Assembly: GCA_963840965.1 (NCBI GenBank)
Contig: CAWJAW010000002.1
Span: 205,645 to 269,644 of the forward strand
Reading direction: 5' to 3'
From: an uncultured Bacteroidales bacterium
Lineage (GTDB): Bacteria; Bacteroidota; Bacteroidia; Bacteroidales; VadinHA17
DNA length: 64,000 nucleotides
Shown: piece after piece, positions 1-64,000 of the stretch
How the letters are laid out: every line of letters begins with the position of its first letter
How positions within the stretch are numbered: the stretch's first letter is position 1
Notes under the pieces: model-generated
What the model saw: only the letters and a program-made list of their open reading frames with translations
Databases searched by the model: none
What the model was told of the DNA's origin: nothing
Program-made: the position numbers and the translations under genes

Positions 1-59
1 CCGGAAATTCCGGCAAAAAGGCGGCTGTATAACTTAAACCCGGAGAACTCCGGAAAACA

Positions 60-3032
60 TTACATCTTCAGTCCCTTCTTTTTAGTTGTATCATATACCA
101 GGGCTGTTGAAACGAAAATCGAAGAGTAGGTCCCCACAATGATTCCTATGATCATTGCAAAGAGGAAGCCTCTGATAGTTGTACCGCCGAAGAAGAACAT
201 AATAACAAGAACCAATATAGATGCGATACCTGTATTCAATGTGCGGCTGAGGGTGTCATTCAGAGCCAGGTTCAGCACCTCCCTCATCGGACGTTTCCTG
301 TGCATTGGAATAAATTCCCTGAGACGGTCAAAAACCACAACCGTGTCATTTATTGAATAACCTATCACTGTAAGAATTGCTGCAATGAACGACTGGTCGA
401 TCTCCATCGAGAATGGCATTATGCCCCACAGCAGGGAATAAATCCCCAGAACAACCAGTGTGTCATGTATTGTAGAGGCAACTGCTCCCATACCATACTG
501 CCAGTTCTTAAACCTCACAAAGATGTAGAGAAACATTATTATTGTGGCAAAAATGACAGCCATTACTGCCCTCGACTTTATATCTGCAGCGATCGTTGGA
601 CCAACTGTCTCGGAACTCTGCCTGTATTTCGAAAGGAACACATCTTTTGTCACATTGCCCGGGACCATGTCCTTCAATCCTTCGTAGAGAAGTGTTTCGA
701 CCTCATCATCCACTCCGGTCTCGTTTATTTTGTATTTGGTGGTTATCCTTACCTGATCGTCGGAACCGAAAGTAACAACCTGAGGTGCTTCACCGAAAGC
801 ATCTGAAAGCCTTGAGGCAACGTCGGCCGTATTCACGCTTTGATCAAACCTGATTACATATGTACGCCCTCCCGCAAAATCGATACCAGGGTTCAATCCC
901 CTTACAACCAGCGATACCAGTCCAATAACCATTATGGCTATAGAAATGCCATAGAAGATCTTCCTTTTCCCGATGAAATCGATCTTGGTATTTTTCAGGA
1001 TATTGGCAGTCATCTTTATTGAGAATGTAAGCTTTGTGTTACGCTTAAGCTGCCATTCATAAATGAGGCGGGTGATATAGATCGCGCAGAACAGCGATGT
1101 AAAGATACCTATTACGAGAGTGGTTGCGAAACCCTTGATCGGGCCTGTTCCAAAAACATAAAGTATGACACCTGTAAGGAGGGTTGTAAGGTTCGAGTCG
1201 AGGATGGCCGAAAGGGCTCCTTTATAACCGTCGGCTATGGCAAGCTTCATCCCTTTGCCCGCCCGGAGTTCCTCCCTGATCCTTTCGAATATCAGTACGT
1301 TGGCATCAACCGACATACCCATAGTGAGGACAATACCTGCGATACCCGGGAGGGTGAGTATTGATCCCAGGGAAGCAAGAATTCCCATGATAAGGAATAT
1401 GTTTGCCACAAGTGCTATATCGGCAATTGTACCTGCACTGCGGCTGTAGTAGAAAATCATGTAAGCCAGCACTATTATGAATGATATGATGAACGACACC
1501 ATACCGGCATTGATGGCTTCCTTTCCAAGAGTCGGTCCCACAACAGTATCGGATACTATCCTTGCAGGGGCGGGCATTTTCCCCGATTTAAGAATATTGG
1601 CAAGGTCGTCTGCCTCTTCAATGGTGAAATCACCTGTTATCTCGGTGTTTCCTCCTGTAATCTCGTTGACTACCCTCGGGTATGATCTTACGTAACCATC
1701 AAGCAATACTGCAATGCAGCGGTCTACATTGTCGCGTGTCATCCTGGCCCATGTCTTTGCTCCTTCGGCATTCATGGTAAAGTCAACCTTAACTTCAGAA
1801 CCGGTTACTCCGGTGGTTGGTCTGGCGCCCGTGATAACGTCGCCTGTAAGCGGGGCCCTTCCGTCACGAGTGGTGATCTTTATGGCATGAAGTTCATAAA
1901 GTGTTCCGCTCGGATCATATTTATAAGGGTTCTGGCTCCAGCAGAAGAAAAGGTCGCGCGGGAAAAGTGCCTTAATCTGGTTCATTGACAGGTAACGGTT
2001 AACCTGGGCCGTGTCGATGCCGGCGGCAAGTCCGACCATGCTCGAAGGCAATGGTTCTCCCTGTTCAGTAACCCGCGGACTGAGTACTCCGAAAAGTGGA
2101 TTCTGGACATTGAACTCCTCACGGGTATCAGCTACGGCCAATCCTGTATCCTGGCTTATCAGGTCCTCAAGTGACGGACTCCCCGCAGTAGTGTCAGCAG
2201 GTAGTGATAATGATTCACCGGCTGTAAGGGTAGTGTCGGTACTGAGGGTGTTGGCTTCTATTTCCCTGAGCAGGTTATTTGCCTGGATTAGGTAATTGAT
2301 TATTTCAGTGTTCTCATAGGTTTCCCAGAATTCAAGGTTTGCCGTTCCCTGAAGCAGTTCCCTTACCCTCTGCGGGTCATCCTGCCCGGGCAACTCTATA
2401 AGTATATTACCTCTTGTGGAAAGGCGCGTAATATTAGGCTGCACTACCCCGAAACGGTCGATCCTGGTGCGGAGAATGTTGAATGAATTTGATATGGCGC
2501 TCTCGACTTCTGTGTCAAGAACATTCAGGACATCAGCATTTGAGGAGTTGAAGTTTATTCTGTCGCGAAGCTCCACCGTGCCGAAGATTGCAGCCAGCCT
2601 GGCGTTGGGATCAATTTCCTCGAAAGCCCTTCCGAAGAGGTTAAGAAAGTCGGCTCCTGCCTGTGTCTGGTATTGTGTCTTTGCACGGGCAAGAGCTTCA
2701 TTGAATGTCTTGTCGGGATTGTAGTTAGAGAGAGCTTTCAGAATGTCTTCAACCGAAACCTCAAGAATAACGTTCATCCCGCCTTTCAGGTCAAGACCGA
2801 GATTCATTTCTTTTTTCTGAACTTCCTTGAAGGTGTATCCCAGGTAACTCCATTTTTCCTTAGGCAGGGCTGATAATGAATCGAGGTATTTCCTTTGTTT
2901 CACCATGTCGCCTTCTGCATATTCCCGGGCGTCTTTCCTGACTTTCCAGGTTGCACCGGTAAAAGAAAGCTGGTATATCGATACCAGAGCCAGTGCAATT
3001 GCCAGAACGATAATAGCTGCTTTGTTTTGCAT
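60..3032 (-). CDS. secDF: Protein translocase subunit SecDF (fused)
   Basis: 990 aa; LGLDLKGG, RIDRFGV, VGPTLG, GMSVDANVLIFERIREE (SecD half); GIDFAGG, GYSINDTVVVFDRLRE (SecF half). Confidence 0.97.
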   Translation of the reverse strand: MQNKAAIIVLAIALALVSIYQLSFTGATWKVRKDAREYAEGDMVKQRKYLDSLSALPKEKWSYLGYTFKEVQKKEMNLGLDLKGGMNVILEVSVEDILKALSNYNPDKTFNEALARAKTQYQTQAGADFLNLFGRAFEEIDPNARLAAIFGTVELRDRINFNSSNADVLNVLDTEVESAISNSFNILRTRIDRFGVVQPNITRLSTRGNILIELPGQDDPQRVRELLQGTANLEFWETYENTEIINYLIQANNLLREIEANTLSTDTTLTAGESLSLPADTTAGSPSLEDLISQDTGLAVADTREEFNVQNPLFGVLSPRVTEQGEPLPSSMVGLAAGIDTAQVNRYLSMNQIKALFPRDLFFCWSQNPYKYDPSGTLYELHAIKITTRDGRAPLTGDVITGARPTTGVTGSEVKVDFTMNAEGAKTWARMTRDNVDRCIAVLLDGYVRSYPRVVNEITGGNTEITGDFTIEEADDLANILKSGKMPAPARIVSDTVVGPTLGKEAINAGMVSFIISFIIVLAYMIFYYSRSAGTIADIALVANIFLIMGILASLGSILTLPGIAGIVLTMGMSVDANVLIFERIREELRAGKGMKLAIADGYKGALSAILDSNLTTLLTGVILYVFGTGPIKGFATTLVIGIFTSLFCAIYITRLIYEWQLKRNTKLTFSIKMTANILKNTKIDFIGKRKIFYGISIAIMVIGLVSLVVRGLNPGIDFAGGRTYVIRFDQSVNTADVASRLSDAFGEAPQVVTFGSDDQVRITTKYKINETGVDDEVETLLYEGLKDMVPGNVTKDVFLSKYRQSSETVGPTIAADIKSRAVMAVIFATIIMFLYIFVRFKNWQYGMGAVASTIHDTLVVLGIYSLLWGIMPFSMEIDQSFIAAILTVIGYSINDTVVVFDRLREFIPMHRKRPMREVLNLALNDTLSRTLNTGIASILVLVIMFFFGGTTIRGFLFAMIIGIIVGTYSSIFVSTALVYDTTKKKGLKM

Positions 3033-3086
3033 TTCTCTCTAATTTGGATTATTGAGGTATTTTTCCGAATATTCTTTATTGAGGCG

Positions 3087-3094
3087 CAAAGATA
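3087..3094 (-). promoter_or_regulatory. Bacteroidota -7 promoter element for secDF
   Basis: TATCTTTG on minus strand matches TAnnTTTG, ~55 bp upstream of the secDF ATG. Confidence 0.7.
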
Positions 3095-3145
3095 TTAAAT
3101 TTTTGCAAAAACATTAAATATTAACAGGGACATTGCAATGCAGTG

Positions 3146-3511
3146 CCACGCTTTAAACCATTGCACTCGTGACAGGACCGGGGAATAATCAATTTCTGGG
3201 ACAGGCAGTGCAGAATTGGAAAAGCTACTCCTGATAATGCACTGCCCCTTGAAGGGGATCCCGCATCCCGAAGAAAACCGGGATGCGGGATGACATGGTT
3301 CAAAATAATCATAGGGGGTGAGGCCGCGGCGAGAAACAAAATTTTGCCTTGGCATTTCAGTTCTCTCGCCGCGGCCTCACGCCCACCAACATAAAAGGCG
3401 CATGTCATCCCTCGCCGGTATAAACTACGGTTAGATAATCCTTCTTCCTTGGCTGCCTTTCAAAGCGGCTCGCCAATGATCCAGCTATAACGAGGCGAGG
3501 GATCCCATCAA
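3146..3511 (-). other. Candidate structured RNA or non-autonomous palindromic element, copy 1
   Basis: Stems 3204-3212/3238-3246, 3258-3270/3279-3291, 3287-3297/3401-3411, 3318-3334/3364-3380, 3407-3416/3494-3503. Stem extensions are G-U on the minus strand. No credible ORF. Confidence 0.55.
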
Positions 3512-3541
3512 AAATATTAACAGGGACATTGCAATGCAGTG

Positions 3542-3907
3542 CCACGCTTTAAACCATTGCACTCGTGACAGGACCGGGGAATAATCAATTTCTGGGACAG
3601 GCAGTGCAGAATTGGAAAAGCTACTCCTGATAATGCACTGCCCCTTGAAGGGGATCCCGCATCCCGAAGAAAACCGGGATGCGGGATGACATGGTTCAAA
3701 ATAATCATAGGGGGTGAGGCCGCGGCGAGAAACAAAATTTTGCCTTGGCATTTCAGTTCTCTCGCCGCGGCCTCACGCCCACCAACATAAAAGGCGCATG
3801 TCATCCCTCGCCGGTATAAACTACGGTTAGATAATCCTTCTTCCTTGGCTGCCTTTCAAAGCGGCTCGCCAATGATCCAGCTATAACGAGGCGAGGGATC
3901 CCATCAA
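3542..3907 (-). other. Candidate structured RNA or non-autonomous palindromic element, copy 2
   Basis: Identical to copy 1 shifted by +396. Confidence 0.55.
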
Positions 3908-3949
3908 AAATATTAACAGGGACATTGCAATGCAGTGTCCCTGTTAATA
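3906..3949 (-). terminator. Intrinsic terminator of the efflux operon
   Basis: Hairpin 3911-3949 (18-nt arms, one mismatch, 3-nt loop) followed on the minus strand by TTTTT (3910-3906), ~20 bp after the TolC stop. Confidence 0.8.
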
Positions 3950-3968
3950 AACCAGATAATATCAACCT

Positions 3969-5450
3969 TTACTCAAGTAACTTTTCAAATTCGGTTTCAA
4001 GAGGCTTCCTGTTAACAAAATCGTATAATGCCAGTGAACGGATATTGTAGTAGTAACTCCAGTAGTTCTGAAGCGCCTGAATGTACTGCCTTCTGTTCTG
4101 GTCTTTCTTGGTGTCGGCGTTGTTCAGTTCAAGGATGGCGATCTTCCCGATAAGGAACCTTTGTTTTGTCACCTCGTACATCCTCATTGCAACTGTATCC
4201 GATTTTGCCGCAACTGCTACCTGTGCTCTCTGCAGGTTAAACTGCTCAACATCGAGGATGAGGTTCTGCTCGAAATCGACCAGCGCCTGATCAGATGTCA
4301 CCTGTGCAAGTTCAAGGTTTGAAACAGCCATCTTGTATCTTCCCCTTCCCAGACCCCAGTCGAGGATTGGTACAGTGACTCCCAGCCTGATGTTCTGCTG
4401 CTGGTTCGATTGGGCATAAGCCAGGTTGAAATCAGAATCCTGATCCCTTGTTCCGAATGAAGCAATAAGATTCGCATTCAATCCTTTTTCTGCTTTAGCC
4501 TGTGCCACACTGCTCTGGGCTGTCATTACCGTCAACTGCTGCTGAAGTATTTCGGGATTATTTGCCCTGGCCAGTTCAAGCACTTCCTCCGGGCTCACCT
4601 GAAGTTCGGGAATCTCTGTCGGGATTATGAGTTCCAGCTTGACATTCTCATTAAAACCAAGAAATGACTTAAGCCTGATCTCCCTGTCGCGGAGGTTCAT
4701 TTCGGCTTCCCTTCGTTGTGTTTCAGTATTGAGCCATGTAAGCTGTAGTTCAAGAAGCTCGTTCTCTGCAATAGTACCCAGCTCAAACCTTCCCTGGGCA
4801 ATCTTGTAAAGAGTGTCGGCGTTGGCAAAGTTCATCTCCGCTATCTGCTTGTTGCTTTGGGCAAGGGCAAGAGAAAAGAAATACATTACCGCCTGGGAAT
4901 GAACACCTTCAATATTTGACAGATAATTCTGCTTTGCTGCTGAGTACCTCAGGGGCTCGGTTTTCTTCTGCCATTTCAGCGAGTTATACCTGAATAGAGG
5001 TTGTGTAAGCCCTATACTTATCGGCACCGTAATAAAATTCCTGGAGTCTCGTTCAAAATCGTTCTCAAGGGTAAGATCAGAGTCCAGAGATATGGTACCA
5101 CCGGTAAGGCCAATATTCTGTGACAGAGACAATGAACCGAGGTTACGCATAATATTGGTGGATTTGTAATCCCAGCTTTCCGTTCCGGAATTCCAGACCC
5201 TTTCAAATGCAGTGCTGTAATATGGTGTAGTTCCCGTAAAAGTCAGCGATGGCCGGTATTCTGCCTTGAAAGTACGGTACTGCCAATAGCTTGCGCGGAA
5301 CCTGTTCTTGGCCATCAGGGCATTCGGCGATTGTTCCTCTGCCAGTTTCATGACTTCATCAAGCGTCAGTCTCTTCAGTTCCTGCGAATATGAATTCCTA
5401 ATCGGGAACAGCAGCAGAACAGCTGCCGTCATTAACAAAATCTTCTTCAT
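3969..5450 (-). CDS. TolC-family outer membrane efflux protein
   Basis: 493 aa; signal peptide; LTLDEVMKLA, LTQPLFRYN, RFELGTI, VTVPILDWG, RFLIGKI (two OEP repeats). Confidence 0.9.
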   Translation of the reverse strand: MKKILLMTAAVLLLFPIRNSYSQELKRLTLDEVMKLAEEQSPNALMAKNRFRASYWQYRTFKAEYRPSLTFTGTTPYYSTAFERVWNSGTESWDYKSTNIMRNLGSLSLSQNIGLTGGTISLDSDLTLENDFERDSRNFITVPISIGLTQPLFRYNSLKWQKKTEPLRYSAAKQNYLSNIEGVHSQAVMYFFSLALAQSNKQIAEMNFANADTLYKIAQGRFELGTIAENELLELQLTWLNTETQRREAEMNLRDREIRLKSFLGFNENVKLELIIPTEIPELQVSPEEVLELARANNPEILQQQLTVMTAQSSVAQAKAEKGLNANLIASFGTRDQDSDFNLAYAQSNQQQNIRLGVTVPILDWGLGRGRYKMAVSNLELAQVTSDQALVDFEQNLILDVEQFNLQRAQVAVAAKSDTVAMRMYEVTKQRFLIGKIAILELNNADTKKDQNRRQYIQALQNYWSYYYNIRSLALYDFVNRKPLETEFEKLLE

Positions 5451-5460
5451 CTTTAGTAAA

Positions 5461-6849
5461 TTATTCGTATCTTAATGATTCAATTGGATCTTTCTCGGAT
5501 GCATTCTTGGCCGGACGATAACCGAAAACAACACCGACTGCGGCTGAAACACCGAAAGCGATAAATATGGAAAAGAAGGATACAATGGTCATTATACCTG
5601 CAACCTGCTCTATGAGTTTGGCCATTATGACCCCCAGGAATATACCGATAAAACCACCGGTAACACTTATAAGTACTGCTTCAGAAAGGAACTGAACCAC
5701 TATATCCATCTTCTTGGCTCCGATTGCCATCCTGGTGCCGATTTCCTTTATCCTTTCCATCACCGAGGCATACATTATATTCATAATGCCGATACCTCCT
5801 ACCAGAAGTGAGATGCTGGCGATAACCCCGAGTACGATATTGAAAATATCTTTTGTCCTCTCCTGCTGCTTGAGCAGAAGTTCCGGAACCGTAATCTCGA
5901 AATCCTTAACGTTTGAATGACGCCTTGCAAGCATGCGGCTGAGTATCTCAGTGCTTGAATTCAACTGTTCGGTTTCACTGACCTGAACGACGATCCTGTC
6001 GAGCTGGTTATAGTTCGTTTCCACATTGGAAGCATCAGCGCTGCTAACCACAACGCGGGCCATTCCTCCCATACCGCCCGGTCCGCCCATGATCATCATG
6101 TTTGAGGAGGCTTCCGATACAAGCTTGGTATTTACCAGAGCCCTGTTCTGAAACCTCAGAAGCATGGTCTGAATAGGGATATAGATATTGTCGTTGTAAA
6201 CATTGACCCCCTTTTCCTCAAAACCGGTAAGACTGACGTTTGTTTTCTGCAGGACGCCTATAACCTTGAGCCATATCCCGTTAAACTTGATATACTGGCC
6301 GATGGGATCGATTTTGCTGAAAAACTTTGCCCTTATATTGGCACCTATTATGCAGACCTGGATGCCGTTCTTTTCCTGGTATTCATTGAAGATTGTACCA
6401 TCGACGAGCGGCAGATTGTAAAGATGGAAATAGTCATTCGAAACTCCAACCAGCTTGGCGGTGTATTTAACTCCGTTCATCATTGCAACCGAGTTGAATG
6501 ATATTTCAGGGCTAATCCTCTTGACCGACGGGAGTGTTTCGCGGATGGCTTCTACATCGAGCATACTGAGCCCCCTCGAAAATTTCTTCGCCTGTTTTTC
6601 AGTGTCCTCCGAGCTTGAAGATGACTCTTCCTGGATAATCGGATTGATGAGAATATTGTTTACCCCAACCATTTTCATCTGTTCCATGATTTCCTGCTTC
6701 GCTCCTTTTCCGATAGCAAGCATTGCAATAACTGCTGCCACGCCGAATATGATACCAAGCGCGGTAAGCATTGACTTCAGCTTGTTGGAAACTATTGATT
6801 CAACGGCAATTTCTATGTCGTGAAAATATCTGAAGAAGAATTTGAACAT
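5461..6849 (-). CDS. MacB/FtsX-type ABC transporter permease (no fused ATPase)
   Basis: SMLTALGIIFGVAAVIAM, VGGIGIMNIM, ERIKEIGTRMAIGA, PIESLRYE. No Walker motifs. Confidence 0.92.
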   Translation of the reverse strand: MFKFFFRYFHDIEIAVESIVSNKLKSMLTALGIIFGVAAVIAMLAIGKGAKQEIMEQMKMVGVNNILINPIIQEESSSSSEDTEKQAKKFSRGLSMLDVEAIRETLPSVKRISPEISFNSVAMMNGVKYTAKLVGVSNDYFHLYNLPLVDGTIFNEYQEKNGIQVCIIGANIRAKFFSKIDPIGQYIKFNGIWLKVIGVLQKTNVSLTGFEEKGVNVYNDNIYIPIQTMLLRFQNRALVNTKLVSEASSNMMIMGGPGGMGGMARVVVSSADASNVETNYNQLDRIVVQVSETEQLNSSTEILSRMLARRHSNVKDFEITVPELLLKQQERTKDIFNIVLGVIASISLLVGGIGIMNIMYASVMERIKEIGTRMAIGAKKMDIVVQFLSEAVLISVTGGFIGIFLGVIMAKLIEQVAGIMTIVSFFSIFIAFGVSAAVGVVFGYRPAKNASEKDPIESLRYE

Positions 6850-6867
6850 ACCCTATATATTTATTGA

Positions 6868-8454
6868 TTAATTCTGATTGGTACGCTGTGATCCCTGGCC
6901 TCCGGGAACCTGCTCCTGCTGACCTGTTGTCCTGGTGCGGGCTGATGTATCCCTGCGTGCATTCTGCATCCTCTCCCTCGCAGCAGGATCATTTCTCATT
7001 TGTTCAAACCTCTGCCTCATTTCAGGATTGCTTTCCATCATCCTCCTTAAGGCGGCAGTGTCTCTCTGGCCTCCGGGTCCGCCAGGCATCATCATACCAG
7101 GTCCCATACCCGGAGCATTATTTCTTTCCCTTGCTCTTGCAGCTTCATCCTGTACCCTCTTCTCCTCTTCTCTCTTCAGCCTGGCACGGTCCTGGTTAAC
7201 GGCAATCAGATCTTCACCGGCAAGTTTGAATTTCTCGGGTTTTTCCGGAGTGCTGAGATGGATCTGGGTTCCGGGCTCAAGGCCCTGCTCAACTACCACG
7301 TGGTTCTCATTTTCCTCACCGGTGACAATAATCTGCTTTAGGCCTTTCTTTGTATATACGAACGGGATACTGTCGGTGCCGAGTTGAACGCTTTCAATAG
7401 GTATGTAAGTAACATTATCGATGGATTTTGTAACAATCTGGTTGCCGGTAGTCATCGAAGGCCGAAGTATTGGATCGGAACCCTCAAGTTTTACAACCAC
7501 CTCGAATACCTTGGCATCTGCGTTTGGTAGCTGTTCGCCGATGTTTGCTACTGATAATACCGATCCGGAGTAAGATTTTTCCGGGAAGGCATCAACAAGT
7601 ATATTCACTTTCTGGCCAACCGACACCTTGTTTACGTCTATCTCATTAACGTAGGTCTTGGATATCATTGATGACATATCCGGCAGGGTTGCAACCACAT
7701 TGTCCCATGGTGAAATGGACGACCCCACCTTTCTTTTTGCATTTGTCCTGTCTCTTTTATAGATAACCATACCGTCGGATGGGGCATAGATGATAAAATT
7801 AGCCAGCACTTTCTGTAGATCCCCTACCTTTTCGCGCTGTTCCGAAAGGTTGAATTTCAGGGTCCTCATATCCGAATTTGCCTGTTCAACTTTAAGCGAA
7901 TATCCTTTGATAGCCTGTTCCAGGGAACGTTTTGCCTTATCGAGCGCAATCTCAGCCTGCCTGATGGTGGTGGGCGGTTCGTACTTCGACTGGTCGAGGG
8001 TTATCTCTGCTTCCTCAACAGAAAACCTGAGATTCTTGATATTGTCACGAAGGTCGCTGAGCGTTACTGCCGTGTCGAGCATTTTTACCTCGAGGTTCGA
8101 CTCCAGTGTTGTCAGCCTTTCAAGCTCATCCTTTAGCGTGTTGTCAAAAGATGTCCTGTCGAGCGTACAGATGTAATCTCCTTCCTCTACCTGGGTTCCT
8201 TCCGGTACCAGATCAGTGATTTTAATCTCGGCAGCCCTGATCTGCCTGCTCTGTGCAAAATCGGGACCTGTAATATCCGTAGAATTTTCAGCCTGGAGCT
8301 CCCCTGTAGTTGAGACAACCACCTCAAATAATCCATTCTTTGCTTCCACATACAGATTGGCAAGGTCTTTCTTCTTTGCAGCCTTTCCGATAAGTATCAG
8401 GGCTATTATTGCAGCAACTGCAACTATCCCTATAATGACAACTGACTTTTTCAT
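6868..8454 (-). CDS. Efflux periplasmic adaptor (MacA/HlyD-family MFP) with a low-complexity C-terminal tail
   Basis: N-terminal TM anchor; lipoyl halves (LVPEGTQVEEGD; IYAPSDGMV); coiled coil; VNEIDVNKVSVGQ, LRPSMT; ~100-aa Arg/Met/Gly/Gln-rich tail. Confidence 0.9.
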   Translation of the reverse strand: MKKSVVIIGIVAVAAIIALILIGKAAKKKDLANLYVEAKNGLFEVVVSTTGELQAENSTDITGPDFAQSRQIRAAEIKITDLVPEGTQVEEGDYICTLDRTSFDNTLKDELERLTTLESNLEVKMLDTAVTLSDLRDNIKNLRFSVEEAEITLDQSKYEPPTTIRQAEIALDKAKRSLEQAIKGYSLKVEQANSDMRTLKFNLSEQREKVGDLQKVLANFIIYAPSDGMVIYKRDRTNAKRKVGSSISPWDNVVATLPDMSSMISKTYVNEIDVNKVSVGQKVNILVDAFPEKSYSGSVLSVANIGEQLPNADAKVFEVVVKLEGSDPILRPSMTTGNQIVTKSIDNVTYIPIESVQLGTDSIPFVYTKKGLKQIIVTGEENENHVVVEQGLEPGTQIHLSTPEKPEKFKLAGEDLIAVNQDRARLKREEEKRVQDEAARARERNNAPGMGPGMMMPGGPGGQRDTAALRRMMESNPEMRQRFEQMRNDPAARERMQNARRDTSARTRTTGQQEQVPGGQGSQRTNQN

Positions 8455-8606
8455 GTGATAATTAAAATTATTTTATTGTTGTAAGTTAAGTGCTTCGTCC
8501 GGAATCCTCATGATCTGAAATTGTTTCCCTGGTCTTTTGTTTCTCCTACATGAAGTCCCTGGTGAACCTGTATTTATTCCTTTAAATTTATAAAATGATT
8601 GTGGTG

Positions 8607-8614
8607 CAAAAATA
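8607..8614 (-). promoter_or_regulatory. -7 promoter element for the efflux operon
   Basis: TATTTTTG on minus strand; implies a leader of ~145 nt before the MFP ATG. Confidence 0.6.
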
Positions 8615-8734
8615 TTCAACTGCACACTATCATTAAACGTTTTAACATCTTTTAATGTTTATCCGTTTAATTGCTCCGGTTTAAAGACACTCATGATTAT
8701 CCTTTTATTCCGCGGAGGCCTTAAAAAAAGAAAA

Positions 8735-10120
8735 TTATTTGACTTTTTTAACAATTCCGATAACCCTATCAGCAAGGTTTTCAGCCTCCTCAGTGGTCGG
8801 ACCTTCGGCATATATTCTCATGATGGGTTCGGTGTTCGATTTCCGGATCTGCACCCATCCGTTACCGTGTTCAATCCTCATACCATCCCTCTCGTCGATC
8901 TCATGACCGCTGAAATGCTCCCTGACTGCGTCGAGAATCCGGGAAAAGTGGATTCCTTCAGGGAGATCAAGCCTTTTCTTCGCCATGAAATAGTCGGGAT
9001 ATGTCCTCCTCAGGTCTGAACATTTCATCCTGCCAAGTGCCAGATGCGAGAGGAAAAGTGCAATGCCTGCAATCGCGTCGCGGCCATAGTGAAGCTCAGG
9101 ATAGATTACGCCACCGTTGCCTTCGCCGCCTATAACGGCTCCCCGTTTCTTCATCTCCTCGACAACATTTACCTCTCCCACCGCTGCCGTGAAGTATTGT
9201 CCTCCATGCTTTTCAGTTATATCTTTCAGTGCCCTGGTGCTTGAGAGATTTGATACGGTGTTACCAGGCCTGGTTGCCAGAATATAATCGGATACCGCCA
9301 CAAGAGTGTACTCCTCCCCGAACATTGAGCCATCCTCGCAGATGATTGCCAGGCGGTCGACATCGGGATCAACAACGAAACCCACATCGGCCCCTGAGCC
9401 GGCTGTCAGTGAGGATATCTCAGTCAGATTTGCCGGAAGCGGCTCGGGATTATGGGCAAAATGTCCGTCAGGCGTGGTGTTAAGCTCTATAATCCTGCTT
9501 ACTCCAAGCGATTTCAGCAAAGCCGGTACAATAATGCCTCCAACTGAGTTCACACAGTCGATGGCCACAGTGAAATCAGCTGCCTTTATGGCCTCACGGT
9601 CAACCAGATCGAGTGCCAGTACCTGCCCGATATGTATGCTGCCCCATGAATCATCATGAACATAGGAGCCGTAAGAATCAAGCGGAGCATAATAAAAATC
9701 TTCCGCATCAGCAATCCTGAGCAGTTCGCTGCCGTCGTCAGCCGAAAGGAATTCTCCCCTTTCATTCAGAAGCTTAAGTGCGTTCCATTCGGCAGGGTTG
9801 TGACTGGCGGTTATAATAATTCCCCCGTGAGATCCGGTTCCTGTTACAGCCATTTCAACGGTGGGGGTGGAAGCCAGACCGATATCAGTCACATCTATCC
9901 CGAGGCTCCTGAGTGTGTTGGAAACGAGTGAACTGACCATGCTTCCCGACCTGCGGGCATCACGACCGATTACAACCATCAGCTTTTTATCCCTGTGCCG
10001 GCGGCCTATCCAGGTCCCAAACGCTGAAGCGAATTTTACAATATCGACAGGCGTAAGGCTCTCACCCGGCTTCCCGCCAATTGTACCCCTGATTCCTGAG
10101 ATAGATTTTATCAATGGCAT
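8735..10120 (-). CDS. glmM: Phosphoglucosamine mutase
   Basis: SISGIRG, TASHNP phosphoserine motif, DPDVDR metal loop, GEGNGG, RKSNTEP. Confidence 0.88.
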   Translation of the reverse strand: MPLIKSISGIRGTIGGKPGESLTPVDIVKFASAFGTWIGRRHRDKKLMVVIGRDARRSGSMVSSLVSNTLRSLGIDVTDIGLASTPTVEMAVTGTGSHGGIIITASHNPAEWNALKLLNERGEFLSADDGSELLRIADAEDFYYAPLDSYGSYVHDDSWGSIHIGQVLALDLVDREAIKAADFTVAIDCVNSVGGIIVPALLKSLGVSRIIELNTTPDGHFAHNPEPLPANLTEISSLTAGSGADVGFVVDPDVDRLAIICEDGSMFGEEYTLVAVSDYILATRPGNTVSNLSSTRALKDITEKHGGQYFTAAVGEVNVVEEMKKRGAVIGGEGNGGVIYPELHYGRDAIAGIALFLSHLALGRMKCSDLRRTYPDYFMAKKRLDLPEGIHFSRILDAVREHFSGHEIDERDGMRIEHGNGWVQIRKSNTEPIMRIYAEGPTTEEAENLADRVIGIVKKVK

Positions 10121-10147
10121 ATGCTTCCTTTTTTAGTTGCAAAAGTG

Positions 10148-10193
10148 CAAAAGTAACCCTAAATCGTAATATTGTCAAATAATTGTACCTTTG
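10148..10193. promoter_or_regulatory. Back-to-back divergent -7 promoter elements
   Basis: TACTTTTG on minus (10148-10155) toward glmM; TACCTTTG on plus (10186-10193) toward the pseudouridine synthase-era-der operon. Confidence 0.7.
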
Positions 10194-10212
10194 CAACCTG
10201 AATAAAATCCAT

Positions 10213-11004
10213 ATGGAACAAAGGAAAAATCTCCGGGCTTCCCGCCCGAAGATGGAAAAATCCGGATCAGAGAAAGAAACTGGCAACAACAGCGAAATGA
10301 GACTGAACAGGTTCATCGCCCACAGCGGCATCTGTTCACGCCGGGAAGCTGATGAGCTTATTGCAAGAGGGCTCATCACGGTCAACGGGAATGTGGTTAC
10401 CGATCTTGGAACAAAGGTACTGCCCAATGATGATGTGAGGTATGGCAAAAAGAGGCTGAACTCAGAAAAGAAAGTCTACATCCTTCTCAACAAACCAAAG
10501 GGTTATGTTACAACAGTGGAAGATCCTCATGCCGATCAGACCGTGATCGACCTGATCGGAGATGCCTGCACCGAAAGAGTCTACCCGGTCGGACGCCTGG
10601 ATAAGTCGACCACAGGTGTCCTCCTGCTAACCAACGACGGTGACCTGACCGGAAAACTTACTCACCCTAAATATAAAAGGAAGAAGATATATCACGTGTT
10701 CCTCGACAAGGCAGTCACAAGGAACGACCTCGAACGGATAGCCGCAGGAGTGGATATTGAGGGTGAGATCATTGCGGCTGATGCCGTCTCTTATGCTGAC
10801 CTTGAAGATAAAACACAGGTCGGACTGGAAATTCATTCAGGCCAGAACAGGATAGTCAGAAGAATCTTTGAAAAACTGGGCTACCGTGTAAAAAAGCTCG
10901 ACAGGGTATATTTTGCCGGACTGACAAAGAAAAACCTGCCGAGAGGGAAATGGAGATTCCTTACCGATAAGGAGATAACCATGCTGAAAAGAGGAATATT
11001 CTAA
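10213..11004 (+). CDS. rRNA pseudouridine synthase, RsuA/RluB family with S4 domain
   Basis: MRLNRFIAHSGICSRREAD (S4), LNKPKG, VGRLD catalytic Asp. Start moved to ATG 10213 because the ORF-track start overlaps the promoter. Confidence 0.92.
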   Translation: MEQRKNLRASRPKMEKSGSEKETGNNSEMRLNRFIAHSGICSRREADELIARGLITVNGNVVTDLGTKVLPNDDVRYGKKRLNSEKKVYILLNKPKGYVTTVEDPHADQTVIDLIGDACTERVYPVGRLDKSTTGVLLLTNDGDLTGKLTHPKYKRKKIYHVFLDKAVTRNDLERIAAGVDIEGEIIAADAVSYADLEDKTQVGLEIHSGQNRIVRRIFEKLGYRVKKLDRVYFAGLTKKNLPRGKWRFLTDKEITMLKRGIF

Positions 11005-11013
11005 ACAACTAAA

Positions 11014-11892
11014 ATGAATCACAGATCAGGTTTCGTAAATATACTTGGAAATCCAAACGTCGGCAAATCAACAATAATGAATGCATTGGTTGGTGAAAAG
11101 TTGTCTATAATAACATCTAAGGCACAAACAACACGTCACCGAATAATGGGAATCGTGAACGGCGAGGATTTTCAGATTGTCTATTCAGATACCCCGGGTA
11201 TACTGAAGCCGAAATACAAGCTCCAGGAATCGATGATGAGTTTCGTGGATATTGCCCTCACCGATGCCGATATAATACTTTATGTAACCGACGTTAAAGA
11301 AGCGATGCACGATGATATGGGCTATACCCTGAAGATACGCGAAACAGGGATCCCGGTAATCGTGGTAGTAAACAAGATAGATCTGAGCAATCAGACTGAA
11401 CTTGAGCTCGTTACTTCCAAATGGAGGGAGATGTTCCCAGACTCACCAGTAATTCCTGTCTCGGGACTTAAAAAGTTTAATCTCGACACCCTCCTGAATG
11501 CCATCACAAGCATGCTGCCGGCCGGAGAACCATATTTCCCGAAAGATCAGATGACCGACAAATATGAAAGGTTTTTCGCATCCGAGATCATCCGTGAGAA
11601 AATCCTGATGCATTACCAGAAAGAAATCCCATACTGTTCAGAAGTGGAGATCGAGAGTTTTCAGGAAGAGGAAAAAATAATAAGGATCAGGGCTTTGATT
11701 CATGTTGCCCGCGACAGCCAGAAGGGAATTATAATAGGTCATAAGGGAGAAAAGCTTAAACATACAGGAAGGGAAGCACGACTCGATATGGAAGATTTCT
11801 TCGGCAAAAAAGTATTCCTCGAAATGTACGTAAAAGTCACAAAGGACTGGCGGGAGAAGCCGTTAATACTCAAAAGATTCGGATACAGGTAG
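11014..11892 (+). CDS. era: GTPase Era
   Basis: GNPNVGKS, QTTR, DTPG, NKID, KH domain (GIIIGHKG). Confidence 0.97.
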   Translation: MNHRSGFVNILGNPNVGKSTIMNALVGEKLSIITSKAQTTRHRIMGIVNGEDFQIVYSDTPGILKPKYKLQESMMSFVDIALTDADIILYVTDVKEAMHDDMGYTLKIRETGIPVIVVVNKIDLSNQTELELVTSKWREMFPDSPVIPVSGLKKFNLDTLLNAITSMLPAGEPYFPKDQMTDKYERFFASEIIREKILMHYQKEIPYCSEVEIESFQEEEKIIRIRALIHVARDSQKGIIIGHKGEKLKHTGREARLDMEDFFGKKVFLEMYVKVTKDWREKPLILKRFGYR

Positions 11893-11918
11893 TCAGCCTG
11901 AATCCATAAAATTAAAAG

Positions 11919-13223
11919 ATGAGCAAAATTGCAGCAATAGTCGGAAGACCGAATGTGGGCAAGTCAACCCTTTTCAACAGGCTTACCGAATCGAGGGAAG
12001 CAATTGTCGATGAGGTGAGCGGCGTCACACGCGACAGGAACTACGGATCGTGCACCTGGAATGGCGTCACATTCTCGGTGATTGACACCGGTGGTTATGT
12101 TAAGAACTCCGATGACATTTTCGAAGAGGAAATCAACAAGCAGGTGATGCTTGCCGTTGAGGAGGCGGATGTCATTTTATTCATGGTGGATGTCACAACC
12201 GGAATAAGTGATCTGGATACTGGTGTTGCTGAGCTTCTCAGAAAAAAAGCAAAGCCCGTTATCCTTGTGGTGAACAAGATCGACAACAATGAACTTATTC
12301 CTGAGGCCGCCGAGTTTTACAGACTGGGCCTGGGCGATTATTTCACTCTCAGTTCCATGACCGGAAGCGGTTCCGGAGAACTTCTCGATCATCTGGTGAA
12401 ACTGCTTCCCGACCATCCTGAAGAAACCCTGCCTGATATACCCAGGATTGCAATTGTAGGCCGGCCCAATGTAGGCAAATCATCACTTGTAAACTCCCTT
12501 CTCGGTGAGGAAAGGAACATCGTCACGCCACTTGCCGGCACAACCCGCGATTCGATTTTCACACGATTCAACAAGTTCAGTCACGACTTCCTTCTTGTTG
12601 ACACTGCCGGACTGAGAAAAAAATCAAAAGTCAGCGAGGATATTGAATTTTATTCGGTGATGAGGGCCATAAGGTCTATTGAGAGTTCCGATATATGCCT
12701 TCTGCTTATCGATGCAACAAGGGGGCTGGAGTCGCAGGATATGAATATCATATCGCTGATCCTGAATAATAACAAGGGAATGATTCTGCTTGTAAACAAG
12801 TGGGATCTTGTAACAAAGGAAAACAACACCGCTCTGGCAATTGAAAAAGAGATAAAAGCCAGAACAGCACCCTTCACAGATTACCCCATATTATTCATTT
12901 CGGCTACAAACAAGCAGAGGATACACAGGATACTGGAAACAGTCGACAGGGTCAATGGTAACAGGAACAGGAAAATCTCAACCTCGGAACTTAATAATGT
13001 TTTTCTCAGGATAGTGAATGACAATCCGCCTCCCGCATCAAGGGGCAGACATATCAAAATCAAGTATGTTACGCAGCTTCCTGTCTATACACCATCATTT
13101 GCCTTCTTCTGCAATTATCCCGACAGCATTAAGGAGCCTTATAAAAGATTTATCGAAAACAGGATCAGGGAAAAATATGACTTCAGCGGGGTACCCATAA
13201 GGATATTTTTCAGGAAAAAATAG
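11919..13223 (+). CDS. der: Ribosome biogenesis GTPase Der (EngA)
   Basis: Two G domains (GRPNVGKS x2, DTGG/DTAG, NKID/NKWD) plus KH-like C-terminus. Confidence 0.97.
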
Positions 13224-13271
13224 TTTACTTTGGTGTGATTTTTGTGCAAAATGAGGTATTATCACCAATAT

Positions 13272-13793
13272 ATGAATATCAAAGCTATCACGGCTGTCGT
13301 TCTGCTTTCCCTGGTTGCTTTTGCATCCTGCGGAAAAATTGAGAGCCTTCCTCCCGAACCCTATATCGAATATACAAGCTTCACCGTTTTTGACACACTC
13401 GACCAGCTTGGAAATCAGGTCCGGTCAGGACGACTGAAATTTTACTTCGAGGATGGAGACGGAAATCTCGGACTAAACGCTCCGGAAGGCACCGAAGAAA
13501 CAGATACGATAAACCTCTTCATCGAACTCTTAAGGATGGAAGAAGGGGAATCTTCTCCCGCCCCGGAAGACGATCCCTACAGGGTAAAGGGATTCAGGAT
13601 CCCATACATGGAAAGGGTAGGAAGGAATAAAATACTCAGGGGTGACATCTCGGTCGATTTCAGCTATTACGAAAATTCAGCAGAAGATTCAATAATATAC
13701 GATTTCTATATCCGCGACAGGGCAGGGAACATAAGCAACACCGAATCGACATCGGTTATCCCGGTTTTTTATCCCGGTGTTTATGCAGAATAA
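13272..13793 (+). CDS. Hypothetical lipoprotein
   Basis: Lipoprotein signal MNIKAITAVVLLSLVAFAS-C; F(E)DGDG(N)LG and DRAGN.SN motifs typical of small Bacteroidota lipoproteins. Confidence 0.75.
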   Translation: MNIKAITAVVLLSLVAFASCGKIESLPPEPYIEYTSFTVFDTLDQLGNQVRSGRLKFYFEDGDGNLGLNAPEGTEETDTINLFIELLRMEEGESSPAPEDDPYRVKGFRIPYMERVGRNKILRGDISVDFSYYENSAEDSIIYDFYIRDRAGNISNTESTSVIPVFYPGVYAE

Positions 13794-13798
13794 AGGAT

Positions 13799-16700
13799 TT
13801 ACACCTTTACTCCCATGAACAGGATATCATCCACCTGCTCATAATCACCCTTCCATTCCAGAAAGAATTTAGTCAGCGCCTCCTCCTGAACCCTTATTTC
13901 AAGGGGGGAAATCTCCTCTATCAAAGATTTCAGGCGTGCAACCTTCATTTTCTTGCCTTCGGGTCCTCCGAACTGGTCGGGCAAACCGTCGGTGAACAGG
14001 TAAATAGAGTCTCCTTCATTCAAATAGTATTCCTGATCGTCAAAGTATTTTTCAGCAACCATTTGTCCTCCGACCGAAGCCCTGTTGCCTTTGATGTAAA
14101 AGGATTCGCCTCCGATTACTATCAGCACCGGCCTCATTGCTGAGGCAAACCTCACATGCCTGTTACTCATTGTGAATTCACAGACCACTATATCCATCCC
14201 GTCGTTCGACACACCCAGTTCAAGATTCTGGTTAAGGGTTGAAAATATCTGCTTGTCGAGCATCGAGAGGATCTCCGATGGTTTTGTTATGCGCTGCCTT
14301 GTCACAATATCCTGAAGAAGAGTGGAACCTATCATCGACATAAATGCTCCAGGTACTCCATGTCCTGTTGAGTCGGCGCAGACCAGAATGAAATGGTCCT
14401 CATCGAGCTGATCGAACCAGTAAAAATCGCCGCTCACAATATCGCGCGGATAGAAAAGTACAAATGCATCCGTAAAGTGTTCCTTCAGCCGTTTCAGGTC
14501 GGGAAGAATGCTCGCCTGTATTCTCCTGGCATAGTTGATACTGTCGGTAATCTCGAGATTCTGTGCTTCCAGTTCAGACTTTTGCTTCATTACAACCTGG
14601 GTCCTTGCAGCCAGTTCCGATTCAAGATATTCCTGGAGCTTCCGGTGAGCCTTTTCCCGCTCCCTGATTATAAGCGCCACCACTCCTGCTGATAACCCGA
14701 GAAGGGATAGAATGAACCACCATGTCCTCCATACTGGTTTCTTTATGTTGATATCAAAGACAAGAGGATTTTCCTGCGTTATGCCATCCTCATTGACTGA
14801 AACCAGATTGAACCGGTACTTTCCGTCACTTAGATTGTAAACAGCTTCGCGGGTTGGTGAAGGCGACGTCCAGTCATCATCAAAATTCTCGAGATATGTG
14901 CTGTAATAGACTTTTTCAGGTCCACTGAAATCTATGCCGGTGTAACTGACCCTTACTGTGTAACGCTTTCTGTAGGGCAGTGAATATGACTCACGGTAAG
15001 GATAAACCACATCATTAATGGTAACCGAGTTTATATTGTTGCGAGGGGCTGAACCGGACTTGCGGTCCTTTTCCCTGTCGTAAATAATCACTCCCTGTGT
15101 GGTGCCGATAAAAATTTTGCCATCAGGTGATTCATAGATGGCTCCTTCGTTACATGTACCGCCGTTGGCAAAGCTGGTGCTTATCACCTTTGTCCTGTCG
15201 CTTCCGGGGTTGTACCTCGAAATACCCTGCTGATGGCTTATCCAGATATCGTCGTTGCTGTCGGCAAGAATCGCATAGGCATAATTTGTCATAAGTCCGT
15301 TTGCAGTGGTGAGCGATTTGACTGAATCGCCGTGGAATTCAAACACCCCGTTGCCTTCGGTGGCCACCCAGACGGCCCCGCGGCTGTCAATGTCGAGCGA
15401 AATAGCCTTGTTCAGCAGGGTGCCGGTCATCACCATGTCCGATTTTATAATCCCTGAATCAATATCGATCCTATCGAGCCGTTCGCTGTTGGTTGCAACA
15501 TAACCACTCCCGTCATCCAGCAACAGGATCTGATTTATATAGTTATGAGCCAGACCGGTGTTCATTACATAACTTTGTTTCAAAGCTGCTGTCTGACGGG
15601 AGATTATTTGCACTCCGTTGATAGTCGAAAGCCATATGTTGTCGCCGTAAATGCGGATGCTTGTGATATTGTCGGCACCGGTATCCCCGGATCTGTAAAA
15701 TCTCCTGATTTCACCCTTCGGGCTAAGCAGGAAAAGACCCGTACCCTTTGTACCTATCCAGATATTTCCTTCATTGTCGATGTAATAAGACCTTGCCTCG
15801 ATGCGTCCGCCCTGTAATGGCAGAGGGGTGAATGAAACCGCTTTGCGGTCGGTCAGGCTGTAGGTATAGAAACCTGAAGGAGTGCCCAGGATATAATCCT
15901 CTCCCATCCTGCCGGAAAAGATGATGCTTCGCGGCATATTACTGCCCCCGGGAACATGAAACTCAAATGAATCGGAATTCATTATCGAAAGGCCGTTACC
16001 ATTTAAGCCAAGCCAGATATTTGTTTCAGAATCTTCATAAGCAGTCATCACATAATTGCCTTCAAGACCTGATGATTTATCCAGGAAACGAATGGATGCA
16101 ATTGAATCAGTATCTCCGGAAAACTGTACTTGTACGGCACCAAAACCGGCGGTTGAGATCCACACATTATCCCGTGAATCCTGCATTACTGATTTTACGG
16201 GCAGCGTCAGGAGCGACTGTGAACCACGGAACCTTGAAAGATAGCCGGTATCGCCCGAAAGCTCAAAACGGAATATCCCGTTACCGTCGGTACCCACAAT
16301 GAAGCTTCTTCCGTTTTTCATCGGAGTTATTGACATCACTCTCGAATAATCGAATCCTTCCACAGAGCCTTTTACGGCAAGTGCATTTCCTTCTGTCCCG
16401 CAGACAAGCATGTTATCCTGCGTTCCTATCAAAAGCTCGCCGGAAGGAGCCAGAGCAGCGGAAAACATTGTCGGATCAGCCTCTGATTCTATACTTTGTC
16501 CTTCACGGGGATTGTCAGGATCCACCAAAAAAACCGGCATCTTTTGAGAAACAACATATATTTTACCGTCGTTGCGTTCAAGTACCGCACTTACCCCCGC
16601 CCCTGAAGAGTTCGGAAGTATTGTCTGATGAAGCTCGTTCCCCGATGAATAAAAAAGAGTTCCGTCGTTGCAGCCGAACCAGAGTGTTCCCCTGCTGTCC

Positions 16701-16978
16701 TTTATCGAAACCGTCGGATACCGGCCGGATGCGGAATCCTGAAAACTCACCCTGAAGAAGCTGAACCCGTCAAAACGAGCCAGGCCTTCGGTGGTCCCAA
16801 CCCACAGATAACCATTGTTATCCTGAATAAGAGTGTAGATCACCTCACTTGGCAAATTATTCTCTGTCCCGTAATTTCTGAACCTATATGCCTGCCCGGA
16901 TGCTGTTTCCGTAAGCATAAGAAGGCATACCAGGATACCTTTACTGATCCTCTGAGCAAATATCATCTGAGACTGCAC
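13799..16978 (-). CDS. Ligand-binding beta-propeller sensor (Reg_prop + Y_Y_Y) fused to a SpoIIE/PP2C phosphatase
   Basis: Repeated D..G.LWVGT..GL blades, YSTYLENFDDDW...YNLSDGKYRF, one TM (WRTWWF...), coiled coil, DIVSGDFYW, ADSTGHGVPGA, DGMD, FTDG, QVDD. Alternative start ATG 16966. Confidence 0.9.
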   Translation of the reverse strand: MQSQMIFAQRISKGILVCLLMLTETASGQAYRFRNYGTENNLPSEVIYTLIQDNNGYLWVGTTEGLARFDGFSFFRVSFQDSASGRYPTVSIKDSRGTLWFGCNDGTLFYSSGNELHQTILPNSSGAGVSAVLERNDGKIYVVSQKMPVFLVDPDNPREGQSIESEADPTMFSAALAPSGELLIGTQDNMLVCGTEGNALAVKGSVEGFDYSRVMSITPMKNGRSFIVGTDGNGIFRFELSGDTGYLSRFRGSQSLLTLPVKSVMQDSRDNVWISTAGFGAVQVQFSGDTDSIASIRFLDKSSGLEGNYVMTAYEDSETNIWLGLNGNGLSIMNSDSFEFHVPGGSNMPRSIIFSGRMGEDYILGTPSGFYTYSLTDRKAVSFTPLPLQGGRIEARSYYIDNEGNIWIGTKGTGLFLLSPKGEIRRFYRSGDTGADNITSIRIYGDNIWLSTINGVQIISRQTAALKQSYVMNTGLAHNYINQILLLDDGSGYVATNSERLDRIDIDSGIIKSDMVMTGTLLNKAISLDIDSRGAVWVATEGNGVFEFHGDSVKSLTTANGLMTNYAYAILADSNDDIWISHQQGISRYNPGSDRTKVISTSFANGGTCNEGAIYESPDGKIFIGTTQGVIIYDREKDRKSGSAPRNNINSVTINDVVYPYRESYSLPYRKRYTVRVSYTGIDFSGPEKVYYSTYLENFDDDWTSPSPTREAVYNLSDGKYRFNLVSVNEDGITQENPLVFDINIKKPVWRTWWFILSLLGLSAGVVALIIREREKAHRKLQEYLESELAARTQVVMKQKSELEAQNLEITDSINYARRIQASILPDLKRLKEHFTDAFVLFYPRDIVSGDFYWFDQLDEDHFILVCADSTGHGVPGAFMSMIGSTLLQDIVTRQRITKPSEILSMLDKQIFSTLNQNLELGVSNDGMDIVVCEFTMSNRHVRFASAMRPVLIVIGGESFYIKGNRASVGGQMVAEKYFDDQEYYLNEGDSIYLFTDGLPDQFGGPEGKKMKVARLKSLIEEISPLEIRVQEEALTKFFLEWKGDYEQVDDILFMGVKV

Positions 16979-16982
16979 TATT

Positions 16983-17981
16983 TTATTTTATTTTTTTCCT
17001 GACCGAAATTACAGGCTGGTAAACCGGCACTCCACCGATAGGAGAGCTGAAGAACTGAAGGGCATCTCCCCTTTGGTTCTCCAGCGACACCACCACATTG
17101 TTGTTCTTTACAACATAGTCCTGTTTCTTGTGAAACTGAAAATCAAGCGATTTGCCAATCTCAGCAGTTTCAACGGGAATCACCGACACCTTCTCATTAT
17201 CCTCTCCGGATATGGGCACGGGCAGTCCCTGCTTGTATGTCGAAACCACAAGGATAACGCCATCATCGTCCCAGTCGAAATTCCTTTGCTTTATTGAAAC
17301 AATCCCAGTATCAACATACGGATAGATATGGGAGACACTCTTGTTGTCGTTCCACATCCTGAAGGTGTATTCGTAGGTGAAGGCATTGGCGCCTTCAATG
17401 GGTATATCGCTGTCTTTGTCACTGCTCAGGAAGTACCTGTAAAGATTACCGTCATCACCTGTTATCCCTTCACATACTATCTTGAAAATATAGCTTCTCC
17501 ATTTTTCATTGTAATCCCCTTCAGTCGGATTAAAAGGGCCGAATTCATAATAGCGGTTGTCATAAGTCGGTTCGCTCCCGAAAACCCTTGAAGCCAGAAG
17601 GTTCCCCTGCTTGAAGTTGTCTGAATTCTTAAGCCCTCTCGATTCAATGTTTTTATCGGGATCGACACCTTTGCCTCCATAAACCGAAAACATTGTCTTT
17701 GAATCAAATAATCCCTGGATCTCATCATTCTGCCCACCGCAGTCCGGATCAAATACCTTTATATAGAACTGCCGGTTGAAGTCCTTGGGTATTGTAAAAA
17801 AGAACAATGAACTGAAGTCATCATCTCCCCACGAAGTTTCCCCAAACTTACCGAAGGTGACGAGAAAAGGAATGTTTTCATCCTTTCCCGGTACTGCCTG
17901 CCCGCTGGCCGTCTCATGCGGCAGTGACGCAGCAAGCATCAATAAAACAAGCAACTTTATAACAACACTCCCTGATTTCAT
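16983..17981 (-). CDS. Secreted protein of unknown function
   Basis: 332 aa; signal peptide; beta-rich and acidic (WGDDDF, FDPDCGG, GDDGNLY, NFDWDDDG). No family recognised. Confidence 0.75.
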   Translation of the reverse strand: MKSGSVVIKLLVLLMLAASLPHETASGQAVPGKDENIPFLVTFGKFGETSWGDDDFSSLFFFTIPKDFNRQFYIKVFDPDCGGQNDEIQGLFDSKTMFSVYGGKGVDPDKNIESRGLKNSDNFKQGNLLASRVFGSEPTYDNRYYEFGPFNPTEGDYNEKWRSYIFKIVCEGITGDDGNLYRYFLSSDKDSDIPIEGANAFTYEYTFRMWNDNKSVSHIYPYVDTGIVSIKQRNFDWDDDGVILVVSTYKQGLPVPISGEDNEKVSVIPVETAEIGKSLDFQFHKKQDYVVKNNNVVVSLENQRGDALQFFSSPIGGVPVYQPVISVRKKIK

Positions 17982-18009
17982 GAATTATATATGTCGTTTG
18001 CAAAAATTT

Positions 18010-19440
18010 TCAAGGTTTCCTTCCTATTGTGATACTCTTTGTAACGCATGCTTCCCTGGCAATACCCCCCTCTCCCGGCTTTGAAGATACTATCAGCTGA
18101 ACGTTGAATGTTCCGGTCCGGGTGAATGTCTTCTCCACATTCTTCCCGATCCCGATAGTCTCATCCCCAAAACTCCAGTAATATTGTGCTATATCCCATC
18201 CCGGCAGATTGGTGCTGTCGGCGCTGAATTGTACAACAACTCCGGCATCTGCAAACTCAGGGCTTGAAACATAAGGCTGCTCCACTGCTTCGACCAACAG
18301 CATTTCTGATTTCTGGTTTAGCTTGACCTCTTTAGTCACCAGGTTGGTCACGTCAAGCTGAACAAGATAACGGCCGGGACCTTCATAACAATGCTCCACA
18401 ATACGTCCGAAAGCCTTCTGCCCGTCGCCGAACTTCCATTCATACATGAATGGCATTGTGTCGTACCTGACTGCATTCTCCTCTACGAACTCATAACAAT
18501 AGTTATTGATCTCAAGAGTGTCGCAGTCTGCCTTCCTTATAATTGCCGAGGTGTATTCATAAATATCGTCATTTCTTCTTCTGTTCGATGCGAAATAGCC
18601 TTTCCTCAGGTCAGGTGTCGCGACAAAGGCAAAATCATCCGAAGAAGAGTTTACAGGTGCCTGAAGCTGAATAGGGGCTCCCCATTCACCATCAACCGGA
18701 TCGGAGTAGTAAACATCGAGGCCGCCAATTCCGCCCTGACGGTTTGATGAGAAATAAAGCCTGCCGGATGCGTGAATACATGGAAAATTGTCGGTAGCTG
18801 TCGAGTTGATTCCCTGCCCGGGGTTGACCGGAGTGGTCCAGTCGCCGTTTACCCATTCGCAGAACCAGATATCGGAACCGCCCAGCCCTCCCGGCATATC
18901 GGATGCAAAATAAAGGAACCTTCCGTCATCGCTTATGGAAGGCTGACCCATGTCAAAGTCAGTTCCGTTATATTTGAACGGTTCTATCGAATTAAGCCTG
19001 GTACCTGAAAGTTGTGCCTTGAATATCCCGCTGTGATTCCGGAACTTCCTGCTTTTTGACTGCGCTCCGGTTTCAATTTCGCTTGTGAAATAGACTGTTT
19101 TCCCGTCAGGTGCAATACAAAGTGGTCCGGCATTGAACTGGGCGGTCCTGTCGCTTTCAACAGAAACGGGTTTTCTCCAGTCGGAAGTGTCTTTCTTTTC
19201 TGCAACATAGATACTGTAGAGCCTCCTGTTGTCGAATGAAGTCCTGTCGGTAACACCGCTGAGACGCCTGTCGGAACAGAAAAGAATCCCGTCGTCAGTT
19301 ATCACAGGCGAGATTTCACTATAACCCGGTATATTGAATGAGAGACGCCTGATCTCGAAAGGAGATACTCCCTGAGCCACGACGCCGTTCACTGTCAGAA
19401 CAGCTGTCAAAAGCATTAATATATAGCGAACCTTCTTCAT
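18010..19440 (-). CDS. PD40/TolB-like propeller plus two PKD domains (PorE-related, no OmpA domain)
   Basis: PSISDDGRFLYFASDMPGGLGGSDIW, LYFSSNRQGGIGGLDVY; two PKD motifs YEWKFGDG and YYWSFGDE. Confidence 0.82.
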   Translation of the reverse strand: MKKVRYILMLLTAVLTVNGVVAQGVSPFEIRRLSFNIPGYSEISPVITDDGILFCSDRRLSGVTDRTSFDNRRLYSIYVAEKKDTSDWRKPVSVESDRTAQFNAGPLCIAPDGKTVYFTSEIETGAQSKSRKFRNHSGIFKAQLSGTRLNSIEPFKYNGTDFDMGQPSISDDGRFLYFASDMPGGLGGSDIWFCEWVNGDWTTPVNPGQGINSTATDNFPCIHASGRLYFSSNRQGGIGGLDVYYSDPVDGEWGAPIQLQAPVNSSSDDFAFVATPDLRKGYFASNRRRNDDIYEYTSAIIRKADCDTLEINNYCYEFVEENAVRYDTMPFMYEWKFGDGQKAFGRIVEHCYEGPGRYLVQLDVTNLVTKEVKLNQKSEMLLVEAVEQPYVSSPEFADAGVVVQFSADSTNLPGWDIAQYYWSFGDETIGIGKNVEKTFTRTGTFNVQLIVSSKPGEGGIAREACVTKSITIGRKP

Positions 19441-19445
19441 TACGA

Positions 19446-20441
19446 TCAGAAATACCTTGGATTAGCGGCACTTACCTTGTACCTGAATTCATACCTCAGA
19501 ACAAACTCCGTTGAGCCCTTTGAAAAAGAATTCATCCTTCCAAAGGGATAATCATAAGAAAATCCAAACATCAGCTGATGGTTAAGCTGAACCTGCAGAA
19601 TGGCCACCGCAACCTGTTCAGAAACCCTCCACGAGCCTCCTGCCCAGATTAGGTCAGCAATTATGAAATTACCGTTTATGTCAAACTGCCTGAGCTTGTC
19701 GGCATCCCCCAGAGAATAGTCAATGAGAACCGACGGCTTGAATTTCAGAATAGGAGCTATTTCTATCAGTCCGCCTGCTGTGATCAGGAATTCGTACTGC
19801 CCGAAATCGTGATAGGGTGATGCGGTTCCATTGCTGTTTCGCCTGTAATTAAGAAACGACGGAACAGCCAGCCCGGCAAAAATCCTGTCGGAAAAATAGT
19901 AAACTCCTGCGCCGGCATTGGGCAATACAAGCGATTTTTCATTCGACTGGAAGACCGGATCGCCCGGATCGTTCAAAAGCAATCCTGTATAATCGGTGTT
20001 GGAAAGATCGACCCCTGCCTTAAGCCCCATTGAAATCTTACCTCTTCTCAACTTTATATGATATGCATAACACCCGTAAAGGCTGGTTGATCTGGTTGCT
20101 CCGAACTTCATGAACTGGGCCGTCATACCCAGGGCCACCTTGTCGTTCTTCATAGGAGAATGAAATGAAAGCGATTGAAGTAAAGGCGAGCCGCTGGTAC
20201 CCATCCACTGCATCCTGTACGACATCGTACCGCTCAGAACCTCGCGGGTTCCGGTATAAGCGGGATTAATCACCATGCCGTTCTGGAGATACTGGCTGTA
20301 AACCGGGAATCCAAGGTTAATTCTTGATGAATCGGGAACCTGGGCATCGAGCCTGAAACAGGAAAGAAGCGATGCGAGCAGCACCAACGGTACCACTGAC
20401 CTGATTCCTGAACGGATTTTATTTTTAATACGACAATACAT
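19446..20441 (-). CDS. T9SS PorP/SprF-family outer membrane protein
   Basis: YSQYLQNGMVINPAYTG, YRMQW, GFSYD, GSTEFVLRY, terminal NPRYF; directly follows a type-B CTD gene. True start may be slightly downstream. Confidence 0.92.
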   Translation of the reverse strand: MYCRIKNKIRSGIRSVVPLVLLASLLSCFRLDAQVPDSSRINLGFPVYSQYLQNGMVINPAYTGTREVLSGTMSYRMQWMGTSGSPLLQSLSFHSPMKNDKVALGMTAQFMKFGATRSTSLYGCYAYHIKLRRGKISMGLKAGVDLSNTDYTGLLLNDPGDPVFQSNEKSLVLPNAGAGVYYFSDRIFAGLAVPSFLNYRRNSNGTASPYHDFGQYEFLITAGGLIEIAPILKFKPSVLIDYSLGDADKLRQFDINGNFIIADLIWAGGSWRVSEQVAVAILQVQLNHQLMFGFSYDYPFGRMNSFSKGSTEFVLRYEFRYKVSAANPRYF

Positions 20442-20445
20442 CCAA

Positions 20446-23400
20446 TCAATATCTTTTCAATACAACAAAGCCGCTTTTTTTGAAAACCTGACCGTTCCCC
20501 TGCGAAGTCAGCTTCAGAAGGTAATAATAGGTTCCCTCCGGAACTTCTGTACCCTTCAGAGTCCTTCCGTCCCAGTCGATCCATTCGTCCCCGCCGGAAT
20601 TTGAGGTCCGGAAGACTTCCGTTCCGGCACCGTTTATTATAGTTAGTTCAGCCTCCTGGTTTTCCAGGTCAAGACCATTGATCCTGAAAATATTGTTATA
20701 ACCTCCGGGATCATCGTTGGGTGAGAATCCCTCGGGTATCATAAGGTTAAGAACCGACACCTGTATTTCATCCTCAATAGTGCAGGCACCCCTTGTGACA
20801 GTCCAGAGGAAGGTGTTCAATCCCTCTGACAGACCAGTAACCCTTGTGGCCGCGTCAATATCATTGTCAAAGCTTCCCGAACCATTCAAAAGTGTCCATC
20901 TGCCTGTTCCGCCGTCGGCCGGCGGATCAGCCTGAAGCCTGATTATGTGATCGAAACTGTGAAGGATGGTATCCCTGCCTGCTGATATTGCATAGCCTTC
21001 AGGCAGCGAGTCCTTGACAAGTTCGAGAACATTTGAGATGCTTGAACAGCAGTCAAAGGCTCCTGAAGTTACAAACCTTCTGTATCTCATAGAGTTCGTC
21101 ATGGCCGGCGGCTGATATGAGCCGTCTGATGAGTTGTTTGTCCCCTGCGCGTAAACCCACGAGGAACCATCGGCGCTTTGCTGCCATAAATAAGTATAGG
21201 AACCAGATCCTCCTGCAATCGACTGTCCCGGGGCCTGGGTAAGCAAAGCCGGAAAATCAGACTTGCAAACCACCTGATCTCCTGCAATAGTGTTGTTTGT
21301 AATTACCGGCAATACTGTTATCCTCACCGGTTCACTTTCCGATATACATTCACCCGATACAGCCCTTCTCCTGAACCAAGTTGTTGATGTAAGCGCCCCG
21401 GGCTGGTATTCAACGCCCGTAGCGGAAGGAAGTTCCGTCCATGTGGTGTTATCTGGCGATGATGACCAGAGGTATATAAAATCGCCCGGCACTCCGGTCC
21501 CGCCTGTGGCACTCAGTCCGGTTATCCTGTGCGGAATGCTGCCGCTGCATACTGTTGTATCGGAAAGTCCGCCTGAAAGAAGTGAGATTGTATTATCGCT
21601 TACAGTTTCTTGCACATTTATCCATACTGCACTGCTTATGCTCAAACAGGCAGATGACCGTACTATTCTTCTGTACCTCACAGTATCGGTCAGAACCGGC
21701 GTGGTGAAATTCCGGTAGTCCCCCATGGTAAAACCTGTAATATCGGTCCATGAGTGATTTTCCGTACTGTCCTGCCAGGTGAAGGTATATGAACCCGGAC
21801 CCGCACCATTCAGAGGGACCGAACCGGTAATGACGACCGGGGCCGATCCTGAACAAACTGTCTGGTCGGCCGTTACAAGGGTATTGGAGGTGATCTCCGG
21901 ATATGAAGTGAGAATAACGGGCTCGCTGGCATTCCGGCACACATCATTGCTGCCCGAATAGACAACTCTCCTGAAATATTGCTGTCCGGGAAAATACGCT
22001 GCCGCTTCGGCAGGATCGTAGCCGGCCGTGTTGGTAACTCCCACAGCCGCTGTCCATACCGAATTATCGCTGCTGCTTTCCCATACATACCTGTAGGTGT
22101 TATCTCCTCCCAACAGGGTTGGAGCAACTGTCCCCTCAAGATTTATGAAGGTCATTCCTTCGCAGATCTCCTGGGCCGGCGTAATTATTAAATTGTTTTC
22201 AACCGGATTCAGAACATTGATACTGACTGAGGGGCTTACATCCATGCAGGCTCCCGATGAAACGATACGCCTGTACCAAGTCGTCAGGGTGAGCGGCTGG
22301 GATGGCTGATAACTTTCAGTTACAGCCGGAAGGGCTGTAAAGGTTACATTGTCAGTGCTTGTCTCCCAACTGTATTCATAGGTGCCATTACCGTCGGAAA
22401 TCACCCCGGCCGGATTTAAGGCTGATGCATTCTGACCGTAGCACAGGGTGCCGGGATCAGCTATAATATTATTCTTAATGTTCTGATGGACAATAAGATT
22501 CACCGGCAGGCTGACATCAGTGATGGCAGCGCCAAAATCAGTAACCACCCTTCTGAACCATGTGGTCTGCAACAATTCGGCAGGGGGTGTATAATGTTGT
22601 TGGTCGTTGGTTCCGGGGGCATCTGTGAAGCCGGCAATTGCTGAAACCGTACTGCTCTGCCACCTGTAACTGTATGGCGGGGTCCCTCCTACTGGCTGTG
22701 TCCCGGTTAGCTGACCATAACGCACATTCGAACAGACCGAGTCGATCCTGTTTCCGGTTTCAGCCGAGCGGATCGAGTTAAACAGAAATCCGTTCAGATT
22801 GGGAAAATATGAATATTTCAGTTCCCCGAGACCTTCGGAAGGTATTGTTGGAGCCGGAGTTCCGTTTGACACCGTAGCAGCTGTTACGGATGCCGGAGTC
22901 GAAGTGGCACTGAACCATATAAGTCCACCGCCGCCGCCGCCGCCCTCGCCCGAACCTCCCGGACTGACTCCGCCGTTTCCTCCGGTTGCCGAAATCGCCA
23001 GTTGACTATTGAACCCCTGGAAAGAAAGGACTATTGATCCGCCTGCACCACCACCTCCTGCTCCTGCGTCTGAAACCGAGTTCAACGCCGTCACTCCGTC
23101 GGCTCTTATAATATTATTATTACCGTCAATTGAATCTGCAATGATAAACACAATCCCTCCGCCGCTGCCACCTGCTGAAGCTGTGGAACCGCTTGCCTGG
23201 GTCGATGCACCTGCACCTCCCCCGAGGAACACGCCATCCTGAATGATAGAACCGAAAATATTCATGCCGCCATATCCTCCGTCGCGGGGGTCGATACTGC
23301 ATTGCAATGCATTCTCAATACCCCCGTCGGCTCCCTTACCACGGTTTGAACCGCCGCCACCCCCAGAAAATCTTCCGTTACCACCGCCGCCGCCGGTAAA

Positions 23401-24129
23401 GTTCCTGCCTTGCCCCTTTGCATGACCGGGATAAAGCAGAATCCCGTTATAATCATGTATTGCCACTCCTTCGCCCTTCAATCCGGCATTGTTCCACGAA
23501 AGATTATAGGAATCGAGGCTGTTGGCCGACACATTAGTGCTTACGCACTCCCCTGTTCCCGAAACACCGGGAGCTCCTGCAAAACCCTGACCGGTAACAT
23601 CAATACCGGAATTGAGCGTAAGCCTCCTGCCAGCCATGATCGCCACAACCCCTCCGGTACCCGTCACATTGTTCCAGGGCTGTGCTGACAGTGTTGAGGT
23701 GACAACCGGTTCATTATAGAAAGGTACCCTGATCAGCTGAACATTCCCTATTGTATTGTATGAGTTAATATAAACATTCCTCGTAAAACGGATCTCGCCC
23801 GTCCCTGTATTTACCGACAATATCTGAAGAAATTCATAGGCGCCGGGCGTACCAATAAGCGACTGTACATTAACCCCGTATGACCCCTGGGCGGTCTGAA
23901 TGCCAACTCCCTGCATCTGAATCAACAGGACATAATCGCCTGAAGCAAACTGGGAGGCCTGTGCCGGACTTACCATCACCAGACCAGGACTGATCGAATT
24001 TACTTTGGCATAATGATTTATGATTCCGCCTATCTCCTCCTGACCATTAATCTGAATACTGCCGCCGGCAATAAACAATACCAGCATAATCAGCAGTTTA
24101 TTAATATGGTGCATAAGTTTATTTATCAT
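20446..24129 (-). CDS. T9SS type-B CTD (gliding motility-associated C-terminal domain) surface protein with glycine-rich and Ig-like repeat domains
   Basis: Signal peptide; polyglycine-rich region; six ~95-100-aa repeats (C...Y.W..S.D...W...Y.P...T.[WY][FY]RR.V.S); C-terminal IPEGFSPNDD...WDG...PEGTYYY...SGFVVLKRY. Confidence 0.9.
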   Translation of the reverse strand: MINKLMHHINKLLIMLVLFIAGGSIQINGQEEIGGIINHYAKVNSISPGLVMVSPAQASQFASGDYVLLIQMQGVGIQTAQGSYGVNVQSLIGTPGAYEFLQILSVNTGTGEIRFTRNVYINSYNTIGNVQLIRVPFYNEPVVTSTLSAQPWNNVTGTGGVVAIMAGRRLTLNSGIDVTGQGFAGAPGVSGTGECVSTNVSANSLDSYNLSWNNAGLKGEGVAIHDYNGILLYPGHAKGQGRNFTGGGGGNGRFSGGGGGSNRGKGADGGIENALQCSIDPRDGGYGGMNIFGSIIQDGVFLGGGAGASTQASGSTASAGGSGGGIVFIIADSIDGNNNIIRADGVTALNSVSDAGAGGGGAGGSIVLSFQGFNSQLAISATGGNGGVSPGGSGEGGGGGGGLIWFSATSTPASVTAATVSNGTPAPTIPSEGLGELKYSYFPNLNGFLFNSIRSAETGNRIDSVCSNVRYGQLTGTQPVGGTPPYSYRWQSSTVSAIAGFTDAPGTNDQQHYTPPAELLQTTWFRRVVTDFGAAITDVSLPVNLIVHQNIKNNIIADPGTLCYGQNASALNPAGVISDGNGTYEYSWETSTDNVTFTALPAVTESYQPSQPLTLTTWYRRIVSSGACMDVSPSVSINVLNPVENNLIITPAQEICEGMTFINLEGTVAPTLLGGDNTYRYVWESSSDNSVWTAAVGVTNTAGYDPAEAAAYFPGQQYFRRVVYSGSNDVCRNASEPVILTSYPEITSNTLVTADQTVCSGSAPVVITGSVPLNGAGPGSYTFTWQDSTENHSWTDITGFTMGDYRNFTTPVLTDTVRYRRIVRSSACLSISSAVWINVQETVSDNTISLLSGGLSDTTVCSGSIPHRITGLSATGGTGVPGDFIYLWSSSPDNTTWTELPSATGVEYQPGALTSTTWFRRRAVSGECISESEPVRITVLPVITNNTIAGDQVVCKSDFPALLTQAPGQSIAGGSGSYTYLWQQSADGSSWVYAQGTNNSSDGSYQPPAMTNSMRYRRFVTSGAFDCCSSISNVLELVKDSLPEGYAISAGRDTILHSFDHIIRLQADPPADGGTGRWTLLNGSGSFDNDIDAATRVTGLSEGLNTFLWTVTRGACTIEDEIQVSVLNLMIPEGFSPNDDPGGYNNIFRINGLDLENQEAELTIINGAGTEVFRTSNSGGDEWIDWDGRTLKGTEVPEGTYYYLLKLTSQGNGQVFKKSGFVVLKRY

Positions 24130-24194
24130 CAGGAAATGACATTACGACATATTAAACGTTAAAATTGTTAAATAATTGAGAGGTGCTCCTAAAA

Positions 24195-27100
24195 TTATGT
24201 CGGAATACCGGGAAATGCAATGAAAAAACTGGTTCCACCCTCAGCTTCAGATTCGAACCAGATAGTGCCGCCGGCATTCTCGACGTTTCTTTTAACTATA
24301 GAAAGGCCAAGGCCGGTGCCCGATGATTTCGTTGTGAAATTCGGAGTGAACATTCTGGGTTTTAACGATTCAGGTATTCCGCTGCCATTGTCGGAGACAG
24401 TTACCAGAACCATATCGTCCTTCCTTTCAAGGTTGACTTTTATTAAACCATCCTGTCCGGGAGGAATCGACTGAATCGCATTTTTTATAAGATTGGAGAA
24501 AATACTGTTTACCTGTTCCTTGTCGGCATTTATTAAGAATCTATCAGCATGGGGCAATCCGATCCTGAATGTTATCCTGTCGCTGTTTTTGAAAAGTTCA
24601 AGTGTTACCCGTATCTGCTCCAGAAGATCAAGCTCTACAGGGTTTGCCGACGGGATTCTGGCAAATGAGGAAAATGCCGATGCAATCGACGAAAGATTAT
24701 CGATATACTCAATCTGGTTTTTAGTAAACTTCTCGAGCTTCTTTTCAAAGCCGGGCACACCATCGGTCCATGACTTGAACAACTGCTGAATATTCAGTTT
24801 CATCGGGGTCAAGGGATTCTTTATCTCATGGGCAATCTGTTTCGCCATCTCCCTCCATGCATACTCCCTCTCCGAATTTGCCAACTTCTGGGCGCTTTGT
24901 TCCAGCTCATCAACCATCCGGTTATACTGCCTAACCAGGTCACCTACCTCATCATTGCCGTTGTACGAAAGATGCTCGCTTTTCTTTCCGAGTTCAACCG
25001 ACGCCAGCCTGCTACTGAGCATCGCCAGCGGCGCGGTAAGCCTGCCGCTTATTATCACAGCAAGTCCTGTGGCAAGAACAATCAGGAGAAGAGTAAAATT
25101 GATAACGCCAACTATCATGTTCGATATCTCCCTGGCCAGAATACTCTGCATCCTGAAATACGGCAAATTGACATATGTAAGAAGCTCATTGTCTATATTA
25201 TAAAATGGTGCATATCCCGAAACATACTCAAGACTGCCTATGTTTTCCTGCTGAAAGTACTCTGTTTTCTTAAGAATAAACATATTTATAAAAGCAATGT
25301 TATCCATCCGCCTGCTCACCAGATCGCGGTAATAAATTTCGGGACGTGACGAAGAGATCAGAAATCCATAGGAATCGTAAAGATTTATATCGGTGTTGAA
25401 TATGTTTGAGAGTCTTACCAGGACTTCCTCAAGGGTGTTGTTACTGTCATTCTTCCAATCGCGCGACAGCTCCTTTTCGGCTGATATCATGTTATCGAGC
25501 TCCATAATTATTGAACTCAGCTTTTCCTTAATATTCTCATAGTGCTTCTCCCTGTATTGCTCGATAGTGAGGGAAGCTATCACAAAACCAATAAGAGTAA
25601 AGGATATAAGCAGGATAACGATGAAAGACATCTGCATTTTCTGCCTGAAGTTGAATCCGGCCGGTCTCCTTAGAGAAGGCCTCACGACAAGAAAACCTGC
25701 TAAGTTTGAAAACAGAAATATGAAAACGAAGATATAGGCAAAGGAGATCAGAATGTCCTGGAAGGAGACTACCGGCCTGCCAATAACCACGGTTACGTTA
25801 CCGTTTCTGTAAAGGGAGAGATTGTAGGAGTCGGCCTTGAAGAAACCATAATCCATCACGTCGTCAACATACATCAGATCGGTTGTATTGAACGGAAATT
25901 CCCCTGTTCGGAGTACCAGATCACCATTTATATATTTTGCGAAAGAGTAATCCTTAAGTTTTGAATAGCCGTGGTACTTTTTGTCGAGCAGCAACTCCGA
26001 ATATCCCGGCTGAAATACCTTGATATCGCTGAAAAGGTCGATGAAAAGACCATTATTCCTGTTATTACCGAAATCATATATTAACCTGCCCATGTAGCTG
26101 GCTCTGCCCTGTTTACTGTCGATATAGTAAAAATCCGTTCCGGTGATCTGATGACCGTTCTCATCTATCTTCTCCCCGAAAAAACTGTAGCAGTCTTCAT
26201 AAAACTGATTCTGAATGCCAACACTCAGGGAATCATTCCTTTTGCACAGAACAATGTTAAGGTTGTAATTACCCCAGTACCCGTTGAAATACCTGTCGTG
26301 AAGGTACAACAGTATGGCGTTGAAATCTTCAGTGCCGAAATAATGGCGGTCCATCATTCCCTTAAGTGTAGTATCAGCTGAGATCACCGGCCACATGTCA
26401 AGAAGCAGATGCTCGGCTGTCGGATCATTCTCGGTCGAATATGTCAGAAGCTGAATCTTAATTTTTTCTTCATTCTTCTTCTCTGAAAAATAAGCAATTA
26501 TAAACAGACCGTAGAAGGAAAGGACCAGTGAGACAATCACCGACCTGTTTAGGCGGCTGGCGCCACGTGTGCTTAAAAACCACAATACAATAACTACTGA
26601 AAAATACAAAAGTGATATGGCAAGAACAGGAAGCAGTTCCCTTCCGAATAGTATGGGGAAGGGTATCAGCGATGCCAGGGCAGCCAGGCAAACCCCGGTT
26701 GCTGATGGACAGTTCCTGCAACGGAATAAAAGTAGTATGTAAAGAAAGGGAACGGTAAACAGCAGAATGATCACCATAAAGCCGGCCAGACTGAACAGAT
26801 CGAGATTGAGAACCCTGTATGTCTCGAAATTTATGTTGGAGTTGAAAACAAGGTGGCTGATAACCTTGTGATACAGACTGAACAACAATGAGCCCGGAAG
26901 GAGCAGCAAGGCCAGAATATACCATCTGGAAATGTCAGTTTTGTTTATCCTGTCGTGGTCGCTGAGCACAGAAAAAACTATGTAGGACAAAAACGAAAGC
27001 AGAATGCTTAGCAGAAGCAGATGTCCAAGCGATGGAATAAATCCGTTCATAGTGTACCTGAATGGAGAGAAGAGGTCAGTTTGTGACAGCACTGCGGGTT

Positions 27101-27878
27101 TCTTTGCCAGCAGGATAAGCAGGTACATGAGGATAAGCAAACCCAAAGAAATGAGAACAGCCATTCCAGCCTTCTTCCGTCCGGCATAGCGCCTTGCAAG
27201 GCAAAGCACCAGGTTCAGCATCGCAAGAAATGCCAGCCCCCAGAGTATGAGCGGAATATGGATCAGTCCAGTCTTTCCCTTTTCCTGAGGGTATATTAAC
27301 GAGAACAGGAATGTGCCTCCGGATGAGTAAACATTATAGCCTGAAACATCATAGTCTCTGCTGAATCCGGTGGTGACCGGGATGCGGAAATCCTCTTCAA
27401 ACCCGTTGCTTATTATATCATTCTCAAGGCTGTAATCGCTTCTGATCCGGAGAAGACCAAGAATATTTTCCGGACCGGCTTCCACCTTGCGCGTAAGGAA
27501 CCATCCGTTCTGGAGAAAGACGAAAGGTTTCGTAAATAAAGAATCGTGAAGTACCCTTGGAGCATCAAATTCGGTATCGGACCAGCTAACAAGCCTGTTG
27601 CCCATGTATTCCAGGATCGTTATACCATTCTCGTGGGCCCGGGCAAACAGACTGTTCTCAACCTCCGTTCCATGAGGCACGCCGCTGGCCAGAATGGGCT
27701 TCATCCCCTCAAGGCACTGCTCCATGACCTTTTCCTTTTCCTTCAGTATCCTGTTGAACCTGCGGGTTTTGAACCTGTACTCGAAATCACCCATATAGAC
27801 CAGCTCGGCAGCCATGGCAAGCAGGATCAGAAACACTGCCAGAATAAACGGGGTGATCTTTAGCTTTCCTTCTTCCAT
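24195..27878 (-). CDS. Large multi-TM HAMP sensor histidine kinase (NtrY-like)
   Basis: H-box AHEIKNPLTP, N-box NLIKNA, G1 DNGSGI, FTTK, G2 GTGLGL; many N-terminal TM helices. Confidence 0.9.
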   Translation of the reverse strand: MEEGKLKITPFILAVFLILLAMAAELVYMGDFEYRFKTRRFNRILKEKEKVMEQCLEGMKPILASGVPHGTEVENSLFARAHENGITILEYMGNRLVSWSDTEFDAPRVLHDSLFTKPFVFLQNGWFLTRKVEAGPENILGLLRIRSDYSLENDIISNGFEEDFRIPVTTGFSRDYDVSGYNVYSSGGTFLFSLIYPQEKGKTGLIHIPLILWGLAFLAMLNLVLCLARRYAGRKKAGMAVLISLGLLILMYLLILLAKKPAVLSQTDLFSPFRYTMNGFIPSLGHLLLLSILLSFLSYIVFSVLSDHDRINKTDISRWYILALLLLPGSLLFSLYHKVISHLVFNSNINFETYRVLNLDLFSLAGFMVIILLFTVPFLYILLLFRCRNCPSATGVCLAALASLIPFPILFGRELLPVLAISLLYFSVVIVLWFLSTRGASRLNRSVIVSLVLSFYGLFIIAYFSEKKNEEKIKIQLLTYSTENDPTAEHLLLDMWPVISADTTLKGMMDRHYFGTEDFNAILLYLHDRYFNGYWGNYNLNIVLCKRNDSLSVGIQNQFYEDCYSFFGEKIDENGHQITGTDFYYIDSKQGRASYMGRLIYDFGNNRNNGLFIDLFSDIKVFQPGYSELLLDKKYHGYSKLKDYSFAKYINGDLVLRTGEFPFNTTDLMYVDDVMDYGFFKADSYNLSLYRNGNVTVVIGRPVVSFQDILISFAYIFVFIFLFSNLAGFLVVRPSLRRPAGFNFRQKMQMSFIVILLISFTLIGFVIASLTIEQYREKHYENIKEKLSSIIMELDNMISAEKELSRDWKNDSNNTLEEVLVRLSNIFNTDINLYDSYGFLISSSRPEIYYRDLVSRRMDNIAFINMFILKKTEYFQQENIGSLEYVSGYAPFYNIDNELLTYVNLPYFRMQSILAREISNMIVGVINFTLLLIVLATGLAVIISGRLTAPLAMLSSRLASVELGKKSEHLSYNGNDEVGDLVRQYNRMVDELEQSAQKLANSEREYAWREMAKQIAHEIKNPLTPMKLNIQQLFKSWTDGVPGFEKKLEKFTKNQIEYIDNLSSIASAFSSFARIPSANPVELDLLEQIRVTLELFKNSDRITFRIGLPHADRFLINADKEQVNSIFSNLIKNAIQSIPPGQDGLIKVNLERKDDMVLVTVSDNGSGIPESLKPRMFTPNFTTKSSGTGLGLSIVKRNVENAGGTIWFESEAEGGTSFFIAFPGIPT

Positions 27879-27895
27879 GGTTATACAATAATGAT

Positions 27896-28369
27896 CTATT
27901 CGTGATGATATGGTTCTCCCCTGATAACGGTGAACGCCCTGTAAAGCTGTTCAAGGAACAATAATCGTACCATCTGATGTGAAAAAGTCATCCTCGAAAG
28001 TGACAAAGTCAGATCAGCTTTCCTGCGGATCTCATCCGTGAAACCCCAGGGTCCGCCTATAACGAACAGAATCCGTTTCTTTTGAATCATAAGGCTCCTC
28101 TCAAGCCATGAGGAAAATTCCATTGTTGAAAACTCCCTGCCCTTATCATCAAGAATCACAATGAAGTCATCCTCCCTGAAGATCCTTAGCATCTGGGCCC
28201 CTTCCTTTGCCTTCTGTTCCTCCCCGGGCATGTTGCGGGTCTTCCTTATATCAGGCAGGGTGATCGTCTCAAAAGATAAGTATCGCCTGATGCGTTCCTC
28301 ATAATTGGTCAATCCTTCCGCCAGATATCTTTCAGTGGTTTTCCCGGTCTGTAATAAGACAATCTTCAT
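27896..28369 (-). CDS. rlmH: 23S rRNA pseudouridine1915-N3 methyltransferase
   Basis: MKIVLLQTGK, FVIGGPWG, SLSRMTFSHQMVRLLFLEQLYRA, PYHHE. Start moved to ATG 28369 because a -7 box at 28418-28425 overlaps the ORF-track start. Confidence 0.96.
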   Translation of the reverse strand: MKIVLLQTGKTTERYLAEGLTNYEERIRRYLSFETITLPDIRKTRNMPGEEQKAKEGAQMLRIFREDDFIVILDDKGREFSTMEFSSWLERSLMIQKKRILFVIGGPWGFTDEIRRKADLTLSLSRMTFSHQMVRLLFLEQLYRAFTVIRGEPYHHE

Positions 28370-28417
28370 AATTATTGGCCCGACTTTTGCATGCAATCGT
28401 TTGTCCGGCACCGCATA

Positions 28418-28506
28418 CAAAAATAATAATTAATAACTTGCTCCGGCAAGCATTATGCGGCAAAGGCCGGAAAGGGTTTACTTTGTTATAAATTAGTGTA
28501 AATTTG
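28418..28506. promoter_or_regulatory. Divergent -7 promoter elements for rlmH and DUF4783-nadC
   Basis: TATTTTTG on minus (28418-28425); TAAATTTG on plus (28499-28506). Confidence 0.6.
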
Positions 28507-28548
28507 CATTCTGTAACCTGAACGCAGAATAATAATAAATTGGAATAA

Positions 28549-28956
28549 ATGAAATTCATAATTTCAACGGCGATCATCCTGTTCACATTCAGCACACCGG
28601 GAGCCATTTCCCAGGATGATCAGGCAAAGATCCCTGCAGGAATCTCCCTTTCTATTAAAACGGGGAATGCTGCGGAACTGGCAAAATATATGAATTCCAC
28701 TGTTGAACTGCTGCTCCTTGAAAAGGAGGATTTCTATAAAAAAGTTGTAGCTGAAACAATTCTTAAAGATTTTTTCAGCCAGCACCCGACAAAGGATTTC
28801 GTAATTCGTCATCAGGGAGCCAGTAATGATGCACAATACGCCATAGGCAACCTGGTAACAGAGAAAGGCAACTTCAGAGTCTACTTCCTTCTCAAAAAGG
28901 TAGGAAATGATTTATTAATTCATCAGATACGTATTGAAGCAGACAACGCACAATAA
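28549..28956 (+). CDS. DUF4783-like secreted protein
   Basis: Signal peptide; GNAAELAKYM...ILKDFFSQHP...YAIGNL...FRVYFLL pattern; this family usually sits beside nadC/rlmH in Bacteroidota. Confidence 0.8.
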   Translation: MKFIISTAIILFTFSTPGAISQDDQAKIPAGISLSIKTGNAAELAKYMNSTVELLLLEKEDFYKKVVAETILKDFFSQHPTKDFVIRHQGASNDAQYAIGNLVTEKGNFRVYFLLKKVGNDLLIHQIRIEADNAQ

Positions 28957-29788
28957 GATTCTGCAAGATTTCATTTCAGGATGTTTACTTGAAGATATTG
29001 GTGACGGCGATCATTCAACACTTGCCTGCATCCCGGCTGATGCCACCGGAAAGGCACGTCTGCTTATAAAGGAGAATGGCATACTTTCGGGATGTTCTGT
29101 GGCCGGAGAAGTATTCAGGATAATCGACTCCGGGATGAAATTCGAACAATTCATAACCGACGGCAGCAGAATATCGCCGGGTGAAATCGCATTCCATGTC
29201 ACCGGAAAAATACATTCAATACTTAAATCGGAAAGACTTGTCCTCAATATAATGCAGAGAATGAGCGGCATTGCCACCAGCACCGGCATGTATGTTGAAA
29301 GACTGGCCGGCCTGAAGACAAAGGTGCTTGATACCCGCAAGACCACCCCCGGCATGAGGTTCCTTGAAAAGGAGGCCGTGAGAACTGGCGGCGGAATGAA
29401 TCACCGAATGGGTCTTTACGATATGATAATGCTGAAGGATAACCATATTGACTATGCGGGCGGAATTGAGAACGCCATCCGCATGACTAATGATTACCTT
29501 GCTAGAACAAAAAAGAATCTGCTCATAGAAATTGAGGCCAGAAACCCTGGTGATGTAAGAAAAATACTGGAAATTGGAGGAGTCGACCGGATAATGCTCG
29601 ACAATTTCAACCTGGCCGACACCAGGAAAACTGTACAGCTCATAAACGGCAGGTTTGAAACCGAATCCTCGGGCGGCATTACCCTGGAAACAATCAGGGA
29701 TTATGCTGAATGCGGAGTCGATTTCATATCTGCAGGAGCTCTGACACATCATATCAGAAGCCTTGATATGAGCCTTAAAGCATTTTAG
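28934..29788 (+). CDS. nadC: Nicotinate-nucleotide diphosphorylase (carboxylating)
   Basis: ED...GD, ER..LN..QRMSGIAT, DTRKTTPG, HRMGLYD, KDNH, IMLDNF, ESSGG. TTG start overlaps the upstream gene. Confidence 0.96.
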   Translation: MKQTTHNKILQDFISGCLLEDIGDGDHSTLACIPADATGKARLLIKENGILSGCSVAGEVFRIIDSGMKFEQFITDGSRISPGEIAFHVTGKIHSILKSERLVLNIMQRMSGIATSTGMYVERLAGLKTKVLDTRKTTPGMRFLEKEAVRTGGGMNHRMGLYDMIMLKDNHIDYAGGIENAIRMTNDYLARTKKNLLIEIEARNPGDVRKILEIGGVDRIMLDNFNLADTRKTVQLINGRFETESSGGITLETIRDYAECGVDFISAGALTHHIRSLDMSLKAF

Positions 29789-29808
29789 TACTATATACCT
29801 GTCAGGAA

Positions 29809-31110
29809 ATGAGAAAGTGGATTTGCCTTATTGTTGTTGTCGCGCTGACCGGCTGCAAGGAAAAGGTTGTCAGTCATTATTTCACACCGGAAAAAGCCAT
29901 AGCCTGCTTCAGCGAAATCGAGGAAGCCTGCAACAGGGATAACGGAACCCTCTGGGGCAAAAATCTCTACGGACCCCTTATGTTCGTTGACCGCACCAGT
30001 AGAAAAATAACTGCAAACCAACCCGATAGCGAAGGACTTCTGAAACTTAAGGACGGTGTCTACACAGGCTTTTACCCTTCTGAAAGCATAATAAACATTA
30101 CATCGATAAACTTCGGAGGGACTGCCTTCGGCCTGGCACCTCTTACGACAGAGGAAGACAGTTACAGGACTAAGGTCAGGGGTATACACGCTCTCTTTCA
30201 CAGCTTTCAGAAAGAAAAAGGTATTAAACCCGAGAGTTTCAACATCGTCATTATGGATGAGAAGGAAGCCCGCCTCTGGATAAAACTCGAATGGAAAGCG
30301 CTGAAAAAGGCCATCACCTCTGAGGGAGAGGAACAGATTCTTGCAATCAGGGATGCATTAATATTCAGAGGATCAAACCGGGAATCCTATCCGCGGTATG
30401 CTCTCCTTGAAAACCGCTTTGAAGCATACGAAGGGCTTGCCACCTTCACATATTACCTTTTGGGTACAGACACACCCGATGAATTCAGGACAAGCCTGCT
30501 GGAATATCTCGACAGAATATATTCCTTTCAGTCATATGCCCGTTCATACGGCGTAATCCACGGAGCTCTATACGCAACACTCCTTCATGACAGGGGATTT
30601 GATTTCAAATCAATATCACCCGACACTGCCGACCTCGGCCGACTCGTCAAAATGAATTACCAGATAGAACTGCCTGAAAAATGCCGTGACGTTGCCGGAA
30701 GCATAGCCCTTCATTACAATATAAATGAAATTTACAGGGAAGAGGACCAGAGGCTTGTCGAAATGAGGGAAAGGCTAAACAACAGGGTAAGTGTATTCAC
30801 TGAAAAGCCTGTTGTACTACTCGAACTCGAAAGTCCTTCATTTGATTTCGAACCGGAAGACGTCAGCTATCTCGACACCCTGGGTACCTTGTACCACGGA
30901 TTGCGGGTTTCGGACAACTGGGGTAAGCTGACAGTCGATGAGGGAGACTGCCTGGTATCAAACAACTATAAATATATCAGGATTAGCGCAAAAGGACTGA
31001 AGGAGGACCGTAACCACATAACAGGTGAGGGATGGCATATCATACTCAGCGACGGCTGGGAAGTGGCAAAATCAGAACAAAGCTATTTCATCAGAAAAAG
31101 GGTGCCATAG
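29809..31110 (+). CDS. Hypothetical lipoprotein with a degenerate zincin-like motif
   Basis: Lipobox VALTG-C; HALFH plus downstream YEGLATF. Confidence 0.75.
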   Translation: MRKWICLIVVVALTGCKEKVVSHYFTPEKAIACFSEIEEACNRDNGTLWGKNLYGPLMFVDRTSRKITANQPDSEGLLKLKDGVYTGFYPSESIINITSINFGGTAFGLAPLTTEEDSYRTKVRGIHALFHSFQKEKGIKPESFNIVIMDEKEARLWIKLEWKALKKAITSEGEEQILAIRDALIFRGSNRESYPRYALLENRFEAYEGLATFTYYLLGTDTPDEFRTSLLEYLDRIYSFQSYARSYGVIHGALYATLLHDRGFDFKSISPDTADLGRLVKMNYQIELPEKCRDVAGSIALHYNINEIYREEDQRLVEMRERLNNRVSVFTEKPVVLLELESPSFDFEPEDVSYLDTLGTLYHGLRVSDNWGKLTVDEGDCLVSNNYKYIRISAKGLKEDRNHITGEGWHIILSDGWEVAKSEQSYFIRKRVP

Positions 31111-31150
31111 AAATTGGGCTTCTTTCGCAAAAAACAGGAGCCTTGGTTAT

Positions 31151-33787
31151 TTACCTTCCCGACTCCAGCTCACGGAGAGAATCGCCGAGCGATTTTATCC
31201 TCGACTCCGCATCAGCCTTCTTCTTTCTTTCGTTTTCGATAACGGCCGGAGGGGCATTCTGAACAAACCTTTCATTTCCAAGCTTATTCATCACAGTTTC
31301 AAGAAACCCTTTCTGGTAATCAAGCTCCGTAAGAATCCTTGCCTTTTCCGCCTCAACATCAATCATTTTCCCCATTGGTATATAATACTCTGTGGTATTG
31401 ATCATGAATGAAGCCGAATTAGCTGGCTTTTCCGATACAAAACCAACTTCCGAGAGGTTGCACAGCTTGATAATTACAGGCAGGAACAAAGAATCGAAGG
31501 AATCGCTTTCGGTTCTTATCAAAAGACCAACCTGCTCCCTGTTGGGTATCTGTTTCTCATTCCTTAAAGCTCGTATTGCAGTGACAGTCTCCATGACAGT
31601 CTCAAAACGGGTTGTAAGTTCCCTGTCGTATTTTTTTGCCCTGGGCATCGCTGCTTTCATAATACTCTCACCGTCATTGCGCTCCGACAGCATCTGCCAT
31701 ATCTCTTCGGTGATGAAAGGCATGAACGGGTGGATGATCCTCAGCAGGCTGTCAAAAACAGCAACGGTGGCTTCATAGGTGATCCGGTCAACCGGCTTCC
31801 TGTATTCCGGCTTGATTATCTCCAGATACCAGCTTGAAAACTCATCCCAGAACAGCTTGTAGGTGTTCATCAGGGCTTCCGAGATCCTGAACCGCCTGAA
31901 GTTGGAATCAATCTCGGCAACTGACTTTTTAAGCTCCTCATTAATCCATTTTACTGCCACTGCCGATGATTCCGGCTGGCTTATCGAGTCATCCACTTTC
32001 CAGCTTTTTACAAGCCTGAAAGCATTCCAGATCTTATTTGCGAAGTTCCTTCCCTGCTCGGGCAGAGAATCGTCGTACAGCAGATCATTGCCCGCCGGTG
32101 AACAGAGCATCATACCCACCCTTACCCCGTCGGCGCCATACTTTGCTATGAGATCCAGAGGCTCAGGCGAATTGCCCAGCGACTTCGACATCTTTCTCCG
32201 CTGCTGATCGCGGACCAGTCCGGTCAGATATACATTGCTGAACGGCTTAAGACCCTGATACTCATACCCTGCAATGATCATGCGGGCTACCCAGAAAAAT
32301 AATATCTCAGGAGCTGTTATCAGGTCATTTGTAGGATAATAGTATTTCAGGTCGGGATTGTCCGGATTGTTGATTCCGTCAAAGCAGGTTATGGGCCACA
32401 GCCATGAGGAGAACCAGGTGTCCAGAACATCCTCGTCCTGACGAAGACCGCTCTTCTCAAGAGAAGGGTTCCCGCTTTTTTCCCTTGCCAGAATCAGTGC
32501 CTTTTCAATATTTTCAGCGACAACATACTCATTTGCCGAATAATACCACGCCGGGATCCGGTGTCCCCACCAGAGCTGACGACTTATGCACCAGTCGTGA
32601 ACATTCTCCATCCAGTGACGGTAAAGATTCCTGAACTTCGCAGGATGCAGGTGTACTTCCCCGTTCATCACTGCATCAAGTGCAGGCTTTGAAATATCCT
32701 TCATTTTCATGAACCACTGAACAGAAAGACGCGGCTCAATAACTGCATTGGTTCTTTCAGATCGGCCTATCTTATTATTATAGTGAACAACCTTTACAAG
32801 ATTGCCTGTCCGCTTCAGTTCTTTTTCTGCAAGTTCCCTTGCATCAAACCTGTCGGTTCCGGCAAACATGCCGGCAATGTTACTTATGGTACCATCGGGA
32901 TTGAATACATCTATCGAGGGCAGATTATGCCGCATCCCTATCTCATAGTCGTTTATGTCGTGGGCCGGGGTGATCTTCAGGCAGCCCGTTCCAAAATCCA
33001 CATCGACATAATCATCAAAAATAAAAGGAACCTCCCTGTTGACCATCGGGACAATAACCTTTTTTCCGCGCAGCCACTGATACCTTTCGTCGGCCGGATT
33101 CGCACAGACGGCGGTGTCACCCAGAATCGTCTCGGGACGGGTGGTGGCAACCATTATATAATCATCCTCCCCGACTATCCTGTACCTTACATAATAAAGC
33201 TTCGACTTTTCATCGGTGTAGTTGACTTCCTCGTCTGAGACGGCCGTCATAGCCTGGGGATCCCAGTTGACCATCCTGACTCCCCTGTAAATAAGACCTT
33301 TATTATAAAGATCCACAAACACTTTTATAACCGACTCAGACCTCTTGTCATCCATGGTGAAAAGAGTCCTGTCCCAGTCGCACGACGCTCCCAGTTTCTT
33401 AAGCTGCTCGAGAATTATCCCTCCATGCTTATGCGTCCACTCCCACGCCACATCAAGGAAGGCTTCCCTGGTAAGATCCTTTTTATCAATCCCTTCCGAC
33501 TTCAGCTTTGCCACCACCTTTGCTTCGGTGGCTATTGAAGCATGATCGGTACCGGGAACCCAGCAGGCATTCTTCCCCTGCATCCTTGCTCTCCGTACAA
33601 GTACATCCTGAATGGTGTTGTTCAGCATGTGCCCCATATGAAGCACCCCTGTCACATTCGGAGGGGGAATCACAATTGTATAAGGCTCTCTTTCGTCAGG
33701 TGTGCTTCTGAAAAATCCATGCCTCATCCAGTAATCATACCATTTGCTTTCTGCTTTCCCCGGTTCGTACTTGGATTGAATTTCCAT
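31151..33787 (-). CDS. valS: Valine--tRNA ligase
   Basis: [13 protein letters not shown] (HIGH), [24 protein letters not shown]-terminal coiled coil. Confidence 0.98.
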
Positions 33788-33823
33788 TTTCTGATCTTAA
33801 ATGATTGCTTTTGAATGAAACAG

Positions 33824-33831
33824 CAAAAATA
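33824..33831 (-). promoter_or_regulatory. -7 promoter element for valS
   Basis: TATTTTTG on minus strand, 36 bp upstream of the ATG. Confidence 0.65.
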
Positions 33832-33936
33832 TAAAAATTCATCAGATCAGCCCCTTCACAGGGAAAAGTTGGCTTTAAAAACAATTGGATCATCAAAGTG
33901 CGGGGCGTTATTGAATCCAAAAGTACTTCCAGGCAC

Positions 33937-33957
33937 GTTATAACATTGTTATAACAT
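33937..33957. promoter_or_regulatory. Palindromic / 11-bp direct-repeat operator candidate
   Basis: GTTATAACATTGTTATAAC is a 9-bp inverted repeat and also GTTATAACAT x2; it lies just upstream of the aminotransferase promoter. Confidence 0.55.
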
Positions 33958-33966
33958 AAAATTCAC

Positions 33967-33995
33967 TTTGAATATCAGGATTTTTAATAATTTTG
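33967..33995 (+). promoter_or_regulatory. -33/-7 promoter for the aminotransferase-LytTR genes
   Basis: TTTG 33967-33970, 17-bp spacer, TAATTTTG 33988-33995. Confidence 0.6.
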
Positions 33996-34031
33996 TCATG
34001 CATTGAAACTGAAATGTAATTAATTCAATAT

Positions 34032-35228
34032 ATGCCATCCATCTCCGCGAGAGGAAGGGCAATGCCCGCCTCACCAATAAGGAAGCTAATACCGTTTGCA
34101 GAGGAAGCAGCAAGAAATGGAGTTAAAGTATACCGGCTTAACATTGGCCAGCCCGATATACCAACTCCTCAGGTTGCCATGGAAGCCTTGCGGAACCTCG
34201 ACCTGAAAGTAATCGAATACAGTCATTCAGCCGGAAATGAATCGTACAGAAGGAAACTGGCGGGTTTCTACAGGAGTCTGGGGATCGAAGTTGAATATAC
34301 CAACATCCTGATAACAACCGGAGGATCGGAAGCAGTGTCCTTTGCACTGCTCACATGCCTCGACCCCGGGGATGAGATCATTACGTCCGAACCATTTTAT
34401 GCAAACTATAACGGTTTTGCAGTATCAACAGGCGTCAGGATAGTACCGGTTACATCAACCATTTCGAACGACTTTGCGCTGCCTCCCGTGGAAGAGATCG
34501 AGCTTAAGATCACTCCCAGGACCAAAGGCATACTTGTCTGCAACCCGAACAATCCGACAGGCTATCTTTATTCAAAGGAAGAACTATTCAGACTGAGGGA
34601 TATAGTAAAGAAACACAACCTCTATCTGTTCTGCGATGAAGCTTACAGGGAGTTCTGCTACGACGGGGAGGAGCATTTCTCAGCAATGAAGCTCGACGGA
34701 ATTGAAGAAAACGTGGTGCTTATCGATTCCGTTTCCAAGCGTTACAGCGAATGCGGGATCCGTATCGGGGCGCTTGTCACAAGGAACAGGGAAATTATTG
34801 AATCGGCGCTCAGGATTGCCCAGGCCAGGCTCTCGCCTCCAGGTCTCGGACAAATTGCCGGCGAAGCATCTATCGACACTCCGGCCGGTTACTTCAGGGA
34901 AGTCAACCAGGAGTATACACACAGAAGGAACTTCATGGTCGATGCACTGAACAGCATGCCGGGTGTATATTGTCCTAAACCAAAAGGAGCATTTTATTCC
35001 ATGGTAAGGCTTCCGGTTGACGATTCTGACAAATTTGCCCGCTGGATCCTCGAAAAGTTTGAATATAAAAAACAAACAGTACTGCTGGCCCCCGGATCGG
35101 GGTTTTACTCGACACCCGGATTAGGTAAAAATGAAGTCCGGATTGCATATGTACTGAACACCGATGATCTTAAAAACGCCATGGAAACACTGGCGGAGGC
35201 TTTGAAAGCCTATCCCGGGAGGGTATGA
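34032..35228 (+). CDS. PLP-dependent aminotransferase class I/II (aspartate aminotransferase-like)
   Basis: LNIGQPD, NPNNPTG, DEAY, SVSKRYSECGIRIG (PLP lysine), EVRIAY. Confidence 0.93.
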   Translation: MPSISARGRAMPASPIRKLIPFAEEAARNGVKVYRLNIGQPDIPTPQVAMEALRNLDLKVIEYSHSAGNESYRRKLAGFYRSLGIEVEYTNILITTGGSEAVSFALLTCLDPGDEIITSEPFYANYNGFAVSTGVRIVPVTSTISNDFALPPVEEIELKITPRTKGILVCNPNNPTGYLYSKEELFRLRDIVKKHNLYLFCDEAYREFCYDGEEHFSAMKLDGIEENVVLIDSVSKRYSECGIRIGALVTRNREIIESALRIAQARLSPPGLGQIAGEASIDTPAGYFREVNQEYTHRRNFMVDALNSMPGVYCPKPKGAFYSMVRLPVDDSDKFARWILEKFEYKKQTVLLAPGSGFYSTPGLGKNEVRIAYVLNTDDLKNAMETLAEALKAYPGRV

Positions 35229-35241
35229 CGGAGGATGTAAA

Positions 35242-35973
35242 ATGAAACTGAATACCATTAACTGCATAGCAATCGATAACGATCCCGCAACACTCAGGCT
35301 TATTAAGGAGTACTGCTCAAGGATCCAGTTCCTTAATCTTACAGGGGTTTTCTCAAATCCTTTTGAGGCAGTTCATGCCATCAACAACAGCCAGCCCGAT
35401 CTGATGTTCATTGATGTTGTTATGCCTCAGATAACCGGCCCTGAATTTATTAAAACCCTCTACAATCCTCCGCTGGTGATCTTTGCATCAGCACACAGGG
35501 AATATGCCATTGAAGGATTTGAGTGTGATGCTGTCGATTACCTGCTTAAACCGATCTCGTTCGAAAGGTTCTCAAGGGCCGTCAACAAGGCCTTCCAGCT
35601 TATGAGAATAAAAATTCCGGCTGAACCTCCGTCAGGTGAAGCGCTAACGGCATCGGGCAGATTCCTTCTTGTAAAAGTGGAATATACAACAATACGCGTC
35701 GATCTGGGTGAAATCCTGTTTATCGAAGGACTGAAGGATTATGTGAAGATCCACGCCGAAGGAAGGCTGATCCTCACCAAGACCACCATGAAGAATATCA
35801 TAGATAAACTGCCATCCGAATCATTCTTCAGGGTTCATAAATCGTATATTATATCGCTTGACAAGATCGATATGATAGAGAACAGCCGGATAGTGATAGG
35901 CAGCCAGCGAATCCCTATCGGGGAGTCGTACCGGCCAGGATTCTTCGAATTGCTGAACAGGAATATGATCTAA
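35242..35973 (+). CDS. LytTR/AlgR-family response regulator
   Basis: Receiver (IAIDND, FIDVVMP, DYLLKP) plus LytTR domain (ILFIEGLKDYVKI, FFRVHKSYII, IPIGESYR). Confidence 0.93.
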   Translation: MKLNTINCIAIDNDPATLRLIKEYCSRIQFLNLTGVFSNPFEAVHAINNSQPDLMFIDVVMPQITGPEFIKTLYNPPLVIFASAHREYAIEGFECDAVDYLLKPISFERFSRAVNKAFQLMRIKIPAEPPSGEALTASGRFLLVKVEYTTIRVDLGEILFIEGLKDYVKIHAEGRLILTKTTMKNIIDKLPSESFFRVHKSYIISLDKIDMIENSRIVIGSQRIPIGESYRPGFFELLNRNMI

Positions 35974-37196
35974 TAGTATTTCCGCTTCATGAACCACTGG
36001 TCGCGGAGGGAGAGATCGAGGCTGAGAGTAACGAAGTTCTCCCTGAAAAGATCCCGTTTTGTTGTTCCGTTCTGACCAAACTCAAGTGAAGTGTTTAGCA
36101 CGCTCACCACTCCCTTAAGAGGAATTCCCACACCCATTGTTACTGCCCGGTAATCGATCGGAATTCCCTTGATTACCATATAGGACTCGCGAAATTCCCC
36201 TCCAAATCTGAACATCACCATCCGTCCGCTCCCCTTCCTTAATCCCTGCGACGGGAACTCAACCCCCGCGGAAAACCGGTTTGAATTTCTCGTGTGAAGA
36301 TAGTTGCTTGCAAAATCCACTTCCTCCCAGTTGCTCCATTCATAATCGACACCTGCCTTGAAGAAGTACTTGCGCACCGAAAGTCCTCCCCCGATGGTCC
36401 TGGGAATACTGTACCTGTACTTCCTGGTCTTCAGGACTTCCAGTTCATACTGCGTCTCAATGGTGGTAACATTTTTGGTCTTCAACTTCTTACCATCGCT
36501 GTAGGTAAGGCCTATGTTGTACTTCCAGTTTTTTATATCGACCTGGTAGTTAAGGCCGTAATTGAATGTCAAATTCGACATGTAAGTAACATCCTCGAGA
36601 GCAAACTCGTATGTATCTGCAGCTTCAATATGGGTAATATCTCCAAAAAGATAGGAGGCATTCATTCCGAGCGACAGGTTCTTTATAAAACTGACCGCTC
36701 CGCCAACATAAACCCTGTTAACTCCGCCTTTCCCGATATAGGTTTTGGGATACTCAATAGGTGTGCCTTCCAGGAACGCTGTGGAATTAATGTTGTATCC
36801 TACCGAGCTGTATGGTGTAAAACCAAAGCTGGTGGAAAGCCAGGGTGCTATCCTGAAACCCATGGCCATATACCTGAAATTGGCATTAAGGAGCGACTGA
36901 TTATCGTGTATGGTATTGAACATGGTATATTTTGAAAAGACTCCAACCTCAAAAATGGTGATGAGACTGTCAAGTCCATTGTACGAAGCCGGGTTTCCGT
37001 AATTGATGGCACGCTGCGATAGAAAAGCAATATTGGTTCCGCCCATAGCCCTTGAAAGACCTGAAGCATTGCCTTCGAGGATCCCCATACCGAAAATGGA
37101 ATAAGGTGACGTGGTGATCTGGGAGGAAGCTGTACGAGGCACCAGATTCATCAGCATCACAGCAAACAAGCATATAGTAACCCGTCTCCGCATCAT
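35970..37196 (-). CDS. Outer membrane beta-barrel, OmpP1/FadL-like Bacteroidota family
   Basis: Signal peptide; SPYSIFGMG, AMGG, NPAS hatch motif, PYSSVGY, amphipathic strands, terminal WFMKRKYY. Confidence 0.8.
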   Translation of the reverse strand: MMRRRVTICLFAVMLMNLVPRTASSQITTSPYSIFGMGILEGNASGLSRAMGGTNIAFLSQRAINYGNPASYNGLDSLITIFEVGVFSKYTMFNTIHDNQSLLNANFRYMAMGFRIAPWLSTSFGFTPYSSVGYNINSTAFLEGTPIEYPKTYIGKGGVNRVYVGGAVSFIKNLSLGMNASYLFGDITHIEAADTYEFALEDVTYMSNLTFNYGLNYQVDIKNWKYNIGLTYSDGKKLKTKNVTTIETQYELEVLKTRKYRYSIPRTIGGGLSVRKYFFKAGVDYEWSNWEEVDFASNYLHTRNSNRFSAGVEFPSQGLRKGSGRMVMFRFGGEFRESYMVIKGIPIDYRAVTMGVGIPLKGVVSVLNTSLEFGQNGTTKRDLFRENFVTLSLDLSLRDQWFMKRKYY

Positions 37197-37199
37197 CCT

Positions 37200-38519
37200 T
37201 TAATAAGATAAGTAATAAAGCTTCAGTTTAACCGGCGGCTTTTTGCCCTCAGCGATAAGCCTTTCAAACCTTGCTCCCTGTTCTGTAGATGCCAGACCAA
37301 GAATCAGGCTCTGGTCGGGGTCAAAATATGAGTCGGCGAGCTCATTGAGAATATAATCAGTGACTTCGAATGTATATCTGTTGTCCTCATGAAGATAGTT
37401 ATCGAACTGAAAGGCACCCATAAGCTGCAGTCCTTTTCCGTCCCTCAGCATACTCAGGTTATTTCTCCTGTCTCCTGCATAAAGATATAGACTGTCAGGA
37501 AGTTCGAACTGCTCATAGCTGTACTTTACAGGTTCAACGATAAGCTCAGCCTTAATAATCTTCCATCCATCGTCGGCAAGCAGATTCTGAACAGTGGGAA
37601 ACAGGCACTTTATGTAAAGTCCTGTCATGCCCTGCATGAATGCCCTGTTGCCGGTCAGAGTTGCCGGTACCTCGTTCTTCTGCTCCCTTATGTTCCGCAG
37701 GGGAGTGTCCGACAGGTCAAAATCGATCTTATTGAACTGTCTCCCTATATCGCCCATCTTGATGATAATCTCTTTCTTTTCAGGCTCCTCCCTATTCACA
37801 TGGTAATACAACTTCAGAATAAGCTGGTCGGTGTTTGCCTTAAAACCCAGGATGGCTTTGTTCACAACTGACCCGGAGCTTAGAACGAATCCCTTTATGT
37901 AATCATTGAACAACTCCTCATTTGATAATTTCTCATCTTTGTTCCGGATGAGGGTGAAAAGCTCTTCCCCAAATGAGTTTACATTGAGGTTTACTGCCGT
38001 GTCGGAAGAATGAGGCTCGGGGTAAAACTCAACGGTTGCCATGGGCTCCGGCTCATAATCGAATGATGAAGTGTTGAAAAGAGCAGTGTTGCTGATCCGA
38101 ACGATACGTTCAGTGAGCCTGTGAACGCTTACTGACATAGGGTACAGTGTGTCTCCGATATTCTTATCGGTGTACTGGAGTATGAAGGCAGCCGAATCGT
38201 AAACAGCCTTTTCATCAACATCCCCGAAGTTCTCATAGTCGAGGTCAAAAAACGACCTGCTGGTTATCAGACCTAATATTGTATCTTCATAATTGCCGAC
38301 ATAGGCAATCATCTTTGATGATGTTATGATTGAATCAATAAGGATGGTGGACAGGTTCACCCTGAATGTATCAACTACCTCCAGTCGGGTCTGGGGCGCC
38401 ATGAAATCCTGGCCAATAGTAAACTCATTGGTCTTGGTACAGGAACCAACCAGTAAAAATCCAAATATGAATAACAATAAGATCTGTCTTCCTTTCTTTC
38501 CCTCTCCAATGCCCTTCAT
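37200..38519 (-). CDS. DUF4270-like lipoprotein
   Basis: Lipobox LLVGS-C after ATG 38519; VGNYED...G...S.SFF, terminal LKLYYLSY. The ORF-track extension to 38663 runs through the promoter region. Confidence 0.75.
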   Translation of the reverse strand: MKGIGEGKKGRQILLLFIFGFLLVGSCTKTNEFTIGQDFMAPQTRLEVVDTFRVNLSTILIDSIITSSKMIAYVGNYEDTILGLITSRSFFDLDYENFGDVDEKAVYDSAAFILQYTDKNIGDTLYPMSVSVHRLTERIVRISNTALFNTSSFDYEPEPMATVEFYPEPHSSDTAVNLNVNSFGEELFTLIRNKDEKLSNEELFNDYIKGFVLSSGSVVNKAILGFKANTDQLILKLYYHVNREEPEKKEIIIKMGDIGRQFNKIDFDLSDTPLRNIREQKNEVPATLTGNRAFMQGMTGLYIKCLFPTVQNLLADDGWKIIKAELIVEPVKYSYEQFELPDSLYLYAGDRRNNLSMLRDGKGLQLMGAFQFDNYLHEDNRYTFEVTDYILNELADSYFDPDQSLILGLASTEQGARFERLIAEGKKPPVKLKLYYLSY

Positions 38520-38575
38520 CAATCTTATAAGGTTTATGCAAATGAATACTAAAACACGATGTAAACAAAGCAAAT

Positions 38576-38735
38576 ATATACAAAAACCATAAATGAGTAG
38601 ACATAACGGCATTTTCCAAAGATATTTCAATACGTCAATTGCAGATGCGAGGGAATAACTCATATGCTACTTCCACATTTAAGTTTTGTCGATTATTATT
38701 CTTATCTTGTCTACGATTTTAAGGCATATATCTAC
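38576..38735. promoter_or_regulatory. Candidate LytTR-type direct-repeat operators, 21-bp period, mirrored
   Basis: Plus: TTGTCGAT 38686, TTGTCTAC 38707, ATATCTAC 38728. Minus: ATATCTTT 38625-38618, ATGTCTAC 38604-38597, TTGTATAT 38583-38576. Confidence 0.55.
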
Positions 38736-38763
38736 AAAGCTTTTAATTAAAGGATGCTTCAGA

Positions 38764-38771
38764 TAGTTTTG
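38764..38771 (+). promoter_or_regulatory. -7 promoter element for Kelch-DUF4907
   Basis: TAGTTTTG, 28 bp downstream of the last 21-bp-phased repeat. Confidence 0.65.
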
Positions 38772-38803
38772 TGTGAATTATTAAAAATTAAATCAGGGGA
38801 AAC

Positions 38804-39814
38804 ATGACATACAAAGAGGTTAAGATCTGGATTAAAGTACTGGTGTTGATTCTTGCTGTACCCTTCTTTAGTTCATGCGGTGAGGAGGAGGCGGAACTTG
38901 TTGGCAACTGGGTGGAGTTATCTGACTTTGACGGGCTGCCACGGGCAGATGCTGCAGGTTTTGTGATAGGCAGCAAAGCCTATATCGGAACCGGATACGA
39001 CGGAGATGAATTTCATACTGACTTCTGGGAATATGATCCTGCAAGGAATTCATGGACACAGAAAGCCGACTTCCCCGGGACCGCCAGGAGCCAGGCAGTA
39101 GCTTTCAATTCCGATACCAAAGGCTTTATCGGCACCGGATGGGATGGCAAATACAGGCTGAAGGACTTTTATCAATATGATCCCGCATCAAACACATGGG
39201 CTCCCATTGCTGAATTCGGCGGACCAGCCAGACGGTCTGCAGTTGCAATGTCAATCAACAATAAGGGTTATGTAGGTGCAGGCGATAGTGTGGCCTATTT
39301 CAAGGATTTCTGGGAATATGACCCGTCATCTGACATCTGGACAAAAGTCTCGAGTATCGGAGGAAGCAAGAGGAACAGTGCCGTCACCTTTGTTATAAGC
39401 GGGAAAGGCTATGTTGCCGGTGGCTTTGACAACGGTGAATACCTCTCCGATTTGTGGAGATATGACCCGACGACCGATGAGTGGGCAAAAATGAGGCCTA
39501 TCGCCAATATATCGAACGAAACATACGACGACGATTATACAACAATAAAGGGAACCGGCAAAGTTGGTTTCACTATTAATGGCAAGGGGTACCTGGCAAC
39601 TGGCGGACAAACGACGGGAATTGAAGTATGGGAATATGACCCGGCAACCGATCTGTGGTCGGAGAAATCAAACTTCGAAGGCACAACAAGATCAGATGCA
39701 GTTGGCTTTGCCATTGGTAATCGCGGGTACGTGACGATGGGTAAAAGTTCGGCCTATTACTTCGACGATATCTGGGCATTCGACCCTGATGCCGAGATGA
39801 ACGAAGATGACTGA
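38804..39814 (+). CDS. Kelch-repeat beta-propeller lipoprotein
   Basis: Lipobox FFSS-C; about six repeats R..A..F.I..KGY.G.G....DFWEYDP....W. Confidence 0.9.
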   Translation: MTYKEVKIWIKVLVLILAVPFFSSCGEEEAELVGNWVELSDFDGLPRADAAGFVIGSKAYIGTGYDGDEFHTDFWEYDPARNSWTQKADFPGTARSQAVAFNSDTKGFIGTGWDGKYRLKDFYQYDPASNTWAPIAEFGGPARRSAVAMSINNKGYVGAGDSVAYFKDFWEYDPSSDIWTKVSSIGGSKRNSAVTFVISGKGYVAGGFDNGEYLSDLWRYDPTTDEWAKMRPIANISNETYDDDYTTIKGTGKVGFTINGKGYLATGGQTTGIEVWEYDPATDLWSEKSNFEGTTRSDAVGFAIGNRGYVTMGKSSAYYFDDIWAFDPDAEMNEDD

Positions 39815-40127
39815 TAAAAAGAAAAAGGCATTCCTTATAACTGCCCTCTTCGCGGTAATAATTGCAGTTTCATTTGCAGTTGCCCGAAGAGGGCAGTTTT
39901 ATGAGGTGGCATTGTTCAGAAGCGGCAACGGATGGGGATATGATATCCTCAGAAAGGAAATAGTGTACATTCACCAGCCCTTTATGCCGGCAATTGAAGG
40001 CGAGAAGCCATTCAGGGATAAGAAATCGGCAAGGAAGACAGGCAGACTCGTTGTGAAAAAAATCCAGAAACATCAGTTACCGGCCGTCAGCAAAGAAGAA
40101 ATAAAGTCGATTATCGGCGACTGGTAA
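39807..40127 (+). CDS. DUF4907-like small protein
   Basis: N-terminal TM; GWGYDI...YIHQPFMPAIEG.KPF....A.K.G.LV..K.....P; overlaps the Kelch stop. Confidence 0.8.
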   Translation: MTDKKKKAFLITALFAVIIAVSFAVARRGQFYEVALFRSGNGWGYDILRKEIVYIHQPFMPAIEGEKPFRDKKSARKTGRLVVKKIQKHQLPAVSKEEIKSIIGDW

Positions 40128-40147
40128 GCATTCCTGCCGAAGATACT

Positions 40148-41320
40148 TTATGGATAGAGCAGATACTTCTCCCTTATCCGCGCAAAACTCCCAAGACCGC
40201 TAAGCCATGTTTCACTGATCTCACCGGCACTCATGCCGCTTATTATCTGCTCCCTTATGACCGGACCTCCGGCCAGAACATCAAAATAGGGCGTGAAGAA
40301 ATCATTCTTATCCGGATATTTGTTCCAGGCATCAATCACCCAGCCCAGATTAATCCCAGGTGACGGTACTATCCCGTCGGCCAGTGCATTGCGTAGATCG
40401 GTGCCATAGCAAAGCTGGCCAAGAAGCGGCGGATTCCTTGCCCCGCTAACACTTTCAGGGGTGAAACTGAAGCCGCTGTCGGGAAGTTTCGGAGATCCGT
40501 AAACCTGAAACGGGAAAGAGGTTCCCCTCCCAAGCGAAAGCGTCGTACCCTCAAAAAAGCAGGTGGAGGGATAGAGGTATACCGAATTCTGATTCGGAAG
40601 ATTCGGCGAAGGCCTTACAGGCAGTTCGTAATACGTCTGATGAGTGTAATTACGGCAAGGTATGACGGTCAGCCTGCATCTGACTCCATCCTTCAGCCAT
40701 CCTTCCCCGTTTATCATCTGTGCATATTCACCTATAGTCATTCCATGAACAATCGGCACCGGATGCATCCCGACAAAAGACCTGTGAGCGGTGTCAAGTA
40801 TGTTCCCGTCAACATAAAAACCATTTGGATTGGGCCTGTCGAGAACAATGCATTCAACATTATTCTCGGCGCAGGCCTCCATGACATAGTGAAGGGTTGA
40901 AATGTAAGTGTAAAATCTGACCCCGACATCCTGAATATCGAAAAGAACCGCGCTGATACCCTCAAGATCTTCAGGCAGCGGTTTGAAATGGCCGCCGTAA
41001 AGACTGATTATGGGAATGCCGGTTGATGCATCCTTTCCGTCCTCAATGTAATCGCCTGCATCGGCCAGATCCCTGAACCCGTGCTCGGGAGCAAAGATGG
41101 CCCTAAGGTTGAAGCCTGAACTCTTAAGAGTATCAACCAGGTGAGCCGTGCCGACCATTGAGGTCTGGTTTGCCACAACCGCAACAGGTTTCCCGGCAAT
41201 AATATCCCTGTACCTGTCGATCTGCCAGGCTCCCGGAACAGTTGGCTCAACCGGTCTGTTGCATGATACCTGAATCCCGAAAGCGGCCATGAGAAGAACA
41301 ACAAGACCTGACTTTTTCAT
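40148..41320 (-). CDS. namZ: Exo-beta-N-acetylmuramidase NamZ family (DUF1343) lipoprotein
   Basis: VANQTS, FAPEHGF, FDIQDVGVRFYTY, LDRPNP, HGMTIGE, PSPNLP, GRGT..PFQ, KYLLYP. Confidence 0.88.
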   Translation of the reverse strand: MKKSGLVVLLMAAFGIQVSCNRPVEPTVPGAWQIDRYRDIIAGKPVAVVANQTSMVGTAHLVDTLKSSGFNLRAIFAPEHGFRDLADAGDYIEDGKDASTGIPIISLYGGHFKPLPEDLEGISAVLFDIQDVGVRFYTYISTLHYVMEACAENNVECIVLDRPNPNGFYVDGNILDTAHRSFVGMHPVPIVHGMTIGEYAQMINGEGWLKDGVRCRLTVIPCRNYTHQTYYELPVRPSPNLPNQNSVYLYPSTCFFEGTTLSLGRGTSFPFQVYGSPKLPDSGFSFTPESVSGARNPPLLGQLCYGTDLRNALADGIVPSPGINLGWVIDAWNKYPDKNDFFTPYFDVLAGGPVIREQIISGMSAGEISETWLSGLGSFARIREKYLLYP

Positions 41321-41361
41321 CTGACTGTGTTTTGCTTATGTAAATCTAACATTTTTATACT

Positions 41362-41369
41362 TATTTTTG
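41362..41369 (+). promoter_or_regulatory. -7 promoter element for the LolC/E-like gene
   Basis: TATTTTG-type match TATTTTTG, 15 bp upstream of the ATG. Confidence 0.55.
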
Positions 41370-41384
41370 ACATGACTTTATTTT

Positions 41385-42629
41385 ATGAACCTTCCGTATT
41401 TCATAGCCCGGCGTCTCATAAGGGGACGGACCGAGAAGACTTCATTCTCGAGGCCGATAAATGTGATCGCCATTGTGGGCATTGCCATGGGACTGGCAGT
41501 TATGATAATCGCAGTTGCGGTTCTTACAGGTTTTAAACAACAGATCCGCGACAAAATAGTGGGATTCGGTTCAAATATCCAGATCCTCAACTTTGACTCC
41601 AACCTTTCGCTCGAAACCATACCGGTTAGCGACACTCAGGCTTTTATTCCCAGGATAAGGGAAATGGACGGTATAAGACATGTCCAGGTTTTCGCTACTA
41701 AAGCCGGAATTATTAAGACCACAGAAGCTATCCAGGGGGTGGTGCTGAAAGGTGTGGGAAGCGACTTCGACTGGGATTTCTTCAGAAGCAACATCATCGA
41801 CGGAAATGTATTCTCCGTTTCAGATAGCGGGCGCACAAATGAGGTGATCATTTCCGGAAAGATCTCCGACATGCTGCGCCTGAAAACAGGTGACTCATTT
41901 GCAATGTATTTTGTACAGGACCCTCCCCGCAGCCGCCGGTTTACAGTAAGCGGGATCTATGAAACCAGTCTCGAAGAGTTCGATAAGATGTATGTCTTCT
42001 GTGATATTGGCCATATTAAAAGGCTGAATGGCTGGACAGACGACCAGGTGAGCGGTTTTGAGATATTCATTGATGATTTCGACCGGCTCGACGAGATGAC
42101 GCTTGCAGTAAGGAACCAGGTGGGATACAGACTCCTGGAGGAAGAAACCAAATTCAAGGTAACCAACATTAGGTTAAGATACCCCCAGATTTTCGACTGG
42201 CTCAATTTCCAGGACATGAACGTCTTCATCATCATTACTCTTATGCTTCTTGTTGCAGGGTTCAACATGATCTCGGGACTTCTGATCATCATACTCGAAA
42301 AGACCAATATGATAGGAGTCTTCAAGGCTCTCGGATCGGATAACGGAACCATAAGGAAGATTTTCCTTTATCAGGCCGGCTGGCTTATTGCCAAAGGATT
42401 GCTGTGGGGGAATATCATCGGTCTGGGGCTTGCCTTTCTTCAGCTTAAAACAGGGATTATATCACTCGATCCCAGTTCCTACTATATCAAGACAGTTCCC
42501 GTAAACCTGGAAATGTCCCATATACTTATGCTCAACACAGGGACAATGATTATTATTATCCTTATGTTGCTCGTACCCTCACAGCTGATAAGCCGGATAA
42601 CGCCTGTAAAGGCTATCAGGTACGATTAG
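41385..42629 (+). CDS. LolC/E-family ABC transporter permease (lipoprotein release)
   Basis: YFIARRL, GIAMGLAVMIIAVAVLTGF, VAGFNMIS, EKTNMIGVFKALG, YYIKTVP, PVKAIRYD. Confidence 0.88.
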   Translation: MNLPYFIARRLIRGRTEKTSFSRPINVIAIVGIAMGLAVMIIAVAVLTGFKQQIRDKIVGFGSNIQILNFDSNLSLETIPVSDTQAFIPRIREMDGIRHVQVFATKAGIIKTTEAIQGVVLKGVGSDFDWDFFRSNIIDGNVFSVSDSGRTNEVIISGKISDMLRLKTGDSFAMYFVQDPPRSRRFTVSGIYETSLEEFDKMYVFCDIGHIKRLNGWTDDQVSGFEIFIDDFDRLDEMTLAVRNQVGYRLLEEETKFKVTNIRLRYPQIFDWLNFQDMNVFIIITLMLLVAGFNMISGLLIIILEKTNMIGVFKALGSDNGTIRKIFLYQAGWLIAKGLLWGNIIGLGLAFLQLKTGIISLDPSSYYIKTVPVNLEMSHILMLNTGTMIIIILMLLVPSQLISRITPVKAIRYD

Positions 42630-42637
42630 TTACCGGA

Positions 42638-43156
42638 TCAGAATTTCTCGTAAATCACCATCTCCTCTAAAGGCTTACGCTTTGCTGAATGTCTGTTGAT
42701 GTCGGCGCTATCGTCAGGATAGCCCAGAGGGAGTATTACAACAGGTTCAACCATGGAGGGAAGGTTCAGGGCTTTAACCAGACCATGCCTGTCGAAATTG
42801 CATACCCAGCATGTTGCCAGTCCTGCACTGGTCGCAGCAAGGGTAATATGGTCGGCCGCTATTGCAGCATCTATATCCGCCGAATCCTTGCCATCGCTTC
42901 TTTTCCACGAGCATGAATGATCGGAACAAACGACGATGCACAGAGGAGCCGTACGAAACCAATCGCGCGAATAGCACGATCGTACATTTTCGAGATTGCT
43001 GTCTCTGACCACCACAAAAAAGACCGGCTGATAGTTGACAGCCGAAGGTGCTATCCTTCCAGCATCAAGAACATAGTTCAGTTTCTCATCCTCAACGATC
43101 TGTTCTTTATACTTTCGTGAGGAATAACGCGATTTTGCCAGTTGATTGAAGTCCAT
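42638..43156 (-). CDS. Nitroreductase family protein
   Basis: RYSSRKY, APSAVNYQP, GLATCWVCNFD, LGYP, RKPLEE. Start set at ATG 43156. Confidence 0.9.
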   Translation of the reverse strand: MDFNQLAKSRYSSRKYKEQIVEDEKLNYVLDAGRIAPSAVNYQPVFFVVVRDSNLENVRSCYSRDWFRTAPLCIVVCSDHSCSWKRSDGKDSADIDAAIAADHITLAATSAGLATCWVCNFDRHGLVKALNLPSMVEPVVILPLGYPDDSADINRHSAKRKPLEEMVIYEKF

Positions 43157-43221
43157 GACAAATAATATTTGATATGTAATACGTCCAACTTCGCTTATGC
43201 CGGGCAAAAAGCTGAATACTA

Positions 43222-44688
43222 TTACCGTGAGAAACCATTGCCCGAATTATATGTCAGCGATTCCCCGTTCTCGGGAAGAATGTTCCTGTAATGCTCGTAA
43301 CGTTCGAGAATCTGGCTGACAAAAGCAACCGATTCCTTCCCCTTGAAATAACCAAACTTAACCACGCTGTCGTTATAATACTTCGGCTCGGCCTTTTTCA
43401 ACACCCACACAGCAACGCTGCCATCCCAAACCTGAGGATCCATGCCATTTTTTCCGGCAAGTCTCATGGCATCAAGTATATGCCCGGGTCCGGCATTATA
43501 CGCCGCAAGTATAAATTTAGTCCTTTCTTTTTCATCGGCAATCTTCGAATCAAAGATTTCATGAAGCCAATCGATGAATTTTACTCCCGCCCTTATGTTC
43601 AACTCCGGTGAAGCTGTAACATCAATACCGAAATGCTTGCCTGTTTCGGGCATTACCTGCATGAGCCCGTAGGCTCCCACTCTTGACACCACATCAGGGA
43701 TAAACCTCGATTCCTGGCAGATGAGCGACGCAAGCAGACGCCAGTCCCAGCCTATCTTCTCACTGTAAGTCTTTATAAGGTTGTCCCACTGAGATACTTT
43801 TCCGGACCTGAGAGAGTAATTGTCGCTCTTTAAAAATGTAACCGGGTTGGTGTTTCTGAAATATTTTGAGTACAGTATGGCGAAAGTCTGAGTCTCCCTG
43901 AATGTCTTTATCCACTGGTTGAGCTCATTTTCAAGCTGGCCGGAATTACTTTTACGGATTGCCCAGGCAAGGTTCTGATGACTGCTCAGTGTGGTTTTTA
44001 TATCGATATCCGGAAAACGGGTTGAATTTACCAATGCAATGTTCTGGTCGCAGACGGCAAATTCAATTTCGCCCTTACTGACCAGATCAATCAGACCTTC
44101 AGCCTCGAAAGGGACCTCAATGATTGTCATCGGTTCTACTGCCTCTACAGATAATGCATTAAGGTATTCGGCATGAGAAGAACCTTTCTGGACGTAAACG
44201 GTCAGATGCGAAAGTTCAAGCGGATTGCGGACAAGCTTTTCTTCAAGTTCTGCAGTTGTGAGAGATCTCCATCTGTTGGGTTTCCTCTGAACAAGGATCA
44301 TCCTGGTGCTGTCTAAAGATTCGGTAAATCTGATGTCTCTGCTGCGCGATGGAGTTACCGTCAGACCCATGGCCAGAAGATCGACCTGCCCTGTTTGAAG
44401 CATGGCAAAAGCATCTTCCACGCTGTTCCCGGTATGTATCTCAAGATCAATCCCAAGGTGATCGGAGAACGCTTTCAGAAGTTCATAGTGAAACCCCATG
44501 GGCTCACCTTTATACAGAAAATAATTGGCTGAGTTAAAATCAGTGATGACTATAAGCCTTCCTCTTGCCCTGATTGAATCAAGATCAAATAGTTCTGAAT
44601 TGTTTAGGATTTCTCCGGCCGGGTTTTTGGAACAGGAAAGGAAAAGGGTCCCGATTATGGCAAGTAAAACAAATAATCTCTTTATCAA
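43222..44688 (-). CDS. MltF-like lytic transglycosylase (SBP + SLT domains) lipoprotein
   Basis: Lipobox LFLS-C; IRARGRL, GEPMGF.YEL; SLT motifs QESRF, GAYGLMQVMP, AAYNAGPGH. TTG start. Confidence 0.9.
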   Translation of the reverse strand: MIKRLFVLLAIIGTLFLSCSKNPAGEILNNSELFDLDSIRARGRLIVITDFNSANYFLYKGEPMGFHYELLKAFSDHLGIDLEIHTGNSVEDAFAMLQTGQVDLLAMGLTVTPSRSRDIRFTESLDSTRMILVQRKPNRWRSLTTAELEEKLVRNPLELSHLTVYVQKGSSHAEYLNALSVEAVEPMTIIEVPFEAEGLIDLVSKGEIEFAVCDQNIALVNSTRFPDIDIKTTLSSHQNLAWAIRKSNSGQLENELNQWIKTFRETQTFAILYSKYFRNTNPVTFLKSDNYSLRSGKVSQWDNLIKTYSEKIGWDWRLLASLICQESRFIPDVVSRVGAYGLMQVMPETGKHFGIDVTASPELNIRAGVKFIDWLHEIFDSKIADEKERTKFILAAYNAGPGHILDAMRLAGKNGMDPQVWDGSVAVWVLKKAEPKYYNDSVVKFGYFKGKESVAFVSQILERYEHYRNILPENGESLTYNSGNGFSR

Positions 44689-44728
44689 AAAACGAATTTT
44701 AAATTAATCAATTCTTTATTTCCGGACA

Positions 44729-44736
44729 CAAAGATA
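44729..44736 (-). promoter_or_regulatory. -7 promoter element for the MltF-like gene
   Basis: TATCTTTG on minus strand. Confidence 0.6.
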
Positions 44737-44747
44737 ATAAAAAAATA

Positions 44748-46667
44748 TCAATCATAAAAAGTCCATGCCAGGCCATACCTGAACATCCTGACATTCATGG
44801 GGTATGAGGGAATCATGAAGTAATCGTAACCGGTGAATCCTGCATTGACATGGTCGAGCATCAGAAATATTCTTGTCCGGCGGATCTTCAGATTCATAAA
44901 GACATTAACGAACGGATAATTACCGGTTTCCACCCTGTTCTGCATATAGAACCTTCCGGTTGCCGGCATATAGGAATAAGCATTGTACGGGGTATGGTAC
45001 AACACCTCGGCTCCCACCTGCATGTTTAGCTGTCCGTTTGTCTGTCTGAAGTTGAAAAGATGTTCAAAAAAGCCGGTTGCCCTGGCGGTGGCCAGAGGCA
45101 GATCGAGAACATCCGGATTGCTTGACTGCTGAAAAAGAAGATCAGTTGTGAGATGGAATTTCCACGCCCTGAGATCCTTATTGGCATACACCGACACAAC
45201 CGACAGGCCGCCTCCATGCTGCGCCGGCATTGCCAGCGTATCGAAGCTGGTATAATTGTCTATCAAGGCATAATTGAACCTAAGTTCCATCTTCCTGGCC
45301 GGATAGGAGAAACTCGTACCGACATCGATCCGGAACTCCTTGTCCATGCTCTTTATCCATTCAAAATGGTTCCCTCCCCATTGTTCATACCAGAAAGAAG
45401 GCTGGCGGTTGGCGATAGCCCCGTTTATCCTCCATGATGCCAGACCTTTTTTGAAGCTGAACGACTTCGAGATCACCCCGTCGAGGTTGAAATCGCCAAA
45501 GCGGTATCCACTGAGAAAAAGCTCGCCGGTCGCCATCCAGTAGAACTTGTCTCCGATATTGTTGTAAAGCCTTCCGACAAGCACGTTATTATGTTTGTGC
45601 CATACAGCAGTATCAGCAAGCAGGGTATCGTGGGTGGGCACTATCTGACTGTATTTTACAAGTTCATTCCTTATCCCCACTCCGCCCGCAAGCCTGAACT
45701 TGCTGTTCTCATCCGTTGTAAAATCAAAACGAACGGTGTTTTTAATCGTCCTGGCAGAAAGGGAATCGAAGGTGCGGGTATTACTAATGTAAACAGAGTC
45801 ATAGAACCCCGAAGCAGGATTACTGTCTTCATAGGTTCTCCTGTTGCCGTCTACGGCAAGAATATGCGAGAATGATCCGCTGAGCCAGAACGGTTTGGCT
45901 GACACCCCTGTACTGTCTGTGGAAACAGATCCTTTCTTTCCGAGTGTGTAACGTTGAACCAGCATCAGGTTGCTGTTTCTCAAAAAACTTCTGGCATCGC
46001 TGAGCCCGCCCAGGTTTACCTCCACATTTTCGGGATCAAGCGTTTCAAGCTGACTAACATCACTTATTCCTCCGTTCTCGTAGGTTGCCATGTTATTCAG
46101 CCCGTATGCAAAATATGCCTTGTAATTGTCGCCCCTGTATGAACCGTTCAGGGTGAAGTTCTTGTCGCTGGACCGCTGGTAGGAGTACTGCCCAAGGTTA
46201 TATACTATATCGTAAACAAGCGCCAGGTTGAGTTTTCTGTTAACATTCTGGGAGTGCCTTATCCTGAATGTCTGTTCGGCCTGGTCGCGGGGACCGGCGT
46301 AAGTCCAGACAAATTCTGTAAAGGGAACCTGAGTGTTCATGAAAAGGTATCTCTCCGGCTGGTACATCAGAGGATAGAAGTTGCTGCTCAGGTACTTGTC
46401 GGGATCAGTGACTCTGTCGAAAAAATTCAGCTGGTAAAACGGAAGGCCATAGCTCCCGGGGTAAGCATTGAAGGGTGAATATTTGTCGGCCAGACGGTAA
46501 TGATTGAAAAGGGAGAAAGTTGTGTCGAAAGGAACCTTAACCTCTTCGGTCAGATCGGGGGAGAGTCTCCACATTTCTATTGTCCTGTGCCTGATTGTAT
46601 CCTGAGCCCCGGCATAGAAAACGGGATACAGGCAGGTTATCAGTAATATTGCAAAGGTTCGCCTCAT
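44748..46667 (-). CDS. Putative porin (Bacteroidota Porin_10-like beta-barrel)
   Basis: Signal peptide; NTQVPFT, HSQNVN, ENGGI, YMPATGRFY.Q, GNYP, terminal YGLAWTFYD. Start set at ATG 46667. Confidence 0.8.
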   Translation of the reverse strand: MRRTFAILLITCLYPVFYAGAQDTIRHRTIEMWRLSPDLTEEVKVPFDTTFSLFNHYRLADKYSPFNAYPGSYGLPFYQLNFFDRVTDPDKYLSSNFYPLMYQPERYLFMNTQVPFTEFVWTYAGPRDQAEQTFRIRHSQNVNRKLNLALVYDIVYNLGQYSYQRSSDKNFTLNGSYRGDNYKAYFAYGLNNMATYENGGISDVSQLETLDPENVEVNLGGLSDARSFLRNSNLMLVQRYTLGKKGSVSTDSTGVSAKPFWLSGSFSHILAVDGNRRTYEDSNPASGFYDSVYISNTRTFDSLSARTIKNTVRFDFTTDENSKFRLAGGVGIRNELVKYSQIVPTHDTLLADTAVWHKHNNVLVGRLYNNIGDKFYWMATGELFLSGYRFGDFNLDGVISKSFSFKKGLASWRINGAIANRQPSFWYEQWGGNHFEWIKSMDKEFRIDVGTSFSYPARKMELRFNYALIDNYTSFDTLAMPAQHGGGLSVVSVYANKDLRAWKFHLTTDLLFQQSSNPDVLDLPLATARATGFFEHLFNFRQTNGQLNMQVGAEVLYHTPYNAYSYMPATGRFYMQNRVETGNYPFVNVFMNLKIRRTRIFLMLDHVNAGFTGYDYFMIPSYPMNVRMFRYGLAWTFYD

Positions 46668-46673
46668 CAGCCG

Positions 46674-46681
46674 CAAATATA
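46674..46681 (-). promoter_or_regulatory. -7 promoter element abutting the porin start codon
   Basis: TATATTTG-CGGCTG-ATG on minus strand. Confidence 0.6.
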
Positions 46682-46725
46682 TGAAAATTATGCAAGCAGG
46701 ATGGTGCGGAGCGCAACTTCAAACA

Positions 46726-48213
46726 TCAATCAACATTATCGTTGAGATATGCATTGTTATCTCTGAGAACCGGTCCCTGACCGTCGGCAAGCTCTTCGAG
46801 GGTAAACTTGGAAACCTTGATGTCGTTTTCCTTGTCTTTGGGCGAAAGCACCATATTACGCCTGACATAAGCCGGAACATCCTCAAATGCTTCAATATTG
46901 TCCTTAATTATCTTATTGGAGAGCCCTTCCTTTTTGAAGAAGTTTTGCATATGCTTTACCTTCTGGAGGGTCGATTTCTGATTTTCCCTCTCTTCAATAA
47001 TTTCGGATTCTCTTTTGCTGCGTACCTGCGTCAGTTCTTCCATTGTCTCAGGATCGAAATGGAGCCTTCCCTGCTTTTCCTCCTCGAAATCAGACGATTC
47101 CTGGTGCGTGGATTTCTGCACTACAGAAAAAGTGTTTTCTCCCCTGTCGGGAATGATATGCGGAGGAACCGGATGGAGCTCTGCCAGAAGCTCAACCTTC
47201 CTGGGCTTCAGCTTTTTATAGGGTGTCAGAATGCTGTTCGACGGGAATCCCGTTGCAATGACAGTGACACTGATCTCCTTGCCAAGGCTCTCGTCCTGTG
47301 ACAGTCCCCTTATGATAAGTGCATCTTCCGAAGAAGCTTCATACATGTAATCAGTGATCTGACCGAGTTCATCCATAGTAAGCTCGTTCTCCCCTTTGCC
47401 CGATGCTATATTTACGAGTATACTCCTTGCGCCTGTGATGTCATTTGAATTCAGAAGTGGTGAGGAAAGAGCGTTTTCTATTGCAGTACGGGCCCTGTCT
47501 TCGCCTGAAGCCAGACCCATTCCCATTATTGCAACACCCGACTCCTTCATCACGGTTTCAACATCAGCGAAGTCAACGTTGATATAACCGGCTACCGTTA
47601 TAATTTCGGCTATCCCCTTAACTGCTGTTGCCAGAATATCATCGGCCTTGGCAAATGCTGCCGACACACCGAGATCACCATATATCTCGCGGAGTTTCTC
47701 ATTGTTTATGACAAGAAGTGAATCCACATGCTCTCCAAGGTGGCTGATGCCTTCGATAGCATAGTTGATCCTCACCTTTCCTTCCGATTTGAAAGGTATT
47801 GTAACCACTGCCACGGTAAGATATCCTGCGTCCCTGCAAGCTTTTGCGATTACGGGAATAGCCCCCGTGCCGGTGCCTCCTCCCATTCCGGTGGTCAGAA
47901 ACACCATTTTGGTATTGCCTCCGATGGCATCCATCACCTCGCCTATGTTCTCCATGGCAGCCTGGCGTCCAACCTCCGGCTTGCTTCCTGCACCCCGGCC
48001 TTCGGTAATAGAGGCACCAAGCTGGACTTTAACGGGCACCTGGCTTTTTGCCAGAGCCTGATGGTCGGTGTTGCAAACCACAAAATTGACATCCTTGATG
48101 CCTTTGTCGAACATGTGGTTAACTGCATTGTTGCCGCCGCCACCTATTCCGACAACCTTTATTATGGATGACCTCTCAACCGGAAGGTCAAAACTTATCA
48201 AATCATCTTCCAT
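46726..48213 (-). CDS. ftsZ: Cell division protein FtsZ
   Basis: GIGGGGNNA, GMGGGTGTG tubulin signature, INVDFAD, C-terminal VPAY.RR...NNAYLNDNVD. Confidence 0.98.
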   Translation of the reverse strand: MEDDLISFDLPVERSSIIKVVGIGGGGNNAVNHMFDKGIKDVNFVVCNTDHQALAKSQVPVKVQLGASITEGRGAGSKPEVGRQAAMENIGEVMDAIGGNTKMVFLTTGMGGGTGTGAIPVIAKACRDAGYLTVAVVTIPFKSEGKVRINYAIEGISHLGEHVDSLLVINNEKLREIYGDLGVSAAFAKADDILATAVKGIAEIITVAGYINVDFADVETVMKESGVAIMGMGLASGEDRARTAIENALSSPLLNSNDITGARSILVNIASGKGENELTMDELGQITDYMYEASSEDALIIRGLSQDESLGKEISVTVIATGFPSNSILTPYKKLKPRKVELLAELHPVPPHIIPDRGENTFSVVQKSTHQESSDFEEEKQGRLHFDPETMEELTQVRSKRESEIIEERENQKSTLQKVKHMQNFFKKEGLSNKIIKDNIEAFEDVPAYVRRNMVLSPKDKENDIKVSKFTLEELADGQGPVLRDNNAYLNDNVD

Positions 48214-48268
48214 GGTTTCTTTTTTTTATTTTTAATGAACAGCATTTTCCATTCGGCCAAACCAAAGG

Positions 48269-49636
48269 TCAGTTTATTGTCTGATCTTCCACCTCAAACA
48301 TCCTGGTGATCATCTGCTTTATTTTTTCAGTTATCGGAACCCTGTCGTGCATTACCGGCTCAGGCGCTTCTGCTTCCTCCGGGGCCTCAACCTGTATGCT
48401 TTCAGTCTTCCCGGTGACAGGCTTTCTGGTTTTTACAAAATCTTCCTTGCTACCGGCTTCGAACGATTTCTTGTATGTTTCCAGGTGGTCGATGCCCCTC
48501 AGAATAAGTCCGACAGCCGTTGCGTACATCGGCTGGTTAATTTCATCCTTTCCCTTGCCCGCAAGATGCTCATTGGGATAGCCAATCCTGACATCCATAG
48601 CAGTACGGAAATTCATTAGCTGGGAAAGGTGTTTCAGCATCGCCCCTCCTCCGGTTATTACAATTCCGGCTGCCAGCTTGTCGGCATAACCCGAATTCTG
48701 TATCTCGAAATTAATAATCTCAATTATCTCCTCCATCCTCGACTGTATGATTCCGGCAAGGCTTCTGAAGGATATCTCCTTCGGGTTCCTGCCGCTGATG
48801 CCAGGGATTGCCACAACCTTGTCTTCAGGTGCGATATCTCTGAGTGCAGAGCCATATTGGATCTTAAGCTGCTCGGCATGCCTTTCGAGTATTGCACAAC
48901 CTTCCTTGATATCTTTTGTGATCACATTACCGCCGAACGGTATTACCGCAGTATGTCTTATGATGTTGTCGTAATAAACTGCAAGGTCGGTTGTACCACC
49001 GCCGATATCGACCAGAACAACACCGGCTTCCTTCTCATCTTCAGTAAGCACCGCATCGGCTGATGCCAGTGGTTCAAGGATAAGATCCTTGAGTTTCAGG
49101 TCGGCCCTCTGAACACATCTCTCGATGTTCTTGGCAGCAGCGACCCGGCCTATGACAATATGAAAGTTGGCCTCCAGCTGATGACCGCAGATACCGATTG
49201 GATTCTTGATTCCCGGTTCATTGTCGATAATGAAAACCTGTGGAATCACATGAATTATCTCCTCCCCCATCTCCACATGTATCTTGTACATGTCTTCGAT
49301 AAGCTTGAAGACTTCTTCCTTCTTTATTTCGTCGTCGAAGTCGTCACGCATCCTTGAGCCGCGGGTCTTGATGCTTCTGATGTGCTGACCCGCAATGCCT
49401 ACAAAGACCTCATGAAAAACAACTCCGGTTGTTTTCTGAACATCGTCGACAGTTGCCTGAATAGCATTGACAGTCTCTTCAATATTCTGAACAACTCCTC
49501 TCCTGACGCCCGTTGAAGGAGCCTTGCTTATTCCGAGAATCTCAATTTTGCCGTTCTCGTTTTTTTTACCGACAATGGCCACAATCTTTGTTGTTCCAAT
49601 GTCGATTGCTGCTACATACTGTTCCTTTTTGCTCAT
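48269..49636 (-). CDS. ftsA: Cell division protein FtsA
   Basis: AIDIGTTKI, VGIAG, DIGGGTTD, ITGGG, YATAVGL. Confidence 0.97.
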   Translation of the reverse strand: MSKKEQYVAAIDIGTTKIVAIVGKKNENGKIEILGISKAPSTGVRRGVVQNIEETVNAIQATVDDVQKTTGVVFHEVFVGIAGQHIRSIKTRGSRMRDDFDDEIKKEEVFKLIEDMYKIHVEMGEEIIHVIPQVFIIDNEPGIKNPIGICGHQLEANFHIVIGRVAAAKNIERCVQRADLKLKDLILEPLASADAVLTEDEKEAGVVLVDIGGGTTDLAVYYDNIIRHTAVIPFGGNVITKDIKEGCAILERHAEQLKIQYGSALRDIAPEDKVVAIPGISGRNPKEISFRSLAGIIQSRMEEIIEIINFEIQNSGYADKLAAGIVITGGGAMLKHLSQLMNFRTAMDVRIGYPNEHLAGKGKDEINQPMYATAVGLILRGIDHLETYKKSFEAGSKEDFVKTRKPVTGKTESIQVEAPEEAEAPEPVMHDRVPITEKIKQMITRMFEVEDQTIN

Positions 49637-49658
49637 AGTCTGATATATGGATTATTCT

Positions 49659-50435
49659 TTATCTTCTTTTGCATACTATCTGATCCTTGTAAGCAAGACT
49701 GATAGACTTATATTTGTCCCAGCCGACCTCGGGCAGGACTTTGTCGTAAAACACCCTGAGGTATTTGAGCTTCTTCTCAAATTCACCCGGGCTGCCGAGA
49801 TGGATCACATGATTGCCGACTCTCGGTATCAGGTCAATCTCGTCATGCCTGTCAACAAAAATCTGATCGATCTGAGCCGACCAGAAATCATCCCTGTTTA
49901 TATAATCAACCAGATAAAAGACATCCTTCAGTATTGAATTCTTTATGCTGGTATCCAGGACGCTTATTCCGTTAAGCATTGCCTGGCTAATATTTACATT
50001 CCCTCCTACGATATGGAGCCTGGGTGTGTACAGGTTCCTTCTTCTTATCACCACACCTTCGTCGTCGATATAATAATCGCCTCCGTTTAAGGCCATAACC
50101 CTCATGATCGGTGTGCGCTGGTCGCCTACAATATGAAGCACACCATCAATCGAAATGAAGACCTCGGCCGTTTTGAGCTCCCTGTATCCGCTCATTGTCT
50201 CCTCAATCTCCTCAATATTGATATCCTTCACCGTCTTTCCCACAGGATTCCCATTCTTATTCAGGATGGTGTTCCGGATATCCCTTTCGGTGACGAAATG
50301 ATAGTCGGCTGAATCCACTATTGTTATCTCTATCTTACTGCAAAGCTTTGTATTATGCCAGTGAGAATGCCAGACCGGCGCTATAACCAGGTATAACGAC
50401 GGAATAAGCAATAATATCCTCAATGCCTTTTTCAT
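49659..50435 (-). CDS. ftsQ: Cell division protein FtsQ/DivIB
   Basis: Position between murC and ftsA; N-terminal TM, POTRA-like region, QRTPIMR, LIPRVG.H.I..G, QIVC. Confidence 0.85.
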   Translation of the reverse strand: MKKALRILLLIPSLYLVIAPVWHSHWHNTKLCSKIEITIVDSADYHFVTERDIRNTILNKNGNPVGKTVKDINIEEIEETMSGYRELKTAEVFISIDGVLHIVGDQRTPIMRVMALNGGDYYIDDEGVVIRRRNLYTPRLHIVGGNVNISQAMLNGISVLDTSIKNSILKDVFYLVDYINRDDFWSAQIDQIFVDRHDEIDLIPRVGNHVIHLGSPGEFEKKLKYLRVFYDKVLPEVGWDKYKSISLAYKDQIVCKRR

Positions 50436-51827
50436 TTCATTCTGCTGTTCAGAAGTTTCTCCTCTATCGGCGCAACGAGTTTATCTATATCTCCGGCGCC
50501 TATTGTTACCAGAACATCAATTTTGCCTGGATCAAGTATACCGGGGATATCCTCTGGGTTCATCATCTTCCTGCCATGCGATTTCATTCTTGAAAAGATC
50601 AATTTCCGAATCAACTCCGGGGATCGGTTTTTCCCTTGCAGGATAAACAGGAAGAAGGATTGCCTCGTCCAGTTCATCGAGAATCCGTGCAAATCCGTCG
50701 GCGTGATCGCGGGTGCGCGAAAAAAGATGAGGTTGGAATATGCCTGTGATTTTTCTTCCTCCGAAGTACTCCCTGATATTGGTGATACATGCCCTGATCT
50801 CCTCGGGATGATGGGCATAATCGTCGATATATGCCAGGCCCGGAAGATCTATCCTGATGTCGAATCTTCTCCTTACTCCCATGAACCGGGTTACGGCCTG
50901 CCTGATTTCATCCATACTGACTCCGCAATTCAGAGCCAGGGCAACAGCTGCGGTAAGATTCTCAATGTTGACCATGCCGGGGAAGGTGAATTCAAGATCC
51001 TCCAGAACACCGCCGGGAGTGTGCAGATTGAATATGTAAGTGCTACCCGACCGTCTTATTCCGTAGTACCTGTAATCGGCTTCCGGTTCTGAGCCGTAGG
51101 TGTACCTGCTTACTCCTGCCGGTATTTCAATACTGTCCCTTATCCTGTAGTTAACAAAAAGCAACCCCTGCTTCCTGATTTTTGAGCAAAACTCATTATA
51201 GGCATTTATCATCGACTGATGGTCGCCGTAAATGTCGAGGTGGTCCGGGTCGACCGAGGTAACAACAGCCATCAGAGGACTGAGCCTGTGAAAAGACCTG
51301 TCAAACTCGTCAGCCTCCATCACTATATACCTGCCTCCTCCGGTAAGCAGGTTTGATCCGTAGTTCTTTGATATGCCTCCAAGAAAGGCAGTGCAATCGA
51401 CATGCGACTGCTTAAGAAGATGCGCCGTCATTGTCGAGACTGTTGTCTTGCCATGAGTGCCTGCAATTGCAAGGGTATCGCCCGATGAAGATATCTCACC
51501 GAGTATTTCCGATCGCTTGTAAATCCGGTAACGGTTCTTGCGGAAGAATGAAATGATATGATTCTCGGACGGAATTGCAGGAGTATAGACCACAATCACC
51601 CTGTCCCTGAAACGGACCTCGCTGAACAGGGGAGGAACCTTCTTCAGGGAATCATCATAGGTTATCAAGCATCCCTTTTCAGCAAGATCCCGGGTAATAG
51701 ACGATTCAGACCTGTCGTAACCGCCGGTCAGAAACCCCTCCCGTTCATAATAAAGTGCTAGCGCGCTCATGCCGATTCCTCCGATACCGACAAAATAGAT
51801 CCCGTCTATGGTTCTCAGGTCGATCAT
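50432..51827 (-). CDS. murC: UDP-N-acetylmuramate--L-alanine ligase, with an apparent +1 frameshift at ~50604
   Basis: GIGGIGMS, GTHGKTT, EADE, DDYAHHP, FQPH..SRT in ORF 50532-51827; conserved C-terminal VLVTIGAGDI lies in the other frame (ORF 50432-50818). Confidence 0.93.
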
Positions 51828-52933
51828 CCTTCAGTGAGTTTGATTACTTCCCGGGCTATACGGATATCTGCATCCCGTTCGGCCATCTTTATAATATTTC
51901 CTGATAATGTACTTCTCCTCCCATCGTCAGAAACAAGATTCAGTACCTCAGGCACAAGCAGTTTACCGGCTTCGGAGTCAGGAACAACAATCGCCGCTTC
52001 CTTTGCCGCGAGCGCCATGGCGTTTTTTGTCTGGTGATCCTCGGCCACATTGGGAGAGGGAACCAGAATAACCGGTTTACCTACAAGGCACAATTCCGAA
52101 ATAGTCCCGGCTCCTGCCCTTGAAATTATTACCGAGGCTGCCGCGAATGCAAGATCCATCCTTTCGATGAATGAATGGACCGATATCTTACCTCCCTGTT
52201 CCGGAACCAGCTTCCTGACATCATCATAGTAGTACCTGCCTGTCTGCCACAGCCACTGGCATTCGGAATTACTAAGAACATCCAGGTTCGCAGAAAGGCA
52301 CCTGTTGATTGTTCCTGCTCCGAGCGAACCCCCAAGAACAAGGATAACCGGCAGTCCGGCGCTTAAACCGAAGAATTTCAGGGCTTCTTCCTTCTTTGCC
52401 TGCAGATCATCAAAGTTCTGGCGCACCGGATTTCCTGTAAGAATAATCTTTTCTGCAGGGAAGTATTTTTCCATGCCCTCGTATGCCACGCATATTGCAG
52501 AGGCTTTTTTAGCCAGAAGCCGGTTGGTTACACCGGCATAGCTGTTCTGTTCCTGGATCAGGAAGGGGATATTCATTCTGCCTGCCTGCCTCAGTACTGG
52601 TCCGCTGGCATAGCCTCCGACTCCGACTGCCGCATGAGGCCTGAATTCCTTCAGGGTCCTTCGTGCTATCCTGAGGCTTGCAATCAGTCTGAAAAATACC
52701 TGTATATTCCTAAGAATGTTTTTCCGGTTTATCCCGGCAACCGGAAGTCCGACTATCCTGAAACCGGCAGCCGGTACTTTTTCCATCTCCAGCTTGCCTT
52801 CGGCTCCAACAAAAAGCAATTCGATATCATGGTCAATCCGGCGCAGGGCATTGGCAATGGAAATAGCCGGGAACACATGGCCCCCTGTACCTCCACCGCT
52901 GATTATAACCCTTTTATGCTCCAGCCGGTTCAT
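51824..52933 (-). CDS. murG: Undecaprenyl-PP-MurNAc-pentapeptide GlcNAc transferase
   Basis: GGGTGGH, GGYAS, QEQN, GNPVR, GGSLGA, SRAGA, HQTKNA. Start set at ATG 52933. Confidence 0.97.
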   Translation of the reverse strand: MNRLEHKRVIISGGGTGGHVFPAISIANALRRIDHDIELLFVGAEGKLEMEKVPAAGFRIVGLPVAGINRKNILRNIQVFFRLIASLRIARRTLKEFRPHAAVGVGGYASGPVLRQAGRMNIPFLIQEQNSYAGVTNRLLAKKASAICVAYEGMEKYFPAEKIILTGNPVRQNFDDLQAKKEEALKFFGLSAGLPVILVLGGSLGAGTINRCLSANLDVLSNSECQWLWQTGRYYYDDVRKLVPEQGGKISVHSFIERMDLAFAAASVIISRAGAGTISELCLVGKPVILVPSPNVAEDHQTKNAMALAAKEAAIVVPDSEAGKLLVPEVLNLVSDDGRRSTLSGNIIKMAERDADIRIAREVIKLTEG

Positions 52934-54122
52934 ATATTCTTTCTCCTTCGTCAGTTTTTTCTTCCTCAGGTAATTCTTCCTTGCGAATCCTTGCATTTAC
53001 CACCCTGCTGACACTTAAGATGGCTCCGATAGAGAAGCTCATCACAAGCGCCGAGGTCCTGCCCCAGCTAACCATCGGCAGGGTCTGGCCTGTTACAGGG
53101 AACAGACCTACTGCAACCATCATGTTTATCATTGCCTGGACGGTTATCATGACCACCAGGCCAATCACCAGATAGGCAGGAAAAGCGGCATCGCATTTCC
53201 TCACAATGGTTATCCCCCGGAATAGCAAGACCATATAGGCCAGTATCAGAGGCAATGCACCGAAAAGCAGACCATATTCCTCAATTATAATTGCGAAAAT
53301 GAAGTCGGAGTTCGACTGCGGCAGCATGTTGCGCTGGGTGCTTCCTCCAGGTGCCTTGCCGAATAATCCGCCTGTCGATATGGCAATTTTAGCCTGATTC
53401 GACTGGTAGTTCGCATCGTCATCCACTTTGCTCGAGAAGTGGGATTGAATCCTTCTCTCCCATGTCTTAACCCTGTTATCATCCGATACAAGCATTAGAA
53501 CCCCTGCCATAATCGCAATACCAACAATTGCCATTCCGACATAAGCCAGCAGATACTTAATGGGAACTCGTCCGATGAACATGATTATCATACTGATGCC
53601 GAACACCATAACCGCTGTCGAAAGGTTCTCGGGCATGATGAGTCCGCAGACGACTGCAACCGGGACCATCATGTATCTGGTCACGAGCATGAAATCGGTA
53701 AGCTTGTCCTTAAACTGACCCAGAACCCTTGCCAGATATATCACGAGAGCCAGCTTGGCTATATCGGACGACTGTATCCTCCCGACACCCGGAATGTATA
53801 TGGCCCTGACGGCATCATTGATCCTGTCGCCGATCACAAAAGTAAGCGCCAGCAAAGCAATTGAAAAAAGCAGAAGCAATCCCGAAAGTCTGTAGTATAT
53901 CCTGTAAGGCAGATAGTGAACGATCACTATTATTCCCAGGCTCAGGGCAAGGATAATTAACTGGCTTCTCAGAAAGTAGGATGTATTTCCGCCGTGCCGG
54001 AGATAGGCGACACTCACTGAAGAGCTGTAGACGGCCAGCAGTGAGTAGATCATAAAGACCACCACCAGCGCCCAGATTACTCTGTCGCCCTTGAATGTTT
54101 TTGTGAGCCAGCCTTGCTGCAT
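52914..54122 (-). CDS. ftsW: SEDS peptidoglycan glycosyltransferase FtsW
   Basis: VYSSS, Q.SD.AK, NLSTA, YQ..QA.IAI..GG.FGK, SDFIFAIIIEEYG, PVTGQTLP; dcw position. Confidence 0.93.
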   Translation of the reverse strand: MQQGWLTKTFKGDRVIWALVVVFMIYSLLAVYSSSVSVAYLRHGGNTSYFLRSQLIILALSLGIIVIVHYLPYRIYYRLSGLLLLFSIALLALTFVIGDRINDAVRAIYIPGVGRIQSSDIAKLALVIYLARVLGQFKDKLTDFMLVTRYMMVPVAVVCGLIMPENLSTAVMVFGISMIIMFIGRVPIKYLLAYVGMAIVGIAIMAGVLMLVSDDNRVKTWERRIQSHFSSKVDDDANYQSNQAKIAISTGGLFGKAPGGSTQRNMLPQSNSDFIFAIIIEEYGLLFGALPLILAYMVLLFRGITIVRKCDAAFPAYLVIGLVVMITVQAMINMMVAVGLFPVTGQTLPMVSWGRTSALVMSFSIGAILSVSRVVNARIRKEELPEEEKTDEGERIYEPAGA

Positions 54123-54136
54123 TATTATCAGTTAAT

Positions 54137-55471
54137 TTAAAGATTCCTCACGGCTTGCTTGAACTGCCGGCCCCTGTCCTCATAATTATTGAAAAGGTCG
54201 AAGCTTGCACACGCCGGCGACAGAAGAACAGTCTGCCCTTTCCGGGCCAGGTAGTACGACGACCTGACGGCCTCAACCATTGAGGATGTCTCAACAATCG
54301 TAGGCACAATATCCCTGAATGACTCTATTATCTTTTTGTTGTCCTTGCCCAGGCAGACAATAGCCTTCACCTTCTGCTTCACCACCGGGAAAAGCTCGGA
54401 ATAATCATTCCCCTTGTCGATACCTCCTGCAATCCATACCACATCGGTCTCCATGCATTCCAGGGCGTACCATGTCGAATTGACATTGGTGCCCTTTGAA
54501 TCATTTATAAAGTTGATCCCGCAGACAGTGATCACCGGTTCGAGCCGGTGCTCAACTCCCTGAAAATCAGAAAGACTCTCCCGGATAGTCTCTTTCCTGA
54601 TCGTCAGAACTTTGCCTGCAATAGCCGCTGCCATTGAGTTGAATAGGTTGTGACGGCCCTTTAGTGCCAGATCGTGAATGGTCATAAGGTTGGTTTTAGT
54701 ATGGTAATCAATAATCAGTTCGTCGTTCTCAATCCAGGCTGCCATATTCTCCGTCGAATCAGCCGAAAAAGGAAGGAGGGTCATTCCGTACTTTTTTGCA
54801 GCCAGCTCTTTTCTGATAATGGGATCATCAGCCCAGTAAATGAAGAAATCGGATTTACCCTGGTTCCTGGTTATCCTGAATTTGGAATCAATGTAGTTCT
54901 GCAGGTTATGGTCGTACCTGTCGAGGTGATCGGGTGTGATGTTCATCAAGATTGCGATGTCAGCCCTGAAATCATACATCCCGTCCAGCTGGAAACTGCT
55001 CAGTTCGATAACATAATAGTCAAAGCCTCCTTCAGCCACCGCCATGGCAAAACTGTTGCCAACATTACCAGTCATTGCAGCGTTTTTGCCCTCTTTTCTG
55101 AGGATATGATATATCAGGTTCGTAACAGTGGTTTTACCGTTACTTCCCGTCACACAGATCTTTATACCTTCCGCATACCTGCCGGCAAATTCAATTTCCG
55201 AAATCACCGGTATGTCCTTTTCCCGAAGCTTAAGAATGAGCGGGGCGTCATCATGGATGCCGGGGCTCTTGATAACCTCACCGGCAGAGTAGATCTCCCT
55301 TTCAGTATGTTTGCCTTCCTCCCATCGAATCTGGTTCTCCTCAAGCAATTGCCTGTACTTTTCCTTCACCTCTCCTATATCGGATACAAAAACATCGAAG
55401 CCCTTCTTCTTCGCCAGAATTGCAGAGCCTGTCCCGCTCTCGCCCGCACCTAGTATAACAATCTTCTTCAT
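54137..55471 (-). CDS. murD: UDP-MurNAc-L-Ala--D-Glu ligase
   Basis: GAGESG, KSPG, TGSNGKTT, ELSSFQL, DHLDRY, NDSK.TN, LSPACASFD. Confidence 0.97.
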   Translation of the reverse strand: MKKIVILGAGESGTGSAILAKKKGFDVFVSDIGEVKEKYRQLLEENQIRWEEGKHTEREIYSAGEVIKSPGIHDDAPLILKLREKDIPVISEIEFAGRYAEGIKICVTGSNGKTTVTNLIYHILRKEGKNAAMTGNVGNSFAMAVAEGGFDYYVIELSSFQLDGMYDFRADIAILMNITPDHLDRYDHNLQNYIDSKFRITRNQGKSDFFIYWADDPIIRKELAAKKYGMTLLPFSADSTENMAAWIENDELIIDYHTKTNLMTIHDLALKGRHNLFNSMAAAIAGKVLTIRKETIRESLSDFQGVEHRLEPVITVCGINFINDSKGTNVNSTWYALECMETDVVWIAGGIDKGNDYSELFPVVKQKVKAIVCLGKDNKKIIESFRDIVPTIVETSSMVEAVRSSYYLARKGQTVLLSPACASFDLFNNYEDRGRQFKQAVRNL

Positions 55472-55476
55472 TCCCT

Positions 55477-56733
55477 TTATCTGATCTTAAGAGTCACTAT
55501 GCTTATCACAGCAAGTATTATCGCAACAATCCAGAACCTGGTGACAATCTTTGGTTCAGGATATCCTTTCTTCTGATAATGGTGATGGAGAGGCGCCATA
55601 AGAAATATCCGGCGTCCCGTTCCGTATTTCTTCCTGGTCCGCCTGAAATGCGAAACCTGAATTACAACCGACAGATTTTCAACAAGAAATATCCCGCACA
55701 ATATCGGAATCAACAGCTCTTTTCTAATTACAATTGCAAAAACCGCAATTATGCCGCCGAGGGCAAGACTTCCGGTATCTCCCATGAAAACCTGGGCAGG
55801 ATATGAATTATACCACAGGAAGCCGATAGTGGCTCCGATAAATGCGGCAGCATATATCACAAGCTCGGCACTGCCTGGTATATACATTATATTCAAATAG
55901 TTGGCATAAATGGTATTACTCGAGACGTATGCGAGTATCCCCAGTGCTGTTCCTATTATCGCCGAAGTACCCGTAGCCAGTCCGTCAAGTCCGTCGGTGA
56001 GATTAGCTCCGTTGGAAACAGCTGTTACGATGAAAATTACTATAAGCACATATACAAGCCAGGTTGCAGGCTTTCTTACATCTTCGGGAATGAAAGCCAC
56101 CAGCCATGCATAGTTGAATTCATTGTTCTTAACAAAGGGTATGGTGGTCTTGGTCGACTTATGCTCCATTGATACCTGGCCGTCGCCATAAAAAGGCCGG
56201 TCCTGGTCAAGCATTTCTATCCTTTCCCTTGGAGTGAGTTCCGAGACAGGTACTCTCTCCATGATGATCACATCCCTGCTGAAGTAAAAAGTAATACCAA
56301 TAATTATTCCCAGAACGATCTGCCCCAGAAGCTTAGAACGTGCTGCCAGTCCTTCCTTATTCTTTTTGAATACCTTTATATAATCGTCGATAAAGCCTAT
56401 AAAACCAAGCCACACTGTTGTGAGGATCATCAGAAGGATATAGATATTGTCGAGCCGTGCAAAGAGAAGGACAGGTATCAGTATGCTTGCCAGAATTATA
56501 ATACCGCCCATCGACGGGGTTCCCTTCTTCTGGTACTGGCCTTCGAGTCCGAGGTCCCTTACAACCTCCCCGACCTGCTTAACCTGGAGCCATGTGATTA
56601 TTTTCTTCCCTATCAGCATCGAGATGAAAAGGGATGTGATAACTGCCAGGGCCGACCTGAATGATATGTAATTGAACATACCGGCTCCGGGCACATCAAG
56701 CTGATCGAGATATCTGAAAAGATAATAAAGCAT
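55477..56733 (-). CDS. mraY: Phospho-MurNAc-pentapeptide transferase
   Basis: [39 protein letters not shown]. Confidence 0.97.
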
Positions 56734-56736
56734 ACC

Positions 56737-58203
56737 TTATTTATTGTTTTTCAGCAGCAGGGCGGATTTGAGTTCCTCCCTGTCATCGAAATGATATTTC
56801 ACACCGTTTATTTCCTGGTAATTTTCATGCCCCTTCCCTGCCACCAGCACAACGTCGCCCGGCCCGGCAAGCATCACCGCGGCTTTAATAGCCTCCCTCC
56901 GGTTAGTGATCCTCAGGACTTTCCTCCTCACTTCCGGGGTGATGCCAGCTTCCATGTCATCGAGAATCTTATCCGGATCTTCCGTCCGGGGATTGTCGGA
57001 TGTCAGAATGACTTTTGAACTTCCTTCTGCGGTGATTGCCGCCATAAGCGGACGCTTGGTACGGTCTCTGTCTCCTCCGGCCCCAACCACAGTAATCAGC
57101 TCCCTGTCACCGGGCCTGATCCTGTTGATTGTTGTTATGACATTCTGAAGTGCATCGGGAGTGTGGGCATAATCGACAAGACAACTTATTTCTCCAGGTC
57201 CCTCAACAACTTCCAGTCGTCCCGGAACCGACTTCAGTTCACTCAGTATCCTGAGCACTTCCTCCTTTTCAGCACCAAGAATCACAGCAGCCGAATAGAC
57301 TGCAAGAAGATTTGAAGCATTGTAGTCGCCGATAAAGCGTGTCCAGACATCTTCTCCCTGTATCCTGAGCTCCATCCCCGAAAAATCCTGTTCAAGGACC
57401 GTACACCGGAAATCAGCTTTTCCCCTGGTCGAAAAGGTATATCTGGCGGCCCGGCAATTCTGAATCATCACCTTCCCATTCCTGTCATCATTGTTTACCA
57501 GGGCAAAAGCTGAGGAAGGAAGGGAGTCAAAAAAGGTCTTCTTTGCATTGAGGTAGTTGTCGAATGTCTTATGATAATCAAGATGATCGTGGGTCAGATT
57601 GGTAAAGATTCCGCCTGCAAAATCCAATCCTGCAATCCTGTTCTGGTCAACTGCATGGCTGCTTACCTCCATGAAGGCATAATCACATCCGGCCTCAACC
57701 ATAGCTGCAAGCGTCCTGTTCAGCTCAACCGGATCTGGTGTGGTGTGAGTGGCCGGAAGCTCAGTATTTCCTATATAATTACAAACGGTTGAAAAGAGTC
57801 CGCACTTGTAACCCAGCTTCGTGAACATCCGGTAAAGAAGGGTGGCTATCGTGGTTTTTCCGTTAGTGCCGGTTACGCCTGTAAGTTTAAGTGATGATGA
57901 GGGATTGCCATAAAACCCGGAAGCGACAACTCCAAGTGTCCTGGCGGAATTTTCAGTCTTTATCCAGCAAACTCCCGCCCCGGCATCTTCAGGAATTTTT
58001 TCACAAATAATTGCCTTTGCCCCTGCCTGAACTGCAGCGTCAATAAAATCGTGACCATCGCTTCTGGTTCCCCTGACCGCTACGAAGAGCGTTTCGGGAC
58101 CAACATTGCGTGAATCGAACGATATATCACCGACCACTGTGCCGCTGTCGCCTGTGACAGACACTATCGCTGCATTCTCTATAAGATCTCTTACCCGTTT
58201 CAT
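56737..58203 (-). CDS. murE: UDP-MurNAc-dipeptide--meso-diaminopimelate ligase
   Basis: TGTNGKTT, TTPD, MEVSSH, DHLDYH, DYAHTPD, DNPR (mDAP specificity), AGKGHE. Confidence 0.97.
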   Translation of the reverse strand: MKRVRDLIENAAIVSVTGDSGTVVGDISFDSRNVGPETLFVAVRGTRSDGHDFIDAAVQAGAKAIICEKIPEDAGAGVCWIKTENSARTLGVVASGFYGNPSSSLKLTGVTGTNGKTTIATLLYRMFTKLGYKCGLFSTVCNYIGNTELPATHTTPDPVELNRTLAAMVEAGCDYAFMEVSSHAVDQNRIAGLDFAGGIFTNLTHDHLDYHKTFDNYLNAKKTFFDSLPSSAFALVNNDDRNGKVMIQNCRAARYTFSTRGKADFRCTVLEQDFSGMELRIQGEDVWTRFIGDYNASNLLAVYSAAVILGAEKEEVLRILSELKSVPGRLEVVEGPGEISCLVDYAHTPDALQNVITTINRIRPGDRELITVVGAGGDRDRTKRPLMAAITAEGSSKVILTSDNPRTEDPDKILDDMEAGITPEVRRKVLRITNRREAIKAAVMLAGPGDVVLVAGKGHENYQEINGVKYHFDDREELKSALLLKNNK

Positions 58204-58209
58204 AACAGA

Positions 58210-60330
58210 TCACATATTCATATCGAGTGAAACAACACTGCCCTCATACACCCTGGCTCCATGCTGGGGTGATTGCCTCAGGACCCTTCCCTTGCCGCTG
58301 TATTTCACCTTCAGCCCGGCATTTTCAATGAGATACACTGCATCTCTCAGACTCATTCCCCTGACATCCGGCACAAGGCCTTTTCTTACATCCAGACCAA
58401 CAAGCCTGATTGTGTCGCCGCTTTCGCGGGTGGCCACCCAGTCTTCCTTTGAAGTCTTGCGGTATCTGACATCAAGTTCTCCAAGAACTTCGTTTATATC
58501 AGCCCTCAAACCATTGCCGGCCTCAGGAACCAGCCCTTTCATTTCTTTTTTCCTTTCAGGGTTATTTTCAGCCCTGTAATCGCGATAGAAAGTGGTTGCA
58601 TAAACCTTGTCGGATATCTCCTTGAAGACCGATCCTGCAACAATATTTCCGTAGTAAACCCCGTTCGAAGGGGCATTCACGACGACAATGCATGAATAGA
58701 GAGGATTTTCGGCCGGGAAATAACCCACAAAGGAGGCCTGGTATGTAATCTTCCGGCGGTATCCCTGGTTATTCATCGCTATCTGCGCGGTACCGGTCTT
58801 GCCTGCTATCCTGTACTCAGGATTTTTCAGATTAATTGCTGTTCCTCTTTCGACAACACCTTCCATCATTGCCCTGGCTTTCCGGATAGTGCTTCGCGAA
58901 GCGATGGAATTTATTATGACTTCTGTTCCGAAACTCTTTACCACCGATCCGTTATCCAGGATAGCGGTAACAAACCTTGGCCGCATCATCTTCCCGTTAT
59001 TTGCCACTGCATTGTAGAATGCAAGCGTCTGCAGGGGAGTCATCTGTACTTCGTAGCCATGCGACATCATAGGCAGGGAAAGCCCTGACCAGAACTTTTC
59101 GCCGGGATATCTTATAAGAGGTTTGCCCTCACCTTTTATCTGAACATCCAGAGGCTGGTTGAGTTTCATTGCATACAGCCTGTTGATAAAAGCCTTGGGA
59201 TTATCCTTGTAGTTCTCATTGATTATGACGGATGTTCCCACGTTCGAAGAATATTCGAAAACCTCCTTCACGGTGATCTTTCCAAACCCGCCTTCTTTTG
59301 TATCCCTGATTATCTTATTGTAATATCTGATAGTGCCGTCGCCTGTATCAACAATATCGCCTGTATCAACAACTCCGTCCTCGATAGCAGCCATCAGGGC
59401 AGCCAGCTTAAAGGTGGATCCGGGTTCAGTGCTTTCGGCAATTGCATAGTTGTATGTTTCGTGATAGCTTCCGTCGTCAGCTCTTTCAAGGTTTGCTATT
59501 GCACGGACATCACCGGTGGAAACCTCCATAAGGACTGCACATCCATGATGGGCATTATGTCTTCGCAGCTGCTTTTCAAGGGCACTGGAAGCAACATCCT
59601 GAAGATCAACGTCGATGGTAGTCTGAATGTCATTACCATCCCTGGCCTCTATTCTCTCACCATTATTGACGGTGATCCAGTCACCGCCCGTAAGACGTTG
59701 TTTTACAACCATTCCGTTCTTCCCGGCAAGTTCCTTGTCGAACGACCCCTCAAGTCCCACACGGGTTCCTTCAGTTCCCTGGTTCAGGTAACCTATTGTC
59801 CTGGCTGCAAGTTCGTTATTCGGAAGTATCCTCCTGTTCTCAGGCTGGGCAACAAGCCCTCCCCGGAACTGGCCTTCCCTGAATATCGGGAGTTCCTTAA
59901 TCTTTTTCAGGGTTGCATAATCAACCCTCTTCTGTATCAGAAAATAGCGGTCACCCCTCTTCCTTGCTGCTGTGATAACCGATTTCCATCCCGATGCCGA
60001 CCTTACTCCAAGATATCTCGATAAGCCCTGGCATAAGCCGTCGATTCCATTTGTCCAGGTTGCCCCCGACATGCCGCTGCTCCTGGTATCCATATAAATG
60101 GAATAATAAGGTACAGAACTGGCAAGCAGCCGGCCGTCACGGGCCAGTATGTCGCCTCTGTTTGCCGGCATCTCGGCGGTCTTGAAAACATATTTCTCAC
60201 TTAATTCCGACCATCTGCCTTTCTGGACATACTGCAGGACAAGAATCTGAACAATCAGGGCAACACCGCACAGTATCAAAACAAGGTAAACCACCCCGCT
60301 CCTGAATACTATTTCGTCCCTGACTGTCAT
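58210..60330 (-). CDS. ftsI: Class B penicillin-binding protein with C-terminal PASTA domain
   Basis: RGDI.ARDG, GLE, EPGSTFK (SxxK), SSN (SxN), KTGTAQ; PASTA VPDVRGMSLRDA. Confidence 0.93.
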   Translation of the reverse strand: MTVRDEIVFRSGVVYLVLILCGVALIVQILVLQYVQKGRWSELSEKYVFKTAEMPANRGDILARDGRLLASSVPYYSIYMDTRSSGMSGATWTNGIDGLCQGLSRYLGVRSASGWKSVITAARKRGDRYFLIQKRVDYATLKKIKELPIFREGQFRGGLVAQPENRRILPNNELAARTIGYLNQGTEGTRVGLEGSFDKELAGKNGMVVKQRLTGGDWITVNNGERIEARDGNDIQTTIDVDLQDVASSALEKQLRRHNAHHGCAVLMEVSTGDVRAIANLERADDGSYHETYNYAIAESTEPGSTFKLAALMAAIEDGVVDTGDIVDTGDGTIRYYNKIIRDTKEGGFGKITVKEVFEYSSNVGTSVIINENYKDNPKAFINRLYAMKLNQPLDVQIKGEGKPLIRYPGEKFWSGLSLPMMSHGYEVQMTPLQTLAFYNAVANNGKMMRPRFVTAILDNGSVVKSFGTEVIINSIASRSTIRKARAMMEGVVERGTAINLKNPEYRIAGKTGTAQIAMNNQGYRRKITYQASFVGYFPAENPLYSCIVVVNAPSNGVYYGNIVAGSVFKEISDKVYATTFYRDYRAENNPERKKEMKGLVPEAGNGLRADINEVLGELDVRYRKTSKEDWVATRESGDTIRLVGLDVRKGLVPDVRGMSLRDAVYLIENAGLKVKYSGKGRVLRQSPQHGARVYEGSVVSLDMNM

Positions 60331-60338
60331 CCTGTTCT

Positions 60339-60701
60339 CTATTTATCAGTTACAATTTTAAATGGAGGCGTCTTGAGCTCCTCCAGCCCAAGTCCCTTTT
60401 CACTTACCAGCCTGGAAACCTCCGACTGCCTGCTCACCGACATCAGTTGTGCCGAAGTGGAAAGGGCTTCCGCCTTAAGATCCTTTACCTCTCTGGCCAG
60501 ACTGGCACTCTCGCGCGTTATCCTTTCTGCATGAAAGCGGTTGCCGATGTAAAAAGCCCCGAGAATAGTCAGAAAGATTATAAACCACAGGTTCTTGAGA
60601 ACTATCACGTCGGAGAAGATAATCCCGCTCATCAGTTCTTTCATAAAACTACCGCTCCTGCCCTGTTTGGGCTTTTCCTCTTTCTGTTCGGAGTTATTCA
60701 T
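60339..60701 (-). CDS. ftsL: FtsL-like cell division protein
   Basis: 120 aa, one TM plus coiled coil, between rsmH and ftsI. Confidence 0.85.
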   Translation of the reverse strand: MNNSEQKEEKPKQGRSGSFMKELMSGIIFSDVIVLKNLWFIIFLTILGAFYIGNRFHAERITRESASLAREVKDLKAEALSTSAQLMSVSRQSEVSRLVSEKGLGLEELKTPPFKIVTDK

Positions 60702-61594
60702 ATCTTTTCTGCAATCCTGAGCCTTGCGCTTCTGGCCCTCTTGTTGTCCTCAATCTCCAACTCATCCGGCACCGTGCCCTTCTTGTTAATTATCCTGAAA
60801 GGCGTAATCAGATTCCCGTAAAAATCCTTATTCTCCTCTCCCTCAAAATTTCCCGTCCTCATGAAGTTTTTAACTATCCTGTCCTCAAGGGAATGGTAGG
60901 TGATCACCACCAGGCGGCCATCCTTTTTAAGAACAGAAAGCGCCTGTTCAAGCATCTCCCTGAGGCATTCCATCTCGTGGTTCACGGCAATCCGCAAAGC
61001 CTGAAACACCCTTGCATAAAACTTATGCTCCTGCTTAAAAGGAGCCAGCTTCCCGATTGCACCGATCATATCGTTTACTGTTGCCAGCGGTTTCACCGCC
61101 CGTGCAGCGACAATCTCCCTCGCAATGCGCCTGGAGTTGATAAGCTCGCCGTAATCGTAAAATATCTTTGCCAGTTCCGTTTCACTCAGATTCTTCAAAA
61201 GAGCTGCCGCTGTCACTGAACCTTTCTTGTTCATCCTCATATCAAGGGAAACATCCTGGCGGAACGTAAAACCCCTTTCAGGCTCATCAAACTGATGAAA
61301 TGAAACGCCCAGATCGGCAATGAGTCCGTCGATGTGTTCTATTCCATTGAATTTCAGGTTGTTTTGAAGAAACATGAAATTCTGATTTAGGAAAATGAGC
61401 CTTTTATCATCGGGAACATTGCGCTTTGCGTCCTCATCCTGGTCAAAAGCGATTAGTTTTCCTTTGCCCAGACGCTGGAGTATCTCCAGTGAATGACCTC
61501 CTCCCCCAAAGGTGACATCGACATATATACCTCCGGGTCGGATGTTCAGTCCCCTGATACTCTCCTCAAGCAATGCAGGTACATGGTAAAACAT
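60698..61594 (-). CDS. rsmH: 16S rRNA m4C1402 methyltransferase (MraW)
   Basis: YHVP, DVTFGGGGHS, DLGVS, RGF.F, LDMRM, FQALRI.VN, YHSLEDR, RARSARLR. Confidence 0.97.
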   Translation of the reverse strand: MFYHVPALLEESIRGLNIRPGGIYVDVTFGGGGHSLEILQRLGKGKLIAFDQDEDAKRNVPDDKRLIFLNQNFMFLQNNLKFNGIEHIDGLIADLGVSFHQFDEPERGFTFRQDVSLDMRMNKKGSVTAAALLKNLSETELAKIFYDYGELINSRRIAREIVAARAVKPLATVNDMIGAIGKLAPFKQEHKFYARVFQALRIAVNHEMECLREMLEQALSVLKKDGRLVVITYHSLEDRIVKNFMRTGNFEGEENKDFYGNLITPFRIINKKGTVPDELEIEDNKRARSARLRIAEKI

Positions 61595-62061
61595 TAGTCC
61601 AAGGGCTCATTAGTACTTCCACCCAAAAGCTTTTCAGCCAGGTCGGCGAAATCTTCGGATGGCATTCCAATTGTTTCATAAACCGATGCCGGCCAAATCT
61701 CAATCCTTCCGTCCTGTCCGGCCAGAACAACATCCCTGTCGGCGCCGATCAGATCCATCAGTCTTCTGGGGATGAGCATCCTGTTGTTGTTGTCGAGAAC
61801 AAGCTCGGCAGTCCCCTTGAAAAAGTTCCGCAGGAACATGTTGTGCTCACGGTTGTAGGGATTGATCTTCTTCCTGATCTTTTCGAGCTGCCTGTTCCAG
61901 TCGTCAATGGCATAGAGTACCAGGCAGTTCTCAAAAATGTCCTTCCTGACCACAAAGTGATCCTGTGCAGAGGCGGGCATCTGCTTCTTGAATGCTGCCG
62001 GAAGGATTATCCTTCCTTTGGCATCCACTTTGCACGGGTAATCACCAATAAAAGTGGCCAT
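61594..62061 (-). CDS. mraZ: Division/cell wall cluster transcriptional repressor MraZ
   Basis: F.G.Y..KVDAKGR..LP and LD...R.LIP (two SpoVT-AbrB repeats), IEIW; heads the dcw cluster. Confidence 0.96.
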   Translation of the reverse strand: MATFIGDYPCKVDAKGRIILPAAFKKQMPASAQDHFVVRKDIFENCLVLYAIDDWNRQLEKIRKKINPYNREHNMFLRNFFKGTAELVLDNNNRMLIPRRLMDLIGADRDVVLAGQDGRIEIWPASVYETIGMPSEDFADLAEKLLGGSTNEPLD

Positions 62062-62104
62062 TATTCAATTCTCTCAATTAAAACGCTAAAATATGTAAAA
62101 ATTA

Positions 62105-62130
62105 TCCACTTTCCTCCACTTTACTCCACT
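62105..62130 (-). promoter_or_regulatory. MraZ operator (three AGTGGA repeats, 10-bp period)
   Basis: TCCACT at 62105, 62115 and 62125; matches the known GTGG-N6 MraZ repeat architecture. Confidence 0.85.
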
Positions 62131-62363
62131 ATTTTTTATGAGATTGTTAATAACTTTCTCCGGATGCAGTAATGAAACGCTCATTTAATGGTTGTCTCAT
62201 CACCTGAAAAATTTTCAAGAGAGGTTTTTTGACTGAATTAGCCGCCGGTTGCACCGGCGGTTATTCACATTAAACCGCTGCCGTGGCTTTTTCGTTAAAC
62301 CGTTGTCGCGGTAAGCTGAGCAGGGATCATTTCAGGTAACCGGATTCAGTCGAATCTTTTTTA

Positions 62364-62371
62364 TACTTTTG
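62364..62371 (+). promoter_or_regulatory. -7 promoter element for glsA
   Basis: TACTTTTG, 26 bp upstream of the ATG. Confidence 0.6.
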
Positions 62372-62397
62372 TTTAATAGATTCATGAACTTTACGGA

Positions 62398-63240
62398 ATG
62401 GAAGACAGTCAAACAGCGGATGACATCCTTCAGGTCGATGTGGAGCAGATCCTTAATTCAAAGAATCCGTCGCTGAAGAAGGTGATCCCGGGTTTTCTGC
62501 TCAGGTACCTGAAGAAGATCGTTCACCAGGATGAGCTGAATGAATTCCTGCGGAAGGCCGGTAATCTGAAGGACGCTGAATTCATCGCTGCAGGACTGAA
62601 AGAATTCGACATAAGCTACAGGGTTACAGGAAGTGAAAACATTCCTGAAAAAGGCAGGTATATTTTCGTTTCAAACCACCCGCTGGGGGGGCTCGACGGA
62701 CTGGTCTTCATCCACGAACTTTCGAAGTATTATCCGGAAATCAAATTCCCTGTAAATGATATTCTGATGAACATCAGGAATCTGTCGGGGATTTTTCTTC
62801 CGGTCAACAAGCACGGCGCCCAGGACAGGGAGGCAGCACGGGCAATCGAAAATGCATATGCATCCGACAGCCAGATCCTTTATTACCCTGCAGGATTATG
62901 TTCACGAAAAAAGAAAGGAGTCATCTGCGACCTCAGGTGGCATAAAAGTTTTATAGCCAAAGCCGTACAATATAAAAGAGATATTGTTCCGGCCTATTTC
63001 TCAGGCCGCAATTCCAATTTCTTCTACAACCTTTCCAATATCAGAACCTCTCTTGGAATCAAGGCCAACATCGAAATGCTTTATCTTGTCGACGAACTGT
63101 TCAGACAAAAGGGAAAGGCAATCGACCTGGTGTTCGGTGAACCTGTTCCTTGGCAGACCTTCGACAGGACTAAGACCGCTTCAGAATGGGCTGAATGGGT
63201 GAAAGAAAAATCATATCAGCTTCAATCCTTTATCTCCTGA
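62398..63240 (+). CDS. glsA: PlsC-like acyltransferase; probable glycine-lipid O-acyltransferase
   Basis: NHPLGGLDG (HX4D), PAGLCSR, W.KSF, GRNS.FFY; divergent from mraZ and followed by a GNAT gene, as at the Bacteroides glsAB locus. Confidence 0.8.
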   Translation: MEDSQTADDILQVDVEQILNSKNPSLKKVIPGFLLRYLKKIVHQDELNEFLRKAGNLKDAEFIAAGLKEFDISYRVTGSENIPEKGRYIFVSNHPLGGLDGLVFIHELSKYYPEIKFPVNDILMNIRNLSGIFLPVNKHGAQDREAARAIENAYASDSQILYYPAGLCSRKKKGVICDLRWHKSFIAKAVQYKRDIVPAYFSGRNSNFFYNLSNIRTSLGIKANIEMLYLVDELFRQKGKAIDLVFGEPVPWQTFDRTKTASEWAEWVKEKSYQLQSFIS

Positions 63241-63416
63241 TAATCAAAGTATCAAAAAAAAATTTATTTTTGATTGGTTTTTTCATCAGTATATAATTTT
63301 TAAATTAATGGTCTGATGGAACCCACATGGTTGAAAATTATATATATCCATGTTTGTGTATTTGATACATGTGGGGTTCAGCATTACCTGAGAAACATCA
63401 TAACAACAAGGACAAA

Positions 63417-64000
63417 ATGAAACCAGTAGCTGAACCCCTTACGAGGGATCAGATTATTGCGGAACTCACACCCGATAAGCTGCTCCGGCGTACCAACAAC
63501 GGAAATAATGAGGTGTATCTTTTTGATCACAGGAACTCACCGGCGCTTATGCATGAGATAGGAAGGGTGAGGGAGATCACATTCAGGCATGCGGGCGGCG
63601 GAACAGGAAAGGACATCGACCTGGATGAATTTGACACCGACCCTGAGGATCCGCAGAAACAGCTGATCGTGTGGGACCCCGATAACAAGGAGATGATAGG
63701 AGGATACCGGCTCTATTTTCCTCCGAAGGAATGCACAACATGCGACGTATCAAAACTTGCATCTTCAGCCTATTTTAACTTCTCGGATAAATTCCTGAAA
63801 AAATACTATCCTCACATGATGGAACTGGGCCGTTCCTTCGTACATCCTGATTACCAGTCAAGAGCCATGGGAAGGAAAAGCCTGTTTGCCCTTGATAACC
63901 TGTGGGACGGACTTGGAGCTATCATACTCGATAATCACCACCTGAAGTATCTTTTCGGCAAGGTAACCATGTACCCCCATTATAACCAGAAAGCCAGGGA
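63417..64000 (+). CDS. glsB: GNAT (OlsB-like) N-acyltransferase; probable glycine-lipid synthase, partial (runs off the window)
   Basis: Absent from the ORF track because there is no stop. Hand translation is open to the end: MKPVAEP...EIGRVREITFRHAGGGTGKDIDLDEFD...GGYR...ELGRSFV...ALDNLWDGLG...FGKVTMYP. Confidence 0.85.
   Translation, partial: MKPVAEPLTRDQIIAELTPDKLLRRTNNGNNEVYLFDHRNSPALMHEIGRVREITFRHAGGGTGKDIDLDEFDTDPEDPQKQLIVWDPDNKEMIGGYRLYFPPKECTTCDVSKLASSAYFNFSDKFLKKYYPHMMELGRSFVHPDYQSRAMGRKSLFALDNLWDGLGAIILDNHHLKYLFGKVTMYPHYNQKAR

Follow-up and report, generated by a model that had tools for sequence, protein, structure and literature searches.

REP and BIME repeats of enterobacteria are intergenic mosaics of palindromic modules, with individual REPs of 20 to 40 bp. 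IS1397 and ISKpn1 insert in the loops of REP palindromes, and CIME-type elements, from work on Streptococcus thermophilus ICESt1, are said to be att-flanked remnants of integrative elements; the 3′ end of a tRNA gene is a classical att position. Integron attC sites carry R″ and R′ core sites (RYYYAAC...GTTRRRY) and extrahelical bases and belong with the IntI integrase. We know of no transposase that makes a 38-bp target duplication. Two papers (PMC3733652, PMC3184786) deal with REP and BIME elements.

Here, we analyzed a stretch of 64,000 nucleotides (the window) from the genome of an uncultured Bacteroidales bacterium (GCA_963840965.1; referred to as G000), whose assembly is contiguous (10 contigs, 4.06 Mb), and compared it with a collection of 212 genomes of the same genus. 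Tandem Repeats Finder reported a single array at positions 3116 to 3937 of the window, with a period of 396 bp, 2.08 (about 2.1) copies, 100% matches, no indels, and a score of 1644. A repeat search located three exact copies of a 30-nt direct repeat (DR; AAATATTAACAGGGACATTGCAATGCAGTG) starting at 3116, 3512, and 3908, so the layout is the DR30-366-DR30-366-DR30 with identical copies that an initial annotation of this DNA had described. On the plus strand, the first DR (3116..3145), which consists of the 5′ arm, the loop, and 7 nt of the 3′ arm of a hairpin, is joined to the native left flank and followed by the first copy of the 366-bp insert (3146..3511); the second DR (3512..3541) forms the unit-to-unit junction; and the second insert (3542..3907), which matches the first without a mismatch or an indel, leads to the third DR (3908..3937), which runs on into the remainder of the hairpin. 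The two units are identical at 396 of 396 bp, a two-copy state that is read from the assembly alone.

The third DR is also the only one that completes the inverted repeat (3911-3929/3931-3949; 19-nt arms, 95% complementary, 1-nt spacer). Both genes flanking the array are encoded on the minus strand, on which the complete hairpin (3911..3949) folds with −27.4 kcal/mol (z = −6.3; 0 of 200 shuffles were equally stable), with UUUUUG after it; for the two truncated copies, stability is no greater than that of shuffles (z = 0.17 and −1.28). Inverted repeat search and folding thus agree with the earlier claim that the last DR alone restores the hairpin, which has no second occurrence in G000. It lies 20 nt past the stop codon of an outer-membrane efflux protein (OEP) gene and is the putative intrinsic terminator of an HlyD-MacB-OEP operon; a simple consensus terminator scan did not have it among its calls, so the label “terminator” is one that we infer from its fold, its position, and its conservation in relatives.

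Pfam confirmed the secDF and tolC-type neighbors that had been named for the array. The downstream neighbor on the minus strand is a secDF fusion gene (63..3032, minus strand; 990 aa; SecD_SecF_C, 8e-83, with SecDF_P1_head and Sec_GG). Its upstream region (3033..3115, minus strand) holds a block, GAGGCGCAAAGATATTAAA(T/A)TTTT..., that is recognizable in every relative inspected (15 relatives' loci) and would be the secDF promoter; this assignment rests on TATCTTTG on the minus strand, which we take to be the Bacteroidetes −7 motif TAnnTTTG. The upstream neighbor is the OEP/TolC-type gene (3972..5450, minus strand; Pfam OEP, 1.1e-36; stop codon 3969-3971), which is preceded by MacB/FtsX and HlyD genes according to Pfam. 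As previously noted, none of the 46 window open reading frames (ORFs) of at least 100 aa matched an integrase, transposase, or reverse transcriptase in Pfam, and the unit is non-coding; the ORFs that fall within it have no Pfam match.

At the same position, the sister species G015 carries one unit between 38-bp direct repeats (CATTAAAAATTAACAGGGACATTGCATTGCAGTGTCCC), with a period of 355 bp, in flanks about 90% identical to those of G000. Empty sites, in which nothing but the plain hairpin separates the conserved block upstream of secDF from the OEP stop codon, were found in seven relatives: G031 (on two contigs), which is as close to G000 as G015 is, and the more distant G033, G108, G005, G011, G088, and G065. 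The palindrome at 3911-3949 of the window recurs in G015, G031, G033, G108, G005, G088, and G011, and in eight further members of the genus the same spacer is filled by other, unrelated short repeats. The single unit of G015 and the empty sites together indicate that the 366-bp segment was inserted and that a single-copy state exists; judged by these sequences, it went into the 3′ arm of a conserved hairpin that was already there, much as the initial annotation had proposed. The full unit, with its unique left part, was found in 2 of the 212 genomes (G000 and G015), at this locus only. The local tree joins G015 with the empty-site G031 (support 84/92), a grouping that, if true, would call for a precise loss or a second gain; an AU test does not reject the grouping of G000 with G015 (p = 0.109; the other AU p was 0.088). 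The hairpin itself, AGGGAC-TTGCA-N-TGCAA-GTCCCT (window 3911-3949 and the orthologous sites L024, L028, L029, L031, L042, and L043), is kept even where the flanking genes are just 74 to 77% identical. Such conservation exceeds what a plain terminator needs, and the hairpin may therefore also be a protein-binding site.

Comparison of the G000 and G015 inserts places the insertion and the duplication at different times. The inserts differ at 25 of 293 alignable columns, with a further 103 gap columns; the G015 insert is without the long G+C hairpin of G000 and contains 34 additional bp. In the left part that is unique to the locus, 8 of 58 positions (14%) differ; divergence at third codon positions of the adjoining 150-bp gene segments is 0.14 and 0.20, and divergence at four-fold degenerate sites over 1.3 kb on each side is 0.24 and 0.40. 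The palindromic core differs at 17 of 235 columns (7%), which is below the neighboring third codon positions. Since the G000 copies are identical and the G000 and G015 inserts have diverged, the insertion is old and the duplication young; on these sequence divergences, the insertion is about as old as the split between the two species and the duplication very recent. The three DRs of G000 share two substitutions (AAATATT and GCAATGC) that G015, G031, G033, and G108 do not have, and DR identity has shrunk from 38 to 30 bp by erosion at both edges in G000. Parallel mutation is an implausible source of the common substitutions, and homogenized DR centers with eroding edges point to recurrent exchange between DRs.

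The left 68 bp of the insert (3146-3213) are unique to the locus, with no occurrence beyond G000 and G015 among the 212 genus genomes. BLAST and alignments show the remainder (3214-3509) to be homologous to a dispersed palindromic family, with matches at 13 other places in G000 at 71 to 85% identity. The dispersed copies that had been suggested as a BLASTn check therefore exist for this core, but the full unit occurs at no other locus. About 290 bp of the insert is, on these alignments, a diverged member of a mosaic palindromic family of MITE/BIME-like kind, relatives of which were found in other genus members and in MAGs whose titles read Bacteroidales, Rikenellaceae, or Bacteroidetes. Alignment of the window unit with the family is limited to about 3214 to 3509, and the unit is without both of the family's terminal inverted repeats. 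No match to the unit was found in phage or plasmid collections, and a JGI metagenome pattern scan for its unique part returned 0 matches; with the unit at one locus only and no match in these sets, there is no evidence that the 396-bp unit itself moves. The earlier view of a non-autonomous element thus holds for the kinship of the core with a dispersed non-autonomous family but not for the unit as a whole.

Inverted repeats and folding place a first hairpin at 3257-3292 of the insert and a long G+C hairpin at 3314-3384, with further stems at 3287-3297/3401-3411 and 3402-3416/3494-3508. The insert folds with z = −6.4 on the minus strand and z = −7.7 on the plus strand, and equally good folding of both strands is expected of DNA palindromes. 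In a search of Rfam with the unit and four family loci, matches were sub-threshold only: microRNA models scored 31 to 38 bits against cutoffs of 88 to 137, and the best E value was 0.0057 (a microRNA family, 31 bits against an 88-bit cutoff). The stems of the first hairpin have canonical arms in 70 of 89 strand-contexts, conserved in sequence and not covarying; variants are few and mostly break pairs, with almost no compensatory change, and some loops hold inserts of about 70 nt. Modules have been gained and lost across the family, including short forms without the long hairpin and the next module, and copies lie in either orientation relative to their neighbors. These traits fit DNA-level palindromic repeats of the MITE/BIME-like kind better than an RNA gene. 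In some copies (for example, C2:16142-16242), the loop of about 30 nt in the long G+C hairpin is reverse-complemented, a flip-flop between 21-bp inverted arms; in others, the loop is unrelated.

Further occurrences of palindromic repeats were recorded outside G000 or beside the family. In G116 (C33:222-910; L097), two diverged cores that belong to one subfamily are neighbors at a distance of 379 bp, both with an unusual 70-nt loop in the first hairpin and with differing modules; by its sequence, the pair resembles an older tandem duplication that a family member underwent in another species. Near-identical 31-mers of the family stems (window positions of about 3253 to 3340) are present in contigs from metagenomes of soil, bioreactor, digester, and bovine origin; eleven runs share an equal fraction of 0.17, and in X9, the one run among them that was aligned, the summed contig depth reaches about 600 at 3270-3304. 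Another repeat, of about 110 bp (L008:1017-1133, at about 15.6 kb of C2 in G000), occurs in many genus genomes, with dozens of copies per genome in G015, G031, G033, G108, and G080.

The dispersed family resembles MITEs in being small (full members of about 420 bp), non-coding, intergenic, multi-copy, and strongly self-complementary, with terminal inverted repeats of about 19 bp (CCTGCTCTTTATWCRCATC) and a 4- to 5-bp target duplication. The duplication is read from one clean empty site: G031 is empty where G000 has a family copy at about 24.1 kb of C4. For copies at 16 kb of C2, 391 kb of C5, and 480 kb of C2, five relatives gave no clean empty-site comparison. Unlike a MITE, the window unit has no terminal inverted repeats and is bounded by a target duplication of 30 bp in G000 or 38 bp in G015; the core has its 13 other places in G000 and occurs in other genomes, the full unit being confined to one locus. 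No cognate autonomous IS with the same ends, that is, no inverted pair of end motifs 1 to 3 kb apart, was present among the sites listed in G000. The C4 copy occupies the loop of a small palindrome (CCTCCGG-TGCAA-CCGGAGG) with its short duplication, as IS1397 and ISKpn1 do in REP palindromes, whereas the window insertion is in a 3′ arm with a 38-bp duplication. This copy is the one case of family insertion into a palindrome loop, and so the one instance in the family of the palindrome targeting that had been proposed. Nine dispersed family copies in G000 were tested for a long DR at their flanks, and none has one.

With REPs and BIMEs, the locus shares intergenic mosaics of palindromic modules, frequently located downstream of operons, and tandem arrays that vary in copy number, and G000 has several BIME-like arrays and two RAYT-like Y1 genes; it differs in that the modules of the window are much longer than REPs and that the RAYT-like genes are flanked by palindromes other than those of the insert family. 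The latter genes came from the HUH/RAYT and IS110 check that the initial annotation had suggested: G000 has no IS110 and two dissimilar, single-copy Y1_Tnp (IS200/RAYT-like) genes (C4:77607-77948 and C9:295888-296229; 83 and 82 bits; L102 and L103), the flanking palindromes of which are unrelated to the insert family and share with it only an 11-nt chance match. One of the two is flanked by 54-bp tandem arrays of CCGTCGGCTGAAGCCGACGG-type palindromes, and BIME-like arrays of this type lie at C4:78088-78746, C2:658256-658907, and C2:677350-677967. As in CIME-type elements, the DRs copy part of the target, presence is polymorphic, and units have accreted in tandem; unlike them, the window unit is 10 to 100 times smaller and sits at a single locus, with no second target and no integrase known for the site. 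DRs of 30 to 38 bp and empty sites in seven relatives fit an att-flanked element but are not specific to site-specific recombination. An integron attC site was considered and rejected: TATTAAC...GTTAATA fits 5 of 7 positions of the consensus on each side (by eye), the nearly perfect stem has no bulged bases, the DR stops before the G|TT point, and the window encodes no integrase.

Tandem arrays are a recurrent feature of the G000 genome. Tandem Repeats Finder listed 17 arrays with a period of at least 100 bp genome-wide, at least 8 of which are non-coding, with 87 to 100% identity; several consist of REP-like palindromes. As arrays that are old and diverged cannot stem from misassembly, local amplification of palindrome-bearing spacers is a real habit of this genome. 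Only two arrays reach 100% identity, the one in the window (2.1 copies) and one with 2.2 copies of a 452-bp unit at the 3′ end of tRNA-Phe(GAA) (C2:14046-15045; L104:847-1846). In the latter, each unit contains an 84-aa GIY-YIG ORF (Pfam, 7.9e-15) and ends in a T-arm copy interrupted by a 34-bp palindrome, and the DR of 96 bp comprises the last 17 nt of the tRNA and a terminator-like hairpin; at the orthologous tRNA-Phe, G015 has a 6.7-kb element with a tyrosine integrase. A third array, 2.7 copies of a 173-bp unit with 98 to 99% identity (C5:391209-391683; L082), begins inside the first-hairpin loop of a family copy, with the first unit alone completing the hairpin, just as a single copy does in the window array, and lies about 110 bp from a small GIY-YIG ORF (C5:391794-392024); G080 has a plain short-loop hairpin at this site.

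The account toward which we lean is that the window array arose when an older single insertion was recently duplicated in tandem at its site. In the lineage ancestral to G000 and G015, as the comparison of relatives shows, about 360 bp of non-coding DNA was inserted into the 3′ arm of the putative terminator hairpin, which stands between the HlyD-MacB-OEP efflux operon and the presumed secDF promoter, with duplication of about 38 bp of the target (the 5′ arm, the loop, and part of the 3′ arm), so that both the promoter-proximal flank and a complete terminator were kept. The DRs would then have recombined repeatedly, by unequal exchange or replication slippage, with their centers homogenized and their edges decaying, and one such exchange in the G000 lineage would have produced DR-X-DR-X-DR, recently so, given that no substitution separates the two copies. 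As G015 has one unit between DRs, exchange between existing DRs suffices to explain the second copy in G000. For the insertion itself, we favor a single illegitimate event at the hairpin, for instance a template switch or the repair of a break, over the normal transposition of the family, because the latter gives duplications of 4 to 5 bp and not of about 38 bp; at a hairpin that stalls synthesis, a repeat element could have been copied in, synthesis resumed upstream, and the hairpin copied again. Cas1-type repeat duplication and target-primed reverse transcription were also considered as sources of a long duplication and were dropped, as nothing supports them. The unit would then behave as selfish or neutral structured DNA downstream of a terminator. 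This history is favored by the frequency with which intergenic DNA with palindromes forms tandem arrays in G000. Counting against it are the 38-bp duplication set against the family's 4 to 5 bp, the grouping of G015 with G031 in the local tree, a core more conserved than third codon positions, which could mean function rather than junk, and the second perfect array at tRNA-Phe, which could reflect an active process common to both arrays, or a habit of the assembler, instead of chance exchange. The pattern that the initial annotation had tied to simple local duplication, one unit in relatives with neither an empty site nor dispersed copies, is largely seen: G015 has one unit and the full unit is not dispersed, but empty sites exist.

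That the second copy is an assembly artifact or a minority or variable state, with DR-X-DR as in G015 being the true or predominant structure, is in our view unlikely. The unit-to-unit junction has no read support, and the contigs compared come from other samples only: 23 Logan contig runs were listed, all from other samples or strains, the best of which holds 0.41 of the words and none of which spans the array, and 4 of the 23 were aligned, to window positions 2500-3541 only. Contigs identical to G000 (run X2) end inside the first DR at 3136; in X1 (a 459-nt contig) and X9 (a 480-nt contig with 41 differences), the left flank runs into the unit. Both of the 100%-identity arrays of the genome, moreover, hold just over two copies. 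By our reasoning, a single copy bounded by 30-bp DRs offers no k-mer or read path from the end of the unit to its start, so an assembler would need real junction reads to write the second copy; the contiguity of the assembly and the older, diverged arrays of like architecture elsewhere in G000 also argue against an artifact. Quite unlikely, in turn, is the reading put forward initially, in which a 396-bp non-autonomous circle carrying an att-like copy of the terminator was integrated twice, or as a rolling-circle dimer, by a recombinase acting in trans that may also excise it. The DR-X-DR structure with partial similarity past a perfect core (in G015, ...GTCCC GCTT--TAAACCAT versus ...GTCCC TGTTAATAAACCAT) does resemble attL and attR, presence is polymorphic with precise empty sites, the unconstrained tree sets the empty G031 beside the filled G015, cycles of excision and re-integration would likewise homogenize the DRs, and the GIY-YIG unit stands in perfect tandem between 96-bp DRs at a tRNA 3′ end. 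Yet the unit is confined to one locus in two genomes of the genus, with no match in the phage, plasmid, or metagenome pattern searches; the hairpin is unique in G000, leaving no other targets there; the G000 and G015 inserts have diverged like their surroundings, with no sign of recent independent arrivals; the window encodes no recombinase, the genome has no IS110, and its Y1/RAYT-like genes stand beside unrelated palindromes. The single copy in G015, finally, makes a double or dimeric integration unnecessary.

We regard it as very unlikely that the insert is a structured element with a function, be it as an RNA or as a DNA scaffold that binds protein, which is under selection and whose duplication was adaptive. 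Such an element would affect termination or secDF expression, and in its favor are the 7% divergence of the core next to 14 to 20% at third codon positions, the strong folding scores, and the conservation of the hairpin across species whose flanks are just 74 to 77% identical. Against it, both strands fold equally well, Rfam matches do not rise above noise, stems vary by breakage of pairs with nearly no compensation, whole modules are present in one species and absent from the other, as with the long hairpin and the 34 extra bp of G015, and family copies take either orientation to their neighbors; in RNA run X15, from another organism, contigs lie on secDF only, none on the unit. It is equally improbable that the window, tRNA-Phe, and 173-bp arrays are products of one active process. 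On that reading, which we hold with little confidence, tiny DR-bounded cassettes would excise in circular form and either re-integrate or become amplified at sites that contain hairpins, driven in trans by a recombinase or nuclease that the host or a helper element supplies; if true, there would be a class of integrative elements of less than 500 bp that use terminators and tRNA ends as att sites.

Under the local duplication of an older insertion, the insert and its second copy amount to fairly ordinary bacterial repeat dynamics, palindromic repeat DNA combined with tandem duplication, apart from the long target duplication. The locus would matter more if that target duplication were the signature of a dedicated mechanism, because, to our knowledge, no bacterial transposase or integrase system has been described for elements so small. 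In the annotation of repeat-rich Bacteroidales MAGs, arrays of this kind are not to be taken for new genes. On this reading, the locus provides an example of palindromic repeat DNA colonizing a terminator while sparing both the terminator and the next promoter, and of how a short pair of DRs lets a locus expand, contract, and evolve in concert.
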